Assembly: GCA_963664815.2 (NCBI GenBank)
Contig: CAXXHB010000003.1
Span: forward strand, 2,624,001 to 2,688,000
DNA from: Spirochaetota bacterium
GTDB lineage: Bacteria; Spirochaetota; UBA4802; UBA5550
Length of the DNA: 64,000 nucleotides
Reading direction: 5' to 3'
Below, piece by piece: positions 1 to 64,000 of the stretch. The translations under genes were made by a program, and so were the position numbers. A model generated the notes under the pieces. The model had not been told where the DNA came from, made no database searches, and saw nothing but the letters and a program-made list of their open reading frames with translations. Numbering within the stretch: the first letter of the stretch is position 1; the number at the start of each line of letters is the position of its first letter.

Positions 1-528
1 TATGCTGGTTACATAAACCGCACTTTTCCTGTTTATCTTTACAACAGTCCTGTTATCAAACTGCAGCAGGACTGGATATTCTCCCGTAATAATCTGATCA
101 CCTTCCATAATTGCATCAGCTGACCGTACTGATGATAAATCTGTTCCACCACGTATAATTTTAGAATCTAACGATACGACGATAACTCCGTTTTTTTGAA
201 TCTCATTTACAGCAATTACTCCCCGTTTGTATAAATAATTCTGCAACAGGATAACAGAACCACCCGCAACAACCATTAAGGCAATAACAGAAGCAAAAAC
301 AGCTGCTCTTGCACCGGAAACAAGCGTTACCTTCAAACCAAGTCCCTGCATTATATAATAAAATCGTACTGCTGCTGAAGTCATTACTCCGCTCTTTCCG
401 TTTTTCCCGAGAATAACAGCAAGAGTTTTTTTCTTGGAACTATATATTCTTTTCTGATCCGCCGGCAATACCGGTACAACAAGATCATATTTTACAAGAA
501 GCCGGTTTATCAGTTCTATATCTCTCAC
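1..528 (-). CDS. FecR-domain transmembrane anti-sigma factor (5' part; runs off window)
   Basis: Hand-translated from GTG at 528, which overlaps the sigma stop (GTGA): MRDIELINRLL...TM helix (AVFASVIALMVVAGGSVILL)...GDQIITGEYPVLLQFDNRTVVKINRKSAV, a FecR-like motif. Not in the ORF track. Confidence 0.75.
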   Translation of the reverse strand, partial: MRDIELINRLLVKYDLVVPVLPADQKRIYSSKKKTLAVILGKNGKSGVMTSAAVRFYYIMQGLGLKVTLVSGARAAVFASVIALMVVAGGSVILLQNYLYKRGVIAVNEIQKNGVIVVSLDSKIIRGGTDLSSVRSADAIMEGDQIITGEYPVLLQFDNRTVVKINRKSAVYVTSI

Positions 529-1064
529 AACAGATCCTCTATACTGTTTATCCCCAGATCTTTAAGCCTGCTGAAAACTCTTTCGGCAAATACATTGTAC
601 CTGTAAATCACCTGCTTATAATTCAGATTCAGATGCCTGCTTACCTGAGCATAGGAATAATTATAAACCGCAACAAGTTCAAATAGCGAAGCATCACGAT
701 CTCCACTCTCGTTGCAGATATCATCAATTACATGTTTTATCATCATTCTTGTATCCCTGAATCCGTTTACATACCCCATTCCTATATCATCAAAAAGTTC
801 ATCTACATCAATATCCTTCTTCTTTTTCATTTTATAATAATCAAGCACTACAATTCTCAGACATCCGAAAAGCCATTTCCGGGGATTTACCACCTCATTC
901 ATTCTGTCATAAAAGCGTATAAAAACCTCCTGGCATATATCCTCAGCATCATGATAGTTATTTATTCTTGAATAAACCGTATTGAATATAATTGAATAAT
1001 AGGAGTCATAACTCTCAACAAAGCGTTCAGCTCCTGGATCAGAAAGTTCTTTATTTAACTTCAC
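525..1064 (-). CDS. ECF-type RNA polymerase sigma-70 factor
   Basis: Region 2 motif DAEDICQEVFIRFY...RKWLF and region 4 YSYAQVSRHLNL; coupled to a downstream FecR gene. Confidence 0.85.
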   Translation of the reverse strand: MKLNKELSDPGAERFVESYDSYYSIIFNTVYSRINNYHDAEDICQEVFIRFYDRMNEVVNPRKWLFGCLRIVVLDYYKMKKKKDIDVDELFDDIGMGYVNGFRDTRMMIKHVIDDICNESGDRDASLFELVAVYNYSYAQVSRHLNLNYKQVIYRYNVFAERVFSRLKDLGINSIEDLL

Positions 1065-1346
1065 GCATTTACCATTGGATTATATAATATAGTAGAAAAT
1101 ACCGGAAAAAATTCCCCATGGAATTTTTATTTTTTGTGTTACCAATATTTTATTCATTTTATTTAAAAAGTCAATAACAATACATGGACTATATTATAAA
1201 AACACCTATTTTATTATACCATAATACCTGTGTAACTTTTATCGACGGATTTCAGCTCACTGTTGCATACTTTAGCAGTTAAACTGAAATTATATTATAT
1301 AATACATTAATATTTCCAATTTTTCATTTTATCATAATTAAGTTTC

Positions 1347-1376
1347 TTGACATACGTTTTTTTTATTCCATATATT
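1347..1376 (+). promoter_or_regulatory. Putative sigma70 promoter of the EIIA/Ehr operon
   Basis: TTGACA-N18-TATATT about 45 bp upstream of the TTG start at 1420. Confidence 0.5.
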
Positions 1377-1419
1377 AGTTCCGCGATGATGTTAAATACC
1401 ACTGCCCCGGAGAATTGAT

Positions 1420-2106
1420 TTGAATCTTAAATTAAAAGACCTCGTTGAACTGCTTCAGCTTCCGGAAAAAACTGTAAAAAAATGGGTAGAACAGGGCAAA
1501 ATTCCCTCATATAAAATTGGCGGACAGTACAGGTTCAGCGAATCCGAAATTAACGAATGGATTATCAACAATAAACTGAAGGATAATCTTAATATATCAG
1601 AGAAAATAATCGAGCTTAGCGCCGGTAAACTGCATGTGAGCCTTACAGGTTTTCTTGAAAACGGCGGAATATTCTATGGAATTGAAGGCAACACTGTAAG
1701 TGAAATAATCAATAATTGCGTTAACAGAATAAATATTCCGGAATGCGTTCACCGCAATGTTCTTCTGGAATCTCTTCTGGAAAGAGAAAGCATGATGCCT
1801 ACCGCTCTTGGTAAAGGTATAGCAATCCCTCATCCGAGAAACCCTATTATCACAGATGTTGAACATGAAAGTTTATCCATCTGTTTTCTCGCCAATGAAA
1901 TAGATTATGGCGCACTTGACGGAAAGAATGTTCACACACTGTTCATCGTATTGAGCGCTAATCCTAAAAGACACCTTGAGATGTTATCAAAGATCTCATT
2001 TTTATGCCAAGATGAAGAATTTATGAGCCTTTTAAAAAGCAGAGCAGATACACGTTCAATTACAGAATACCTCAAAAACAAAGATATAGAATGGATTAAG
2101 GTGTGA
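1420..2106 (+). CDS. Excisionase/MerR-like HTH fused to PTS EIIA (Ntr/Fru-type) domain
   Basis: N-term LKDLVELLQLPEKTVKKWVEQGKIPSYKIGGQYRF; C-term ERE..MPTALGKGIAIPHPR (phospho-His motif); GGAG RBS. Confidence 0.9.
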   Translation: MNLKLKDLVELLQLPEKTVKKWVEQGKIPSYKIGGQYRFSESEINEWIINNKLKDNLNISEKIIELSAGKLHVSLTGFLENGGIFYGIEGNTVSEIINNCVNRINIPECVHRNVLLESLLERESMMPTALGKGIAIPHPRNPIITDVEHESLSICFLANEIDYGALDGKNVHTLFIVLSANPKRHLEMLSKISFLCQDEEFMSLLKSRADTRSITEYLKNKDIEWIKV

Positions 2107-2110
2107 CATC

Positions 2111-4084
2111 ATGGAATTTTTTTTTGCCGGAATAACACTCTTTGTTGCCGGAGGTTTGCTCTCCGAATTTGTAAATTTCAGATATAAGTCAGCAGTATCT
2201 CTTATTTTTTCCTTCCCGGGTACTGTTCTTACCGGTTATACCGCTCTTCTTGCCCTTACAGGTAAATGTGCTCCTGAAATTACATTTTACATGAACTTCC
2301 CGTTCAGGGATACGAGTTTTGTGATGGACCATTTATCAGCACTTTTTGTACTGATCTTCTCAGTCGTTTATCTCCCTGTTTCAATATACTCCTGCGGTTA
2401 CCTGAAGCATTACAACAACGGCCGGAAGGAGAGGCTTCACTATATCTCGCTTTCACTCCTTATATCATCCATGATGCTTGTCGTAACAGTTACAAACTCC
2501 TTCATATTCCTCATACTGTGGGAAATAATGTCCCTCTCCTCATTCTTTCTCGTTTCTTTCGATAATGAGAAGCCTGAAGTATATGACGCAGCTATAAATT
2601 ATCTGATAGCCATGCATATCGGTGTTGTTTTCATAATCTCCGCATTCGCCTGGCTCTCATACAGATCGGGGGAAAATAATTTTGACAGCTTCAGAGTGGT
2701 TCTTAACTCGGGTAAAGGGATTGCCGATCTTTTATTTTTTATTTCGTTCATAGGTTTCGGCACGAAAGCCGGCTTCTTTCCGTTTCATTCATGGCTTCCC
2801 AAGGCCCACCCTGCTGCTCCATCGCATATTTCGGCCCTGATGTCGGGACTGATGATAAAAACAGGGATTTACGGAATACTGAGATTCCTCTCACTTATAG
2901 ATAATCCCTCGAAGACCATTGGTTTCACACTGCTCGCCCTGTCCTCTTTCACGGCTATCTTTGGAATTTTATATGCAATGAATGACCGCGACATGAAAAA
3001 ACAGCTGGCATACTCCAGTATCGAAAATATCGGAATAATCGGCATGGCGTTATCCGTTGGCATACTCGGAGCTGCTTTCGGAAATACATACATGGCTATA
3101 CTAGGTTTTACCGGGGCAATTCTTCATTTAATCAATCACTCACTGTTTAAAACTCTTCTCTTCTTTTCTGCGGGAAGCGTATATCTCAACAGTCACTCCA
3201 GAAACATGGAGACTATGGGGGGATTAATAAAAAAGCTTCCATACACTGCAACCATTTTTATTATCGCATCAGTAGCAATTTCCGGGCTTCCTCCGCTGAA
3301 TGGCTTTATTAGTGAATTTTTCATCTATTACTCAATGTTAAGCGGTATAAAATCTTCACCAGTTCTCTTTGTTACTATGATTGCAGGTTTTTCGCTCCTC
3401 GCCCTTATCGGGGCGATTGCTGTTATAGCATTTACCAAGTCTGCCGGAATTATTTTTCTCGGCACATCACGAAGTGGAGATATTGACAGCTATAACGAAA
3501 ACTGGATGATAATTGTTCCGATGGTTTTTATTGCTGCTTTGATGTTCCTTATCGGGATTTTTCCTCATAAAGTAATATGGTTAACATCCGGAATATCAGC
3601 AAATCTGATTAAGGCGAATACCGCGACAGAGATCAACAGAATAATCGGTCTTGCTTCCGCTCTTTCAATTGCACTTATCATTTTTTACGGGATACTCGCC
3701 GCAATATTGCTCTTCAGGATAATAATGTACAGGAAAGAAAAGGTCGAATACTTTAAAACATGGGACTGCGGCTACCAGGGTGGATCACCAAGGATACAAT
3801 ACACAGCTTCATCATTCTCGGCAGATACGGTTCATGTCACCAGGCCGATTCTTATTCACAAAATACACCTGACCAAACCGGAAGGAGTTTTTCCCAGGAA
3901 GTCCTCTCTTAACACAGTGAATATTGATATAACAGATATAATTGTAACTGACTTTATAAAAAAACTTATAGAGAAATTCTTTAACACCGTATCGGTCATT
4001 CAAAGCAGAACGGCTCAACAGTATGTAATGTATGTTATAGTGTTTATCATTGTCACTTTCATCTGGATAATAGTAATAAAGTGA
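2111..4084 (+). CDS. hyfB: HyfB/NuoL-like antiporter subunit of Ehr/hydrogenase-4-like complex
   Basis: Polytopic membrane protein; PFHSWLPKAHPAAPSHISALMSG, LAYSSIENIG, TWDCGY...RIQYTASSF. Confidence 0.85.
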   Translation: MEFFFAGITLFVAGGLLSEFVNFRYKSAVSLIFSFPGTVLTGYTALLALTGKCAPEITFYMNFPFRDTSFVMDHLSALFVLIFSVVYLPVSIYSCGYLKHYNNGRKERLHYISLSLLISSMMLVVTVTNSFIFLILWEIMSLSSFFLVSFDNEKPEVYDAAINYLIAMHIGVVFIISAFAWLSYRSGENNFDSFRVVLNSGKGIADLLFFISFIGFGTKAGFFPFHSWLPKAHPAAPSHISALMSGLMIKTGIYGILRFLSLIDNPSKTIGFTLLALSSFTAIFGILYAMNDRDMKKQLAYSSIENIGIIGMALSVGILGAAFGNTYMAILGFTGAILHLINHSLFKTLLFFSAGSVYLNSHSRNMETMGGLIKKLPYTATIFIIASVAISGLPPLNGFISEFFIYYSMLSGIKSSPVLFVTMIAGFSLLALIGAIAVIAFTKSAGIIFLGTSRSGDIDSYNENWMIIVPMVFIAALMFLIGIFPHKVIWLTSGISANLIKANTATEINRIIGLASALSIALIIFYGILAAILLFRIIMYRKEKVEYFKTWDCGYQGGSPRIQYTASSFSADTVHVTRPILIHKIHLTKPEGVFPRKSSLNTVNIDITDIIVTDFIKKLIEKFFNTVSVIQSRTAQQYVMYVIVFIIVTFIWIIVIK

Positions 4085-4094
4085 GGAAAATGAT

Positions 4095-5030
4095 ATGAAA
4101 GAAATAATGCTAATAAAAACAGCAAATATAATGGTTATACTTCTGTTCCCCCTGCTTTTTATTGGTATAATAAACAAAACCAAAGCATTCTGGGGAGGAA
4201 GGAAAGGGGCTTTAATAATACAGCCATATTATGATTTTTTTAAGCTGATGAGAAAAGGTGAAGTTATAAGCAATGTAACATCATGGGTTTTCTTTTTCTT
4301 TCCGGCTTTATCTCTCGCATCAACTATCTTTGCCGGACTTCTTCTTCCCGTCTTTGACCATAAAGCAGTGATAAGTTTTGAAGGGAGCTTTATTCTTTTC
4401 GCTTACATCCTGGCAGCAGGAAAATTCTTCAGTATTATCGGCGCGCTTGATACCGGAAGCAGCTTCGAGGGGATGGGTGCAGCGCGTGAAGCTTTTTTAA
4501 CCAGTATCCCGGAGCCGGCATTTTTTATTCTTCTCGGTTCAATATCTATATTTGCCGGATATAATTCTTTCGAAAATCTATTCGGCCTTTATCATGCAGG
4601 ATCTGAACTGAGCCTTCTTGTTGTCGTATTAATAGTAATAATACTCCTTATAATACTCCTCGTTGAAGGAAGCCGTATTCCTATAGATGATCCGAATACG
4701 CACCTGGAACTTACAATGATACACGAGGTAATGGTTCTGGACAACTCCGGACCATCGCTTGCGTTGATACAGTACGGATCCGCCATGAAAATGATGATTT
4801 TTTCAAGCCTTATAATAAACTTCATCATTCCGTATAACACCGGCGCTCTGTTCTATTCTGTATATTATGCCGCGGGAATTACAGTTATGGCGGTCACTAT
4901 CGGTACCATCGAAACTCTTACTGCGAGATTCAGGATTATACGTATACCGGATTTCATTTTCACAATTGTAGGGATGTCACTTATGGTAATGTTCATTATA
5001 CTCCTATACTACTACGGAGGGAGACGTTAA
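4095..5030 (+). CDS. hyfC: HyfC/NuoH-like membrane subunit
   Basis: GRKG..IIQPYYDFFKL; EGSRIPIDDPNTHLELTMIHE. Confidence 0.85.
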   Translation: MKEIMLIKTANIMVILLFPLLFIGIINKTKAFWGGRKGALIIQPYYDFFKLMRKGEVISNVTSWVFFFFPALSLASTIFAGLLLPVFDHKAVISFEGSFILFAYILAAGKFFSIIGALDTGSSFEGMGAAREAFLTSIPEPAFFILLGSISIFAGYNSFENLFGLYHAGSELSLLVVVLIVIILLIILLVEGSRIPIDDPNTHLELTMIHEVMVLDNSGPSLALIQYGSAMKMMIFSSLIINFIIPYNTGALFYSVYYAAGITVMAVTIGTIETLTARFRIIRIPDFIFTIVGMSLMVMFIILLYYYGGRR

Positions 5031-5636
5031 ATGGAGATACTGATTATTTTTTTCTGCATCTCAATGCTGATAATTTCGGCTGTGAGCAGAATTGAAGAGT
5101 ATATCAAGATGATTGCAATCCAGGGTTTTATTCTGTTTCTTATGAGTATTGTTGAATTCAGAAATCTCGATATGACTCATTTTGTAATAATGGTTCTTGA
5201 AACTCTCGGATTGAAGACGATTATTATGCCGATGTTTTTAATGTATATAGTAAGAAAAAACGAGATTACAAGGGAACTTGATCCTTATTTATCCAATTTC
5301 TATTCACTTCTTATTACAACTTCAATTTATGTCGCGGGTCTTTTTATTTCATTCTGGGTGTCGGGGGTTGCACAGGATATTCGCCCTCTCCATTTTGGAC
5401 TTTCAATAGCTACAATACTGGTTTCGATGTTTATCATAGTAAATCGTAAAAAAGTAATAACACACGTACTCGGTTACATGATATTTGAAAACGGAGTATT
5501 CCTTCTTTCGTTATCAATGGCCGGAGAAATGCCTATCATAGTTGACCTCGGAGTTCTGCTCGATCTTTTTGTAGGAATTTTCCTGCTTGGAATATTTGTC
5601 AATGCAATCCATGAAAAAGAGAGTGAATCCATATGA
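5031..5636 (+). CDS. hyfE: HyfE-like membrane subunit
   Basis: Hydrophobic; GYMIFENG and DLGVLLDL motifs; position in the operon. Confidence 0.8.
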   Translation: MEILIIFFCISMLIISAVSRIEEYIKMIAIQGFILFLMSIVEFRNLDMTHFVIMVLETLGLKTIIMPMFLMYIVRKNEITRELDPYLSNFYSLLITTSIYVAGLFISFWVSGVAQDIRPLHFGLSIATILVSMFIIVNRKKVITHVLGYMIFENGVFLLSLSMAGEMPIIVDLGVLLDLFVGIFLLGIFVNAIHEKESESI

Positions 5637-7057
5637 TAGCATTCCTGATAATATTTCCGCTTGCAGCCGCTATAATTCTGTATCTTATCAAATCCGATTT
5701 ACTTAACAGAAGTATTACGACACTTTATTCCACTATTTATCTTATCTTTGCTATCTCTTTTACAATTAACCGACCGTCAGACATGGAACCTTATTTCATG
5801 GTGGATTCCCTTAATATCATTTTTATTCTGATCACAGCCATACTCTATTTCGGGGTTTCGTTGTTTAATATATCTTACTTCAAAGATTCAGATGTGCCGG
5901 TAAGCAAACAGACAACATACTATATATCTCTTATGCTTTTTGTATTTTCCATGAACGGGTTTATGTTAAGCCAGCACCTGGGACTCAACTGGGTTTTTCT
6001 TGAAGCAACAACACTGGCTACTGCATACCTGATCTATTTTGACAAGACAAGTGAAGCGCTTGATGCGGCATGGAAATATATCTTCATCTGTACGATAGGA
6101 ATCTCCTTTGCTTTTGTCGGAATAATATTTATCTCAAAAGGGGTTGGAGGGAGTGTCGCAGAGTTGTTTTACAGCAACCTTTATCTTAATGCCAAGAATA
6201 TCGACACCTTCTGGATTAATATAGGATTCCTTTTTATTATTCTCGGATACGGGACAAAGATGGGGCTTGCCCCGATGCACTCATGGCTTCCAGATGCACA
6301 CTCAGAGGCGCCATCACCTATGTCCGCTATGCTTTCCGGAACTCTCCTCAATCTGGCCTTTCTGGGAATACTCAGAGTTTATAAAATTATGATCGCTGCC
6401 GAGGATCTTCACTTTGCAAAAAATATTCTGCTGATCATGGGTGTTCTTTCACTTGTATTCAGCGCTGCCTTTATCCTTAAAATCAGAAACTATAAGAAAA
6501 TGCTTGCCTATTCTTCAATTGAGAATATGGGAATTATCGCAATCGGTATCAGTATCGGAGGTCCCGCTGTATTTGCCGTATTTCTTCACATGATAGGTCA
6601 CTCTCTGACCAAAGCATCATTTTTCCTAACAGCTGGAAATATTCTACATCAGTATAAAACAAAAGAATCTGCAAAAATAAACAGTCTCATGCATAATGAT
6701 TACAAAACAGGAATTCTCTGGCTATTATCGTTTGTCAGTATTGCAGCGCTGCCGCCATTCCCTCTTTTTATTTCAGAGTTTATTATAGTCAGAGAAATGA
6801 TCGGCAATGGGAAAATTGCTCTTACTGTTATATTTCTTCTTCTATTGACAATTATACTTTATGGTATTTCGAAGACTATTTTTCAAATGCTGTTTGGAAA
6901 TAACGAAAATGATCCTGAAATACATAAAATCCACGGTTTGTTTTTTTATCTCCCGCAGATAATTTTTATAACACTCCTTCTTATTCTTGGAGTATATATA
7001 CCTGAACCTGTTATGACAATTCTCAACAACGCAGTTTCAATGTTCGGTATTAAATAA
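5633..7057 (+). CDS. hyfF: HyfF/NuoM-like antiporter subunit
   Basis: WVFLEATTL, AAWKYIFIC, APMHSWLPDAHSEAPSPMSAMLSG; ATGA overlap with hyfE. Confidence 0.85.
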   Translation: MIAFLIIFPLAAAIILYLIKSDLLNRSITTLYSTIYLIFAISFTINRPSDMEPYFMVDSLNIIFILITAILYFGVSLFNISYFKDSDVPVSKQTTYYISLMLFVFSMNGFMLSQHLGLNWVFLEATTLATAYLIYFDKTSEALDAAWKYIFICTIGISFAFVGIIFISKGVGGSVAELFYSNLYLNAKNIDTFWINIGFLFIILGYGTKMGLAPMHSWLPDAHSEAPSPMSAMLSGTLLNLAFLGILRVYKIMIAAEDLHFAKNILLIMGVLSLVFSAAFILKIRNYKKMLAYSSIENMGIIAIGISIGGPAVFAVFLHMIGHSLTKASFFLTAGNILHQYKTKESAKINSLMHNDYKTGILWLLSFVSIAALPPFPLFISEFIIVREMIGNGKIALTVIFLLLLTIILYGISKTIFQMLFGNNENDPEIHKIHGLFFYLPQIIFITLLLILGVYIPEPVMTILNNAVSMFGIK

Positions 7058-7068
7058 GGGGGTGTATA

Positions 7069-8586
7069 ATGAACTGGAAAAGATTTAACTGCAGCTCTCT
7101 GATTAAAACCTGCGATATACCTGTAGTTCAGATTGAAGAGCTGAAAAATGATATAATCGGCAAAGTCAGGCTGGAAGAGAAAAGAGTCCTTGCTTTTTTC
7201 GGACTTAAGAGAAATGATATAACTACACTATATGTAATACTTGGCGACGATACAATTTCACGGCTCTTCATCACTTCGGCAGTATTTGACAAAAGCACAA
7301 GAAGCTACAGATCGTTCACACCGGAAGTCCCCTCACTCCATCTCTTCGAGCGGGAATTTTATGAAGATACAGGTATCCGGCCCGAAGGCCATCCATGGCT
7401 CAAGCCTGTAAGATACGGTAAAGACAACAGGGAGGGAACCGGTTCCATAAAAGATTACCCTTTCTACTCCATGGATGGAGACGAGGTACACGAAGTCGCC
7501 GTTGGTCCGGTTCATGCAGGTGTTATAGAACCGGGACACTTCCGGTTCATGTGCCATGGTGAAGATGTCTATCATCTTGAAATTCAGCTGGGCTACCAGC
7601 ACCGGGGACTTGAAAAAACACTAATCAATAAAACGAACTCGGCATCAGGTACAAATATTTTTTTTCCTCAAATTGCTGAAAAAATTGCCGGAGACAGCGC
7701 CGTTGCCCATTCATCCGTATATGCAGGAATTATGGAGATATTTACAGAGACTGAAATACCTCAAAAAGCAATGGCAATCCGGGCTATATGCCTTGAACTT
7801 GAACGCGCTGCCGTTCACATAGGTGATCTTAGTGCAATTTTCAATGATATAGGATTTCTTATGGGCAGTTCTACATTCGGCGCCTTACGGACACTGATAA
7901 TAAACACATCACTACAGATATGCGGCAGCAGGTTCGGAATGGGACTTATCCGCGTTGGAGGGGTGAGCTTTGACATCACCCATGAACTCACCGCAATGAT
8001 ACTTGATAATATTAATTTTGTGCAGCATAAGATTAAAAAGCTAATTCCGCTTACAATGCTCAATCAGCCATCTGTCCTAACACGACTTGAAGGAACCGGA
8101 ACAGTAGACTCTCACACTGCCCGTCTTATAGGAATGGTCGGGCCAGCTGCCAGAGCATCAGGAGTCCCTATTGATATCAGGACAGATTACCCGTCGGGGA
8201 TGTACAGGCACTATCCCGCAAGAAAAATTGTTCTTGAAAAAGGAGATGTCTTTGCCAGGAGTTTTATACGTTATGTGGAAATGATGCATTCATTCGATTA
8301 TATAAGAGAACAGCTCGGAATAATCCAGGGAAAAGAAATTTTTACTGAAGTTAAAAACACACTCCCCGAAAATGCCATTGCACTATCACTGACCGAAGGA
8401 TGGCGGGGAGAAATTATTCATGTTGCCGTTACTGATGAAAATGGAAAACTGACAAGATACAAAATAAAAGATCCGTCGTTCAATAACTGGTATGGTCTTG
8501 CACTCGCAGTAAGAAATAACGGTATATCTGATTTTCCCCTATGTAATAAGAGTTTTAATCTCTCATACTGCGGACATGATCTTTAG
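7069..8586 (+). CDS. Ehr large subunit (HycE/NuoCD-like, lacking NiFe ligands)
   Basis: FERE, VGPVHAGVIEPGHFRF, GYQHRG; the RxCGxC position reads KIAGDS; C-term DFPLCNKSFNLSYCGHDL. Confidence 0.88.
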   Translation: MNWKRFNCSSLIKTCDIPVVQIEELKNDIIGKVRLEEKRVLAFFGLKRNDITTLYVILGDDTISRLFITSAVFDKSTRSYRSFTPEVPSLHLFEREFYEDTGIRPEGHPWLKPVRYGKDNREGTGSIKDYPFYSMDGDEVHEVAVGPVHAGVIEPGHFRFMCHGEDVYHLEIQLGYQHRGLEKTLINKTNSASGTNIFFPQIAEKIAGDSAVAHSSVYAGIMEIFTETEIPQKAMAIRAICLELERAAVHIGDLSAIFNDIGFLMGSSTFGALRTLIINTSLQICGSRFGMGLIRVGGVSFDITHELTAMILDNINFVQHKIKKLIPLTMLNQPSVLTRLEGTGTVDSHTARLIGMVGPAARASGVPIDIRTDYPSGMYRHYPARKIVLEKGDVFARSFIRYVEMMHSFDYIREQLGIIQGKEIFTEVKNTLPENAIALSLTEGWRGEIIHVAVTDENGKLTRYKIKDPSFNNWYGLALAVRNNGISDFPLCNKSFNLSYCGHDL

Positions 8587-8597
8587 GAGAGCCCCTT

Positions 8598-9353
8598 ATG
8601 ATTAATTTGATCAGGACAAGAATAATTCAGGGTAAACAATATATTGCGGATATACGCAAAGCAGAGGTAAAATCACATTTCAGGGGATTTCCTCTGATCC
8701 ATAATAATTGTACTGATTGCGGACAATGCCGGACATCCTGTCCTTCCTGTGCGATTGAAGTATCACCGGTTAGAATAGATATGGGAAAGTGCACCTTTTG
8801 CGGTGAATGTCAGCGAATATGTCCGGACAATGTAATTGAGTTTACAACAAAACATAAAATTTCCGCCGAGAGACGCGACAACTTACTGATTTCATCTGAA
8901 ACATCTTATAACGAGTTTGAAAAAACCGCTATAGAGGCAAAATATATCATTCATAAAATATTCGGTAACTCGCTTAAACTCCGTTCTGTTTCAGCAGGCG
9001 GATGTAACGCATGCGAAATGGAACTGAATGCCTGCTCCAATGTAAACTTTGACATGGGACGTTTCGGTATCGAAATAGTTGCTTCACCAAAACACTCAGA
9101 TGGAATAATCATAACCGGACCGATTACAGATAATATGGCACCGGCTCTTTATGATTCATATTACTGCACAACGCCTCACAGAATAGTCATTGCAATGGGT
9201 GCATGCGCAATCAGCGGAGGGATTTTTTCTGAATCACCTGAACTTGACAGAAAATTTCTCAATGAAATTAAGCCCGATTTATATATTCCCGGCTGTCCTG
9301 TTCATCCTCTTACATTTATTAATGGTATTCTTGATTTTCTTGGAAGAAAGTAG
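8598..9353 (+). CDS. Ehr small subunit: 2x[4Fe-4S] ferredoxin fused to NuoB/HycG-like domain
   Basis: CTDCGQCRTSCP, CTFCGECQRICP; SAGGCNACE, GACAISGG, PGCP. Confidence 0.88.
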   Translation: MINLIRTRIIQGKQYIADIRKAEVKSHFRGFPLIHNNCTDCGQCRTSCPSCAIEVSPVRIDMGKCTFCGECQRICPDNVIEFTTKHKISAERRDNLLISSETSYNEFEKTAIEAKYIIHKIFGNSLKLRSVSAGGCNACEMELNACSNVNFDMGRFGIEIVASPKHSDGIIITGPITDNMAPALYDSYYCTTPHRIVIAMGACAISGGIFSESPELDRKFLNEIKPDLYIPGCPVHPLTFINGILDFLGRK

Positions 9354-9378
9354 AATTTGATTTTAAAAACACATCTGC

Positions 9379-9408
9379 TTGACAAAATTAAATGCTATCC
9401 GACATAAT
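9379..9408 (+). promoter_or_regulatory. Putative sigma70 promoter
   Basis: TTGACA-N18-CATAAT upstream of the 9452 start. Confidence 0.5.
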
Positions 9409-9451
9409 TAAAGCGATTAAAACATACATTTAATATATACGGGAGTATATC

Positions 9452-10969
9452 ATGAACCATCAGGGCTTTGATAACGAACTTTATCTGAAACAGCAGACCG
9501 AAGCCATTCTGGGCCGAGTACGTGATTCCAGATTCGACAAACTTTATCTTGAGTTTGGAGGAAAAATCCTTTACGATTATCATGCCGCCCGTGTCCTTCC
9601 GGGATTTGACCCGAATGTCAAAATGAAACTCCTCTCAGGAATAAAAGATTCAGTTGAAGTTATAATGTGTATCTGCGCCATTGATATTGAACGGAAAAAA
9701 GTCAGAGCAGATTTCGGGATTACATATGACGCCGATACAATGAGAACCATTGACGATTTTAATCATTGGGGGATACAGGTCGGTGCGGTAGTAATAACCA
9801 GATATGCCGACCAGCCGGGAGCACAGTCCTTTTTCAACAAACTCGAAAGAAGAGGGGTCAAAGTATATACTCACAAATTTACCAAAGGTTATCCCACTGA
9901 TGTTGAGCTTATTGTAAGCGAAGAGGGTTACGGCGCTAATAAATATATAGAAACAGAAAAACCTATAGTAGTTATAACAGGGCCCGGACCTGGGAGCGGA
10001 AAGCTTGCGACATGCCTCTCTCAGCTTTATCATGAACATAAGCGAGGCGTAAACGCCACCTATTCCAAATTTGAAACATTCCCGATCTGGAACCTGCCGC
10101 TGAAACATCCTGTAAATGCCGCCTATGAAGCTGCTACCGCCGAACTCCGGGATGTTAACATGATTGATCATTTCCACCTTGAGGCATTCAATGAAGTGGC
10201 TGTTAACTACAACCGTGATATTGAAGCATTTCCTCTGCTCCAGAGGATACTTGAAAGAATCACTGAAAAGCCATCTTATTACAGGTCACCTACCGATATG
10301 GGAGTAAACAGAGCAGGATTTGCAATAATCAACGACGAAAATGTTAGACATGCATCACATCAGGAAATTATAAGAAGATATTTCCGTTATTCATGTGAAT
10401 ATGCCATGGGTTTATGCGACAGGGAAACAGTTGAAAGAGTTGAAGTTCTGATGAAGGATACTGGTCTTAAGGCTGAAGACAGGCCGGTAGTTGGATTCGC
10501 ACGAAAGGCAGCTGAAACTGCAAAACAGAAAGATAAAGGCAATAAAGGTGTTTACAGCGGCGCGGCAATTGAGCTACCTTCAGGTGAAATAGTGACCGGA
10601 TACAACTCTCCCCTGCTTCATGCTACATCAAGTCTCGTCCTTAATGCAGTTAAAAAGCTTGCAGGAATTCCTCAGAATATAGACCTTCTCCCCCCATTTA
10701 TACTGACGTCTCTTATGACTTTTAAGGAAAACATACTTAACGGAACACCTGTAAGTCTTGATCTTGAAGAAACATTAATAGCCCTTGTAATAGGATCTGC
10801 AGCTAATCCAAGCGCAGCCGAAGCAGTAAATAAACTAAAAGATTTATCCGGTTGCGAAGTTCATCTTACGCATATGCCTACCCCGGGAGATGCTGCGGGT
10901 CTAAGAAAACTCGGACTTAATGCTACAAGTGACCCCGATTTTTCATCAAAGGCACTATATATCGGCTAG
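9452..10969 (+). CDS. DUF1846 / UPF0371 family P-loop protein
   Basis: KLYLEFGGK..DYHAARVLPGFDP, GPGSGKLATCLSQLYHE, KFETFPIWNLPLKHPVN, SPTDMGVN. Confidence 0.9.
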   Translation: MNHQGFDNELYLKQQTEAILGRVRDSRFDKLYLEFGGKILYDYHAARVLPGFDPNVKMKLLSGIKDSVEVIMCICAIDIERKKVRADFGITYDADTMRTIDDFNHWGIQVGAVVITRYADQPGAQSFFNKLERRGVKVYTHKFTKGYPTDVELIVSEEGYGANKYIETEKPIVVITGPGPGSGKLATCLSQLYHEHKRGVNATYSKFETFPIWNLPLKHPVNAAYEAATAELRDVNMIDHFHLEAFNEVAVNYNRDIEAFPLLQRILERITEKPSYYRSPTDMGVNRAGFAIINDENVRHASHQEIIRRYFRYSCEYAMGLCDRETVERVEVLMKDTGLKAEDRPVVGFARKAAETAKQKDKGNKGVYSGAAIELPSGEIVTGYNSPLLHATSSLVLNAVKKLAGIPQNIDLLPPFILTSLMTFKENILNGTPVSLDLEETLIALVIGSAANPSAAEAVNKLKDLSGCEVHLTHMPTPGDAAGLRKLGLNATSDPDFSSKALYIG

Positions 10970-11030
10970 AATAAAAAATACTCTTTTAAAAGACTAATAA
11001 TTATTCCCGCCCTTTTTTATACAGGATACT

Positions 11031-11071
11031 CTATTATATTTCCCCGTCAAAAAGTCGGAGAGATATAATAG
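11031..11071. terminator. Hairpin between convergent genes (probable terminator)
   Basis: CTATTATATTTCCCCG-N9-CGGAGAGATATAATAG; 16-bp arms with 2 mismatches. Confidence 0.45.
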
Positions 11072-11171
11072 CTTATTATACATACATTTGAAGTAATTCA
11101 TGCTGGTGAAAGACAGATAATTCCTGTTTATTACAAAAGTCCGGTCATTAATACCACGATTAAATTACATT

Positions 11172-12521
11172 TTATCTGCTGTCAATCCCCTTATACTCCA
11201 GGATTTCGTAATTGGGAGATATATAAGCAGGCCTGATTATTTTACCCTGCACCAGTTGTTCAAGTCTGTGTGCGGACCATCCCGCTGATCTTGCCATTGC
11301 AAAAATCGGAGTATATAATGCTTCAGGAATACCCAGAAATTTATAAACAAGCCCAGAATAAAAATCCACGTTTACGCAAACCCTGTTCCCCTTCCTTTCA
11401 TAAAGAAGCTCAGGACCGATTTTCTCAACCATTTCGAACAGATTAAAAAGGTCCATTTTATTCTTCTTCTCGGCAAGAAATCTGGCATATTTTTTCAATA
11501 TCTTCGTGCGCGGATCAGAGAGCGTATAAACAGCATGCCCCATTCCATATATTTTCCCGCTGCCGTCCGCTGCTTTTTTATCAAGTACTTTGTTCAGGAA
11601 TTTTCTGATCTCATTTTCATCAGTCCAGTTCTTTACATCCTTCTGACACTGTTTCATCATAAACATAACCGATTCGTTTGCGCCGCCATGAAACTGGCCA
11701 CTCAAAGATGCAATCCCCGCAGCAATTGCCATATATGTATTAGCACCGCTTGAAGAAACCGTTCTGACAGTAAAAGTCGAATTATTTCCTCCACCATGTT
11801 CGGCATGCATAATAAGGCATGCATCGAAAATCAGTGCATCTTCACGTTCAGGCATCTTCCCTGTCAGCATATAAAGAAAGTTTTCGGCTATTGAAAGATT
11901 ATCTTTCGATCTGGCAAGCCTTAAGTCATCACCCTTACGATATTGATATACACTATAATTATTAGCCACAATTACAGGCGCCTTTGCGATAATATTTATA
12001 CACTGTTCACTGACGTCGGAAATATTCGTCGAATCGGGATTCTTATCACATCTGCTCAGATGCGAAATGACACTGTGAAGCGCATACATCTGGTTAAAAT
12101 TTTCTACTTCTTCAATTATAATACGCCTTTCGATGTTGCTGAGTTTTGATTTTTTGTGAAGAGCTGTGCTGAAGCTTTCGAGATCCTCTTTTCCCGGAAG
12201 CACATTCGTTAAAAGCAGATAAATTACCTCTTCAAAACCGAATCTTTTATGCTTTTCGTTATATTCTATTATATCATTAACATCATAACCGCAGTAATAA
12301 AGTTTACCTTCTATTGGGGTAATTTTTTTACCTGTTGATGAATTCTTATCAGGAGTTGTATCGTAACCTATAACTCTTCCTTTAGTTGTTATTCCAACTA
12401 TAACACCTGTACCATCCGGATTCCGCAGCCCAAGTTTTATATCTTTCTCTTTAATAATCTCCGGCGATATCTTATCATGCGATAAAGTTAGTTTTTTTAT
12501 TTTTTCCAATATTTTGTCCAT
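11172..12521 (-). CDS. gltA: Citrate (Si)-synthase / 2-methylcitrate synthase family
   Basis: GKLYYCGY, HAEHGGGNNSTF, HGGANE, YGMGHAVY...DPR, NVDFYSG, IIRP. Confidence 0.88.
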   Translation of the reverse strand: MDKILEKIKKLTLSHDKISPEIIKEKDIKLGLRNPDGTGVIVGITTKGRVIGYDTTPDKNSSTGKKITPIEGKLYYCGYDVNDIIEYNEKHKRFGFEEVIYLLLTNVLPGKEDLESFSTALHKKSKLSNIERRIIIEEVENFNQMYALHSVISHLSRCDKNPDSTNISDVSEQCINIIAKAPVIVANNYSVYQYRKGDDLRLARSKDNLSIAENFLYMLTGKMPEREDALIFDACLIMHAEHGGGNNSTFTVRTVSSSGANTYMAIAAGIASLSGQFHGGANESVMFMMKQCQKDVKNWTDENEIRKFLNKVLDKKAADGSGKIYGMGHAVYTLSDPRTKILKKYARFLAEKKNKMDLFNLFEMVEKIGPELLYERKGNRVCVNVDFYSGLVYKFLGIPEALYTPIFAMARSAGWSAHRLEQLVQGKIIRPAYISPNYEILEYKGIDSR

Positions 12522-12742
12522 TATTACCTCATGATATAAATAAATATTTATTTAAAAAATACTTAAAAACAATAAACTCACCGGACTGCTGAATAAGTTA
12601 AAATGACTAACTACCATAACACCATATATTGTGCAAACTGTAGTCAACCTGTTTTAAAAAAATGAAATTAAAAACATGTTAAATAATAATGAAATTCGTA
12701 GAAAAGCAGGCAGAGTGTCAAGAAATAATTCTTAATAAAGGT

Positions 12743-13684
12743 CTATTGTCTTACTGGAAGATCGATCAGAACCGCCGTCATATCATCTTTCTGATATTCA
12801 TGTTTGCCTATAAATTCATAAACCGAATCAAAGATGCTGTTGATAACAAGTTGCGGTGGAAAATCACACAATTCAACAAGCTTCTGTTCAAGGCGCTCTT
12901 CGCCATACTGCTTTTTTTCTGTTTCGAAATCAAAAGCCTCTGTAATACCATCCGTAAAGAAAAAAATCATATCTCCCTGTAATATCTCAAAACAACATTC
13001 CGGAGTATGATAATAAGATTCAAGACTTATCAGATTTTTTATATCACTGCCAAGAAGATAACCTTTGTCTGGATTCCAATTATCGTATTTTTTGTTAAGA
13101 TCAAAAGACTCGATAATGCAGTCTTTATTTCTCCTGACAATTATCGGATAAAGCATACTTCTGTTAAAGAACCTGAGTTTTAAAGAGCCATTTTTATCTT
13201 CAATAAAAACAAAATTAACTGAGGCAAAATCATTTGAATTTGACATATCCATAATATCCGTGAACTTGATCGCGATACTTTTAATCAGGTATGCATAATC
13301 AATTATACCTGTTCTCTCGTGAATACCCTCCATCTCTTTTACAGCCAGTATTGCAGCAGAACGCAGCCTGATCAAAGTTGTATAAGCCGGTAGACCGTGC
13401 CCGCTTATGTCTGCAAAAATGAAGAGGAAATTGTTATCTGATAATTTGAAAAGATCAAAATAATCACCGGAGATAATTGATCCATAGGCTCTTTGAAAGC
13501 CGATTCCAACCTTAAGATCACTATGACTGAAGCTTTTAAATAACTCCCGGATCAGTTTCTTATCCTTCTCTCTTACATTATTCGCTTCAAGACGGAAAAT
13601 TTCGTACTTTCTGACCTTCTCAATATATTCATCAGACAATTTTGATGAGATGCCAGAATTATCGTTAAGTTTGTTATTCAACAC
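12743..13684 (-). CDS. PP2C/SpoIIE (RsbU-like) Ser/Thr phosphatase
   Basis: [25 protein letters not shown]; overlaps the pgi stop by 11 bp. Confidence 0.85.
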
Positions 13685-15308
13685 ATCTGCTCCTGTAATA
13701 CTTAATCAGTTCATTAGTGGAAGAGTCATGGTTAAGTTCGTTTTCATCCCTGCCCTCAAGTTCTTTTAAAACTTTCCCGGCAAGAACTTTTCCAAGCTCA
13801 ACTCCCCACTGATCAAATGAAAAAATATCCCATATAATTCCCTGAGTAAAAATTTTATGTTCATATAAAGCAATTATTTTTCCAAGATTCTCAGGCGTAA
13901 GTTTATCAGACATTATTATATTTGTCGGCCTGTTACCTTCAAATGTTTTGTACGGAACCAGTTTAGCCTCAACCTGTTCTTTTAATACTTCGTCTGATGT
14001 TTTCCCGAATGCAAATGCTTCAGCCTGGGCAAGCATGTTTGCAATAAGTTTGTTATGATGGTCCCTCTCACCATGTAGCGGATTTACAAAACCAATTAAA
14101 TCCGATGGAATTATTTTTGTCCCCTGGTGCATCAACTGATAAAATGCATGCTGACCGTTTGTTCCGGGTTCTCCCCATATAACCTGACCTGTCGAATAGT
14201 GTACCCGAAGCCCGCTTTTTGTTACAGATTTACCGTTTGATTCCATGTCACCCTGCTGCAAATAGGCTGTAAACCTGTGCATATACTGCTCATAGGGTAA
14301 TACCGCGCAGGATTCAAATCCGAAAAAGTTATTATACCATACACCGAGTAAACCCATCAATACAGGTATATTTCTGTTAAACTCCGCATGCCTGAAATGA
14401 TTGTCCATCTCATGAAAACCATCGAGTAGCTTTATAAAATTTTCATAACCGATTGAAATCATAATAGAAAGGCCTATCGCTGATGTTAGAGAATATCTTC
14501 CGCCAACCCAATCCCAGAATTCCAGCATGTTTACCGTATCGATCCCGAAATTTTCCACTTCAGCTTTATTCGTGGAAAGAGCTATAAAATGCTTTGCAAC
14601 GGATTTTTCAGTTCCAAAAAAACCCGTTATCCATCTTTTCGCTGTCATTGCATTTGTCATTGTTTCCATTGTGGTAAACGTTTTTGAAGCAACAATAAAC
14701 AGTGTCTCTTCAGGGTTAAGGTCAATTATCGCTTCTTTGATATGAGTACAATCTATGTTAGAAACAAATCTCACATTGAGTTTTCTGTCAGAATAATATT
14801 TCAAGGCCTCACATACCATTACAGGGCCGAGGTCAGATCCGCCTATACCAATGTTTACTATATTTTTCACCGGTTTTCCCGAGTAACCCATCCACATTGA
14901 ATTGCGTATTTTTTCTGATATGTTCTTCATTTTATCTATAACATTCAGGACATCGCACATAACATCAACACCGTCAAGAATAACAGGTTTACCGCTCCTG
15001 TTCCTGAGTGCAGTATGCAAAACCGCCCTGTTTTCTGTTTCATTTATTTTTTCTCCACTGAACATCCTTTCGATTTCATCTTTCAGGGAGCATTTTTCAG
15101 CAAGATTTATAAGCAGCGAGATAGTTTCTTCAGTTACCCTGTTTTTTGAATAATCAAAAACAAGTCCGCATTCCTCCACTTTGAATTTTTCACCTCTGTT
15201 GTGATCATTCAGAAAAAGATCTCTCAGATGTATATTCTTCATTTTTTCAAAATGCGAAGTAAGCTGCTTCCATTCGGAAGTATCGGTTAAATATTCTCTT
15301 TTATTCAT
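13674..15308 (-). CDS. pgi: Glucose-6-phosphate isomerase
   Basis: [47 protein letters not shown]. Confidence 0.98.
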
Positions 15309-15420
15309 ATAAGTAACCTCATAAGATTATCAGAAAATTATTTTAACGCAGTTTTCATGTAAAGTCAAGACTAATTAAATGAATCCAAAGGATTTTTAAA
15401 TACAATTGAATCGTTATTCA

Positions 15421-15462
15421 GTTATTTTAAAACCGGTTCAACTTATCCGGTTTTAAAATAAC
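15421..15462. repeat. Perfect 16-bp inverted repeat
   Basis: GTTATTTTAAAACCGG-N10-CCGGTTTTAAAATAAC. Confidence 0.9.
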
Positions 15463-15619
15463 CAGTTACAGAACTAAAAGAGAATTCTCAAATTTTGTCC
15501 TGCCAGATAATTTAATAAATCCGGATAAAATATGTGATCAGCATCTTAATTATAACCGAATTATAATTAACAGTTTTATTGACTCAGAAAGACAGTATAT
15601 GATATTAATGGAGTAAAAT

Positions 15620-15835
15620 ATGCGGCAAGCCGGTTTAAAACAAAAAGTTTATACAACAAAAAGCAGCGAATATTGCCAGTGTAAAATTCTCTGGCGTAAT
15701 TTACCCGCAATCTTCAAGACCAGATGGCGCAATGAAGCCGAAGACATGCCGATAAGTGGTTATAAGCTTTTTATCAGTACTAATATAGATAATCTTCGTA
15801 CGGGAAATGAAATCCAGATTGCACCCTGGCATTGA
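15620..15835 (+). CDS. Possible small hypothetical protein
   Basis: ATG with GGAG 6 nt upstream; no recognisable motif. Confidence 0.3.
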   Translation: MRQAGLKQKVYTTKSSEYCQCKILWRNLPAIFKTRWRNEAEDMPISGYKLFISTNIDNLRTGNEIQIAPWH

Positions 15836-15853
15836 TTATTGCTTTAGTGATTG

Positions 15854-16759
15854 ATGAGTTACAGATATATAAATAAGAATCTTCTTTTCTTTTTCATCAC
15901 ATTGATGATATCAGTCCCGATCGCTTTTAATCCTGATCTAAATGCATCACAGACAGTTTTATCTGATCCGGATCATATTTCTACAGGCATTGAATACAGG
16001 GATGTTACAGATGTAAAACTCGGGGACATGTTCCGCTTTGATTATCTTTCATTCGGAGCAATGGCAGAAATACGGAATGAATCACGATTCAACCAGAAAA
16101 TATTACCGAATCATAACTGGCGGGCTTTTACGTTCATCTATCTTGAAGACTTTATTGATTTTAATAAAGGCATGCTTGGACTTACTACCGGATTTGAGCA
16201 CGAAAGCGCCCATCCAACAATGGGTTTGAATGAGGGGAATGACACTGCATATGATAAAATATACGACGGGACGTACCGCAATATAAATCTTAATTCATTC
16301 CTGTTGAGATTATGCGGAAGGACAGATAAAGAGAAATCTGTTACATTTAACCTCGACACTCAATTTTATTTCTACAGCAGAAACACACCGGAACTCCCTG
16401 TTAATAAACTAACTTGGTCCGAAGGAATCTCCGGGGGTATTGATTTTAAATTTAATCTGCACCGGGACACAGATTTCTTCATCTCCCTTTATGACAGGTA
16501 TATATTCCGCAGCAGGAAAAATGTTTATGGAAATATTTATTACAATTCCCCTTCAGGTGTTGAAACACATTATGTTGAATACCCGGTCATTAATCAAATT
16601 AATACCATTTCCATAAAAACCGGACTGATTTTCAACGATCTTATTATCGATAGAAAATTATTAATCTACAGCGGTTTTTTATACGGCAACATATTCGGAT
16701 TTGTCGACAGCAGAGAAAAAAGAACAGTCTACTCTATTGGAATTGAAATAATACACTAA
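15854..16759 (+). CDS. Hypothetical exported protein, possibly an outer-membrane beta-barrel
   Basis: N-terminal signal peptide; alternating beta-strand patterns; FEHESAH motif; C-terminal SIGIEIIH. Confidence 0.65.
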   Translation: MSYRYINKNLLFFFITLMISVPIAFNPDLNASQTVLSDPDHISTGIEYRDVTDVKLGDMFRFDYLSFGAMAEIRNESRFNQKILPNHNWRAFTFIYLEDFIDFNKGMLGLTTGFEHESAHPTMGLNEGNDTAYDKIYDGTYRNINLNSFLLRLCGRTDKEKSVTFNLDTQFYFYSRNTPELPVNKLTWSEGISGGIDFKFNLHRDTDFFISLYDRYIFRSRKNVYGNIYYNSPSGVETHYVEYPVINQINTISIKTGLIFNDLIIDRKLLIYSGFLYGNIFGFVDSREKRTVYSIGIEIIH

Positions 16760-16952
16760 ATAAATACAATCATTATTGAAAATTTAATCTTCAGAAAAGA
16801 TAAGTAATCATTCATGGAGATAAATATTACAGCTCCACACCACCAATATTTGGCTTATAAGGATAATTATTTACGTAATAAAACAGTTAAAAATATAATT
16901 TGTAAAATAATGTTTTTTACAGAAAACCACATTGTATCGATGATGGGAACTA

Positions 16953-17264
16953 TTAACTCAAGGTTTCAGATAACGAACATAAATTGAGAAGGGACAACAC
17001 TTTCTCAGATGCATTTGATATTCTGAAATCAAGATTTTTTTGTCTCTGAAATCTATGCAGTTTTAGAAAAATACTGATACAGGTTGAATCAAGATATTCC
17101 ATTTCTGAAAGATCAATCTCGATATTTTTTTCTTTTCCGCTGCATATTGAATCAGATATTTCAACAAGCTTTCTGACACCCTCAGGTTCTGCAGATCCGG
17201 AAATAAAAATTCTGATCAGATTATCGTCTTCTGATGTTTCTAAATTCATTTTTGCAATTTTCAT
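16953..17264 (-). CDS. STAS-domain anti-sigma factor antagonist
   Basis: IDLSEMEYLDSTCI (DS phospho-Ser motif); 103 aa. Confidence 0.85.
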   Translation of the reverse strand: MKIAKMNLETSEDDNLIRIFISGSAEPEGVRKLVEISDSICSGKEKNIEIDLSEMEYLDSTCISIFLKLHRFQRQKNLDFRISNASEKVLSLLNLCSLSETLS

Positions 17265-17394
17265 AATCTTTTTCCATTTTCAAAATACTTTTAATCAAGT
17301 CAAGGGCAAATATAATAATAGACAAAAATTGATTACATATTATAATAATTTACTCTTTAATTATTATAATCGTCTGCAGGGAGTTGTTTATTAA

Positions 17395-17997
17395 ATGAAT
17401 AAAATAGAAAATATTGCTATAAAAAAGAAACATATAATGAATTCTCTAAAAATACTGATGGAAAAGTATTCCTACAGCTACATATCAATGCAGGATGTCG
17501 CCAATGAAGCAGGAATTTCAAAAGGTGGACTGAGATACTATTTCCCCACAAAAGAATCACTATTTATTGGTCTGCTGGAGGATTTCTTTCAGGAGATAGA
17601 AGAGGATCATATAAATATTATAAATATGCAGAATAAAAACAGCGATAAAGCTGTTCTTTCAACACTTTTCAATATTGAAAAATTTGTTTTAAATCAGAAA
17701 AATATAAAGGTTTTTATAAACCTGATATTATACGGGCTGGAAAATCCCAGGATGATGGAACCGATAAGCCTTTTCTTCAGAAAACATCTTTTATTATATA
17801 AAAATCTTATCAACCAGGCTAAAACCGATCTCCCTGTAATAGATAAAAAAGATTTTAATATGGATTTTCTTGCAAGAATTACACAGATAATTTTTCTCAG
17901 TGCTGGACTTCTGGAAACCATAGACCCTATAGGGATGGACCCTGGCCGTCTTGCAAGATATGTACTTTCACTGTTTTCTGATTCATCATCTTCATAG
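17395..17997 (+). CDS. TetR/AcrR family transcriptional regulator
   Basis: ISMQDVANEAGISKGGLRYYFPTKESL HTH. Confidence 0.9.
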   Translation: MNKIENIAIKKKHIMNSLKILMEKYSYSYISMQDVANEAGISKGGLRYYFPTKESLFIGLLEDFFQEIEEDHINIINMQNKNSDKAVLSTLFNIEKFVLNQKNIKVFINLILYGLENPRMMEPISLFFRKHLLLYKNLINQAKTDLPVIDKKDFNMDFLARITQIIFLSAGLLETIDPIGMDPGRLARYVLSLFSDSSSS

Positions 17998-18185
17998 TTT
18001 TTTATTATATGAATTTAACTGAACAGAACATTCTGATACATCAGATACGGAAGTGACCAATAATAAAATATCAATAATAATTCATGAACTCTTTAATAAT
18101 AGAAAATGTTCTATTATCACCGCCGACAAAGTCAGCAAGATTTAATCTTTTATTTTACACTAAAATAAATGTTAAGAAATTAACG

Positions 18186-18228
18186 TTGAAAAAATACACT
18201 CTTCTGAATATAATTAATTATATTCAGA
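18186..18228 (+). promoter_or_regulatory. Sigma70 promoter overlapped by a perfect 26-bp palindrome (putative operator)
   Basis: TTGAAA(18186)-N17-TATAAT(18209); palindrome TCTGAATATAATTAATTATATTCAGA at 18203-18228. Confidence 0.7.
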
Positions 18229-18291
18229 CATTTAACTGAAATATCCGTTTGATATCCTACTTATTTTTAACTGACAGGAGAGGAACATATC

Positions 18292-18552
18292 ATGAAGTTT
18301 TATCTTAAATATCTCAACCCTGTTGCATCACTGTTCATTTTCGGGTTATGTTTCTGGTTGTTTATCGGAAACTATTTTTTTCATTTTGGTTCTCCAGCAA
18401 TTCCAGACTATAAAACACCCTACCAGCAGGGATTGAATATCTTAATGTACGATTCGCTTCCCATCTATTTTCTTGCAAAAGGAATATTCTGTTCTTTAAC
18501 CCTTTTTCTTTTCGGGAAATACCTTGAATCACATCTATATGATAAGAAATAG
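18292..18552 (+). CDS. Small 2-TM hypothetical membrane protein
   Basis: Strong RBS (AGGAGAGG), own promoter, two hydrophobic segments. Confidence 0.75.
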   Translation: MKFYLKYLNPVASLFIFGLCFWLFIGNYFFHFGSPAIPDYKTPYQQGLNILMYDSLPIYFLAKGIFCSLTLFLFGKYLESHLYDKK

Positions 18553-18829
18553 AATACTATATGCAATAATGTTTGCATTCATATTTTACATTTATACCGC
18601 TGCTTAAAATAAAATCTTTTGAAGAAAATATGAAGGTATATTTGGTGATTTACCAATCAAAAGTTGCTGATTTATTTAATTATCGTCCGTAAAAAATTAT
18701 TTTTAATCCACTTTCTGTCAATGTCGTATTAACTTATAATATAGTGAGCCCAAAAAATGAGACACAGATTTCAATATGATGAAGTGTATTTTTCCTTGAA
18801 ATAAAACACAAGGAGAATTATAAAAGGTA

Positions 18830-19129
18830 ATGAAAAAACGACATAGTAAAGAGTTCAAAGCAAAAGTAGCCATTGATGCCCTCCGTGGAGAAAAGACAGT
18901 ACAGGAGTTGGCACAGAAGTATGAGATACACCCGAATCAGGTGACACTCTGGAAGAAGCAGTTAATTGAGAACGCAACTACCGCATTTGATAAACATGGT
19001 AATGACAAAGAATTAGATGATACTGAAAAGAAACAAGACGAACTTTACAGCCAGATAGGTCAGCTCAAAGTTGAGAATGATTTTTTAAAAAAAAAGTACA
19101 AGCAACTGTACGGGACAGAGCCGAAGTAG
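18830..19129 (+). CDS. IS3 transposase OrfA (HTH)
   Basis: [11 protein letters not shown]...[37 protein letters not shown]. Confidence 0.95.
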
Positions 19130-19962
19130 TAGAGCCCGGACATATGAAACTATCAATTAAAGAACAATGTGCAATTCTCGGCATAAGCCGTTCATCGTAT
19201 TACTATAAGCCAGAATTGGCATTGAATGAAACCAATGTTGCAATATTGAAAGCTATCATGGAAGAATTAAAGCTTCATCCGTTTTACGGATATAGGAAGA
19301 TTACTATAGCCCTTAAGGACATGAGTGTCACAAGAAAGCAGATTAGGTTAATCATGAAAAAGGCCGGACTGCGGGCTATTTATCCCGGCAAACGCTTGTC
19401 AATACCAGTAAAGATGCATGAGAAATATCCATATCTCCTTCAAGATAAGAATATATGGCTTCCGAATCAGGTATGGGCGACAGACATTACGTACATTAAG
19501 CTTTCAGGAGGTCATGTATATCTAATTGCTATTCTTGATTTATTCAGCCGGAAGGTGCTTTCATGGAAACTGTCAAATACGCTGGATGCAGAATTTTGCG
19601 TATCGGCTCTTGAAGAAGCAATAATGACATATGGAACACCGGCGATTTTCAATACAGATCAGGGGAGCCAGTTTACATCTGAGGCATTTACAGAAAAACT
19701 TAAGAGCCATGGGATAAGGATCAGTATGGATGGCAAAGGACGAGCTCTGGATAACATTTATATTGAACGGCTCTGGAGGTCTCTCAAGTATGAAGAAATA
19801 TATCTGAATGAATATCGCACCATGGAGAATTTAAAAGCAGCATTGAAAAGATATTTTGATTTTTATAATACTGAAAGATTTCACCAGTCACTGGAGTATG
19901 CCACACCGGATAAAATATATTATTCGTCATTTAAAGAACAATGTCAGGAAGAAGCAGCTTGA
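19087..19962 (+). CDS. IS3 transposase OrfB (DDE integrase core), reached by -1 frameshift at A9G (19087-19096)
   Basis: [26 protein letters not shown]; orfB is in the -1 frame relative to orfA. Confidence 0.93.
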
Positions 19963-20041
19963 AGGCCTGGAGAGATACACCAAAACATTTTAAAATCATG
20001 TATTGACAAAAGGGCTCACCTTATAAATACTGATCAAAATG

Positions 20042-20209
20042 TCATTGTAATTTTTTAAGAAGTGCTTCCAACATTACCTGCTGATCCTTTAAAAAATTCT
20101 TATATTCATTTACCCTGCAATGATGAATTTCAATAGGAATTTCCGCCAGCTTTTTCTCAATCATTGAAATCGCAAAAGTACGTTCATTATCATTAATCTC
20201 CAATTTCAT
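20042..20209 (-). CDS. Small hypothetical protein, 55 aa (absent from ORF track)
   Basis: Hand-translated MKLEINDNERTFAISMIEKKLAEIPIEIHHCRVNEYKNFLKDQQVMLEALLKKLQ*; RBS AGGAGGGG just upstream of ATG. Confidence 0.75.
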   Translation of the reverse strand: MKLEINDNERTFAISMIEKKLAEIPIEIHHCRVNEYKNFLKDQQVMLEALLKKLQ

Positions 20210-20446
20210 ATTCCCCTCCTGAACAATTCAGCTTACAAAGTATATATAGTATATACCTCTTTCAGGGTTTAGTCAAAAAAAATGACTGATTTTAAAATAT
20301 TTTTCAACTATTTCTTTGTTATGATTTCATAAACCCAATAGGTGTTGATAGCTAACTCAGGCACCTGATATATGTATTATAAAAAATCTTGTTGATTATT
20401 GCACAACAGATGATATTATAGTACTCTTATATGTAAATTAATCAGA

Positions 20447-21076
20447 GTGGAGGCACAGTTGGATCAGTTTTTGTATACATCCCTGGACTGTACACTTGCA
20501 CTTATTGCACTTATTAATCCTATCAGTAAAATTTTTCTTATTACAACTTTAAAAGAAAACACTGATGAAGCCGGACTTAAGCATATCATTATCAGATCAT
20601 CAATCATTGCACTATTGATTCTTCTTATTTTTACCTTTATCGGAAGTTTCCTTTTAACCAGATTTTTCCACATACAGATATACTCTTTTAAAATTGCCGG
20701 AGGAATTGTATTGGTATTCAGAGGTTTTGAAGCGCTTAACAAAGGACTTTTTTTTGAATTAAACCACAAGCAGAAACTGGAAGATCTCTCTATTGTACCC
20801 CTGGCTTCACCGATGATTGCAGGCCCAGCTACCATAACTGCCGCTGTATCTTTCCCTGCAAAGTACGGGCTTTTTATTACAGCACTTTCAATAACTGCTG
20901 CAGTTACGGTTAATCTTCTGATAATGATAGTATCTCCGAGAATAACCGGTTTATTGACAAAGCATAACATACTTGGAGCCCTTATCCGTATAACGGGACT
21001 CATTGTTGCAACAATTGGAGTACAGATGATTCTTGACGGTTTTGGAGAATATCTTCAACTGGTTTTTAAATTCTGA
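20447..21076 (+). CDS. MarC family membrane protein
   Basis: INPIS, FKIAGGIVL, VPLASPMIAGPATI, RITGLIVATIGVQMILDG. Confidence 0.93.
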   Translation: MEAQLDQFLYTSLDCTLALIALINPISKIFLITTLKENTDEAGLKHIIIRSSIIALLILLIFTFIGSFLLTRFFHIQIYSFKIAGGIVLVFRGFEALNKGLFFELNHKQKLEDLSIVPLASPMIAGPATITAAVSFPAKYGLFITALSITAAVTVNLLIMIVSPRITGLLTKHNILGALIRITGLIVATIGVQMILDGFGEYLQLVFKF

Positions 21077-21777
21077 TGATACCATGTGCAATAATCGATC
21101 CGAGGATTCCGGAAGAGTGCATCAAAAATCTTAAAAACTCCGGTTTTCTTACAATTACAGTTCCATTAACTGAACTTGTCGATACTCCTCTCTCCGGCCA
21201 TCCTGATATTCAGATGTTCATTCATGATAGAAATATTTTTGTACACCCCGACATAGATATTTCATTTCTGAAAAAAATTGAAGGTTACGTCAACATAATC
21301 GTTTGTTCAAAAAAATTAAAGAAAACATACCCGGAAGATGTCAGCTACAATATTGTATGTACCGGAAATACTGCATTTCACAGAAAAAAATCAACCGCCC
21401 CTGAAATTCTAGACTATCTTCACCGGAACAAAATTGATATTATCAATACAAACCAGGGTTACAGTAAATGCTCAACACTTATAATTGATGAAAACAGTAT
21501 CATAACTGCAGATAAATCAATTCATTCATCTGCGATAAACAACAGTTTGAATTCATTACTGATTGGAGAAGGATATATTGAACTCCCAGGTTATAAATAC
21601 GGATTTATAGGGGGCGCTTCAGGAAAGTTCAATGATACGATTTATCTTACGGGTACAATTAAGCATCACCCTTATGAGAATAAAATTGAGCAGTTGATCA
21701 GATCAAAAGGGATGAACTTAAAATTTCTTTCCAGCCGGAGACTCTTCGACTCAGGATCAATACTTTTTATCAATTGA
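21076..21777 (+). CDS. DUF6873-like GME-fold (amidinotransferase-like) protein
   Basis: GHPDIQ, YPEDVSYN, QGYSKCS, IITAD, GYKYGFIGGASG, DSGS motifs. Confidence 0.75.
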   Translation: MIPCAIIDPRIPEECIKNLKNSGFLTITVPLTELVDTPLSGHPDIQMFIHDRNIFVHPDIDISFLKKIEGYVNIIVCSKKLKKTYPEDVSYNIVCTGNTAFHRKKSTAPEILDYLHRNKIDIINTNQGYSKCSTLIIDENSIITADKSIHSSAINNSLNSLLIGEGYIELPGYKYGFIGGASGKFNDTIYLTGTIKHHPYENKIEQLIRSKGMNLKFLSSRRLFDSGSILFIN

Positions 21778-22425
21778 ACAGTTATCTTCAAAGACTTTAG
21801 CGTTTTTCATCTCTTCAGCTATATTCCGGTTTTTACATCCGAAACTTTCAATTGATAAAAGTCCAAGTCCGTATTCTATCCCACGACCTATCCCGTAATT
21901 AAGTGCTTTCCTGAACTTCATTTCATCAGTAATTTTTAATGATCCTTCAAATAAAACTGAAAGAAACTTTTTCTTTTTTTCAGCACATGTAATATATCCG
22001 TCACCGTTAACCTTAATATCAATTACCTCAAATCCATTCAGTTTTCCTTCAATTTCAAACCATTTTATCCAGCTCTCACTTGTTTCGAGATCAGAGTATA
22101 TAAAAAACAGTTTCACAGATGGATTTGCCTTAATATAATATTTATAAATCATCCCGTTTCTGATTGGTATATCATATTTAAAACTTTCAATTTTTGCTAT
22201 GTAACCAACTGGAATATTATTACTCGATAATTCAGGTTTTTTTTCAGAAACGAGTACAACAGGTTGAATATATTCTGTCTGATCTAAAGGTATATTGTCT
22301 ATACGGAAAACAAGTGCTCCTTCACCAGAAATTTTTCTTAATGTTTTATAAAAATAATTCAGACTGCTTAAATCATGAATCACTGCGGGGATTTTTACAT
22401 CAATATAAACCTTGGATATATACAT
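21757..22425 (-). CDS. cas6e: Stand-alone Cas6e (Cse3/CasE)-like RAMP protein, degenerate active site
   Basis: Start MYISKV (GAGG RBS, ATG 22425); LVFRID, VLVS..KP, G..YKY..KANP, W..W.....GF, VLFEG.LKITD...F..AL..GIGRGIEYGLGLLSI G-loop. Confidence 0.85.
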   Translation of the reverse strand: MYISKVYIDVKIPAVIHDLSSLNYFYKTLRKISGEGALVFRIDNIPLDQTEYIQPVVLVSEKKPELSSNNIPVGYIAKIESFKYDIPIRNGMIYKYYIKANPSVKLFFIYSDLETSESWIKWFEIEGKLNGFEVIDIKVNGDGYITCAEKKKKFLSVLFEGSLKITDEMKFRKALNYGIGRGIEYGLGLLSIESFGCKNRNIAEEMKNAKVFEDNCSIDKKY

Positions 22426-22655
22426 GACTCTTACCTCTTTTAACATTTTAAACAGCATCCATAATTTAAAAAATTTATTAAAATTCAATCAGGAAAGCTT
22501 TATTATATATCAATAAGATGCAATTAAAATTCTTTTTTCTTTTTTTAATATAGTTAAAAAAATTAATCAGATAAATTTAAACTAAATTTTCAGCTTGATT
22601 TTATTTTATACAGTTTAAATTTATCTGCAAAACAGAAATAAAACCGGGATGCAAC

Positions 22656-22901
22656 ATGAATTGCAAACAGTGCGGGGCCTGCTGCATTGCTCCATCGATT
22701 TCATCAATAATACCTGGCACGGGGAAAAATAAACCTGCAGGGACAAGGTGTATCCATCTGTCAGAAGAGATGAAATGCTCAATTTACGATGAAAGACCTG
22801 CTGTATGCAGTAATTTTACACCGACTGAGGAATTCTGCGGTAATAATTATTCTGAAGCATTTACCAATCTAGAACTACTAGAATTTCTCACTTCCAATTA
22901 A
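22656..22901 (+). CDS. YkgJ-family CxxCxxCC cysteine-cluster protein
   Basis: CKQCGACC, KPAGTRCIHL, CSIYDERPAVC. Confidence 0.9.
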   Translation: MNCKQCGACCIAPSISSIIPGTGKNKPAGTRCIHLSEEMKCSIYDERPAVCSNFTPTEEFCGNNYSEAFTNLELLEFLTSN

Positions 22902-23125
22902 CTAATGAAATTAATTTCATAAAAATTTCTTGATTTAATAAGCATATCTGACGTTTTAATTCTTCATTACATTCTGCATGATTTAAATGTCTGTAAGTGT
23001 AACAATTCCTGAATAAATTATGCTTTGCATTTAAACATATATTGCAGTAAATTTGTTTCCGATCAGCTTTAACGGACTTTATATTGAATTATTGTTACCA
23101 TCAAAAAAACAAAAAGGATACAAAC

Positions 23126-24421
23126 ATGATTGATAGATATTCAAGAAAAGAAATGTCAGATATATGGGAACTTCAGAATAAATTCAGAATATGGCTTGAT
23201 ATAGAGATTGCAGTGTGTGAGGTTTATGCTGAAAGGGGAATGATCCCGTATGAAGATCTTGCGGTAATAAAAGAAAAGGCCTCTTTCACTGTGGAACGTA
23301 TTCTTGAGATTGAGAATGAAGTTCATCATGATGTCATCGCATTTCTTACTGCAGTTGCGGAAAATGTAGGCCCGGAAAGCCGTCATATACATTTCGGACT
23401 GACATCAAGTGATGTAGTAGATACTGCCCTTTCTATGCAGATGATGCAGGCCGGGAAAGTTCTCCTGTCAGGACTTGACATTTTAATTGATATATTACGT
23501 GAAAATTCTCTTAGATATAAAGATACCCGCTGCATAGGCCGATCTCACGGAGTACATGCAGAACCTACCACTTTCGGCGTAAAGATGGCTCTTTACTACG
23601 AATCATTTAAAAGAAGCAGGGAAAGAATAAAACGCGCGATAGAGAACATTTCTTTCGGGAAACTCTCAGGTGCTGTAGGAACTTTCAGTAATGTATCTCC
23701 GGAGATTGAAGCTGAAGTATGCGGCAGGCTTGGCCTTAGTCCTGATCCGGTTTCAACACAGGTAATACAGCGAGACCGGCATGCAGAGTATATGGCATCT
23801 CTTGCTATCATGGCAGGCACAATGGATCAGCTTTCAACAGAGATTCGGCATCTTCAGAGAACGGAAGTCCGTGAAATAGAGGAACCATTCCAGAAGGGAC
23901 AGAAAGGCTCCTCTGCAATGCCGCATAAAAGAAATCCGATACTTTCAGAGCGGGTAACCGGGCTTTCACGTGTTATTAAATCAAATATAAATGTGGCGCT
24001 TGAAAATATTACTTTATGGCACGAGAGAGATATTTCACATTCTTCTGCGGAGAGAGTTATATTCCCTGATTCTACAATAGCGCTTGATTACCTTGTTCAC
24101 CGTATGATCTTCATACTAAAGAATCTCCATGTATATCCTGAAAACATGCTAGAAAACATAGATAAAACCGGCGGCTTATTCTATTCACAATCTCTCCTTC
24201 TCCTTCTCATAGAAAAAGGTTTTACCAGGGAGGAAGCTTATAAAATCGTCCAGGACATGACAATGAGAGTCTGGAAGAGAGAAGGAACTCTTAAAGAGCT
24301 GACATTAAAATCACCGGATTTAAGGGATAAAGTAAATAATGATGAAATCGATAAGCTCTTTGATATAAACCGCTATTACAAAAATATTGACGCTATTTAC
24401 AAAAAGGCCGGCATTTTGTAA
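23126..24421 (+). CDS. purB: Adenylosuccinate lyase
   Basis: MIDRYS start, HFGLTSSD, GRSHGVHAEPTTFG, GSSAMPHKRNP. Confidence 0.97.
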   Translation: MIDRYSRKEMSDIWELQNKFRIWLDIEIAVCEVYAERGMIPYEDLAVIKEKASFTVERILEIENEVHHDVIAFLTAVAENVGPESRHIHFGLTSSDVVDTALSMQMMQAGKVLLSGLDILIDILRENSLRYKDTRCIGRSHGVHAEPTTFGVKMALYYESFKRSRERIKRAIENISFGKLSGAVGTFSNVSPEIEAEVCGRLGLSPDPVSTQVIQRDRHAEYMASLAIMAGTMDQLSTEIRHLQRTEVREIEEPFQKGQKGSSAMPHKRNPILSERVTGLSRVIKSNINVALENITLWHERDISHSSAERVIFPDSTIALDYLVHRMIFILKNLHVYPENMLENIDKTGGLFYSQSLLLLLIEKGFTREEAYKIVQDMTMRVWKREGTLKELTLKSPDLRDKVNNDEIDKLFDINRYYKNIDAIYKKAGIL

Positions 24422-25744
24422 ATGAAAAAAACATTTCGCATAGAAACATTCGGATGCCAGATGAACATTGGTGACTCTGAATTAATCCGTCTTTCTATGA
24501 AAAATAAAGGATTTTTAGAAGCTGATAATCCAAACGATGCAGACATCTATATATACAATACATGTTCAGTGAGAGATAATGCCGAAAAACGCGCTCTGGC
24601 AAGATTATCCACGGCAAAAGGAATAGGCACACAAAAAAAAAGAATTATCGTAGTTGCCGGCTGCATGGCTCAGCGACTTGGTGATGAGCTTATAAAAAAA
24701 AAGATAGCTAATATAGTAATCGGACCATACCAATCTCCCAGATTAGGTGAGATACTCGTCGAATTTCTGCACAATAAAAAAAACGGCCTCTTTATCTCTC
24801 AGGATGTCATAAACTTTTCCGGACGACTTATTCCCGAACTCGTTGAGAACAGGGAAATCGAACCATGGCATAAATGGATAACCATTACTCATGGTTGTGA
24901 AAACTATTGTTCTTATTGCATTGTGCCTTATGTAAGGGGTAAACTCATATCATTCCCATCTGAAAGAATTATACGATTTGTTGAAGAACTGGCCGAGTCC
25001 GGTGTAATAGAAATCACTCTTCTTGGACAGAATGTCAACCAATACGGGCACGACTCAGGAGACATTTCCTTTTATAAACTCCTTGAAAAGGTATCGTTAA
25101 TAAAAGGATTAGAAAAAATAAATTTTATGACATCTCATCCGATGGACTTTAATGAGAATATAGTAAATGTAATAAGCAACAGTTCAAATATTTCACGAGG
25201 CATTCACCTCCCGCTCCAGAGTGGTTCGGATCGGATACTGCAAGCAATGAACAGGAAGTACAGCAAAGCTCACTACTATTCGATAATAGAAAAGATTGAT
25301 AAAATTATTCCTGATTATGCCATATCCACAGATCTTATAACTGGGTTTCCCGGAGAAACAGAAGAAGAGTTTAATGAAACTTTATCAGCAGTAAAAGATA
25401 TTAAATTTGATGAGGCATTCATGTTCTCTTACTCCCCAAGAATGGATACCCCCTCATATTTCTTAAAAGAAACAATAACTGAAGAGGTAAAAGCATCAAG
25501 GCTGCATGAATTAATTTCTATTCAAAGAGAAATTTCTCTTGAAAAACTGAAAAAGAGGATAAAAAATAGAGAAAGAGTTATTGCCGATAAGGTAAGTAAA
25601 AAATCCGGATCTGAAGTTGCAGGTAAAACTTTTTTAAATCATCCCGTTGTCTTCAACGGAAATATTAACGATATCGGCAGGGAATTGTTTGTTGAAATCA
25701 TTGAAATCAGAGGATCGACTCTCTTTGGCAGAAAAATTAATTAA
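24422..25744 (+). CDS. miaB: tRNA methylthiotransferase MiaB
   Basis: TFGCQMN, NTCSVR, GCMAQ, GCENYCSYCIVPYVRG radical-SAM motif, TRAM domain. Confidence 0.95.
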   Translation: MKKTFRIETFGCQMNIGDSELIRLSMKNKGFLEADNPNDADIYIYNTCSVRDNAEKRALARLSTAKGIGTQKKRIIVVAGCMAQRLGDELIKKKIANIVIGPYQSPRLGEILVEFLHNKKNGLFISQDVINFSGRLIPELVENREIEPWHKWITITHGCENYCSYCIVPYVRGKLISFPSERIIRFVEELAESGVIEITLLGQNVNQYGHDSGDISFYKLLEKVSLIKGLEKINFMTSHPMDFNENIVNVISNSSNISRGIHLPLQSGSDRILQAMNRKYSKAHYYSIIEKIDKIIPDYAISTDLITGFPGETEEEFNETLSAVKDIKFDEAFMFSYSPRMDTPSYFLKETITEEVKASRLHELISIQREISLEKLKKRIKNRERVIADKVSKKSGSEVAGKTFLNHPVVFNGNINDIGRELFVEIIEIRGSTLFGRKIN

Positions 25745-26861
25745 ATTTTCGGGTCTTATCTTTTTCATTTTACTGCTATCCGCACCTCTGTATCCGGATA
25801 CAAATCCGGCAGAAATTTCATTCAAGGCCCTGAAGAAGTCATTCTCCATCAAAGATAAAAACGATTTCGAAAAAGAAGGTTTACAATTCATTAAAAAATA
25901 TCCCGACAGCAACCGTGTATCGGAAGTTAAACTTCTTCTTGCTGATAAAGAAACAGATACCGATCTTGCCATTGAAAAGTACAGGTTTATTTTTAAAAAT
26001 TACAGAAATTTCCCGGGAAAAGAATACGCTCTCTACAAAATATGTCAGATACTCGATTTAAAATCAAAATGGAAAGAGCTTCGAAAGGAATCTGAAAATG
26101 GATTAATACTTTTCCCGGCTGGAAATTATTTCGATGATTTCCATTTTATGCATATAACATCATGTATAATGCTTGAAGATTACGATACAGCAAGAAATGA
26201 GTGTATTGACATAACCGAGCATACGCATGATTTTGAGACTCTCTCAAATGCGATTTTTCTGCTTGCCGAGACAGAAAGAAAAAGAAGCGGCAATTCAAAA
26301 CCCTATATATTCAATCTCAAAGAACTCTCCGAAGGATTCGAAAAATCAGAACTCTATCCTTCTGTCATATTTCGTCTCGCTGTTTTTTATGAAGAAAAAA
26401 AAGATTTCAACCGGGCATTCTCTGCTTATAGTGATATAATAAAAAACTTTCCTGACTCTCCAGAATCCTCAATGTCAGAAGAAAAAATAAACATGCTTAA
26501 AAAAATGAATCCCCAAAAAATAAGCTACATACCGGATAACATTACAGTTAAAGACACTGACGATCTTGACCTGTCACCTGAACATGAGATAAAAGAAACT
26601 ACAAATGAAAATTATTATTCAGTATCAATTGGACCTTTTTCAAAGCTAAAAGATACAGCAGGTATTATAAAATATCTTAAAAATTATAACATACGGAAAG
26701 TCAAAACAGCATACGGATATATTATCTACATCGGCAGATACAATGACAGCGATACAGCTCTTGAAACCAGGATCAGGCTTGCTGAAGAATACGGCATAAA
26801 CGGTAATATTGTCCGATTTTCCGTGCATGAAAAAAAAAGCTATATTTACGAGGATAGATAA
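25725..26861 (+). CDS. Exported TPR protein with C-terminal SPOR-like domain
   Basis: TTG start after AGAGGA; signal peptide; BamD/CpoB-like TPRs (KKYPDS, KNFPDS); YSVSIGPF...IYIGRY. Confidence 0.75.
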   Translation: MAEKLIKFSGLIFFILLLSAPLYPDTNPAEISFKALKKSFSIKDKNDFEKEGLQFIKKYPDSNRVSEVKLLLADKETDTDLAIEKYRFIFKNYRNFPGKEYALYKICQILDLKSKWKELRKESENGLILFPAGNYFDDFHFMHITSCIMLEDYDTARNECIDITEHTHDFETLSNAIFLLAETERKRSGNSKPYIFNLKELSEGFEKSELYPSVIFRLAVFYEEKKDFNRAFSAYSDIIKNFPDSPESSMSEEKINMLKKMNPQKISYIPDNITVKDTDDLDLSPEHEIKETTNENYYSVSIGPFSKLKDTAGIIKYLKNYNIRKVKTAYGYIIYIGRYNDSDTALETRIRLAEEYGINGNIVRFSVHEKKSYIYEDR

Positions 26862-29441
26862 ATGGACGAAAAGCTGACTCCTATGATGAAGCAGTACAGC
26901 GACATAAAAAGAAAATACCATGAAGAGATTCTCTTTTTCCGCATGGGTGATTTTTACGAAATGTTTTTCGATGATGCCAAAATCGCTTCCCGAATACTTG
27001 ATATTGCCCTCACTTCACGGCAAAACGATGTACCAATGTGCGGCATCCCATATCATGCTGCGGAAAGTTACATAGCCCGTCTTATTAAAGCCGGAAAACG
27101 GGTTGCAGTTTGTGAACAGCTTGAAGCTGTCCCATCTTCAGGTACCATAGTAAAGCGCGATGTTGTCAGAATTATCACTCCCGGTACAGTAATAGAAGCC
27201 AACCTGCTTGGAAGCGATGACAACAATTTTCTGTGTTCAATATATATTACAAAAAAAGAGATGGGAATGTCATTTATTGATGTCTCAACAGGCGATTTCT
27301 ATTATCTGACCTCTGATAAAAATATTGAGCTGTTCCGCGGAGAATTTGCAAAATTCAGTCCCCGTGAGGTAATAATATATGCGCAGTCTTATGAAACGGA
27401 TAGTATCTTTACTGAATTTATAAAAAGCAGAAATATTCCGGTGCATACCCTTAATGAGTGGAATTACGAAAAAGAGTTCATGTGCGATATTATTTGCCAG
27501 ACTCTTCAGACTCATAACCTGAATGGATTGGGTATTGAATCCGACATCGAAATAATCACCACGGGCTCCATTCTTCAATATCTCCGTGACACTCATAAAA
27601 CTGTTTTTGGTCATCTTAAGAATCCGATGAAGCTGGCATCGAGAGATACCATGATGCTTGATGAAGCGACAATATCCAATCTTGAAATAGTTGAAAATCA
27701 GCAGGACGGTTCAAGAAACAGAACTCTTTTCGCTGTCCTTAACAATACAAAAACCCCCATGGGAAGAAGAACTCTGGAAAGAAATCTTCTTCAACCCCTT
27801 GTAGAAAAGAACAAAATTGATGATCGGCTTGAACTTGTAGATTTTTTTTACCAGAGAGCCGACCTGATTGGTGATATTACTGCTTTGCTTAAAGAAATTC
27901 TCGACATGGAGCGTATCCTTTCAAGATTTACAATTGGGAAAATTCAACCAAGAAATTTTATTGCAATGAAACAATCCGTTATTGCCGCCATGGATATTAA
28001 AAAAATAATACATGAATGCACTATAGACAATCCCATGCTCACTCAATTGTATGATGGTTTCTCCGATATAATAGAACTTGCTAAAACTATAGAAACAATT
28101 ATTGATAATGACCCAGCTCTTTCACCCGAACATGGTCGTGTTATAAAACAGGGTTACCTGCCTGAACTTGATAGTCTCTATGAACTTAAATCTGATGCAA
28201 AAACCTGGATACTTAAATTCCAGGAGGATGAAAAAACAAGACTTGGAATCAATACGCTAAGAGTGAAATATAACAAAATTCTCGGATACTATATCGAAAT
28301 CAGTAAAGGTCAGGCGGATAAAGCTCCGAAAGAATATTTCAGGAAACAGACACTTGTCGGAGCAGAAAGATATACTACCGAAGAACTCCAGAAGTTCGAG
28401 TCTGATATTCTCGGTGCCGCAGATAAAATCATAGACATTGAAAAACGTGAAATCGAAAATCTCCGTATTAAAATAATTGAAAAAAGCCGCGAGATACAGG
28501 AAACTGCATCCTCTGTTGGATATCTTGACTTTATCTGCTCTTTATCAACTGCTGCAATACTTAACAGATTCGTAAAACCTTCAATAAACACGAATAACTA
28601 TATTTCCATAAAAAACGGAAGACACCCTGTAGTTGAGAAATACTATACCAAGGAAGTATTCATACCAAATGATATATTACTTGATCAAGACAAAAATATA
28701 ATTAATATTATAACCGGACCAAACATGTCCGGAAAATCAACATACATAAGAATGTGCGCGATCTTACAGCTCATGACACAGGCTGGTTCTTTCCTCCCTG
28801 TTGAGAGTGCCGATCTTTCAATCGCTGACAGAATTTTCACCAGGATAGGTGCATCTGATAACATTTCCAGAGGTGAGTCTACATTTCTTGTTGAAATGAA
28901 CGAAACAGCTAACATCCTTAATAATGCCACAGAAAAAAGTCTTATAATTATGGATGAAGTCGGCAGAGGTACCAGCACATATGATGGTCTTTCTATCGCA
29001 TGGGGAGTTGTTGAATATATTCTCCGCTATATAAAAGCAAAGACCCTCTTCGCAACACACTACCATGAACTAACACAGCTTGGGAATAAAGATGGGATCG
29101 AAAATTACAATGTACTTGTAAAAGAAACCATGAACAGCGTTGAATTCCTCCACAAAGTTGTATCCGGAAGCGCGGATAAATCATATGGAATTCATGTTGC
29201 AAAACTCGCCGGTTTACCAAAAAATATTATTTCCCGTGCCACTAAAATACTTGAAAAACTTGAAAGTAAAGGTATTGATAAGATCAGGTTATCGGCCGAT
29301 GAATTCTCTTCTGATCAACTTGAGATTTTCAACGCATCTAATCACATTATTGTACAGACTCTGGAGAAGATAGATATTGATAATATTACACCGGTTGAAG
29401 CAATCAATGAGCTTCATAAATTAAAAAAATTGATAGACTGA
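26862..29441 (+). CDS. mutS: DNA mismatch repair protein MutS
   Basis: TPMMKQY, FFRMGDFYEMF, TGPNMSGKS, DEVGRGTST, SYGIHVA. Confidence 0.98.
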   Translation: MDEKLTPMMKQYSDIKRKYHEEILFFRMGDFYEMFFDDAKIASRILDIALTSRQNDVPMCGIPYHAAESYIARLIKAGKRVAVCEQLEAVPSSGTIVKRDVVRIITPGTVIEANLLGSDDNNFLCSIYITKKEMGMSFIDVSTGDFYYLTSDKNIELFRGEFAKFSPREVIIYAQSYETDSIFTEFIKSRNIPVHTLNEWNYEKEFMCDIICQTLQTHNLNGLGIESDIEIITTGSILQYLRDTHKTVFGHLKNPMKLASRDTMMLDEATISNLEIVENQQDGSRNRTLFAVLNNTKTPMGRRTLERNLLQPLVEKNKIDDRLELVDFFYQRADLIGDITALLKEILDMERILSRFTIGKIQPRNFIAMKQSVIAAMDIKKIIHECTIDNPMLTQLYDGFSDIIELAKTIETIIDNDPALSPEHGRVIKQGYLPELDSLYELKSDAKTWILKFQEDEKTRLGINTLRVKYNKILGYYIEISKGQADKAPKEYFRKQTLVGAERYTTEELQKFESDILGAADKIIDIEKREIENLRIKIIEKSREIQETASSVGYLDFICSLSTAAILNRFVKPSINTNNYISIKNGRHPVVEKYYTKEVFIPNDILLDQDKNIINIITGPNMSGKSTYIRMCAILQLMTQAGSFLPVESADLSIADRIFTRIGASDNISRGESTFLVEMNETANILNNATEKSLIIMDEVGRGTSTYDGLSIAWGVVEYILRYIKAKTLFATHYHELTQLGNKDGIENYNVLVKETMNSVEFLHKVVSGSADKSYGIHVAKLAGLPKNIISRATKILEKLESKGIDKIRLSADEFSSDQLEIFNASNHIIVQTLEKIDIDNITPVEAINELHKLKKLID

Positions 29442-29545
29442 AAGGATGTAATGATTTATACTTAAACAAATTTTCATCTAAAATTATTAAAAAATATCCG
29501 AAATTAGTTAATATAAGAGTATCATTTATCCGTTAACGAGGAATA

Positions 29546-30766
29546 ATGTCAGCTACCCAGTTTAAGGTTGAAAACTACATCGCCGGCTCATTTATAATGG
29601 TGGAAGGGAAAAAGAATGAAACTAACTTCTTTATAATAAGAAGTGGTAAGGTTAAAGTTTCTAAAGAAAATCCAGTTCTTTCAGAAGAGCCATTTACCAT
29701 AATAGGTCCCGGGGATTTTTTCGGAGTTGTATCGTGTATGAGTGGTCATTCACGGCAGGAATCGGCAGTTGCACTTGAAAACACCTCCCTCATCTGTGTT
29801 GAAAAAGATATGTTTGGACTCCTTATCCAGAAAAATCCGGCAGTTGCCATGAAAATTATCCGTTTTTTCAGCCGCAAACTCAGACAATTCGATCATGCCA
29901 TAACAAGCCTCACATTGAAAACAGCAGGAGAAGAAGATCCTGAACATCTCTTCAATATAGGCGAATACTACTTAAAAAAAAGAGCTATTAATCATGCAAT
30001 TTATTCATACCAGAAATATATCCAATATTGCCCAAACGGTTCATTAAGGGATAAGTCTCTTGAGAGACTTAAGTTGCTGAAGGCTCCATTCAAAACGCCT
30101 GAAATGCCTTATACGAAAGGAATGAACAGAAAATATCCTGATAATACCATGCTCTTTTCTGAAGCTGAACCTGGAGATGAGCTTTTCATTATACAGGATG
30201 GAAAAGTAAAAATAACAAAAATCATGGAAGAGGAGATTCTCCTTGCAGTATTGAAAACCGGCGACATTTTCGGAGAGATGGCCCTTCTGGACAATAAACC
30301 GAGAAGTGCTTCAGCTATTTCATATGGAGATGTTACTGTTCTGGCTATCAATAAATCCAATTTTGAAGGTATGGTACAGGCACAGCCACAACTTGCCACA
30401 AGGCTCATACAGTTGCTCGGTGAGAGGATGTGGACTGCATACAGGCAGCTTGAAAATCTCATGATAAGAAATCCGCTCGGCAGGATATATGACACACTGC
30501 TTATACAGATTGAAAAACAAAAAATTCAAATTGAACCCAAAAAGCCTCATAGCTTCGAGTTCGGCTCAAAAGAACTTATTAATATGGTCGGACTTTCTAA
30601 CCGCGAAGGGGAGGACCTCATAGTACAGCTTCTTGAAGATAAAAACATCACTCTCACCGGCGGAAAAATATTAAGCTCCGATCTTAATGAACTGGAAAAA
30701 ACAGTAATGTTTTACAAAAAACAGACCGCTCTCGAACGACAAAGAGAAGCTAACAAGAATAAATAA
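29546..30766 (+). CDS. Tandem cNMP-binding domain protein with central TPR (Crp-like)
   Basis: GDFFGVVS...SRQESA and GDIFGEMALLDNKPRSASA; TPR-like segment between them. Confidence 0.85.
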   Translation: MSATQFKVENYIAGSFIMVEGKKNETNFFIIRSGKVKVSKENPVLSEEPFTIIGPGDFFGVVSCMSGHSRQESAVALENTSLICVEKDMFGLLIQKNPAVAMKIIRFFSRKLRQFDHAITSLTLKTAGEEDPEHLFNIGEYYLKKRAINHAIYSYQKYIQYCPNGSLRDKSLERLKLLKAPFKTPEMPYTKGMNRKYPDNTMLFSEAEPGDELFIIQDGKVKITKIMEEEILLAVLKTGDIFGEMALLDNKPRSASAISYGDVTVLAINKSNFEGMVQAQPQLATRLIQLLGERMWTAYRQLENLMIRNPLGRIYDTLLIQIEKQKIQIEPKKPHSFEFGSKELINMVGLSNREGEDLIVQLLEDKNITLTGGKILSSDLNELEKTVMFYKKQTALERQREANKNK

Positions 30767-32869
30767 ATGATAAAAAAAATTACCAGATTTACAAAAATAA
30801 TTATTATTTCATTAATACTAATTATTGCAGTATTGACAATATCGGTTGGTCTTATTTATTATTTTTACCCGGAAGAGTCAGCATTAAAACTGATTAAAAG
30901 CAGATCTGAGATTCTTCTCAACAGAAAAATTGATATAGGTTCTCTCCGCTATAGTCTTAAAGGAATTGTTATCTATAATGTTGCAATTTATGATAAAACT
31001 GAAAATAATCCCGGACCGGTACTAGTCAAAGCCGATGAAATAGTTATTACATTTTCATTATTATCAATTTTAAAGAAAGATTTCAGGATCAGGACACTTT
31101 ATTTCAGTGGACTTGAAATAAATACTGTTTTTGATAAAAATGGTAATAGTAATATTGAAAATCTACTCAAAGAACTGGAAGAAAAATCTGAAAAAAGCAA
31201 TGGAGATAATAATGTTCAGCTTTCAAAAATTATTTTCAACGAATGCCGATTAAAATTAACAAATCCTCCCGGATTTATTAAACCTCTGGAAGGTGAATAC
31301 CAATTCGATAGCACAATACGCATTAAAGAAAATAAAACTTTTATCATTACAGAAACAAAACTTATATTACCAATCAGACGCGGTATTCTCTACCCTGAAC
31401 TAAAAATCAGTAATTCTGAAAGATTTTACATCAGCGGAAGAATCAAACTTGAGAACGCATCTCTCGCATGGGTATATAAATTTGCGATAAGAGATCCACA
31501 TCTCCCTTTCGAGGTCGTAAACGGACAAGTCAATGATCTTGAAATTACAAAAGAATACATAAAGGGTCAGGCAAAAGCAACTTCAACTTTAAAAAACAGT
31601 AAAAGTTTTATTCTTGCAGACGGTTGGTGTACTGTCGAACTCAATGACCGTTCTGTCCACCTTAAAGATGTTAAAGGAAAGATAAATTCATCCTCTGCTA
31701 ATGTCGACAACATGCTCATTTCAAGTAAAGAGGGAAAAATAAAAAAATTCAGTTTTTCTAGTATTTCTTTCTATCTGAACGATCTGAGACATCTGCTCAA
31801 TTCAATTCCGGCAGGTCTATCAGGTTATGCGAAAGGTATATTCACTCTGGATGGAGGTTTTTTCAACGGAAAACTTGATATTTCAAATGTTTCATACAAA
31901 GACAAAACTGAAATTTTCAGCGGAATAAACACAACGGTAGATATTTATAATAATATCATAAAAAAAGAAAATATTCCGTTTACGCTTTTTGGAAATCAAT
32001 CAACACTATCAATTGCCACAACTGACAATAAATTTACAAATTTTTATTTATCAGTAAACACTGAAAAGGTTAATTTAAATAATATTAACCTCAAAGAAGG
32101 GAGAAGTGGAGGAGACAGTGGAGTTGATATTCCTATTAATATTACTGGTAAAGTTAATATAAACGAATTGCTATATAATGATCTTATCTTTAAAAACACA
32201 AGAGCCAACCTGACTGCTACAGGAAAAAGCATCAAAATCAACAATATGGATACATCAATTCTCAGTGGTCACATATCAGGTATTGGAACAATAGATATAT
32301 CTGAAGCAACCCCTTCAGTGCATACATCTCTTCGCTTTAACAACCTGAAGATACATGATATTAAATTTGAGAATAAAAAGCTTATTAACAGACTGTTCGG
32401 ATTTGCAGAGGGTACTGCAAATCTCAACCTTCAGATAAAAGAAAATGCTGCAGAAACAATAAGGGGTAACACGACATTCACAGTTACCAAAGGTAAAGTT
32501 GTAGATACAGGCGTTCAGGATGGACTTATCATTTTCCTCTCAGAGCTGAGATATAAACTTAAGGATCTTGAGTTTAATAAGATTTATGGAAATATCGATA
32601 TTTCAGGGAATAATTTTACTATCAACTCATTCATCTTCAACTCGGAGGATGTAAGGCTTTCTATGAACGGCAGTATTGATAAAGATCTGATTGCAAAGAA
32701 TATGGAACTCAAACTTGAGTTTAATAATCATTTTATAAAAGATGTTCCACGTCCTGCGGTAGCAGTATTTAATGAATACTCTGCAGGTAAATGGTATGTC
32801 ATTCCTTTCTCACTCAACGGAAACATTACTGAAAGTAAAAATCTTAAAATACTGAAAAAAAATCAATAA
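30767..32869 (+). CDS. AsmA-family membrane-anchored protein
   Basis: Single N-terminal TM, NGNSNI motif, long beta-rich body, AsmA-like C-terminus (IPFSLNGNI). Confidence 0.75.
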   Translation: MIKKITRFTKIIIISLILIIAVLTISVGLIYYFYPEESALKLIKSRSEILLNRKIDIGSLRYSLKGIVIYNVAIYDKTENNPGPVLVKADEIVITFSLLSILKKDFRIRTLYFSGLEINTVFDKNGNSNIENLLKELEEKSEKSNGDNNVQLSKIIFNECRLKLTNPPGFIKPLEGEYQFDSTIRIKENKTFIITETKLILPIRRGILYPELKISNSERFYISGRIKLENASLAWVYKFAIRDPHLPFEVVNGQVNDLEITKEYIKGQAKATSTLKNSKSFILADGWCTVELNDRSVHLKDVKGKINSSSANVDNMLISSKEGKIKKFSFSSISFYLNDLRHLLNSIPAGLSGYAKGIFTLDGGFFNGKLDISNVSYKDKTEIFSGINTTVDIYNNIIKKENIPFTLFGNQSTLSIATTDNKFTNFYLSVNTEKVNLNNINLKEGRSGGDSGVDIPINITGKVNINELLYNDLIFKNTRANLTATGKSIKINNMDTSILSGHISGIGTIDISEATPSVHTSLRFNNLKIHDIKFENKKLINRLFGFAEGTANLNLQIKENAAETIRGNTTFTVTKGKVVDTGVQDGLIIFLSELRYKLKDLEFNKIYGNIDISGNNFTINSFIFNSEDVRLSMNGSIDKDLIAKNMELKLEFNNHFIKDVPRPAVAVFNEYSAGKWYVIPFSLNGNITESKNLKILKKNQ

Positions 32870-33387
32870 CGCAAATCTGCAAAATCAACCCATCCACCTG
32901 CATTTACAAGTTCTTTATCAAAACCGGAAATATTAAAATTTACTGTTTCTGTCAACGTACCTGAATTAAAAACAAATTTGCTGTTTTTAAAGTCTGTTTT
33001 GACATATGTTTCTTTTCCGAAAAATTTATTGAAAACCATTTCAATTAAATCAACAGGGAGTTCAACTGCCATCATACCGCAATTATACATATTCTGGCGG
33101 AAAATCCTCGCGAAGTCGACGGCAATTACAAGGTTTATACCATTAACCTCCAGCGCCCATGGAGCATGTTCTCTTGATGAACCGCATCCGAAGTTTCCTC
33201 TGGTTACAATAACATTTGCAGCGTCAATATCTCTTTTATAATCAAATTTATCAATCTTCAAATCTTCAAGAAGATAAGGTTTCAATGCCTCTTTCGAATT
33301 TTCAGTAAGGTATTTGGCAGGAATAATCTCATCTGTATTTATATCTGACCTGTCAAGGAACAGAACTTTACCGTCAAAGCTTTTCAT
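32863..33387 (-). CDS. leuD: 3-isopropylmalate dehydratase small subunit
   Basis: DINTDEIIP, NFGCGSSREHA, FARIF. Confidence 0.92.
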   Translation of the reverse strand: MKSFDGKVLFLDRSDINTDEIIPAKYLTENSKEALKPYLLEDLKIDKFDYKRDIDAANVIVTRGNFGCGSSREHAPWALEVNGINLVIAVDFARIFRQNMYNCGMMAVELPVDLIEMVFNKFFGKETYVKTDFKNSKFVFNSGTLTETVNFNISGFDKELVNAGGWVDFADLRY

Positions 33388-33399
33388 TTTATATCCACC

Positions 33400-34689
33400 C
33401 TATTTTTCATTATACAACCCGGAGTTAACTATCTTTCCTGCCACAGCCGTTGCGGCAGCCGTTGCAGGGCTCATGAGATGAACTGTACCTCCCTGCCCCA
33501 TTCTTCCATTAAAATTCCTGTTTGTCGTAGAGGCGCAAACTTCACCAGGAGCAAGAACACCGTTACTCATACCAAGACATGCACCACACGTAGGATTTGT
33601 GACACAGAATCCTGCATCCAAAAATATATCAATTATCCCTTCTTCCATAGCCATTTTAAATATTTTCGGAGTAGCAGGAGATACAATTCCTCTCACATTA
33701 TCATTTATTCTTTTCCCTTTAAGGATAGATGATGCGACTCTGAGATCCTCAATTCGTCCGTTAGTACATGAACCTATATAAACCTGATCAACCGTAGTTC
33801 CGGCCAGTTCTCTTACAGGCTTGACTTCGTCTGGTTTAAATCCATATGTAACCATGGGCTCAAGGACGTTAACATCAATATTAATGATGCTGTCGTAAGT
33901 TGCATCTACATCGGATATCCATTTTCGGTATTCATAGAGAGCATCATCTTTTGATTTGTAATCATTTTTAATGTGTTCCCACAGATATTCAACTGTTGCC
34001 ATATCAGGATAACAGACACCACTTGTACCACCGGCCTCAATTGCCATATTGCACAGAGTCATTCTGGACTCCATAGTCATTGAATCAATAGCTGGACCTG
34101 TGAACTCCATGATTTTATTCGTTGCGCCGTTTACTCCTATCTTTCCTATTATATAAAGGATAATGTCCTTTGCAAAAACTCCGCTCCTCAGTTTTCCTGT
34201 TAGATTGAACTTTATTGTTTCAGGCTTTTTAAATGTACATACTCCTTTAAGGATTCCGACTTCAAGATCAGTAGTCCCTACACCTGCAGCAAATGCGCCG
34301 AATGCACCATGAGTGCATGTATGTGAATCACCCATTATTATCGTATAACCTGGTCTGGTAAATCCTTTTTCCGGAAAGATTGCATGACATACACCATTAT
34401 TCCCTACATCAAAAAAATCTTTTATTTTATTCCGTTTTGCCCAGTCTCTTAATGTTTTGGCCTGGATTGCCGTTTTTGTATCTTTAGAGGGTGTAACATG
34501 ATCAATAACCACTTTAATTTTTAAGGGATCAAAAACCCGATCTTTACCTCGGGCTATAAGATCATTTATGGCAATCGGAGTTGTTATCTCATGGCAAAAT
34601 ACTGCATCAAGCTTCAAAACACTTATACCACCTGAAAGCTCATCAACTCTGTGTGCATCAAATATTTTTTCAGTTATGGTTTTTCCCAT
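33400..34689 (-). CDS. leuC: 3-isopropylmalate dehydratase large subunit (short type)
   Basis: DSHTCTHGA, IGSCTNGR, CGACLG, STTNRNF.GRMG. Confidence 0.92.
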   Translation of the reverse strand: MGKTITEKIFDAHRVDELSGGISVLKLDAVFCHEITTPIAINDLIARGKDRVFDPLKIKVVIDHVTPSKDTKTAIQAKTLRDWAKRNKIKDFFDVGNNGVCHAIFPEKGFTRPGYTIIMGDSHTCTHGAFGAFAAGVGTTDLEVGILKGVCTFKKPETIKFNLTGKLRSGVFAKDIILYIIGKIGVNGATNKIMEFTGPAIDSMTMESRMTLCNMAIEAGGTSGVCYPDMATVEYLWEHIKNDYKSKDDALYEYRKWISDVDATYDSIINIDVNVLEPMVTYGFKPDEVKPVRELAGTTVDQVYIGSCTNGRIEDLRVASSILKGKRINDNVRGIVSPATPKIFKMAMEEGIIDIFLDAGFCVTNPTCGACLGMSNGVLAPGEVCASTTNRNFNGRMGQGGTVHLMSPATAAATAVAGKIVNSGLYNEK

Positions 34690-34893
34690 ATATTTATCCT
34701 CATGTATTTTTGCCGCGATTATTCTATAATGTATCTATTCATAAAACTAAATTTAATCAATGTTTATTTCTCAATATATACTTAGTATCAAATAAACAAC
34801 TATATCTCTCCGCCGTAGATGTTAGTGGAGAGAATAGAGCTTCAATTATTATAAAAAAACAGGTAGTTTTATGTTCTTTAAAAATCAAGCTTT

Positions 34894-37371
34894 TTATACT
34901 TTAACAATTAGGTTATCTTCTTTCTTATCAATTAATTCATCAACATCATCCTGTTTAAGCGACAACAGGTGAATCTGCCCCTTTTTAAGAAAAACTTTTA
35001 TTGTAGCTCCATCTGAAATTTTATCTTTCAATATTTTTTCTGCAACACGGTCTTCGACTTCCCGTTGAATAACTCTTCTTAAATTTCTTGCACCGGTTTT
35101 CGGATCAAACCCTTTATCAATAAGATACTTCTTCACTGGCTTCTGAAGCATAAGCTCAATACCACAATGTTCCAGTTTTCTCGAGACCTCGTTAATCATG
35201 ATATCAATAATTTTTGCAAGATGCTCAATTTCAAGCTTGTTAAAAACAACAATTTCATCAACCCTGTTTAAAAATTCCGGAGAGAAACTTTTCTTTAATA
35301 CAGCATCGATTCTGTCACTGTTAAAATTTCCTCCGCTTAGTTTATTAAAACCGAGTGATCCTATATTGTCAATATAGCTGTTTCCGATATTCGAAGTCAT
35401 GATAATAACAGTATCTCTGAAACTCACAGTAATACCGGAGGAATCTGTCAGTTCTCCTTCATCAAGAACCTGTAAAAGTATATTAAATATATCAGGGTGA
35501 GCTTTTTCTATCTCATCCAGGAGTACTACAGAATAAGGTTTTCTTCTCACTTTTTCAGTTAACTGTCCACCCTCTTCATAGCCGATATATCCGGGTGGTG
35601 AACCTATAAGTCTTGAAACAGAATGCTTCTCCATAAATTCCGACATATCAAGCCTTATTAAACTTTTTTCATCACCAAAAAGAAACTCTGCCAGAGCCCT
35701 GCCGAGCTCTGTTTTACCAACACCGGTAGGGCCCAAAAAAATAAACGAGCCATTAGGTCTATCCTCACCTCCAAGGCCTATTCTTGATCTTCGGATTGAA
35801 CGACTTACTATATCTATAGCCTCTTTCTGCCCGATAACCCGTCTATTCAGAAACTCCTCCATACGAAGCAGTTTATCCGACTCGTCCTCTTCAATATTTT
35901 CAACAGGAATACCTGTCATCTCTGCAACGACTTTTGCAATAAGAGACGGCTTTACAAGAACTTCGTACTTATTTACCCTGTTCAGCCATTCTGATGTTAT
36001 TGCTTCTATTCTTTCTTTTTTCTCAGCTATAATATCCCTGATTCTTGCCGCCTGTTCATATTCCTGTGCCTGAACAAGCTCTATTTTATTTTCATTTAAA
36101 CGGGCAATTTCATTTTCAAGTTCTGAAATCTCTACAGGTTTTTCAAGATTTTCAAATCTTGCCATAGCCCCGGCCTCATCAATAATGTCTATGGCCTTAT
36201 CAGGAAAAAACCGGTCATTTACATACCTGTCAGAAAGATATACAGCCTCTTCAAGAGATTCCTCGGAAAATATAACTTTATGGTACTTTTCATAGCTTGT
36301 CTTAAGACCTTTGAGTATATTAAGGGTCTCCTCTGTATCAGGTTCATCAATAATTATATTCTGGAAACGTCTTACAAGAGCGCTGTCTTTTTCAATATAC
36401 ATTTTATATTCCGTGAGTGTCGTCGCACCGATGCACTGAAGCTCACCTCTTGCAAGCGCCGGCTTCAATATATTTGCCGCATCTATTGCCCCTTCTGCGG
36501 CCCCGGCTCCTGTGATGGCATGAATTTCATCTATGAATATAATCAGTTTTTCACGTCTGGATATTTCAGTAACAATTTTTTTCAGACGCTCTTCAAATTC
36601 ACCACGGTATTTGGTTCCGGCAACAATTGCCGACAAATCAAGAGTAAGAAGCTTATAATCATAAAGACTTTCCGGCACATCCTTATTAATAATCTTCTGT
36701 GCCAATCCTTCAACAATGGCTGTTTTCCCAACGCCTGCCTCACCGATCAGTATGGGATTATTCTTTCTTTTTCTGGAGAGTATTCTTATCACCCTTGAAA
36801 TTTCCACGTCCCTTCCTATTACAGGATCAAGCTGGCCTGCTGATGCAAGCGCCGTAAGATCGGTAGCAAACTCTTCCAGCGATGAAGTTTTTGTTTCACT
36901 TTTTGCAGGAAGTGTTTTCGGAATGGATCTGATCCCCAGAACACGAAGGATTTCTTCTTTTACTATATCATATGTTATACCACCCTTCTCAAGCTCAGAC
37001 AGTCCTCCGCACGAACCATCTTTAAAAACGGCTAATAGAATATGTTCTGTTCCAATATATGAATTTTTAAGATTTTTTGCCTCTTCTCGCGACAATTCTA
37101 TAACATTTTTAAATCCCTGATTTACCGGGATTTTACCAATTTCAACAGTATTCATTGAAGGTTTTAAGCTTCTCTCCAGAAGTAGTATTACTCTCTCAAA
37201 ATTCACCCCGAGATTTTTAAGAATTCTTGAAGCTACAGAATCATCATCCTTCAGAAGAGAAATCATTATATGTTCCGGTCCAAGTACCTCGGAGTTCATT
37301 CTCTTTCCCTCGTTCTGGGAGGAAAGTTCAATTATTTTTTTTGATTTTTTTGTAAACTCAAACATGCACAT
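34894..37371 (-). CDS. clpC: ATP-dependent Clp protease ATPase ClpC
   Basis: Clp-N repeats, GEAGVGKT, UVR domain (QEYEQAARIRD), GPTGVGKT, DEIEKAH, LGF loop. Confidence 0.95.
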   Translation of the reverse strand: MCMFEFTKKSKKIIELSSQNEGKRMNSEVLGPEHIMISLLKDDDSVASRILKNLGVNFERVILLLERSLKPSMNTVEIGKIPVNQGFKNVIELSREEAKNLKNSYIGTEHILLAVFKDGSCGGLSELEKGGITYDIVKEEILRVLGIRSIPKTLPAKSETKTSSLEEFATDLTALASAGQLDPVIGRDVEISRVIRILSRKRKNNPILIGEAGVGKTAIVEGLAQKIINKDVPESLYDYKLLTLDLSAIVAGTKYRGEFEERLKKIVTEISRREKLIIFIDEIHAITGAGAAEGAIDAANILKPALARGELQCIGATTLTEYKMYIEKDSALVRRFQNIIIDEPDTEETLNILKGLKTSYEKYHKVIFSEESLEEAVYLSDRYVNDRFFPDKAIDIIDEAGAMARFENLEKPVEISELENEIARLNENKIELVQAQEYEQAARIRDIIAEKKERIEAITSEWLNRVNKYEVLVKPSLIAKVVAEMTGIPVENIEEDESDKLLRMEEFLNRRVIGQKEAIDIVSRSIRRSRIGLGGEDRPNGSFIFLGPTGVGKTELGRALAEFLFGDEKSLIRLDMSEFMEKHSVSRLIGSPPGYIGYEEGGQLTEKVRRKPYSVVLLDEIEKAHPDIFNILLQVLDEGELTDSSGITVSFRDTVIIMTSNIGNSYIDNIGSLGFNKLSGGNFNSDRIDAVLKKSFSPEFLNRVDEIVVFNKLEIEHLAKIIDIMINEVSRKLEHCGIELMLQKPVKKYLIDKGFDPKTGARNLRRVIQREVEDRVAEKILKDKISDGATIKVFLKKGQIHLLSLKQDDVDELIDKKEDNLIVKV

Positions 37372-38428
37372 CTCCGTTGTTTTTTAATTCATTCCTTAAA
37401 AATACTGCCCGGTAATCATCACTGTCAATAATGCTTTTAAATCTAAGCCCGAAATGCTCCTGGAGGTGAGCCCATTGAATTTTTACCATAAGATCATTTA
37501 TTGTATCTATATTATAATTTTTTATTATCGACATCACAACTCCGAGCCTTATTCGAGAAAGATGTTCAACTGCTTCCACATAATTCAGCCTCCTGGCATA
37601 AAGAAGTATTCCAAGAGATCTCCAGACGCTGTCCTCCAGTTCATTTCTTGAAACTGTAAAAAATTCATCTCTTGCATCATCTTCAAGTTTAATAATTCTG
37701 TTTATTATGTCATCGGCTGTTTCAATAAGATCAATCTCGCTCATGCCAAGATACTTTCTGTTGTTTACAAGATAAAGCCCCCCTGTCACTCTTCCAGTGT
37801 TCCCGAGTGTTCCTGATATCTGAAAACCATTATCCCGAATATAATGAATTGATTCCCCTATTCTTTTCTGTGTTGTAAGTACTGGAAGATGCAGTATTAC
37901 GGACACCTTAAGCCCTGTCCCAAGGTTTGCCGGATCAGAGGTCAAATACCCGTAATTTTCTGAAAAAGCATATTTTACAACCCTGTTTAAAGCATCATCT
38001 ATCGTATCAGCATCTTTGTATGTATCATAGAGTTGAAAACCCGGGCGGATAACCTGTATCCTGAAGTGATCTGAATCATTTACAAGAATTGTAAAATCAT
38101 CAACATTATTAATTAATACAAGACTCTTGTCAGAGTTTTCCATTTCACTTGTAATAATATTTTTCTCAAGAAGAAGACGTTTTTCATGCAGATCAAGTTC
38201 ATTTATATTAAAACAGCTTGTATTTTCACCAGTTTGAGTTTGAGAAATGAAACATTTTGTAATTCCTTTAATTGTATCAAAATCGCTTTCATTCATTGAT
38301 TCAACAAACGGTATAAATCCTATATTCCTGCCCAGTCTTATCCTCGTAGAAAGAACAATATCATTTCTCGGGCCTTTCTGTTTCCAGAAACTCTTTCTGT
38401 TATTTATTATTTCCTGTAGTCCTAACAT
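37358..38428 (-). CDS. mcsB: McsB-family ATP:guanido phosphotransferase (catalytic residues replaced)
   Basis: STRIRLGRN, DHFRIQ, GYLT..PANLGTG...HLP; lies between mcsA and clpC. Confidence 0.9.
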   Translation of the reverse strand: MLGLQEIINNRKSFWKQKGPRNDIVLSTRIRLGRNIGFIPFVESMNESDFDTIKGITKCFISQTQTGENTSCFNINELDLHEKRLLLEKNIITSEMENSDKSLVLINNVDDFTILVNDSDHFRIQVIRPGFQLYDTYKDADTIDDALNRVVKYAFSENYGYLTSDPANLGTGLKVSVILHLPVLTTQKRIGESIHYIRDNGFQISGTLGNTGRVTGGLYLVNNRKYLGMSEIDLIETADDIINRIIKLEDDARDEFFTVSRNELEDSVWRSLGILLYARRLNYVEAVEHLSRIRLGVVMSIIKNYNIDTINDLMVKIQWAHLQEHFGLRFKSIIDSDDYRAVFLRNELKNNGDVHV

Positions 38429-38438
38429 GCACCCTCAA

Positions 38439-38969
38439 TCACTTCTGTTTTAAAGTAAAATTAATATCTCTTATCTTATCACGTAATATAGCCGCTTCTT
38501 CATACCTCTCTTCATTTACTGCAATATCAAGCTGTGCTTTGTAATCAGTAATGTTGTCCGAAAAATGATTATTCATCATATGACTTTTTTTTGTAGAATC
38601 TGCTTCTCCATTATGTACCGGGAATTTACCAATATGACGATTATCCCCATGATAACCTGTGAGAACCGGTTCGATAAATTCTGCAAGATTATTATAGCAT
38701 TCCGGGCATCCCAACCTGCCGTCCCTTTTATAATAAAAAAAATCCGACCCGCAGAGTGAACAGATTTTTTCATTCTTATAATCCGCAACTTCATCAACAT
38801 TCAGAAATGTAAGCATCTCAGGAAGAGAAAGTGAAAAATTTGATATTTTAGTATTCAATCCAACTTCCCGTGCACAACCCTCGCAGAGATGAACCTCGGA
38901 TTTCATATCCTTAATAACTTCCGATAAATGAATTGTAGCTTCATTTTTTTTACATTTTTCACAAAACAT
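38439..38969 (-). CDS. mcsA: McsA (CxxC zinc fingers plus UVR domain)
   Basis: MFCEKC..NEATIH, LCEGCA, CSLCG, GRLGCPECY, HIGKFP, EERYEEAAILRD; start may be 38981. Confidence 0.93.
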   Translation of the reverse strand: MFCEKCKKNEATIHLSEVIKDMKSEVHLCEGCAREVGLNTKISNFSLSLPEMLTFLNVDEVADYKNEKICSLCGSDFFYYKRDGRLGCPECYNNLAEFIEPVLTGYHGDNRHIGKFPVHNGEADSTKKSHMMNNHFSDNITDYKAQLDIAVNEERYEEAAILRDKIRDINFTLKQK

Positions 38970-39114
38970 ATTTTTTACCATTTTAACTGTTATTCTCTTT
39001 AACAGAAATAATATACTCACGTTCCTGTTAAATATTTATTTCCTGTTTACATACTATTCCTCACAGCATTTATGTAAACTATATTTTACCTGCTTTTTCT
39101 ACCAGTATGTTCTG

Positions 39115-40152
39115 TCATTCATTCGTTGAATCTTCAAACTTCTTACAGTTATCAAACAGAAAACCGCAACTGATTACCTGTAATATCACATCTTCCAATG
39201 TATATACAAAATCAGACTCATCTTTTCTATAAGAACCAGTATGCATGAGCATTATAATTCCGTGATATTGTGTACTCTTTTTTCTGATATTGTTATAATT
39301 AATTCCACTGGCCGACATACTGTTTATGCTATTGGTACCCATATTTTTTCTGAAAAGCTTAATAAACTTTTCATTACTAAGATATGCTCTTTCACCTTTG
39401 GATATCCAGTCTTTTGAATACAATGATACATCAATATGACGATAACCGAGTTTTCTGGCTGATTTAAGCATCCATGGTCTGCTTACATGACAAAGATACG
39501 GCGCTCGCCAGATTCTTGTAATCTCTCTTCCTGTTATACGCCTGTATGCATCTTCTGTTTCAGAAAGTTCATCAATCAGAAACTGTTCATTTTTATAATT
39601 ATTAAGATGATTGAATGTATGATTTCCTATAACATGTCCTTCTGCCAGAATTCTTTTTACATCTGAAGAATATCTGCATAAAAATTTTCCTGTTATAAAA
39701 AATGTAGCAGTAATCCTGTATTTTTTCAATGTTTTAAGTATGTAATCAATGTTTGCATCATCATCACCCGCATCAAAAGTAAGAAAGAAGTTTCTTTTCT
39801 TTTCAGGATATTTAAATATATTATCTTTAAAAAGGTTTGAATTTCTGCATCTAAGATCATTATTTATATAGTTTACATTTACACCTCTTTCTATTAAATA
39901 TTGCACTATTTCTTTCCTGTTAAAATAAGCTGCAATACAAATAGGAGTAGCAGACTGATCATTCTCTGAATTTATATCAGCACCCTTATCTATCAATTTT
40001 TTAACAAGAGAAAAATCTCCGGCTAAAACAGCTTCATGAAGAAGCGTATTTCCATTGATGCCCCTCTGTTTTATATTGTACGAACTGCATGAAAATAATA
40101 TCCCTGAAACGAAAAGGATCTTTACCGTGACAAATAAAACTCTCTTAATCAT
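39115..40152 (-). CDS. Lipoprotein: ankyrin repeats fused to polysaccharide deacetylase (CE4)
   Basis: Lipobox-like ILFSC; GNTLLHEAV...GADIN and TPICIAA ankyrin repeats; TFDAG, NHTFNH, RAPY, DW, LMH. Confidence 0.82.
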   Translation of the reverse strand: MIKRVLFVTVKILFVSGILFSCSSYNIKQRGINGNTLLHEAVLAGDFSLVKKLIDKGADINSENDQSATPICIAAYFNRKEIVQYLIERGVNVNYINNDLRCRNSNLFKDNIFKYPEKKRNFFLTFDAGDDDANIDYILKTLKKYRITATFFITGKFLCRYSSDVKRILAEGHVIGNHTFNHLNNYKNEQFLIDELSETEDAYRRITGREITRIWRAPYLCHVSRPWMLKSARKLGYRHIDVSLYSKDWISKGERAYLSNEKFIKLFRKNMGTNSINSMSASGINYNNIRKKSTQYHGIIMLMHTGSYRKDESDFVYTLEDVILQVISCGFLFDNCKKFEDSTNE

Positions 40153-40238
40153 TGCCGCTATAAATTCCTCATTTTTATCAGGATATTGCATTTTAAAATC
40201 ATACATATTTATTAACCAGCTTAATCGGCCAGATTTCA

Positions 40239-40277
40239 TTCTAATTTTCAGATGATCTCATCATCTGAAAATTAGAA
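40239..40277. repeat. Perfect 18-bp inverted repeat, 3-nt loop
   Basis: TTCTAATTTTCAGATGAT-CTC-ATCATCTGAAAATTAGAA. Confidence 0.9.
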
Positions 40278-40453
40278 GTTGATAAGATGTTATCCCATAG
40301 TCACATAAACTGTAATAACATCCTTATTATCATTATCGGCATAAATATTTCACGATTATTCTTTTAATAATCATTTATACAGTTTATTCAAAACGAAAAA
40401 AAATTGACATAACCCATTGAAAAAAGAATATGTTCCGATGCTGGAGAAAAAAC

Positions 40454-40765
40454 ATGGATAATTATACTGACCCGATTATAATAGATGAGAAACAATGTAA
40501 CGGATGTATGAGGTGTACTTTTATCTGTTCAATGGGAGTAATTGAAATACGGGAGAAATCTGACAACAATAAAGGAAAAACTGCTTTTGTTTCCAAGCCT
40601 GAATACTGCATGTACTGCGAAGCATGTGTAATTGACTGTAAAAACGGGGCTATAAGGCTTAATCCTCATTCTGGAAGTTTAAATATAGAAAAAATATCAG
40701 ACAGGCTGATTAAAAATAAGAAAAGCAGATTTAAACTATTCAGAAAAAAAGAATTAGAAAAATGA
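40454..40765 (+). CDS. 2x[4Fe-4S] ferredoxin-like protein with basic C-terminal tail
   Basis: CNGCMRCTFICS, CMYCEACVIDCK; GGAG RBS before MDNY. Confidence 0.88.
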   Translation: MDNYTDPIIIDEKQCNGCMRCTFICSMGVIEIREKSDNNKGKTAFVSKPEYCMYCEACVIDCKNGAIRLNPHSGSLNIEKISDRLIKNKKSRFKLFRKKELEK

Positions 40766-40809
40766 ATGCTTCAATCCTGATTAATCATGTTTTGTGGTGT
40801 TACCGACTC

Positions 40810-42912
40810 TCATTCTGTCTCTTTTTCTATAATCTCTCTTATTTTCTTTGAAAGTATTTCGACCGATACCGGTTTTTGTAAAAAATTATATCCTTCCTGC
40901 AGAACTCCATGGACGCTGATAATTTCTCCGGGATAACCAGATAAGAAAAGAGCCTTCAATTCTGGCCTTAACTTCAACAGTTCCATATACAACTCTTTAC
41001 CGTTCAATCCCGGCATTATAACATCAGATATAAGCAAATCAATCTTTCCATTAAAAACAGATGCAGCTTCAATTGCCTTACTGCCATCTTCTGCTATTAT
41101 AACATTATAACCTTTTTCCTCCAACATTAAAGTTGTCATTTCACGAACCTGTTTCTGATCCTCCACTACTAGAATTGTCTCCGCTCCATAATCTTTAAAT
41201 AGCGTATTATCAAATAATTCATTATCAGGTCTTTCATGCTCTGTAGGGAAATAGATATGAAAAGAGGCCCCTTTCCCTGGTTCGCTCACCAGCAGAATAT
41301 TTCCTCCATGTTGCTTGACAATCCCATACACTGTTGCCAATCCAAGCCCGGTTCCTCTTCCGGAATCTTTCGTTGTAAAAAATGGTTCGAAAATTCTAAT
41401 TTGAATTTCCGGTTCTATCCCTGTTCCTGTATCGCTCACCTCAAGCACCACGTAGTCTCCAGCTGATACACCATCAACTTTTTTAGCATATTCTTCATCT
41501 AGTACAACATTATATGTTTTTACTGCCAGTATACCACCACCAGGCATTGCATCCTGAGCATTCAGTGCAAGATTTAAAATTATCTGTTCTATCTGTCCGG
41601 CATCAGCCTTAATAAAATTAAGATTTTCAGACAAAGATATATGTATCTCAACATTCTCTCTTATCGTCCTGCGGAGCATCTTCTCAAAATCTTTTATTAT
41701 CCTGTTTAAACTCAGTGTTTTTACTTCGAGTGTCTGTTTTCTTGCAAAAGCCAGCAGCTGCCTTGTAAGCCCTCCTGCATGATCAGCAGCTTTTATTATT
41801 TCTTTTATCATGTTGTTCAGATTCTGAAACTTAACTGACTCATTTTTGATCATTTTTATGCATTCCTGAATAAAGGAAAAGCATAATGATAAAACATCGC
41901 TCTCGATACTGTTATTTTCAGGCTTAACAATCAATTTGAACATTTCCTGCGATTGATTATACAACTCTTCAGTATTTATTTTATATTCCCTGTTCATAGC
42001 CTCAATTTTCAATTCAATCAATTGAGAATAACCTAAAATCGCTGCGAGCATATTATTAAAATCATGGGCTACTCCACCAGCGAGCTGTCCGATTGATTCA
42101 AGTTTTCTGGTCTGGTGAAGCTGCTCCTCTAGTTTTTTTCTTTCCTGTTCCGCATCTTTCAATTCAGTAATATCCATAAGAGATGCTATGCTGTTTAAAT
42201 ATCCGGGTATCATTGTGACGCTGTTAATAATATACCGGATTTCTCCGTTTCTTCTTACGAATCTGAATTCATATTTTCTGGGCGCATCACCGGAATTGCT
42301 TCTGCGCGCATTATGATAATTACGCATTTTACTAAGATCTTCTTTATAAACAAAATCAGTCCAGCTCCTTCGACCTTCGCACTCTTCAATGGAATAACCT
42401 GAAAGCAGAGCCCATTCTGTATTTGCTCTAACTATGGTAGTATCTGGCGCAATTATGATTGAAGGTAACCCGGTATTTTCAAAAACCGCCCTATGCCAGG
42501 CTTCTGACTTTTTTTTATCTGTAATGTCCTGAATGAATACAAAACTTTTTTTTGTCCGCGGGATCATCGTTATATTGAGAGCCACATCTTTTTTTTCGCC
42601 GCTTTTGTTTACAAAATGGCATTCATATCCTTCGGGTACACTCGAAGGATCAACTCTGCGCATCCTGTGATATTCTTTCATCTTATCAAGCTCTTCACTG
42701 TCAGGTACAAATTTTATCCAGCTAATATTCCCTTGAACTTCTTCAATGGAAAACCCTGTAAGGTTTTCGAATGCCGGATTACATAGTAAAATGATCGTGT
42801 CTTCATCAACAAGCATCATTGGAAACTTTGCGGAGTTAAAAAATACTTTATATGTTATATCCCCAAAAGATTCATCACCTACGATGTTTTCATCATTTTC
42901 CTTAACAGACAT
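40810..42912 (-). CDS. Cytoplasmic hybrid histidine kinase (PAS-PAS-HisKA-HATPase-REC)
   Basis: Two PAS repeats, AGGVAHDFNN, NAQDAM, FEPFFTTK, GTGLGL, receiver VEDQ..DVIMP..KP. Confidence 0.93.
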   Translation of the reverse strand: MSVKENDENIVGDESFGDITYKVFFNSAKFPMMLVDEDTIILLCNPAFENLTGFSIEEVQGNISWIKFVPDSEELDKMKEYHRMRRVDPSSVPEGYECHFVNKSGEKKDVALNITMIPRTKKSFVFIQDITDKKKSEAWHRAVFENTGLPSIIIAPDTTIVRANTEWALLSGYSIEECEGRRSWTDFVYKEDLSKMRNYHNARRSNSGDAPRKYEFRFVRRNGEIRYIINSVTMIPGYLNSIASLMDITELKDAEQERKKLEEQLHQTRKLESIGQLAGGVAHDFNNMLAAILGYSQLIELKIEAMNREYKINTEELYNQSQEMFKLIVKPENNSIESDVLSLCFSFIQECIKMIKNESVKFQNLNNMIKEIIKAADHAGGLTRQLLAFARKQTLEVKTLSLNRIIKDFEKMLRRTIRENVEIHISLSENLNFIKADAGQIEQIILNLALNAQDAMPGGGILAVKTYNVVLDEEYAKKVDGVSAGDYVVLEVSDTGTGIEPEIQIRIFEPFFTTKDSGRGTGLGLATVYGIVKQHGGNILLVSEPGKGASFHIYFPTEHERPDNELFDNTLFKDYGAETILVVEDQKQVREMTTLMLEEKGYNVIIAEDGSKAIEAASVFNGKIDLLISDVIMPGLNGKELYMELLKLRPELKALFLSGYPGEIISVHGVLQEGYNFLQKPVSVEILSKKIREIIEKETE

Positions 42913-43163
42913 TAAATAATCCCGGTTTTGTTTTTTTACAATTTATATAATTATATTATTTATAATCACTCATCATATATAACTGATATTCCATTAGATA
43001 ATGTAACACCACTCTCTATTATCAACTGATATCGATAAATATTACTTTTATTGATATCAGATTACTTTATATTGAGGGTAATGTCCTGACTGATTCTTCG
43101 ATTATATCATGCCTAAAGGTTACAGAGAAAATAACAATCCAATTGTAACCTGTTATAATTCAA

Positions 43164-43451
43164 CTATTCAACAAATTCGATGCATGTTTTAATATCCATA
43201 CCCGGCTCAAGCAGCGGCATCACATCTTTAAAATTTTCCATGAAATTTGCCGAATGAACTTTGAGCGCATCCTTGTCAGCATACTTCTCGTAGAAAATGA
43301 TAGTTTTATCTTCACCTTTAACTATATGCGGAATATACTCAAGACATCCGGTTTCTGTAGTTTTAACCCGGGGAACAATCACTTTCAGTTTATCCTTCAC
43401 TTCTTCCATTTTACCGTCTTTCACCTTCATTGTTGCAATCAGTGTAACCAT
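43164..43451 (-). CDS. Antibiotic-biosynthesis/quinol monooxygenase (ABM) family protein
   Basis: ETGCLEY...IFYEKYADKDALKVH; GGAG RBS before MVTLIA. Confidence 0.85.
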   Translation of the reverse strand: MVTLIATMKVKDGKMEEVKDKLKVIVPRVKTTETGCLEYIPHIVKGEDKTIIFYEKYADKDALKVHSANFMENFKDVMPLLEPGMDIKTCIEFVE

Positions 43452-43800
43452 ATCACTCTCCATTCTTTTTTTTACCACAGATTAACCTGTATATCCAGTA
43501 TTGCAATTATATTTTGTTGATTATTGTACAACTCACGTTCACATTAATAATAAAAATATTCATCAGATGCATTGAAATATTTTTCTTTACTTTTAATATA
43601 ATGCTGTTTAAATTCACAATCTTATCATTGACAAATCCGATACAGACTGATCATATATTTATACATTTCACGGGAGAATTATCACATCTTACCATTCGGT
43701 TATATTCAGGGATCGTTACATAGCGCTGGTTGAGCAGCATATGCAGAGCAAAACCTAATTAATCCGAAGCTAAACAGTAATACTGATTCAATCGTTAATT

Positions 43801-44361
43801 TTGATAACTTATTTGCCGGAGAGAAATATTAATACAGAAGCTAAAATAAACCGCTGCAGGCCGGGATTTGGTGCTTCATGTTCATTCTGCTGCGGTAGCC
43901 ATAACTATACTCTCTCTCCTGATTTCATTGAAGAGATGTTCATAGCAAGGGGTAGTCAAACAGCACGGTTTACAGCGAAACATCCAGAAAGTACATGCAG
44001 CGAAAAGCTCGTCAAGGATGGTATGCAATGTCCTAATGTCGGTATAACTGATCAGGATCCCGGGATGGTGTGCTGTCTCACATATTTCGATGATCATACA
44101 GGATGCGAGTTTAAATCTTTTTTTAAAGGTACATGCAAAAGCTTTCTCTGTGTTGCCTGGAATGAACTCACAGACAGACAGGTATTATTTGCTGCAAAAC
44201 TTATGCGTGACTGGTACTATTACAGCCTACTAATAAACTCTCTGGAACTTTTAATGGAACTGTGTGCTGAATATGAAACCCCTGAAAATGTGCCACCTGA
44301 AATTCTTGAAGAACTGAAGATTGATCTTATAGGAAAACTGATGGAAGATGATATGATTTGA
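43801..44361 (+). CDS. Cys-rich hypothetical protein (start uncertain)
   Basis: SCSFCCGSHN, QCPNVG, VCC, CKSFLC, DWYYYSLLI. Confidence 0.65.
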   Translation: MITYLPERNINTEAKINRCRPGFGASCSFCCGSHNYTLSPDFIEEMFIARGSQTARFTAKHPESTCSEKLVKDGMQCPNVGITDQDPGMVCCLTYFDDHTGCEFKSFFKGTCKSFLCVAWNELTDRQVLFAAKLMRDWYYYSLLINSLELLMELCAEYETPENVPPEILEELKIDLIGKLMEDDMI

Positions 44362-44753
44362 TTTGATTTGATTTTAGTTATACTAAAAAATAAAAACTAT
44401 AATGAATATTTAGTTTTCTTCAGCAAAAAGCTCAAATATTGTTTTTTTAATAACATTCAGCCAGTACATATAACTGAAACTCAACATCAAGAATCTCTAC
44501 TGTTTCCCGATAAACTGAAGAATAATAAATCAGGAATAAAATCATGCAACTGTTTTTCATCCTTTACGGCGAATAGCCAGCTTAATCATACTACAATTGT
44601 TATCCCGGAAAACAATATTTTATTTACTTAAAATTCTTTAATTTTATAGACTTTTTCATTTCAATGTGATAATGTTGAAACATTTATTACAGATAACTGT
44701 GATGGACGACATCAGCTTTCATTATTATGTTGCCAGTAAATTAAGAGGTAATT

Positions 44754-45662
44754 ATGAAAATCGGAATTATCGGAGCAGGATCTCTCGGTTCATTATTTGC
44801 CCACTATTTTCAAGAGCACCTGATCAACTTTGTTATCTACGAGAAAAACAGCGATATTGTTGATAATATCCGTGAAAACGGACTTATCATGATAAAAGGG
44901 AATTCTTCAAAAACAATTAAAACATCTATAAGTTCATCACCTGATATTCTGAGTAATGCAGATGTGTTATTTCTCTTCGTTAAAAGTTATTCAACATCTG
45001 AAGCTCTTCAGGATGTGATATCTTACTGCAATAAAAATGTTATCCTCGTATCACTTCAGAACGGTCTCGGGAATATTGATGAAATAAAAAAACATTTTGT
45101 AAATGGTAAAATAGTATATGGTACTACAACAATCGGTGCAACAAAATCTTCTTTAAATTCCGTAGTCTCAGGCGGATCAGGAATAATAAATATCGGTGGA
45201 GATGAAAACGGTAACGTTCTCAAAATACATCATCTTTTAAACAGTGCCGGACTTAACTCGTACGTAGTTGACCGGCCTGATTATTTTCTCTGGCACAAGG
45301 CCGTAATAAATGCCGGTATAAATCCAATAGCAGCAATTCTCGGATTACCTAACGGAGGAATACTTGCAGATAAATACGCCACAATGCTTCAGGAATACAT
45401 TATAAAAGAAGCTGTAAATTGTGCAGTTGCCAATAATATCGATATGGATTTTTCTGAAATTCTTAGAACAACACGGGATATCTGCGAAAAGACTTCTATA
45501 AATATATGTTCCATGCTTCAGGATATCAGGAATGGGAGAAAAACCGAGATAGACAGCATCAATGGAAAAATAATACAATACGCAGAATGTAAAGGTATTT
45601 CAACACCATATAACATGACAGTGTATCTTATTATAAAATCAATGGAGACTAATCAGGAATAA
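44754..45662 (+). CDS. panE: 2-dehydropantoate 2-reductase
   Basis: IIGAGSLG, VKSY, SLQNGLG, W.KAVINAGINP, SMLQDI..GRKTEIDSING. Confidence 0.93.
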   Translation: MKIGIIGAGSLGSLFAHYFQEHLINFVIYEKNSDIVDNIRENGLIMIKGNSSKTIKTSISSSPDILSNADVLFLFVKSYSTSEALQDVISYCNKNVILVSLQNGLGNIDEIKKHFVNGKIVYGTTTIGATKSSLNSVVSGGSGIINIGGDENGNVLKIHHLLNSAGLNSYVVDRPDYFLWHKAVINAGINPIAAILGLPNGGILADKYATMLQEYIIKEAVNCAVANNIDMDFSEILRTTRDICEKTSINICSMLQDIRNGRKTEIDSINGKIIQYAECKGISTPYNMTVYLIIKSMETNQE

Positions 45663-46626
45663 AACCTATGGCCCTGTCTCTACCATCCTCTTTGGCTTTA
45701 TAGAGAGCTTTATCAGATCTTTCTTTAAGCTCATCAGCATTTGTTGCATTATATGGCAATGTTGCAAATCCCATACTGCATGAAAGCCTTAATTCTTCAT
45801 GCTCCGGAAATCTTAAATCTCTTATCGCAGAACACAAAGCATCACACTTCTGTTGTGCACATTCATGACCAGCTCCGGGAAATAAAAATATAAACTCATC
45901 ACCGCCATACCTTACAAGTATATCATCTTTGCTGAATACTTCCCGAAAAACCTGGGCCGAGGTTACTATCAGTCCGTCACAAAACTCCTGCCCGTACTTC
46001 GTGTTGAGAGACCCGAATCTGTCCATATCAAACATCACAAAGCTGAGACTGCTTCCCTCAGTTTTAGCCCTGTTAACAAGCCCTTCAAACGACTCTTCAA
46101 GGTAACGTCTGTTGAAGAGACCGGTTGCAGCATCAGTTATGGCACGTTTCCGCGATTCTGCTCCCCACTGAACCATCTGTGTCACAAAAGCACCTACATT
46201 CATTAGTCTCTTCACTGTTATCGCAAGCATGTTATTCATTATCTTTACAGCACATTCAGGCATAGTTCGAGTAATATGTGTAAAGTCATCAGTATGCATC
46301 ACAAGAAAAATACTATCTTCAACAGCCCTGCAATTGGCTGACCTCGGCGCCTGATCGATGATTGACATCTCTCCAAAAAAACTGCCGTCAGTAATTTCTG
46401 AGAGAACAACCTCCTTCCCCTCTGTATCAATTATGAATATAGAAACTTTTCCTTTTATAACAACAAATAGTTCATCCCCCGGGTCACCCTCTCTGCAGAT
46501 CAAATCACCTGCAGAAATATCCTTTTTTTTCATTTCAGCAGCGATTTTAGCAAGATCATCATCACATGTATCGGAAAAGATTGATACATTTTTAAGAATA
46601 TTCACATTATTATATTTTTGCATCAC
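45649..46626 (-). CDS. cNMP-binding domain diguanylate cyclase (GGDEF motif intact)
   Basis: FFGEMSIIDQAPRSA; DAATGLFNRR, FDMD, RYGGDEF, ALYKAKEDGRD. Confidence 0.9.
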   Translation of the reverse strand: MMQKYNNVNILKNVSIFSDTCDDDLAKIAAEMKKKDISAGDLICREGDPGDELFVVIKGKVSIFIIDTEGKEVVLSEITDGSFFGEMSIIDQAPRSANCRAVEDSIFLVMHTDDFTHITRTMPECAVKIMNNMLAITVKRLMNVGAFVTQMVQWGAESRKRAITDAATGLFNRRYLEESFEGLVNRAKTEGSSLSFVMFDMDRFGSLNTKYGQEFCDGLIVTSAQVFREVFSKDDILVRYGGDEFIFLFPGAGHECAQQKCDALCSAIRDLRFPEHEELRLSCSMGFATLPYNATNADELKERSDKALYKAKEDGRDRAIGFIPD

Positions 46627-47600
46627 TCTTTTACATCCTCCGGAAAAAGAATAACATTCCCACCCCTCGCACGTCCTGCAAGAGGAAGTTCATGGGTGAT
46701 GGATATTAATTCATCAGATGTATCGGCATGTCCGGGGAATATCGCTATCCCTATGCTCATTGATAAATACACATCATTGGTTTTAGTGGCTCCGGAAATA
46801 TCCAGATTATTGAACATTGAAAGAATCTTCTGAGCCTCTTTGAAACAATCCTCTCTTCCGAAGCCAGGGAGTATAACACCGAGTTCATTACCCATATAGC
46901 GGAGCACTGTTCCTCTATCACCCATAAAATGATTCAGCGCAACTGACATTATCTTTAAGGTGTCATCTCCGGCTTCATGACCATAATTATCATTAATATA
47001 TTTAAAATTGTCCGGCTTCATCAGTAGAAGCCCTACAGATTCTGATCTGTTCTTCATAAAACCAGGCAGCGTCTCTTCGAGAAATGTTTTATTATAAAGT
47101 CCAGTGAGCTTATCACCATAAACCTGGCGTTTCAGTTCCTGGATTAAGGCGGAGTTTTCTCGTACAAGGGAATTTGCATTTCTTATACGGCCTGATATTA
47201 TTTTTAAAAATTCATAAAGAATTATTGCCGCTATGCCGGGATGATTTTCCAGTATTTCACGAAAACTGTCAGACTTCCCCGGAATTCTCAACATTACAGT
47301 TTCTCCCAATGCGACACCGGATGCATTGAAATCCGCATCAGTAAAAAATTCGAGTTCTCCTATTATATCACCTGGTACAAGTTCTGCAATTATCGAATTA
47401 CCGTTATATGGATCACTCTTGAGAATCTGAACAGAACCGGAAACAACAATATATAAAACCCCCGATCTCCCGCCTTCGTTAAATATTTCATCTCCGGTAT
47501 TATACGAAATAAAGTCCGAATAACCGGAGATCAACTCCAACCCTCTCTCATCAAGCGATGAAAATATTTCAGCTTTCCGCAGCCAGTCTTTTTTTTCCAT
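46623..47600 (-). CDS. cNMP-binding domain protein with degenerate GGDEF (MGNEL)
   Basis: GDIIGELE; DKLTGLYN, KPDNFKYINDNYGHEAGD, RYMGNEL; stop overlaps the next start. Confidence 0.88.
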   Translation of the reverse strand: MEKKDWLRKAEIFSSLDERGLELISGYSDFISYNTGDEIFNEGGRSGVLYIVVSGSVQILKSDPYNGNSIIAELVPGDIIGELEFFTDADFNASGVALGETVMLRIPGKSDSFREILENHPGIAAIILYEFLKIISGRIRNANSLVRENSALIQELKRQVYGDKLTGLYNKTFLEETLPGFMKNRSESVGLLLMKPDNFKYINDNYGHEAGDDTLKIMSVALNHFMGDRGTVLRYMGNELGVILPGFGREDCFKEAQKILSMFNNLDISGATKTNDVYLSMSIGIAIFPGHADTSDELISITHELPLAGRARGGNVILFPEDVKE

Positions 47601-47964
47601 AATTATTGTATATTCTCTAAACTTAAAAAATTATTTATAATGATAATATTTCATTTCTAAATTAAAAAATTTAAAATTGTTTCTTAAAAAGAGTAAACAA
47701 CTACTTCTAAATACCTCCTTTTTTTTTGTAAAGAACTATACTTAAATATCAAACCTTATGTTTTCAGATAAAATTATTTTTCGAATAAATATTTTCAATT
47801 TAATTACAGATGTAAAACCTGTAAAAATTATAATCACTAAAGAACAAAACTCTGATAACCCGCTCATGAGAAATATCTAATCCCGTTGTAATCTCTTCAT
47901 CGACAGAATAACAAAAAGGCCCATCAAAATTTATTTTACACATTGCTTCGATTTTCCATTGATG

Positions 47965-48008
47965 GTCGTTCATCTAAAAATATTATATACTATTTTTAGA
48001 TGAACGAC
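47965..48008. repeat. Perfect 18-bp inverted repeat, 8-nt loop
   Basis: GTCGTTCATCTAAAAATA-TTATATAC-TATTTTTAGATGAACGAC. Confidence 0.9.
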
Positions 48009-48153
48009 TCAACAGACTTGTAAACAATAAATCTGACATGAATATCATATGATATATGATTACTTTAAAAAACAATCCATAGGCATAGATTTTTTTTAAC
48101 AAAATAAAACTTCCTGATTCAAAAAAAATATATTCTGTAAGGAGAAATAAAAT

Positions 48154-49302
48154 ATGAAGAAAAATAATTTTTTTTTATTCAGTACCGCATTTCTTTTTTT
48201 TATGGCATTTTCATCTATAATAATAGTAACAGGTGTTTTCTGCAAAGATAAAGACTCATTCGGATTATCAGATCAATCACCACTCCGGGATGGAAATTCT
48301 GTAGCCGATGCAGTAAAGGTTCAGGAGGTCTTTAAAAAAGTATATGAAATTAATAAAAATAGTGTTGTTTTCATAAGTACCGAACAGACAGTTAAATTAC
48401 AGCAAAATCCGTTTTTTAACGATCCGTTCTTCAGAGACTTTTTCGGACCCGAGATGAAACAACCAAAAACACAGAAGCGGACAGGATTAGGAACGGGCTT
48501 TATCATTTCAGAAGATGGATATATCTGCACAAATTACCATGTTGTTGCAGGTGTGGAAAAGGTAAAAGTTAAAGTAGATAAAACAAATTACGATGCTTCT
48601 GTTGTAGGTTTTGATGAACGTACAGACCTTGCCCTTCTAAAAATAAATGTTAAAGAAAAACTCACGCCTGTATATTTCGGAAATTCAGACTCCATTAATG
48701 TAGGTGACTGGGCCATAGCCATTGGTAACCCATTCGGCCTGGACAAAACTTTTACAGTGGGGATTATAAGTGCTTCTGCACGCCGGGATCTTGACCTTAT
48801 GGGGGACTCTCAGACACAGATTCAGACAGATGCATCTATAAATCCGGGAAACAGCGGTGGTCCGTTACTGAATATCTATGGGGAAGTCATAGGTGTCAAT
48901 AGAATGATTTATTCACAAAGCGGCGGAAATATAGGTATAGGATTTGCTATACCAATCAATACTGCAAAAAATGTACTTGAACAGTTGAAGAAACATAAAA
49001 AAATAAAACGTGGATTTATCGGTGTTCAGATAGTACCACTTACCGAAGATTACGCATCAGAGCTTGGATTAAAAGAGAATTCCGGTGCTCTAGTAGGGCA
49101 GGTAACCGAAGGCGGCCCTGCTGACAAAGGTGGTATAATAACTGGAGATGTAATACTTACAGTAAATGGTAAAGAAATAAATAATTTTGGTGATCTTATA
49201 ACAGAAGTAGAAAGTTCACAGATAGGAAAAACGTTGAAAATTGAAGTATGGCGTAACAAATCAAAATTAACTGTATTTATTACAGTTGGTGAGCGACCAT
49301 AA
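48154..49302 (+). CDS. htrA: HtrA/DegP-family serine protease with one PDZ domain
   Basis: TNYHVV, TDLALL, QTDASINPGNSGGPL, PDZ. Confidence 0.93.
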   Translation: MKKNNFFLFSTAFLFFMAFSSIIIVTGVFCKDKDSFGLSDQSPLRDGNSVADAVKVQEVFKKVYEINKNSVVFISTEQTVKLQQNPFFNDPFFRDFFGPEMKQPKTQKRTGLGTGFIISEDGYICTNYHVVAGVEKVKVKVDKTNYDASVVGFDERTDLALLKINVKEKLTPVYFGNSDSINVGDWAIAIGNPFGLDKTFTVGIISASARRDLDLMGDSQTQIQTDASINPGNSGGPLLNIYGEVIGVNRMIYSQSGGNIGIGFAIPINTAKNVLEQLKKHKKIKRGFIGVQIVPLTEDYASELGLKENSGALVGQVTEGGPADKGGIITGDVILTVNGKEINNFGDLITEVESSQIGKTLKIEVWRNKSKLTVFITVGERP

Positions 49303-49373
49303 GATGATCATTTAACAATTAATATTTAATACAGTTATACTGTCAATATATACTATATATTCTCATTTTTTAA

Positions 49374-49429
49374 TCCACACCCTTTAGATGCAGATATCTG
49401 AAAAACATCAATTTAATAAAGGGTGTGGA
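49374..49429. terminator. Stem-loop downstream of htrA
   Basis: TCCACACCCTTTA-N30-TAAAGGGTGTGGA; internal palindrome CAGATATCTG. Confidence 0.5.
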
Positions 49430-49610
49430 GCATGCATCCAATAATCACCGGAAAATTCAAATCAGTCATATGTTTTTATACTCTTTGCCAACAAATAATG
49501 ATTTTTCTTAAAACCTGTTTTCATATAAAAAATATTTTTTTATAAACCAGATTAACCGATAATTACAGAATAGAGTAAACAGTTTTTTATTCCAGCATTA
49601 AGGATTGATT

Positions 49611-50924
49611 ATGGCATCAGATAACAATAATCTATATAAAACATTTTCAATACCAATAATAATTGCAGCTGCTTTTATCTGTATTACTGCATCTGCACAG
49701 ACATCTGCTTTAACAGAAAATAAAAACATTCCCAAGAATGATATACAGACATTATACAACGGGGAAAATAAATCTTCAGGAAAAGAACCTGAAAAGAAAG
49801 GAACTGCAACAATAAAAACAAAAAATCAGACTATTCCTGATGATAAAGAGAAATCGACTGTTAAAGCACCGGATAAAACAGGAACCGATAAATCGAAAAA
49901 AAATACCGACCCCGGAAAAGATACAAAAAATCCTGAAGTATGGGATGACACAAAAAAAGCAGAGAAGATAGAATCCACACTGGAATATGGTATGCAGAAG
50001 GATAGAAAAACTGCAATTATAATGATTAACGACATTAAAGATGAACAGATAAAAAACCGGCTAATGCAAAAACTTGTATTTATTATTGAGAACGATTCAG
50101 ATATAGAAATAAAGAAAGCGGCCGTTACTGCAATCGGAGACAACAAATCAGTGTCATCAACCCAGGCACTGATAAAAGCCCTCGATGATCCATCTGATGA
50201 TATTAAAATTGCTGCCTGTTATGCCATTGGAAAAATCAATGCCGATGCGGCGAAACCAAAGCTTGTTGAATTGTTCAGAAAACAGGATCTTAAACTGGAC
50301 TCGAATCTCACCGATGCAATTATTATGACTCTATATAATATCAAAGCTCCCGACATTATCGACATTGCCGTTACAGCCGGAAAAGACAGCAGCACATCAA
50401 AGATAGTCCGTGAAAGGCTTATCATATATATAGGATATACAGGTTCGGCTGTTCAGAAAGTTTTTTTAACTGAGATTTACAAAAATGATGATGAGGAAAC
50501 GACGCTCCGCTCTTATGCAATAAAATCAATAGCAAAACTTAAGATTAAAGATGCATCGCAGGATATAAAAAATGTAATTAAAGAAATAGATTCCTATCCT
50601 TTCGGTAAAAGAAAAAAATACTATGATCTTTATATGTATTCCGTAGCAGCACTTGTCGAACTGGGTGATACAGATTCTATATCATTGCTGATGAATCCAC
50701 TCAGAAGTGACAATGCATCAGTGAGGCTTAAAGCAGTGAATCTTATAAAAGAATTCAATGATGAAAGAACAATTGACATATTAAAATATAAAATGAAAAA
50801 TGATCCAAGTGCTAAAGTACGTAAAGCCGCCCGTAAATCACTTGAAGAGAAAGGGCTTATTGAAAAAGGTAAAAGCGAAGAAAACACAAAAAATGATGGA
50901 GACAAAGAAGATAATGATGAATGA
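49611..50924 (+). CDS. Exported HEAT-repeat protein
   Basis: Signal peptide, low-complexity Lys-rich linker, HEAT/PBS-lyase repeats (LDDPSDDIKIAACYAIG; DPSAKVRKAA). Confidence 0.8.
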   Translation: MASDNNNLYKTFSIPIIIAAAFICITASAQTSALTENKNIPKNDIQTLYNGENKSSGKEPEKKGTATIKTKNQTIPDDKEKSTVKAPDKTGTDKSKKNTDPGKDTKNPEVWDDTKKAEKIESTLEYGMQKDRKTAIIMINDIKDEQIKNRLMQKLVFIIENDSDIEIKKAAVTAIGDNKSVSSTQALIKALDDPSDDIKIAACYAIGKINADAAKPKLVELFRKQDLKLDSNLTDAIIMTLYNIKAPDIIDIAVTAGKDSSTSKIVRERLIIYIGYTGSAVQKVFLTEIYKNDDEETTLRSYAIKSIAKLKIKDASQDIKNVIKEIDSYPFGKRKKYYDLYMYSVAALVELGDTDSISLLMNPLRSDNASVRLKAVNLIKEFNDERTIDILKYKMKNDPSAKVRKAARKSLEEKGLIEKGKSEENTKNDGDKEDNDE

Positions 50925-51339
50925 AGATAAGAACCGGTTTGAAACCGGAACTTTAAAAGGGAGAATGAAAGAAATATTATCAATTTCTTTTTTTGCATTG
51001 ATTGCTGTATTTGTTTCCATTTTATTATCTGATATTATATTTTTTCCTATTGCATATTATTCAGTCCGTAACGTTGATATTTTTAATATACTTTTTAAAT
51101 ATACAGGTCTATCTGTCATCTCCATCTTGATGATTACATTACTATATTTTAAAGTAAGATCACTTAACAGGGACGGATATACAGCCGGTTCGATTATTAT
51201 TTATGTTATCAGGCGGCCCTTTCAATACCTTGGTTTTTTTATTTTTGTTCTTTTACTGATATCATTGCTTATAATACTTACATATTTTTTATTCAGTTCA
51301 AATTACTACCATCTGCATAGAATAGCCGGCGGTGCATAA
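50917..51339 (+). CDS. Hypothetical 3-TM membrane protein (start uncertain)
   Basis: Hydrophobic segments; tightly packed between neighbouring genes. Confidence 0.65.
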   Translation: MNEDKNRFETGTLKGRMKEILSISFFALIAVFVSILLSDIIFFPIAYYSVRNVDIFNILFKYTGLSVISILMITLLYFKVRSLNRDGYTAGSIIIYVIRRPFQYLGFFIFVLLLISLLIILTYFLFSSNYYHLHRIAGGA

Positions 51340-51341
51340 AT

Positions 51342-52292
51342 ATGGCGATTAAAACTTTCGATAAATATTTCTGGAATCTGCCACAGTTAAGCAGGGAAGA
51401 TGATTTTGATAAATTCTGGGAAAAATCTATTTCGGATATAAAGAAAGTTCCCATCGAACCGGAAATAAAAGATAATCACAGGAAATACACATCAAAATTC
51501 AAGGCATATGATATTTACTACAATGGCTTTCTTAAAGCAAGAGTAAAAGGTGTACTTTATGTACCAAAAAAAAATGAAAAGAGCCGTGTGATTATCCACC
51601 TTCATGACTACAACAGATACCCTGATAAAAGTATTGCCAAGGTTCTTTCAGATAAAACTGCACACCTCTTCCTCATAATGAGGGGACATGATATTATTGA
51701 AAACAGGACTGAAGAGGAAGAGGCACAGGAAAGACCTCTCGGCTTTATAGTAGAGAATATTATCGATATGGAAACATACTATGCCCGATCGGTTTACCTT
51801 GATGTATATAGATCTATAGATTTTCTCAGACTTGTTAACTTTATAGATTGCAGTAAAATTGGGATTTATGGTAAAGGTTTCGGCGCAGCTGCAGGTTTTT
51901 TCACAGCAGTCTATTCACAGAGAATTGGTGCTATCGTAATGGACTCGCCGTTATTCTGCAACCTTCCTCTCAGTCAGAATATCTCACTCAGCGATACATC
52001 CCGAGAAATTAATGATATAATAAATGTACAGAAAGCAAAAAAGCATCAAATTAAAAAAAATCTTACATACTTTGATATAATCAATTTTTCACACAACCTT
52101 ACATGCCCTGCTCTTTTCATCACTGGACTGCAGGATGAAATATCACCCGCTGAATGTGTAATGGGTTTATTCAACAATATTCAGGGAGAAAAAACCATTG
52201 AGGTCTATCCCGACAGCGGGAATGAAGCTGGTGGAGAATCTCAAAGGATAAAAGCTATACACTGGCTTTCAGATATAATCCTCGCTGATTAA
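51342..52292 (+). CDS. Acetylxylan esterase (CE7/AXE1)-like alpha/beta hydrolase, degenerate
   Basis: DFDKFW, YYARSVYLDVYRS.DFL, YFD..NF, GLQDEISP; nucleophile elbow reads GKGFG. Confidence 0.82.
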   Translation: MAIKTFDKYFWNLPQLSREDDFDKFWEKSISDIKKVPIEPEIKDNHRKYTSKFKAYDIYYNGFLKARVKGVLYVPKKNEKSRVIIHLHDYNRYPDKSIAKVLSDKTAHLFLIMRGHDIIENRTEEEEAQERPLGFIVENIIDMETYYARSVYLDVYRSIDFLRLVNFIDCSKIGIYGKGFGAAAGFFTAVYSQRIGAIVMDSPLFCNLPLSQNISLSDTSREINDIINVQKAKKHQIKKNLTYFDIINFSHNLTCPALFITGLQDEISPAECVMGLFNNIQGEKTIEVYPDSGNEAGGESQRIKAIHWLSDIILAD

Positions 52293-52299
52293 AATTCTG

Positions 52300-52965
52300 T
52301 CAGACTATCTTTTCATCCATTATATAGGGCACAAATGTCGCTCTTCCGATTATCTCTTCAAAATATTCAGTTTCACTTTTTTTAACATACCTCTTTATCT
52401 GGTGATTTTTCCCCAGTTCATCAACCGGAATGACGAGAATACCGCCGATATTCAGTTTTTCCAGAAGATCAGCCGGAAAAATTCTTACTCCGGCCGATAC
52501 AATAATTCTGTCAAAAAGACTTTCAATTATATTAAAATCATCACCACAAATAACCTTTACTTCGTACCCGAGATTTTTCAGAACAGCTTTAGAACGCTCG
52601 GCAAGTTCAGGGATTCGTTCCATCGCGGTAATCTCCCCTGCCAGTTCTGCAAGTACAGCTGCCTGGTAACCTGAGCCTGATCCGATTTCAAAAACCTTCT
52701 CATCTCCTGTCAATCTGAGAGACTGAACCATTGAGGCTACAACCGATGGTGTTGAAATAGTCTGTCCAAAACCTATAGGGAGAGAAGTATCATCATAAGC
52801 CCTGTAACACAGAGCTTCCGACACAAACTGATCCCTTGGAACTCTCATCATAGCTTCCAGAACCGACCCGGATGATATCCCCTTCTGTTCCAACTTTATC
52901 ACCATGTTCCTTCTGGCGTTGAACATTTTGTCGCTGTTATGGTACAAAATACCCTCCCCACTCAT
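52300..52965 (-). CDS. pcm: Protein-L-isoaspartate O-methyltransferase
   Basis: VPRDQFV, AYDDTSLPIGFGQTISTP, EIGSGSGY, GGILVIPV, FVP. Confidence 0.93.
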   Translation of the reverse strand: MSGEGILYHNSDKMFNARRNMVIKLEQKGISSGSVLEAMMRVPRDQFVSEALCYRAYDDTSLPIGFGQTISTPSVVASMVQSLRLTGDEKVFEIGSGSGYQAAVLAELAGEITAMERIPELAERSKAVLKNLGYEVKVICGDDFNIIESLFDRIIVSAGVRIFPADLLEKLNIGGILVIPVDELGKNHQIKRYVKKSETEYFEEIIGRATFVPYIMDEKIV

Positions 52966-54973
52966 GGCCTATCTGACCTTTATATTTCACTTCAAGCTTG
53001 ACATCAACCCACCAGCCCGTAAAAGACGGGAGTTTATATGTATTATACACAATCACATACCTGTATTCTTCCGATGTTTTCACATCACCATATATTCTTC
53101 TTAAACTGTCTATTTCCGATGGCTGTATTACCCTCCCTCCGGTTTCTGTTGCAATTCTTGCAATATCATGATCAGCCTTTTTAAGTGATATAATGTATAC
53201 AGGCACATAATGCTCATTTGCATAATTTATGATTGTATCCGGAGTATATTGTTTAAAGGAGTCATCTGCAACCACACCATCCGTTATAAGCAAGACACCC
53301 CTCCTGTCCAGTCTGGGGATCAGGTCTGTTATTGCCTGATAAAGAGCTACACCTGTCTGTTTACCGCTTTTGTACTCCACCTTTTCAAGTGCGGCAAGTG
53401 TTCGCCTCCTGCTCCAGTCAAAGTTATTCCCCTGCCAAACCTGTTCATTGTAATTAAGAAGTTCTACTTTGTCATTTTTCCTCATCACCTTGAGTATAAA
53501 CTCCGCCAGCCACGGGAAATCCTTGTGATATACACTCATCTCTGAAGAACGGTCAATTGCCATTACAAATGAGGCTGATGTAATCTTTCGTTTTAAATAA
53601 TCCGTCTGGAAATTTATTATTTCCGAGTTGTCTTCCGTAATGCTGAAATTTTCAGGTCTTAATCCATATATTGCCCTTCCGTCTCTTCCTTTAACATTAA
53701 CATAGAATGCTACTACAGGAAAACTTGCTGCATCTACCGATGTAATTTCAAGTTCAAGATTGGAATACTGTTTCTCTGCCGGTGAAAAAAGATATATGCT
53801 GTTTGGCCTGGATTCAAGTACATAAAAGAAACCATCCTGATCAAAAATTGAAGAGAGCGGTCTGTTCAGTTTCCTCTCCTTGTCCCATTCCCCACCTTTA
53901 TTCCATGAACTGAAAACAGTTTTTGCGCCGCTTATAGTATCATAAATTATTACACCCGTTTTTTCATCGGAGATTACAAGACTGTTCCCTTTAACCGATA
54001 TTCCGCGCGGCGACTGAAGCTCATCCATGAATATCTCCTTTATGTAATTACCGTAATTATCAAATACTAAAATCTTTTTATTCGCCGTATCTGTTACGTA
54101 AACATTCTCACCGATAACTGCAATATCCGTTGGATTCGCGAGCTCACTCTCATAATCTCCCATTTTACCGAAGCTCAGCACAAAACGTCCAGATACATCA
54201 AACTTCTGGATCCTGTAATTACCTCCATCAACAACATATAAAAAACCTTTACCGTCAAAACATACACCTTTAGGACCGTGAAAAAGTCCTTCACTGTTTC
54301 CGGTTCCACCGAATTTTTTCAGAATTTTACCTTTCTCGGAAAAAATATATATCATATCGCCTTTAAAATCTGAAACAACAAACGTTCTGTTAAAAAAATC
54401 TATGCCGTAAAGCCCACCTCCAAACCCGGGTCTTATAATATCTTCACCTGTCCCGTTAGGGTCTATTTTAACAACTTTTGATGTTGAGAAAGATGTTATA
54501 TACAGATTTCTCTCCCCATCAACTGCCATATCAGCAGCATCAGGAAACGAGTATTTTTTCATTTCATTCGATTTATATTCACTTTGAAGAAGATAATTTA
54601 TTTCTCCTTCATCATTGCTGTGTGCATTTCTGAAATGGAGGCTCTCTATTCTGTTTTTAACAGCAAGATTATCAGGATATATTTCCAGTGTTTTATTCAG
54701 TTCAGCAAGAGCACTTTCCTTAAAACCAGAGAGTTTATATGAACGTGCAAGATAATCTCTAGCAGTATAATAATCCGGATATTCCTGAACCGCCCTTCTG
54801 AAAAAATCTGCAGCCGCAAGATACTGCATCTTGTTAAAATAAACCACACCTTTCCTGAAATAGTTTTTTGCAGATTCAAACTTTTCCGGGCTGACTGCCG
54901 GATAAACTGAAACAATCGGCGCTAGCGTAAACAGAAAAACGTAAAAAAGCAGAAGTATTTTTTTAAACCTCAT
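52937..54973 (-). CDS. Exported TPR-NHL beta-propeller-vWA protein
   Basis: Signal peptide MRFKKILLL; TPR; NHL repeats (GLFHGPKGV, RIQKFD); vWA-like DRS, ITDG, IATETGG. Confidence 0.8.
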   Translation of the reverse strand: MRFKKILLLFYVFLFTLAPIVSVYPAVSPEKFESAKNYFRKGVVYFNKMQYLAAADFFRRAVQEYPDYYTARDYLARSYKLSGFKESALAELNKTLEIYPDNLAVKNRIESLHFRNAHSNDEGEINYLLQSEYKSNEMKKYSFPDAADMAVDGERNLYITSFSTSKVVKIDPNGTGEDIIRPGFGGGLYGIDFFNRTFVVSDFKGDMIYIFSEKGKILKKFGGTGNSEGLFHGPKGVCFDGKGFLYVVDGGNYRIQKFDVSGRFVLSFGKMGDYESELANPTDIAVIGENVYVTDTANKKILVFDNYGNYIKEIFMDELQSPRGISVKGNSLVISDEKTGVIIYDTISGAKTVFSSWNKGGEWDKERKLNRPLSSIFDQDGFFYVLESRPNSIYLFSPAEKQYSNLELEITSVDAASFPVVAFYVNVKGRDGRAIYGLRPENFSITEDNSEIINFQTDYLKRKITSASFVMAIDRSSEMSVYHKDFPWLAEFILKVMRKNDKVELLNYNEQVWQGNNFDWSRRRTLAALEKVEYKSGKQTGVALYQAITDLIPRLDRRGVLLITDGVVADDSFKQYTPDTIINYANEHYVPVYIISLKKADHDIARIATETGGRVIQPSEIDSLRRIYGDVKTSEEYRYVIVYNTYKLPSFTGWWVDVKLEVKYKGQIGHEWGGYFVP

Positions 54974-55363
54974 TACCTTTGTACCAGCTCTTTTAATTTT
55001 ATTAATAAAAGGCATACCTTTTTGGGGACTCCATAATTATTATCGACAATTCCTTTAAAAATTTCATGTTAATATGACATAATATTATTCCTCCTGTCAA
55101 TAATATTTGACAATTATTGATTATACAGAATAATTAAAACATGGATTACCTGAATTTTTCTTTATCATTTTTTTTACTTCTTTTACAAAACTGCTCCTCT
55201 CTCTCCGGGAAGCACTGCTTTGACAAACCCAATATTGCGTTGCAGAAAAATTTAATGCATACAACAAATCATTCCTCATATTTATTAATCAGTTTTCAAT
55301 ACACCCATTCACATAAAATTGTAATCAGCTTTCAGAAAACAGAAATTTTTTATTTATAAATCT

Positions 55364-56602
55364 ATGACAACAACCGCACTTATAATCTTTATTGGTACAT
55401 ACATCGGAATAATATTTACACGTCTTCCATGGATAAACGTAGACAGACCCTCTTCGTCGTTTTTCGGGGCGGTAGCAATGGTTTTATTCGGCATCTTCAC
55501 ATTCGATGAGGCAATCAGGGTAATAGATTTTAATACAATTTCCTTACTTATAGGAATGATGATAATTATTTCTGTACTAGAACTGGATGGATTTTTTGCA
55601 TTAATCGCCAATAAAACAATTACTCTAGCAAAAAATGAACGAAGACTTCTCCTGATTATTATATTCACTACCGGTATTTCAAGCGCTTTTCTTGTCAACG
55701 ACGCGGTTGTTCTTCTTTATACTCCTATTGTTATATCAATCTGCCGTGATTCAAAAATAAATCCGGTTCCTTACCTCATTGCTGAAATTCTTGCTTCAAA
55801 TACGGGAAGTGCAATGACAATAACCGGAAATCCGCAAAACATGCTTATTGGATTAAACTCGGGGATTTCATATTCCAGATTTCTTATTCACCTTATGCCT
55901 GTTTCATTTTCAGGAATGATATTAATTTATTTTGTTATAAAGTTTATCTATCCTGAAAACTTCCGAGTAATAAATCCGGTGAACCCGCATGCAGGTTCAT
56001 ATGAATACAACTATCTTTCAATGAAATTTTCAGCGCCGATATTTGTTCTTGTTATTATTCTGTTCTTTATCAATGGTGAAACCGGACTTTCAATACCGGT
56101 CATCTCACTTATCGGCGCTTCGCTCATACTGATTTTCGGAAAGATAAAACCATCCGAGATTATTAAGAATATTGACTGGGTGCTTATTCTTTTTTTCTCC
56201 ACCCTGTTTATAGTTGTTGGAGGTATAGAAAAAACCGGTATTATTCAGCGTGTACTTAACGCATATAGGATAACCCCGGATCTTCATGGTATTGGAGTTA
56301 TTCACATCATAAGCCTCATACTCTCGCAGATCGTAAGTAATGTGCCATTCACAATACTGATGATACCTATTCTTAAAAGTTCAGGAAATAACATTATCTG
56401 GCTTTCCCTTGCTTCAGCATCGACATTAGCCGGAAATGCTACAATATTCGGAGCGATGGCAAACATTATTGTTATTGAATCAGCAAAAAAACAAAACATA
56501 AATATTTCGTTTTTTGAGTTTTTCAAAGCAGGAATTATTGTTACTATGCTTACTCTGCTTCTTTCTATTTTCTTTCTGTATATCCAGATTTCTGTGATTT
56601 AA
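55364..56602 (+). CDS. ArsB/NhaD (SLC13-like) anion permease
   Basis: IDFNTISLLIGMM, SAFLVND, SNTGSAMTITGNPQN, STLAGNATIFGAMANIIV. Confidence 0.9.
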   Translation: MTTTALIIFIGTYIGIIFTRLPWINVDRPSSSFFGAVAMVLFGIFTFDEAIRVIDFNTISLLIGMMIIISVLELDGFFALIANKTITLAKNERRLLLIIIFTTGISSAFLVNDAVVLLYTPIVISICRDSKINPVPYLIAEILASNTGSAMTITGNPQNMLIGLNSGISYSRFLIHLMPVSFSGMILIYFVIKFIYPENFRVINPVNPHAGSYEYNYLSMKFSAPIFVLVIILFFINGETGLSIPVISLIGASLILIFGKIKPSEIIKNIDWVLILFFSTLFIVVGGIEKTGIIQRVLNAYRITPDLHGIGVIHIISLILSQIVSNVPFTILMIPILKSSGNNIIWLSLASASTLAGNATIFGAMANIIVIESAKKQNINISFFEFFKAGIIVTMLTLLLSIFFLYIQISVI

Positions 56603-56705
56603 TTGAATTAATAAAGACATTTTTAAAATTTTTTGAAACCTTATTGACATTACAACAGCAGGTTTATTATGTACCCGTTTTTAATTCTTGAAAGGGGGGT
56701 TTACA

Positions 56706-58373
56706 TTGTTCAAACCTAAATTTTTTGTTCTTCTTAATACCTATACACGTGAACAGATTCTAAAAGATATTACATCAGGGATTGTTGTAGCAATAATTGC
56801 TCTCCCTCTCTCAATTGCCCTTGCTATTGCTTCGGGTGCAACACCGGAGAAAGGTCTTCACACCGCAATTATTGCCGGTTTTCTTATTTCTTTTCTCGGG
56901 GGAAGTCGTGTTCAGATTGGCGGTCCTACAGGTGCCTTCGTTATTATTGTTTTCGGCATCATCCAGAAATATGGATTTGACGGTTTGCTTATTGCTACTA
57001 TTATGGCCGGTTTTTTTCTTATTGCATTTGGTCTTTTAAAGTTGGGAACCTTTATCAGACTTATACCATATCCAATAACCACAGGTTTCACAAGCGGTAT
57101 TGCTGTTGTTATCTTTACTACACAGATTAAGGATTTTTTTGGTCTCTCTATTGCCAGAATGCCATCAGGTTTTTTTTCAATGTGGAAATCATTTATTCTC
57201 AATATACATACCATGAACTACTGGGCAGTCATAATTGCATTTATTTCACTTGTCTTAATTCTTTTCTGGCCAAAAATTACTTCCAAAATACCAGGTTCTC
57301 TCGTCGCTGTAATTGGTGCCTCAGCTGTTGTTTATTTATTTAACATTCCTGTCGAAACAATCGGTTCAAAATTCGGGGAAATATCCTCTTCCCTCCCCTC
57401 TTTATCTCTTCCTGATGTTTCAATTGAAAAGATAGAACAGCTTATTATGCCATCTATAACTATCGCACTTCTTGCAGGAATTGAATCTCTTTTATCGGCA
57501 GTTGTCGCTGATGGTATGATAGGAGGTTCACATAAACCGAACGCCGAACTTGTAGCTCAGGGTGTGGCAAATATTGCCTCTGGAGTTTTTGGCGGTCTTC
57601 CGGCCACAGGAGCAATTGCCCGTACAGCAGCAAACGTGAACAACGGGGGAAGAACCCCTATAGCAGGCATGACTCATGCAATAGTTCTTCTTATAATGCT
57701 GGTTGCATTTATGCCTCTTGCAAAATTCATACCCATGTGTACACTGGCGGCAATCCTTGTAAATGTCGCATATAACATGAGTGAATGGCATGCTTTCAAA
57801 GCGCTTCTTAAAGCGCCTAAAAGCGACATCACAGTTCTTCTTACAACATTCTTCTTAACGGTATTTCTTGATCTGGTTGTTGCAATAGAAATAGGGATGA
57901 TTTTTGCAGCGCTTCTGTTTATGAAAAGGATGTCTGATGTTACGAACGAAGGTTTCAAATTCACTCATGACAGAGTCGATGATGATGACATGGAACTGAA
58001 GTATTTCATTGAAAGAGGGAATATACATCTCCCAAAGGGAATTGGTATTTACGAAATCAACGGGCCTTTTTTCTTCGGAGTTGCCGATCAGTTTCTGGAG
58101 AACGCGCTTAAATACCGTCGCCCTGTCCCTGTCCTCATCATCCGGATGAGACACGTTCCGGCAATGGATGCTACGGGACTCCATGCACTGAGACGACTTC
58201 ATACCAAATGTTTTGAGGTTGGAACAAAAATGGTTCTTTCAGGCGTCAACGAACAACCGTTGAAAACAATGACCAGAGCAGGTTTTGTCGATATAATCGG
58301 ACCTGATAACGTCTGTCTGAATTTTGAAGCAGCTGTAAAAAGAGCAACTGAACTCAGAAAGCTTGATACATAA
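56706..58373 (+). CDS. SulP/SLC26 anion permease with STAS domain
   Basis: ALPLSIALAIASG, GGSRVQIGGPTGAF, ESLLSAVVADG, TGAIART, GPFFFG; TTG start after GGGGG. Confidence 0.93.
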   Translation: MFKPKFFVLLNTYTREQILKDITSGIVVAIIALPLSIALAIASGATPEKGLHTAIIAGFLISFLGGSRVQIGGPTGAFVIIVFGIIQKYGFDGLLIATIMAGFFLIAFGLLKLGTFIRLIPYPITTGFTSGIAVVIFTTQIKDFFGLSIARMPSGFFSMWKSFILNIHTMNYWAVIIAFISLVLILFWPKITSKIPGSLVAVIGASAVVYLFNIPVETIGSKFGEISSSLPSLSLPDVSIEKIEQLIMPSITIALLAGIESLLSAVVADGMIGGSHKPNAELVAQGVANIASGVFGGLPATGAIARTAANVNNGGRTPIAGMTHAIVLLIMLVAFMPLAKFIPMCTLAAILVNVAYNMSEWHAFKALLKAPKSDITVLLTTFFLTVFLDLVVAIEIGMIFAALLFMKRMSDVTNEGFKFTHDRVDDDDMELKYFIERGNIHLPKGIGIYEINGPFFFGVADQFLENALKYRRPVPVLIIRMRHVPAMDATGLHALRRLHTKCFEVGTKMVLSGVNEQPLKTMTRAGFVDIIGPDNVCLNFEAAVKRATELRKLDT

Positions 58374-58418
58374 TAGATATATTTAATATACACTCAAAGA
58401 CATGAATTGCGGATTTCC

Positions 58419-58536
58419 AAAAACAAAAGGGGCTGACCTGTACGATTATTATTTGTCATTCCGGTTGTAATATAACAAAGCAGCAAAATGGCAAAATTAA
58501 CAAATCGCTTTACAGGCAGACCCCTTCCCTGTTTTT
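58419..58536. other. Extended rod-like inverted-repeat structure between convergent genes
   Basis: Nested pairings AAAAACA/TGTTTTT, AAGGGG/CCCCTT, CCTGTA/TACAGG, CGATT/AATCG, TTTGTCATT/AATGGCAAA. Confidence 0.6.
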
Positions 58537-58552
58537 ACGACAAATTGTAAAT

Positions 58553-60727
58553 CTAAAGCCTGTTATTATTTCTTAAAGCGAAAACTATAAGTTTTCTTAA
58601 TATCTTTTCCCTGCCTGATTTTGGCCTGGTAAGCTCCATTCTCTCAAGATAACTCGCAGCTGCCTTAGGAACGGGCCTGAACATTTCGGCAATCACACCC
58701 CGTATCATCCTGCCCGGGTCTCCTGCACTAAGCGCTTTTAATCCTTTAAGAGAACTTCCAAGAATAATATCTTCCATGTTCAAATCTGTACCAAAGGGGA
58801 ATGGCTGGAAAAACCCCTTCTCCTGATATGGCTTAAGTGTTGATGCTATCTTTTCCGGTGTATTGTTGCGATACTCTTCCGGAATTTCATAATTCACAGG
58901 AATCTTTTTTGCTTTTTTAGCCTGATCAAGAAGTTCATTCTGGAATCTTGAATCAGCAATATTAATCAGCTCGGCAATTACCTCTTTATCAGGTCTACCC
59001 CTTACATCGGCAATACCATACTCCGTAATTATTATATCACGCAGATGTCTCGGAACCGAACAATGTCCATAACTGAACACGATGTTAGATTTCAGGGTTT
59101 TCCCGGATCCTTTGATACTCTTGATCATCATAATAAGCCTTGCATCCGGAAGCGCATGCGCCATCGCCACAAAATTATACTGCCCGCCAATACCGCTTAC
59201 AACTCTTCCATCCTGAAGCTGATCTGAAGCTATCGCTCCGAGTACGGTTGCGGTCATGCCTGTATTTATAAATCTTCCATCCTTCCTCTGAAGAGCACGC
59301 AACTCCTCTCCTCCATAAAGCTGATTTACTTTATCAACTCCAGACATCCCAAATACCTTTCTCTCCTCTTCACTCATATCATTGAGCCACTTATAAAATG
59401 ATTGAGGCCCAAGAAAGAACGCGCCAAGTATAACCTGACCATTCAGGAGTTCCTTCCCCAGCAGTTTGCGTATCTCAGTTTTTGCATTAATATCATTCAT
59501 ATCAACAGAAAATGAAGCACCACCATCTATGATAGTTCCATTCTGGAACTTGAGCCCGCTTTTCAGTATTCCGAACTCAGTCAGAAAGTTGAAATCATCT
59601 TCTTCAATTTTTGAATGAACCGCCTTCAGCTGAACCAGCTTATCAATAATATCCGACGGAATATTGTCAGCATCAAGCTCGCCATTATTAATAAGTTTCA
59701 TAAGTGGTATGCTCTCAAAAACCTTTCTCTTCAGGATTTTACTTTTGTACAAATGCATAAAAGCAGCAACGAACATCTCCGAAGAACCATATAATCCATG
59801 TTTGAAAACATCCGTTCCACCCCATTTACTAATCAGGTTTCCATACCTTTTTTTAATTCCTGCATTTTCAAGCATCTCATTATAGATGTCATTATGATCG
59901 TGCCGCATCTGAAGACCGGCAACTATGGCATCTCCAAGTGCCCCTATTCCAACCTGAATTGTTCCTCCATCCCTTAAGAGTGTACTGACATTAATCCCTA
60001 TCATATGGTCAGCTGCAGAAACTGCATCGTGGGGTGCGCCGAATAATTTATAATTAAACTGTTCACCCTGAAGAAGTATATCCCACGTATCCTGCGGAAC
60101 CAGTGCATCTCCATACATAAATGGCAGATTCTCATTCACTTCTGCAACTACCGCAACTTTTCTTCCTTTTTCACGTTCCTTCTTCAATAAATGAATGCCG
60201 TAGATAGAAGTATCCGTATTACATGCCATGGAATAAATTCTTTTCCCGTCAACAACTCTTGTACTTACCATCTGCCCATAAACATTTACACCAAAATTCA
60301 GTGCATCACGGGCAGTATGTGTATAATTTGAACAAATATGATTCTGCTGGGCTATTTCATGATTCAGGTTTGCACCGGCTTTGTTGAAAAATTCAAATAA
60401 TTCAACATTCTCCGGAAGCTTTCCATCCTTGAAATCTCTGTAACAATCAAGTTCAACAACTCCGTCGAAAACCCTCTCCGAAATTCCTTTAAGAAATCTC
60501 TTTTCAATTTCAGTATGCCCTCTTGGTTTTTCAAGGGGCAGTGCCAGGATAAGCTGAAAGCTTAATGTTTTATCCTCTTTTGCACGCCGGTAAAACTCAT
60601 TTACAAAAAGATTAGGCTTGCCCAGAGCAAGAGGTATGCAAAGCTTGATGTCTTTCCCGACATAATTAATTACATCATCTACACTTTTTTTTACATCATT
60701 ATACACCTGTCCAGTCTTTCCATCCAT
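58553..60727 (-). CDS. Long acetyl-CoA hydrolase/CoA-transferase family protein (paralogue 2)
   Basis: PLALGKPN, SNYTH, DGGTIQVGIGALGD, GSSEMF, SGIGGQYNFV, TEYGIAD. Confidence 0.88.
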   Translation of the reverse strand: MDGKTGQVYNDVKKSVDDVINYVGKDIKLCIPLALGKPNLFVNEFYRRAKEDKTLSFQLILALPLEKPRGHTEIEKRFLKGISERVFDGVVELDCYRDFKDGKLPENVELFEFFNKAGANLNHEIAQQNHICSNYTHTARDALNFGVNVYGQMVSTRVVDGKRIYSMACNTDTSIYGIHLLKKEREKGRKVAVVAEVNENLPFMYGDALVPQDTWDILLQGEQFNYKLFGAPHDAVSAADHMIGINVSTLLRDGGTIQVGIGALGDAIVAGLQMRHDHNDIYNEMLENAGIKKRYGNLISKWGGTDVFKHGLYGSSEMFVAAFMHLYKSKILKRKVFESIPLMKLINNGELDADNIPSDIIDKLVQLKAVHSKIEEDDFNFLTEFGILKSGLKFQNGTIIDGGASFSVDMNDINAKTEIRKLLGKELLNGQVILGAFFLGPQSFYKWLNDMSEEERKVFGMSGVDKVNQLYGGEELRALQRKDGRFINTGMTATVLGAIASDQLQDGRVVSGIGGQYNFVAMAHALPDARLIMMIKSIKGSGKTLKSNIVFSYGHCSVPRHLRDIIITEYGIADVRGRPDKEVIAELINIADSRFQNELLDQAKKAKKIPVNYEIPEEYRNNTPEKIASTLKPYQEKGFFQPFPFGTDLNMEDIILGSSLKGLKALSAGDPGRMIRGVIAEMFRPVPKAAASYLERMELTRPKSGREKILRKLIVFALRNNNRL

Positions 60728-61051
60728 TGAACACCTTCCATTCTGATAGATTTTTATTTTAAGAATAAAAAAATCGGCCTAAAACAGGAATTTTAGGATT
60801 AAAACTCTACATATATCAATACATATTTTTAATTATGTCAAGTAAATATACTGAACATTTATTCAATAATGTAAAAAATTTGACATTCCAGCAATAACGT
60901 CATTTAAAATTCTATAGAGTTATTATATAGAATAAAATTCCGAAGATGAACATCTGTTTATTAAAATATTTATATTGTGAAGCAGACGGTAAGTATTAAA
61001 GTGATTCTTTAATAAATTTTTATTTGAGTTTTTATATATTTATATAATAGA

Positions 61052-61082
61052 CAAAAAACCGGCAGTAATTGCCGGTTTTTTG
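61052..61082 (-). terminator. Intrinsic (bidirectional-type) terminator
   Basis: CAAAAAACCGGCA-GTAAT-TGCCGGTTTTTTG, 11 bp past the stop of 61094..63268. Confidence 0.85.
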
Positions 61083-61093
61083 AATGAATAATT

Positions 61094-63268
61094 CTATAGT
61101 TTTTTATTGTTTCTCAATGCAAAAATTACCATTTTCCGTATAATGCGCTCTCTCAACGATGCAGTTTTTGTAAGTTCCATATGTTCAAGAAATCTGTAAG
61201 CCCCTTTCGGTATTGGCCTCAAAAACTCGAGCAGAAGACCTCTGATCAGCTTACCCGGAGCTCCAGTAGTAAGCCCTTTCATAACTTTAAGAGAACCTCC
61301 TAGCGCAACTTCATCCGGTAATAAATCTGTACCAAACGGAAATGGCTGAAAATACCCCTGATCCTGATAAGGTTTAAGAAGTTTCAGAATCTTATCAGGG
61401 GTATTATGCAGGTATTCTTCAGGGATCTCATAATCCGGCCTGATTTTTTTAGCTTTTTTTGCCTGATCAAGAAGCTGTTTCTGGAACCTTGAATCGGCAA
61501 TATTAATCATAGCCATGATCACTTCTTCATCCGGTTTTCCCCTGACATCAGCTATTCCATATTCTGTAACGATGATATCTCTCATATGCCTCGGAATTGA
61601 GCAATGTCCATAACTGAATACAATGTTTGACTTAAGTGCTTTACCCACACCTTTAACGCTTTTAATCATCATTATTAACCGTCCATCAGGAAGCGCCTGA
61701 GCCATTGAAACAAAATTATACTGCCCCCCTATTCCGCTTACAACTCTTCCATCCTGAAGCTGATCTGAAGCTATAGAACCGAGAATACTTGCAGTCATTC
61801 CTGTATTTACAAATCTACCATCCTTACGCTGGAGAGCTCTCAGCTCTTCATCGCCGTATAACTGGTTTACCTTCTCAACCCCGGACATTCCGAAAAGCTG
61901 CCTCTCCTCTTCACTCATGTCATTAAGTGCCTTATAGAAAGATTGTGGCCCGAAATAAAAAGCTCCCAGTATGACTTTTCCACCTTTGAGTTCTTTCCCC
62001 AGAATTTTTCTTATTTTAACACTGTTTGCCTTGTTGTTTAAATCAACAGAATAGCCGATCTTACCATCCTTGATAACGGTTTTACTATATTTCAAGTCGC
62101 CGGTAATAATTCCGAACTCGGTAAGGAAATTGAAATCCTCCTCTGTTAATTTTGAGTGTATAGCCTTCATACTAATCAGCTTATCAATAATGTCAGCTGG
62201 TATCTTATCAGCGGCAAGCTCACCTTTATTAATCAGTTTCATGATAGGTACGCTTTCAAAGACTTTTCTCTTGAGTATTTTACTTTTATACATCTGCATA
62301 AAAGCATCTACAAACATCTCCGACGACCCATAAAGCCCCTGCTTGAATACTCCGGTATCTCCCCATGTTTTTATAAGATCTTTATTCCGTTCGGCTAAAC
62401 CTGATTTCTCGACAACTTCATTATATATTTTATTATGCTCATTCCGCATTATAAGTCCAGCTACGATTGCATCTCCAAGCGCACCAATACCCACCTGTAT
62501 TGTTCCCCCATCCCGAACCATTGTGCTCACATTAATACCGATCATATGATCAGACAATGCCACCGGATCTTTCGGTGCACCAAACAGATTATAGTTAAAC
62601 TGATCACCTTTAAGAATTATATCATATGAATGAGCATCCTGGACTGCATCTCCATACATAAATGGTAGTTTTACATTTGATTCGCCAATAATTGCAACTT
62701 TCTTCCCGGCAGCCCTCAGCTCATGCAGGGTTTGTACCGCCTCAACTGCAACATCTGTGTTGCAGCCCATAGAATACATAGTTTTCCCGTTTATTTCACG
62801 ATGCGTTATAAGCTGCCCAAAAACATTCGCACCGTAATCTATCGCATCACGGCAGCAATGTGTATAGTTAGAAGACAGGTGATGCATCTGGTAATGAGGT
62901 TCATTCAGATTTGCCCCAGCTTTACAGAAAAATTCATAAATATTAACATTCTTTGGCAGTTTACCATCTCTTAAATCAAGCATAAAATCAAAGTCAATCA
63001 CACCATCAAATACTCTCTCAGCAATTGGTTTTAAAAATCTTTTTTCAATTTCAGTATGTCCTCTCGGTTTTTCAAGAGGGAGAGCAGTAATAATTTTTAA
63101 ATTTATTTCCGGGTCCTCTTTTGCTCTTTTATACAACTCATTGGTAAAAAGAATTGGTTTCCCAAGTGCAAGAACCATTGCCAGCCTGATGTCCTTGCCT
63201 ATGTACTTGATTACCTGATCAACGCATTTAACTACATCGTTAGAAATAACGCCTGTTTTACCATTCAT
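61094..63268 (-). CDS. Long acetyl-CoA hydrolase/CoA-transferase family protein (paralogue 1)
   Basis: Same motifs as 58553..60727, same 724-aa length. Confidence 0.88.
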   Translation of the reverse strand: MNGKTGVISNDVVKCVDQVIKYIGKDIRLAMVLALGKPILFTNELYKRAKEDPEINLKIITALPLEKPRGHTEIEKRFLKPIAERVFDGVIDFDFMLDLRDGKLPKNVNIYEFFCKAGANLNEPHYQMHHLSSNYTHCCRDAIDYGANVFGQLITHREINGKTMYSMGCNTDVAVEAVQTLHELRAAGKKVAIIGESNVKLPFMYGDAVQDAHSYDIILKGDQFNYNLFGAPKDPVALSDHMIGINVSTMVRDGGTIQVGIGALGDAIVAGLIMRNEHNKIYNEVVEKSGLAERNKDLIKTWGDTGVFKQGLYGSSEMFVDAFMQMYKSKILKRKVFESVPIMKLINKGELAADKIPADIIDKLISMKAIHSKLTEEDFNFLTEFGIITGDLKYSKTVIKDGKIGYSVDLNNKANSVKIRKILGKELKGGKVILGAFYFGPQSFYKALNDMSEEERQLFGMSGVEKVNQLYGDEELRALQRKDGRFVNTGMTASILGSIASDQLQDGRVVSGIGGQYNFVSMAQALPDGRLIMMIKSVKGVGKALKSNIVFSYGHCSIPRHMRDIIVTEYGIADVRGKPDEEVIMAMINIADSRFQKQLLDQAKKAKKIRPDYEIPEEYLHNTPDKILKLLKPYQDQGYFQPFPFGTDLLPDEVALGGSLKVMKGLTTGAPGKLIRGLLLEFLRPIPKGAYRFLEHMELTKTASLRERIIRKMVIFALRNNKKL

Positions 63269-63904
63269 TTAATCACCTGCCATTTTTAATATTTTTGTGG
63301 ATAATAAAATTCTGACGACTCTATTCTATATAATTTCTGACTAGCAAATTTATATATTTAGTATAATAATTTAACTATTCCTGTTAAATTAAAAACGTAT
63401 TAATATATAAGTTTGTTTAAGTATAACATAATGCTTAGCAATTGTCAAAGAAAGAATTATGTTTTTTTATTTATTATATATTTTTTTATCATTTATCTGT
63501 GTTATCAGTAGATTAATAATTGATTTATATATGCCATATACATTTTTTACATGAATATTTTATTCTTTATCATATAAATAACAAACAAATAATTATTCAG
63601 AAAGTGGAGCAATCTCGCAGAATCTATTTCTCAATAAAGGGAGAGGTTTAAAACGAGTATAAATTTAATTCAGAAGCATGGCTGAAAATTATACCTGCCA
63701 TATTTTATGTATCAGACAAACATGAAAGCATAGATATTCCGGAGCTTTTTTAACTGCCAGACAGAATAAAATCACACTGTAAAAGCCAGATAAGATACAG
63801 TTTAATATTTTAAAACATCAGACAATATTAATAATTCCATTGCTGCTCAATTTCCTCTGGAGGTAAAACAGAAAGTGGTAAATAAGGCAATTCCTTCAAA
63901 ATTA

Positions 63905-64000
63905 TTATTTCTTTTTCTTAAGCATCTTTGCCAGAAATTGTCCGGTATATGATGAAGATATTTTACTGAGTTCTTCAGGAGTACCGCTCCCCAGTACTGA
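63905..64000 (-). CDS. uvrA: 3' end of excinuclease ABC subunit A (partial)
   Basis: Hand-translated SVLGSGTPEELSKISSSYTGQFLAKMLKKKK*, matching the UvrA C-terminal GTPEE...SYTG.FL motif. Confidence 0.75.
   Translation of the reverse strand, partial: SVLGSGTPEELSKISSSYTGQFLAKMLKKKK

Follow-up and report, generated by a model that had tools for sequence, protein, structure and literature searches.

A conserved pair of intact and degenerate cNMP_binding-GGDEF proteins in Spirochaetota, a candidate two-subunit form of a GGDEF enzyme

Two adjacent genes of a Spirochaetota bacterium, here called A and B, encode proteins that each combine a cNMP_binding domain with a GGDEF domain, the active site of the GGDEF domain being degenerate in A and metal-intact in B. 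This pattern recurs throughout the family, the two genes lie side by side or are fused, and the two protein types have diversified together. The pattern suggests a two-subunit version, so far undescribed, of an enzyme that is normally made of two identical copies. We put at roughly 0.45 the probability that A and B evolve together as a heteromer of an enzyme and a pseudoenzyme, in which a single catalytic half-site is complete. The standard view of GGDEF cyclases is that they are homodimers, and censuses grade each GGDEF gene singly as 'active' or 'degenerate'; if the heteromer reading is true, the degenerate copy would be half of an enzyme, and neither a relic nor a receptor. The pair would then also provide a natural asymmetric system for dissecting the cis and trans residues of c-di-GMP synthesis, including K332, D336 and H340 (PleD numbering), and a direct link from cAMP or cGMP to c-di-GMP through the cNMP_binding domain.

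A and B are minus-strand ORFs within the window, i.e., the whole stretch of 64,000 nucleotides that was analysed (Table 1). A starts with ATG and B with GTG, and both are 325 aa long; B would be 324 aa if it started at the ATG instead. Both products match the GGDEF family PF00990 well above the gathering cut-off of 23.8 bits (A, 102.3 bits, E 3.1e-29; B, 128.4 bits, E 2.9e-37) and the cNMP_binding model PF00027 (A, 62.5 bits, E 3.8e-17; B, 84.7 bits, E 4.4e-24), and thus the initial annotation, made from the letters of the DNA, was right to describe two 325-aa genes of the same architecture. The motifs that it quoted are all present in the translations of A (LLLMKPDNFKYINDNYGHEAGD, RYMGNEL, LAGRARGGNV and DFNASG) and B (FDMDRFGSLNTKYGQEFCD, RYGGDEF, ALYKAKEDGRDR and APRSAN). 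In BLASTP, A and B are 25% identical over 295 residues (E 2e-30). The coding strand reads ...GAG TGA TGC at the junction; therefore, the genes overlap by 4 bp (GTGA) if B starts at the GTG, or by 1 bp (TGATG) if it starts at the ATG, rather than by the ATGA proposed at first. A GGAGGA sequence lies 9 nt ahead of the GTG. As judged from the sequence, this arrangement indicates translational coupling of A and B.

Table 1. Positions of the A/B gene pair and its features in the window
Feature	Positions	Strand	Description and basis
Gene A (upstream)	46623..47600	-	cNMP_binding and degenerate GGDEF (putative pseudo-cyclase); ORF, Pfam, A-type clade
Gene B (downstream)	45649..46626	-	cNMP_binding and GGDEF; metal, GGDEF and phosphate motifs intact; ORF, Pfam, B-type clade
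Gene junction	46621..46641	-	GGAGGA 46636-46641, GTG 46624-46626, TGA (stop of A) 46623-46625, ATG 46621-46623
A cNMP_binding domain, residues 32-120	47241..47507	-	Phosphate-binding pocket Arg replaced by Phe (DFNAS); Pfam
A linker ('stalk') helix, residues 117-160	47121..47252	-	Predicted contact with B; model interface, heptad core columns
A GGDEF domain, residues 162-303	46692..47117	-	Degenerate active site; Pfam, alignment
A Lys195 codon AAG	47016..47018	-	Position of the first metal-binding Asp (PleD D327)
B cNMP_binding domain, residues 36-118	46273..46521	-	Canonical FGE...PRSA pocket; Pfam
B stalk helix, residues 118-161 (ATG numbering)	46141..46272	-	Predicted contact with A; model interface, heptad core columns
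B GGDEF domain, residues 162-318	45673..46143	-	DMD, GGDEF and AKxxGR kept; Gly/Thr/Gln at K332/D336/H340
B Gly codon GGG	46012..46014	-	In place of the conserved FK lysine

A is not classed as a cyclase because Lys195 replaces the metal-binding Asp and MGNEL replaces GG[D/E]EF. Its Arg310 and Gly314 stand at the positions of the phosphate-binding Lys and Arg. The loss of both the metal ligands and the C-terminal motif, noticed at first, is confirmed. A retains Lys200, Asn203, Asp204, His208, Asp212 and Glu239. With the catalytic residues gone and the guanine-binding Asn203 and Asp212 kept, A has the sequence of a putative nucleotide-binding pseudoenzyme. Despite the domain match, the cNMP pocket of A has Phe for Arg, as had been noticed from its DFNASG, versus PRSA in B.

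B carries FDMD, RYGGDEF and the equivalents of Asn335, Asp344, Lys442 and Arg446, and thus is a candidate for a catalytically competent diguanylate cyclase converting GTP to c-di-GMP. As the initial annotation stated, B keeps the metal ligands and has lost the conserved FK lysine; Gly stands at the position of Lys332, a residue described as a 'transition-state stabiliser'. The pocket Glu and Arg of the cNMP_binding domain, which bind the ribose and the cyclic phosphate, are present (FGE...PRSA). In the same genome, 18 other GGDEF domains have the metal Asp and GG[D/E]E[F/Y], and these have Lys at K332 in 17, Asp at D336 in 16 and His at H340 in 17, whereas the two B-type copies of the genome both deviate at all three positions. 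A Hypr GGDEF specificity, for which Ser in place of Asp344 is the described rule, was rejected since Asp is kept in A and B. Also rejected was an I-site c-di-GMP receptor, as RxxD five residues before GGDEF is absent from both proteins (G-D-R-G in A, S-K-D-D in B). RxxD is present in other sub-families.

Aligned units of 69 A-types and 62 B-types place this pair in a consistent family pattern. The D327 position is Lys in 69/69 A-types and Asp in 62/62 B-types. DxD and GGDE[F/Y] are present in every B-type, the first four residues of the latter being invariant and the fifth being Phe in 60 and Tyr in 2. B-types also have an Arg after DxLT..N (62/62), K442 (60/62) and R446 (57/62), whereas in A-types the R446 position is Gly in 68/69 and the K442 position Arg in 61/69. 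The first Gly of GGDEF is replaced by Arg (46) or Met (15) in most of the 69 A-types. A has a signature of its own, Lys-Pro-Asp, Arg/Met-Gly-Asn/Asp-Glu and Gly-Gly-Asn. K332, N335, D336, H340, D344 and E371 are each found in 69/69 A-types: these sequences are only about 30-40% identical, yet the guanine pocket and Glu371 are invariant. B-types are relaxed at positions that are fixed in A-types, with Arg (42), Gly (17) or Lys (3) at K332 and His at H340 in 32/62. The reciprocal loss of active-site residues described for this locus thus recurs across all 69 A-type and 62 B-type units. In most B-types (42/62) the lysine is exchanged for Arg, and Gly occurs only in the clade of the window's pair (17/62). 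The cNMP pocket Arg is present in 41/69 A-types and 58/62 B-types; 13/69 A-types, including the window's copy, have Phe.

Genomic linkage follows the same division. B lies directly downstream of A (46 loci) or makes up the second half of an A-B fusion (16 loci) at 62 of the 69 A-type loci, and the start of B is seen at the contig end at locus L057. B was not found in the sequence examined around five A-type loci (L029, L034, L039, L144 and L147). Among 58 unfused pairs, 20 overlap and 27 are spaced by 0-30 nt, so that 47/58 overlap or are at most 30 nt apart. About 58 protein clusters of 642-686 aa contain an A-half and a B-half on one chain, and 16 A-B fusion frames were read from genomes (15 and one more). 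A single branch with a support of 100 separates A from B in the tree, and the distances among A partners correlate with those among B partners (r = 0.86; 0/500 partner shuffles gave a value as high); A and B are two clades that co-diversify. The window's genome has a second A/B pair, in which both partners belong to a different sub-family from those of the window's pair. The A/B split is ancient, with both types retained across several orders of the phylum Spirochaetota. The co-conservation of the pair and of its substitutions, which had been suggested as a check, is thus observed. This taxonomic survey rests on the genome search, and not on a profile search of genome contigs with the A-type alignment, in which generic GGDEF patterns dominated and 2 of the 80 kept loci were A-type (L056 and L057).

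In the heteromer, A and B would most likely lie side by side through the sensor domains and the long linker helices leading into the GGDEF domains, an arrangement known from homodimeric diguanylate cyclases but made here of two different chains. The complete half-site would be present only in B, which has the metal-binding Asp, GGDEF, the cross-dimer Arg and the Lys/Arg that bind phosphate. In A, the FK lysine, the fourth-position Glu and the guanine pocket remain, but Lys stands at the Mg-binding Asp and the beta/gamma-phosphate binders are missing; therefore, A would hold the second guanine nucleotide, and the 3'-OH of this nucleotide would attack the GTP that B has activated. Formation of the reciprocal bond would be impossible by the usual route. 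The product might be the linear intermediate pppGpG, or c-di-GMP if the one competent site acts in two successive steps. In the window's pair, in which only B has the canonical cNMP pocket, the input would be a cNMP bound by B, and the stalk would relay it to control the productive meeting of the GGDEF domains. Ten class III cyclase domains encoded in the window's genome are a potential source of the cNMP, consistent with the control by cNMP that was claimed for this pair.

This scheme draws on the published geometry of homodimeric cyclases. The fourth-position Glu of GG(D/E)EF (Glu371) of one protomer is described as activating the 3'-OH of the GTP on the other, and the cross-dimer roles reported are those of this Glu and of the Arg after DxLT (PMC6456294). 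D327 and E370 are described as the metal ligands of the site where the attacked GTP is bound, and K332 as a main-chain phosphate binder and transition-state stabiliser of its own site. By this geometry, B alone would supply the chemistry for one bond, and the task left to A would be just to bind the second nucleotide. As a counter-point to the pair model, the fourth-position Glu of A is kept in 69/69 units, which would be unexplained if the nucleotide of A were never attacked.

The A:B complex model scored 0.67 versus 0.01 for the best of three controls, in a comparison that covered A:B and these controls. The mark used for such scores was reached by 116/157 solved complexes and 2/215 mismatched pairs, counts that are only rough because the alignments were the analysis's own; near cousins of true partners also pass (10/12 colicin pairs). 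The model runs shared at least 95% of contacts, with partner pLDDT of at least 85. In the predicted interface, residues 117-160 of A run parallel to and in register with residues 118-161 of B, and the cNMP domains take part; the confident interface includes no GGDEF residues. The A:B heterodimer proposed by the initial annotation thus gains some ground: the model supports an in-register stalk heterodimer, which it does not distinguish from a homodimer. Sensor-stalk dimers of this kind have been solved for related families, and likeness to them may be why the model passed. Where GGDEF domains follow coiled-coil linkers that end at DxLT, the linkers are described as governing whether the domains meet productively (PMC8041772).

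The last three core layers of the stalk differ between the proteins, being Ile/Val, Leu and Leu/Val/Met in A and Gly (62/62), Ala/Ser (62/62) and Ala (56/62) in B. Since the layers of A would pack in an A:A zipper too, the difference does not speak for heterospecific pairing. Average-product-corrected mutual information over 98 non-redundant pairs gave no in-register enrichment in the stalk (mean Z, 0.04 at offset 0 and -0.20 to +0.25 over offsets -8 to +8), sub-family structure being dominant. A natural A-B fusion was folded by AlphaFold2 with a mean pLDDT of 83.3 and a pTM of 0.53, and the low-confidence stretch between its halves consists of 5 residues (322-326). A link this short would fit an A:A'/B:B' dimer of fused chains just as well.

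B might instead be an ordinary homodimeric, cNMP-controlled diguanylate cyclase with A as its non-catalytic partner (a guanine-nucleotide sensor, an adaptor or a dominant-negative protein titrating B into unproductive heterodimers), the two sharing no active site. We regard this as a real possibility, though a less probable one than the heteromer. B has all the residues reported as essential (D327, N335, D344, GGDEF, K442 and R446), and because Arg stands at the lysine position in most B-types, it might be competent as a homodimer; phosphate binding is described for the backbone of residue 332 alone, and thus this position may tolerate Gly or Arg. GTP sensing by degenerate GGDEF domains is described for CC_3396 and FimX, the short stretch between the fused halves fits stacked A:A' and B:B' dimers, and paralogues tend to score well in the complex test irrespective of the true partner. 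The conservation pattern argues in the other direction: Lys332 is gone in 59/62 B-types and His340 in 30/62, whereas both are present in 69/69 A-types. Such losses would be unexpected if B acted alone, as the other metal-Asp/GG[D/E]E[F/Y]-intact GGDEF domains of this genome almost always keep both residues. Also, the invariant guanine pocket and Glu371 of A represent a tighter constraint than a mere adaptor would need.

The initial annotation had proposed that the FK lysine of A crosses the dimer to replace that of B, each protein depending on a residue of the other. Lys at this position in 69/69 A-types versus 3/62 B-types, Gly at this position in the B-types of the window's clade and the description of K332 as a transition-state stabiliser would fit this idea. 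We nevertheless find it improbable, since the published accounts consulted assign K332 to the phosphate loop of the site to which it belongs, and PMC6456294 gives Glu371 and the Arg after DxLT as the cross-dimer residues. Also, the Arg of 42/62 B-types would be a like-for-like substitute in cis, and the A:B model gives no GGDEF-GGDEF contact. Hence, of the proposed composite site resembling C1/C2 adenylyl cyclase, the asymmetry is plausible but the route through the FK lysine is not supported by these accounts. That A and B are tandem paralogues that work independently, linked neither physically nor functionally, with the degenerate copy in decay, has very little probability. Although tandem duplicates are common and five A-type genes occur without B, the ancient split with retention of both types across several orders, the 16 fusions, the tight or overlapping junctions and the co-diversification of the partners all stand against it, and decay of A is ruled out by its invariant columns.

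The heteromer can also be drawn in a bolder form, which we consider unlikely in its entirety. A and B would then form a GGDEF nucleotidyltransferase that works only as a heterodimer and has one catalytic half-site, in which the lysine of A replaces magnesium in holding the acceptor guanine nucleotide. Its output would be linear (pppGpG or shorter), or c-di-GMP made in two steps by a flipped intermediate, and the pair would ancestrally have been part of a three-part cNMP-gated module with a downstream DHH/DHHA1 phosphodiesterase. Two-step synthesis by intermediate flipping is the mode of cGAS and DncV. The DHH gene directly follows B, or is fused to it, in many relatives, whereas in the window's genome it lies apart from the A/B pair, at G000:C3:3327573-3328757. 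Naturally fused A-B chains and the DHH phosphodiesterase linked to the pair in those relatives offer ready constructs and a testable pathway.

No description of a heteromeric or paired GGDEF system, or of a cNMP_binding-GGDEF cyclase, was found in the openly readable literature; matches to 'tandem GGDEF' concern GGDEF/EAL proteins and were set aside. The accessible part of a 2022 review gives the EAL phosphodiesterase Bd1971 as the sole characterised cNMP_binding protein of c-di-GMP networks and mentions no cyclase with such a sensor. As would be the case for A/B, cAMP or cGMP is described as governing c-di-GMP turnover through Bd1971 (cNMP_binding-EAL) and the cAMP-activated Lcd1 (GAF-GGDEF). 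Unlike A/B, Bd1971 degrades c-di-GMP, Lcd1 senses cAMP by its GAF domain, and neither is described as a two-subunit system. CC_3396/PdeA and FimX are described as having lost the GGDEF motif and kept nucleotide binding, which is comparable to the retention of the guanine-binding Asn and Asp in A; these regulate an EAL domain in the same chain, whereas A is a separate protein with its own signature, paired with an intact GGDEF protein. GdpP/YybT (PAS, degenerate GGDEF and DHH/DHHA1) likewise combines a GGDEF-type domain with a DHH/DHHA1 phosphodiesterase. In GdpP/YybT the GGDEF domain is described as degenerate, whereas in the A/B relatives DHH follows the intact GGDEF protein B.

Among solved structures, the best match of the GGDEF domain of B is DgcR of Leptospira biflexa (PDB 6zxm; E 7.6e-24). 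Like the homodimeric sensor/coiled-coil cyclases DgcR and PadC, A and B are predicted to contact each other through a parallel linker helix ending at DxLT. Unlike in these enzymes, the A/B chains are two different proteins, one with a dead metal site, and the sensor is a cNMP_binding domain. A parallel in organisation is found in the class III heterodimers, i.e., mammalian adenylyl cyclase C1/C2 and soluble guanylyl cyclase alpha/beta, in which paralogous catalytic domains, fused in some cases and separate in others, form one active site and one degenerate pseudo-site. A and B, which are known from sequence and a model, are likewise paralogous, fused or separate, and degenerate in one member. 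The two systems differ in that both chains build each site in class III cyclases, whereas in a GGDEF enzyme each chain binds one nucleotide of its own and the reaction links the two.

Genes A and B (Table), the upstream one encoding a degenerate and the downstream one an intact-motif GGDEF domain, constitute on sequence grounds a real, conserved enzyme/pseudoenzyme module, which is apparently undescribed so far. A literature search without most subscription journals found no published account of paired or heteromeric GGDEF enzymes and no characterised cNMP_binding–GGDEF cyclase; in the part of a 2022 review that was available, Bd1971 is the only cNMP_binding protein given. NCBIfam assigned only generic GGDEF models to A and B, with no equivalog at its cut-off.

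Table. Coordinates of the A/B gene pair and the convergent gene in the window
Feature	Position	Strand	Description
A	46623..47600	minus	ORF, 325 codons; Pfam cNMP_binding + GGDEF
B	45649..46626	minus	ORF, 325 codons; Pfam cNMP_binding + GGDEF
PanE/ApbA ketopantoate reductase	44754..45662	plus	convergent with B

The two genes have the common length and architecture that the initial annotation had described, and their products are 25% identical across 295 residues. On the coding strand, the A/B junction reads GAG TGA TGC, and not the ATGA overlap reported initially, which was the sole wrong detail in that description. B starts at GTG (4-bp GTGA overlap with A) or at the next codon, ATG (1-bp overlap), and GGAGGA is located 9 nt 5' of the GTG. 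The 3' ends of B and the PanE/ApbA gene overlap by 14 bp (window 45649–45662), with no terminator-like hairpin detected in between. Upstream of A is a 553-bp AT-rich spacer, beyond which an HtrA-like protease and a HEAT-repeat protein are encoded. As the neighbouring genes are unrelated, A and B form a two-gene unit of their own. A 186-aa Cys-rich ORF (window 43801–44361, plus strand) has no Pfam match.

Active-site residues were compared in an alignment to DgcR, with PleD numbering following published descriptions. In A, Lys195 occupies the metal-binding Asp (D327) position, MGNEL replaces the GGDEF motif, and the phosphate-binding Lys442 and Arg446 are replaced by Arg310 and Gly314, respectively; the FK lysine, Asn335, Asp336, His340, Asp344 and the fourth-position Glu are retained. 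B retains D327, D329, GGDEF, Lys442, Arg446 and Arg-Arg after DxLT..N; its 332, 336 and 340 positions are occupied by Gly, Thr and Gln, respectively. An RxxD inhibitory site is absent from both. The complementary losses first noticed in the window's pair, i.e., the metal Asp and GGDEF in A and the FK lysine in B, are thus borne out, and they recur family-wide. Judging from these residues, B belongs to the GGDEF cyclases and is unusual at one position, and A is a degenerate GGDEF protein not classed as a cyclase.

The family set of 69 A-type and 62 B-type units (relatives of A and of B) was hand-picked from tables and hence is non-random; its A-type loci came from 30 loci among the genome's relatives, 640–690-aa frames in the same table, 20 places outside the window's order and two public contigs. 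All 69 A-types have Lys in the D327 column and retain K332, N335, D336, H340, D344 and E371. The R446 column is Gly in 68 and the K442 column Arg in 61; the first Gly of GGDEF is changed to Arg (46) or Met (15), and the third position is Asn (41) or Asp (28). All 62 B-types have D327 and D329, G-G-D-E (fifth position Phe in 60, Tyr in 2) and the Arg following DxLT..N, with K442 in 60 and R446 in 57. Their K332 column contains Arg (42), Gly (17) or Lys (3), the D336 column Glu (34), Asp (9), Thr (9) or others (10), and the H340 column His in only 32. Of the genome's 18 other GGDEF domains with the metal Asp and GG[D/E]E[F/Y], 17 have Lys332, 16 Asp336 and 17 His340. Relative to this background, B-types are odd exactly where A-types are fixed. 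On the evidence of these alignments, the pattern is a family trait and not an accident.

At 62 of the 69 A-type loci, a B-type unit lies directly after A (46, in tandem) or is fused to it in one frame (16; L040–L054 and L143), the fused order always being A-B (16/16). Locus L020 terminates within A, L057 has B's start at the contig end, and no B-type gene was found in the fetched flanks of L029, L034, L039, L144 and L147. Among 58 unfused pairs, later-fetched loci included, 20 overlap, 27 are separated by 0–30 nt, 6 by 31–100 nt and 5 by more (median gap by predicted starts, 7.5 nt). The fused A-B architecture is also seen in about 58 protein-database clusters of 642–686 aa, which are named only 'diguanylate cyclase'. 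In a FastTree phylogeny of the 131 units, one branch (support 100) separates A from B. Partner-to-partner distances correlate with r = 0.86, a value inflated by genome relatedness (0/500 partner shuffles > 0.10). A second pair is present in the window's genome (L002; G000:C3:3619954-3621789); in its B, Asn occupies the guanine-binding Asp344 position. The two pairs belong to different sub-families for A and B alike, which indicates duplication of pairs as units.

Of 301 genomes sampled evenly across the phylum, 63 contain an A-type match (E <= 1e-40). These include all sampled genomes of families f1, f2, f5 and f7 in the window's order and, in three families beyond that order, 12/17, 8/28 and 3/6 genomes; at the same threshold, no match was obtained in two large families (0/45 and 0/38 sampled genomes). 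The source names indicate Spirochaetota. When A's GGDEF domain alone was compared with 1.84 billion representative proteins, 100 of the best 150 matches carried the A-type signature; 75 of these 100 are 300–399 aa, and the signature thus accompanies this architecture. Many long unrelated proteins (P0311, P0334, P0346, P0348, P0371, P0375 and others) match A's GGDEF in two stretches and contain two GGDEF-type motifs; two-GGDEF single chains therefore exist outside the A/B family.

Elsewhere, the module has a further neighbour. In 13 of 14 loci from a B-DHH fusion query (L156–L169), a ~390-aa DHH-family phosphoesterase directly follows B in the order A-B-DHH, being truly fused to B in L156; the gene is also 3' of B in L171, which is the closest outgroup to the window's clade, and at least 55 protein clusters (715–770 aa) are cNMP-GGDEF-DHH fusions. 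In sequence, the solved structures nearest to this phosphoesterase are dinucleotide phosphodiesterases: the DHH/DHHA1 enzyme TM1595 (E 3.5e-8) and a 'phosphodiesterase acting on cyclic dinucleotides' (GdpP catalytic domain; E 7.7e-6). In the window's genome, a DHH homologue is unlinked to the pair (G000:C3:3327573-3328757; L170:1098-2273). On the input side, the genome encodes 10 class III cyclase domains, which could provide a cNMP signal. The cNMP pocket of B is canonical (FGE...PRSA) and A has Phe in place of the Arg, in agreement with the initial annotation. The pocket Arg is thus in B only; the second pair is reversed (A with RSA, B without Arg), and fused A-B forms keep it in both halves.

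A:B is a candidate heteromer with a putative chemistry. The A:B complex model scored 0.67 and the best of three controls 0.01; the mark applied is reached by 116/157 solved complexes and 2/215 mismatched pairs, counts which are only rough here because custom alignments were used. At least 95% of contacts agree between runs, with partner pLDDT of at least 85. The predicted contact consists of linker helices (A 117–160, B 118–161), parallel and in register, and parts of the cNMP domains. The model supports, without proving, that A and B bind each other. As similar complexes are already solved, the pass may come from likeness, and paralogues of true partners also pass the test. The A:B model predicted no GGDEF–GGDEF contact, the predicted fold of a natural A-B fusion was uninformative on the arrangement of its halves, and covariation between the A and B stalks was flat. 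The helix pairing matches the architecture described for homodimeric cyclases, in which the coiled-coil linker determines whether GGDEF domains can meet (PMC8041772).

Hallberg et al. reported two contacts across the dimer: one protomer's fourth-position Glu is positioned to take the proton from the 3'-OH of the GTP in the other, and the conserved Arg that follows DxLT is stacked against the partner protomer's guanine (PMC6456294). The metals activating a GTP's alpha-phosphate are described as belonging to the protomer holding that GTP. In an A:B dimer, the bond joining the 3'-O of A's nucleotide and the alpha-P of B's GTP would draw on B's metals, Lys442/Arg446, Glu and stacking Arg, which are invariant or nearly so in B-types (K442 60/62, R446 57/62). 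A would contribute no more than a guanine pocket, and this pocket is invariant in A-types; for the reciprocal bond, A's metal site would be required, and no A-type retains it. With B's groups and A's pocket conserved and A's metal site lost, the family looks built for one complete half-site. The second bond might be made after the intermediate re-binds, or with Lys195 in place of a metal, or never. The invariant Glu in A hints at a role beyond a passive one.

The proposal that A's FK lysine acts across the dimer finds no support in the published text examined, and this lysine is unneeded in the 42 B-types with Arg there. The likeness to the class III C1/C2 heterodimer drawn initially would hold in another form, not via the FK lysine: the A/B pair would be alike in logic, with one intact and one degenerate site.
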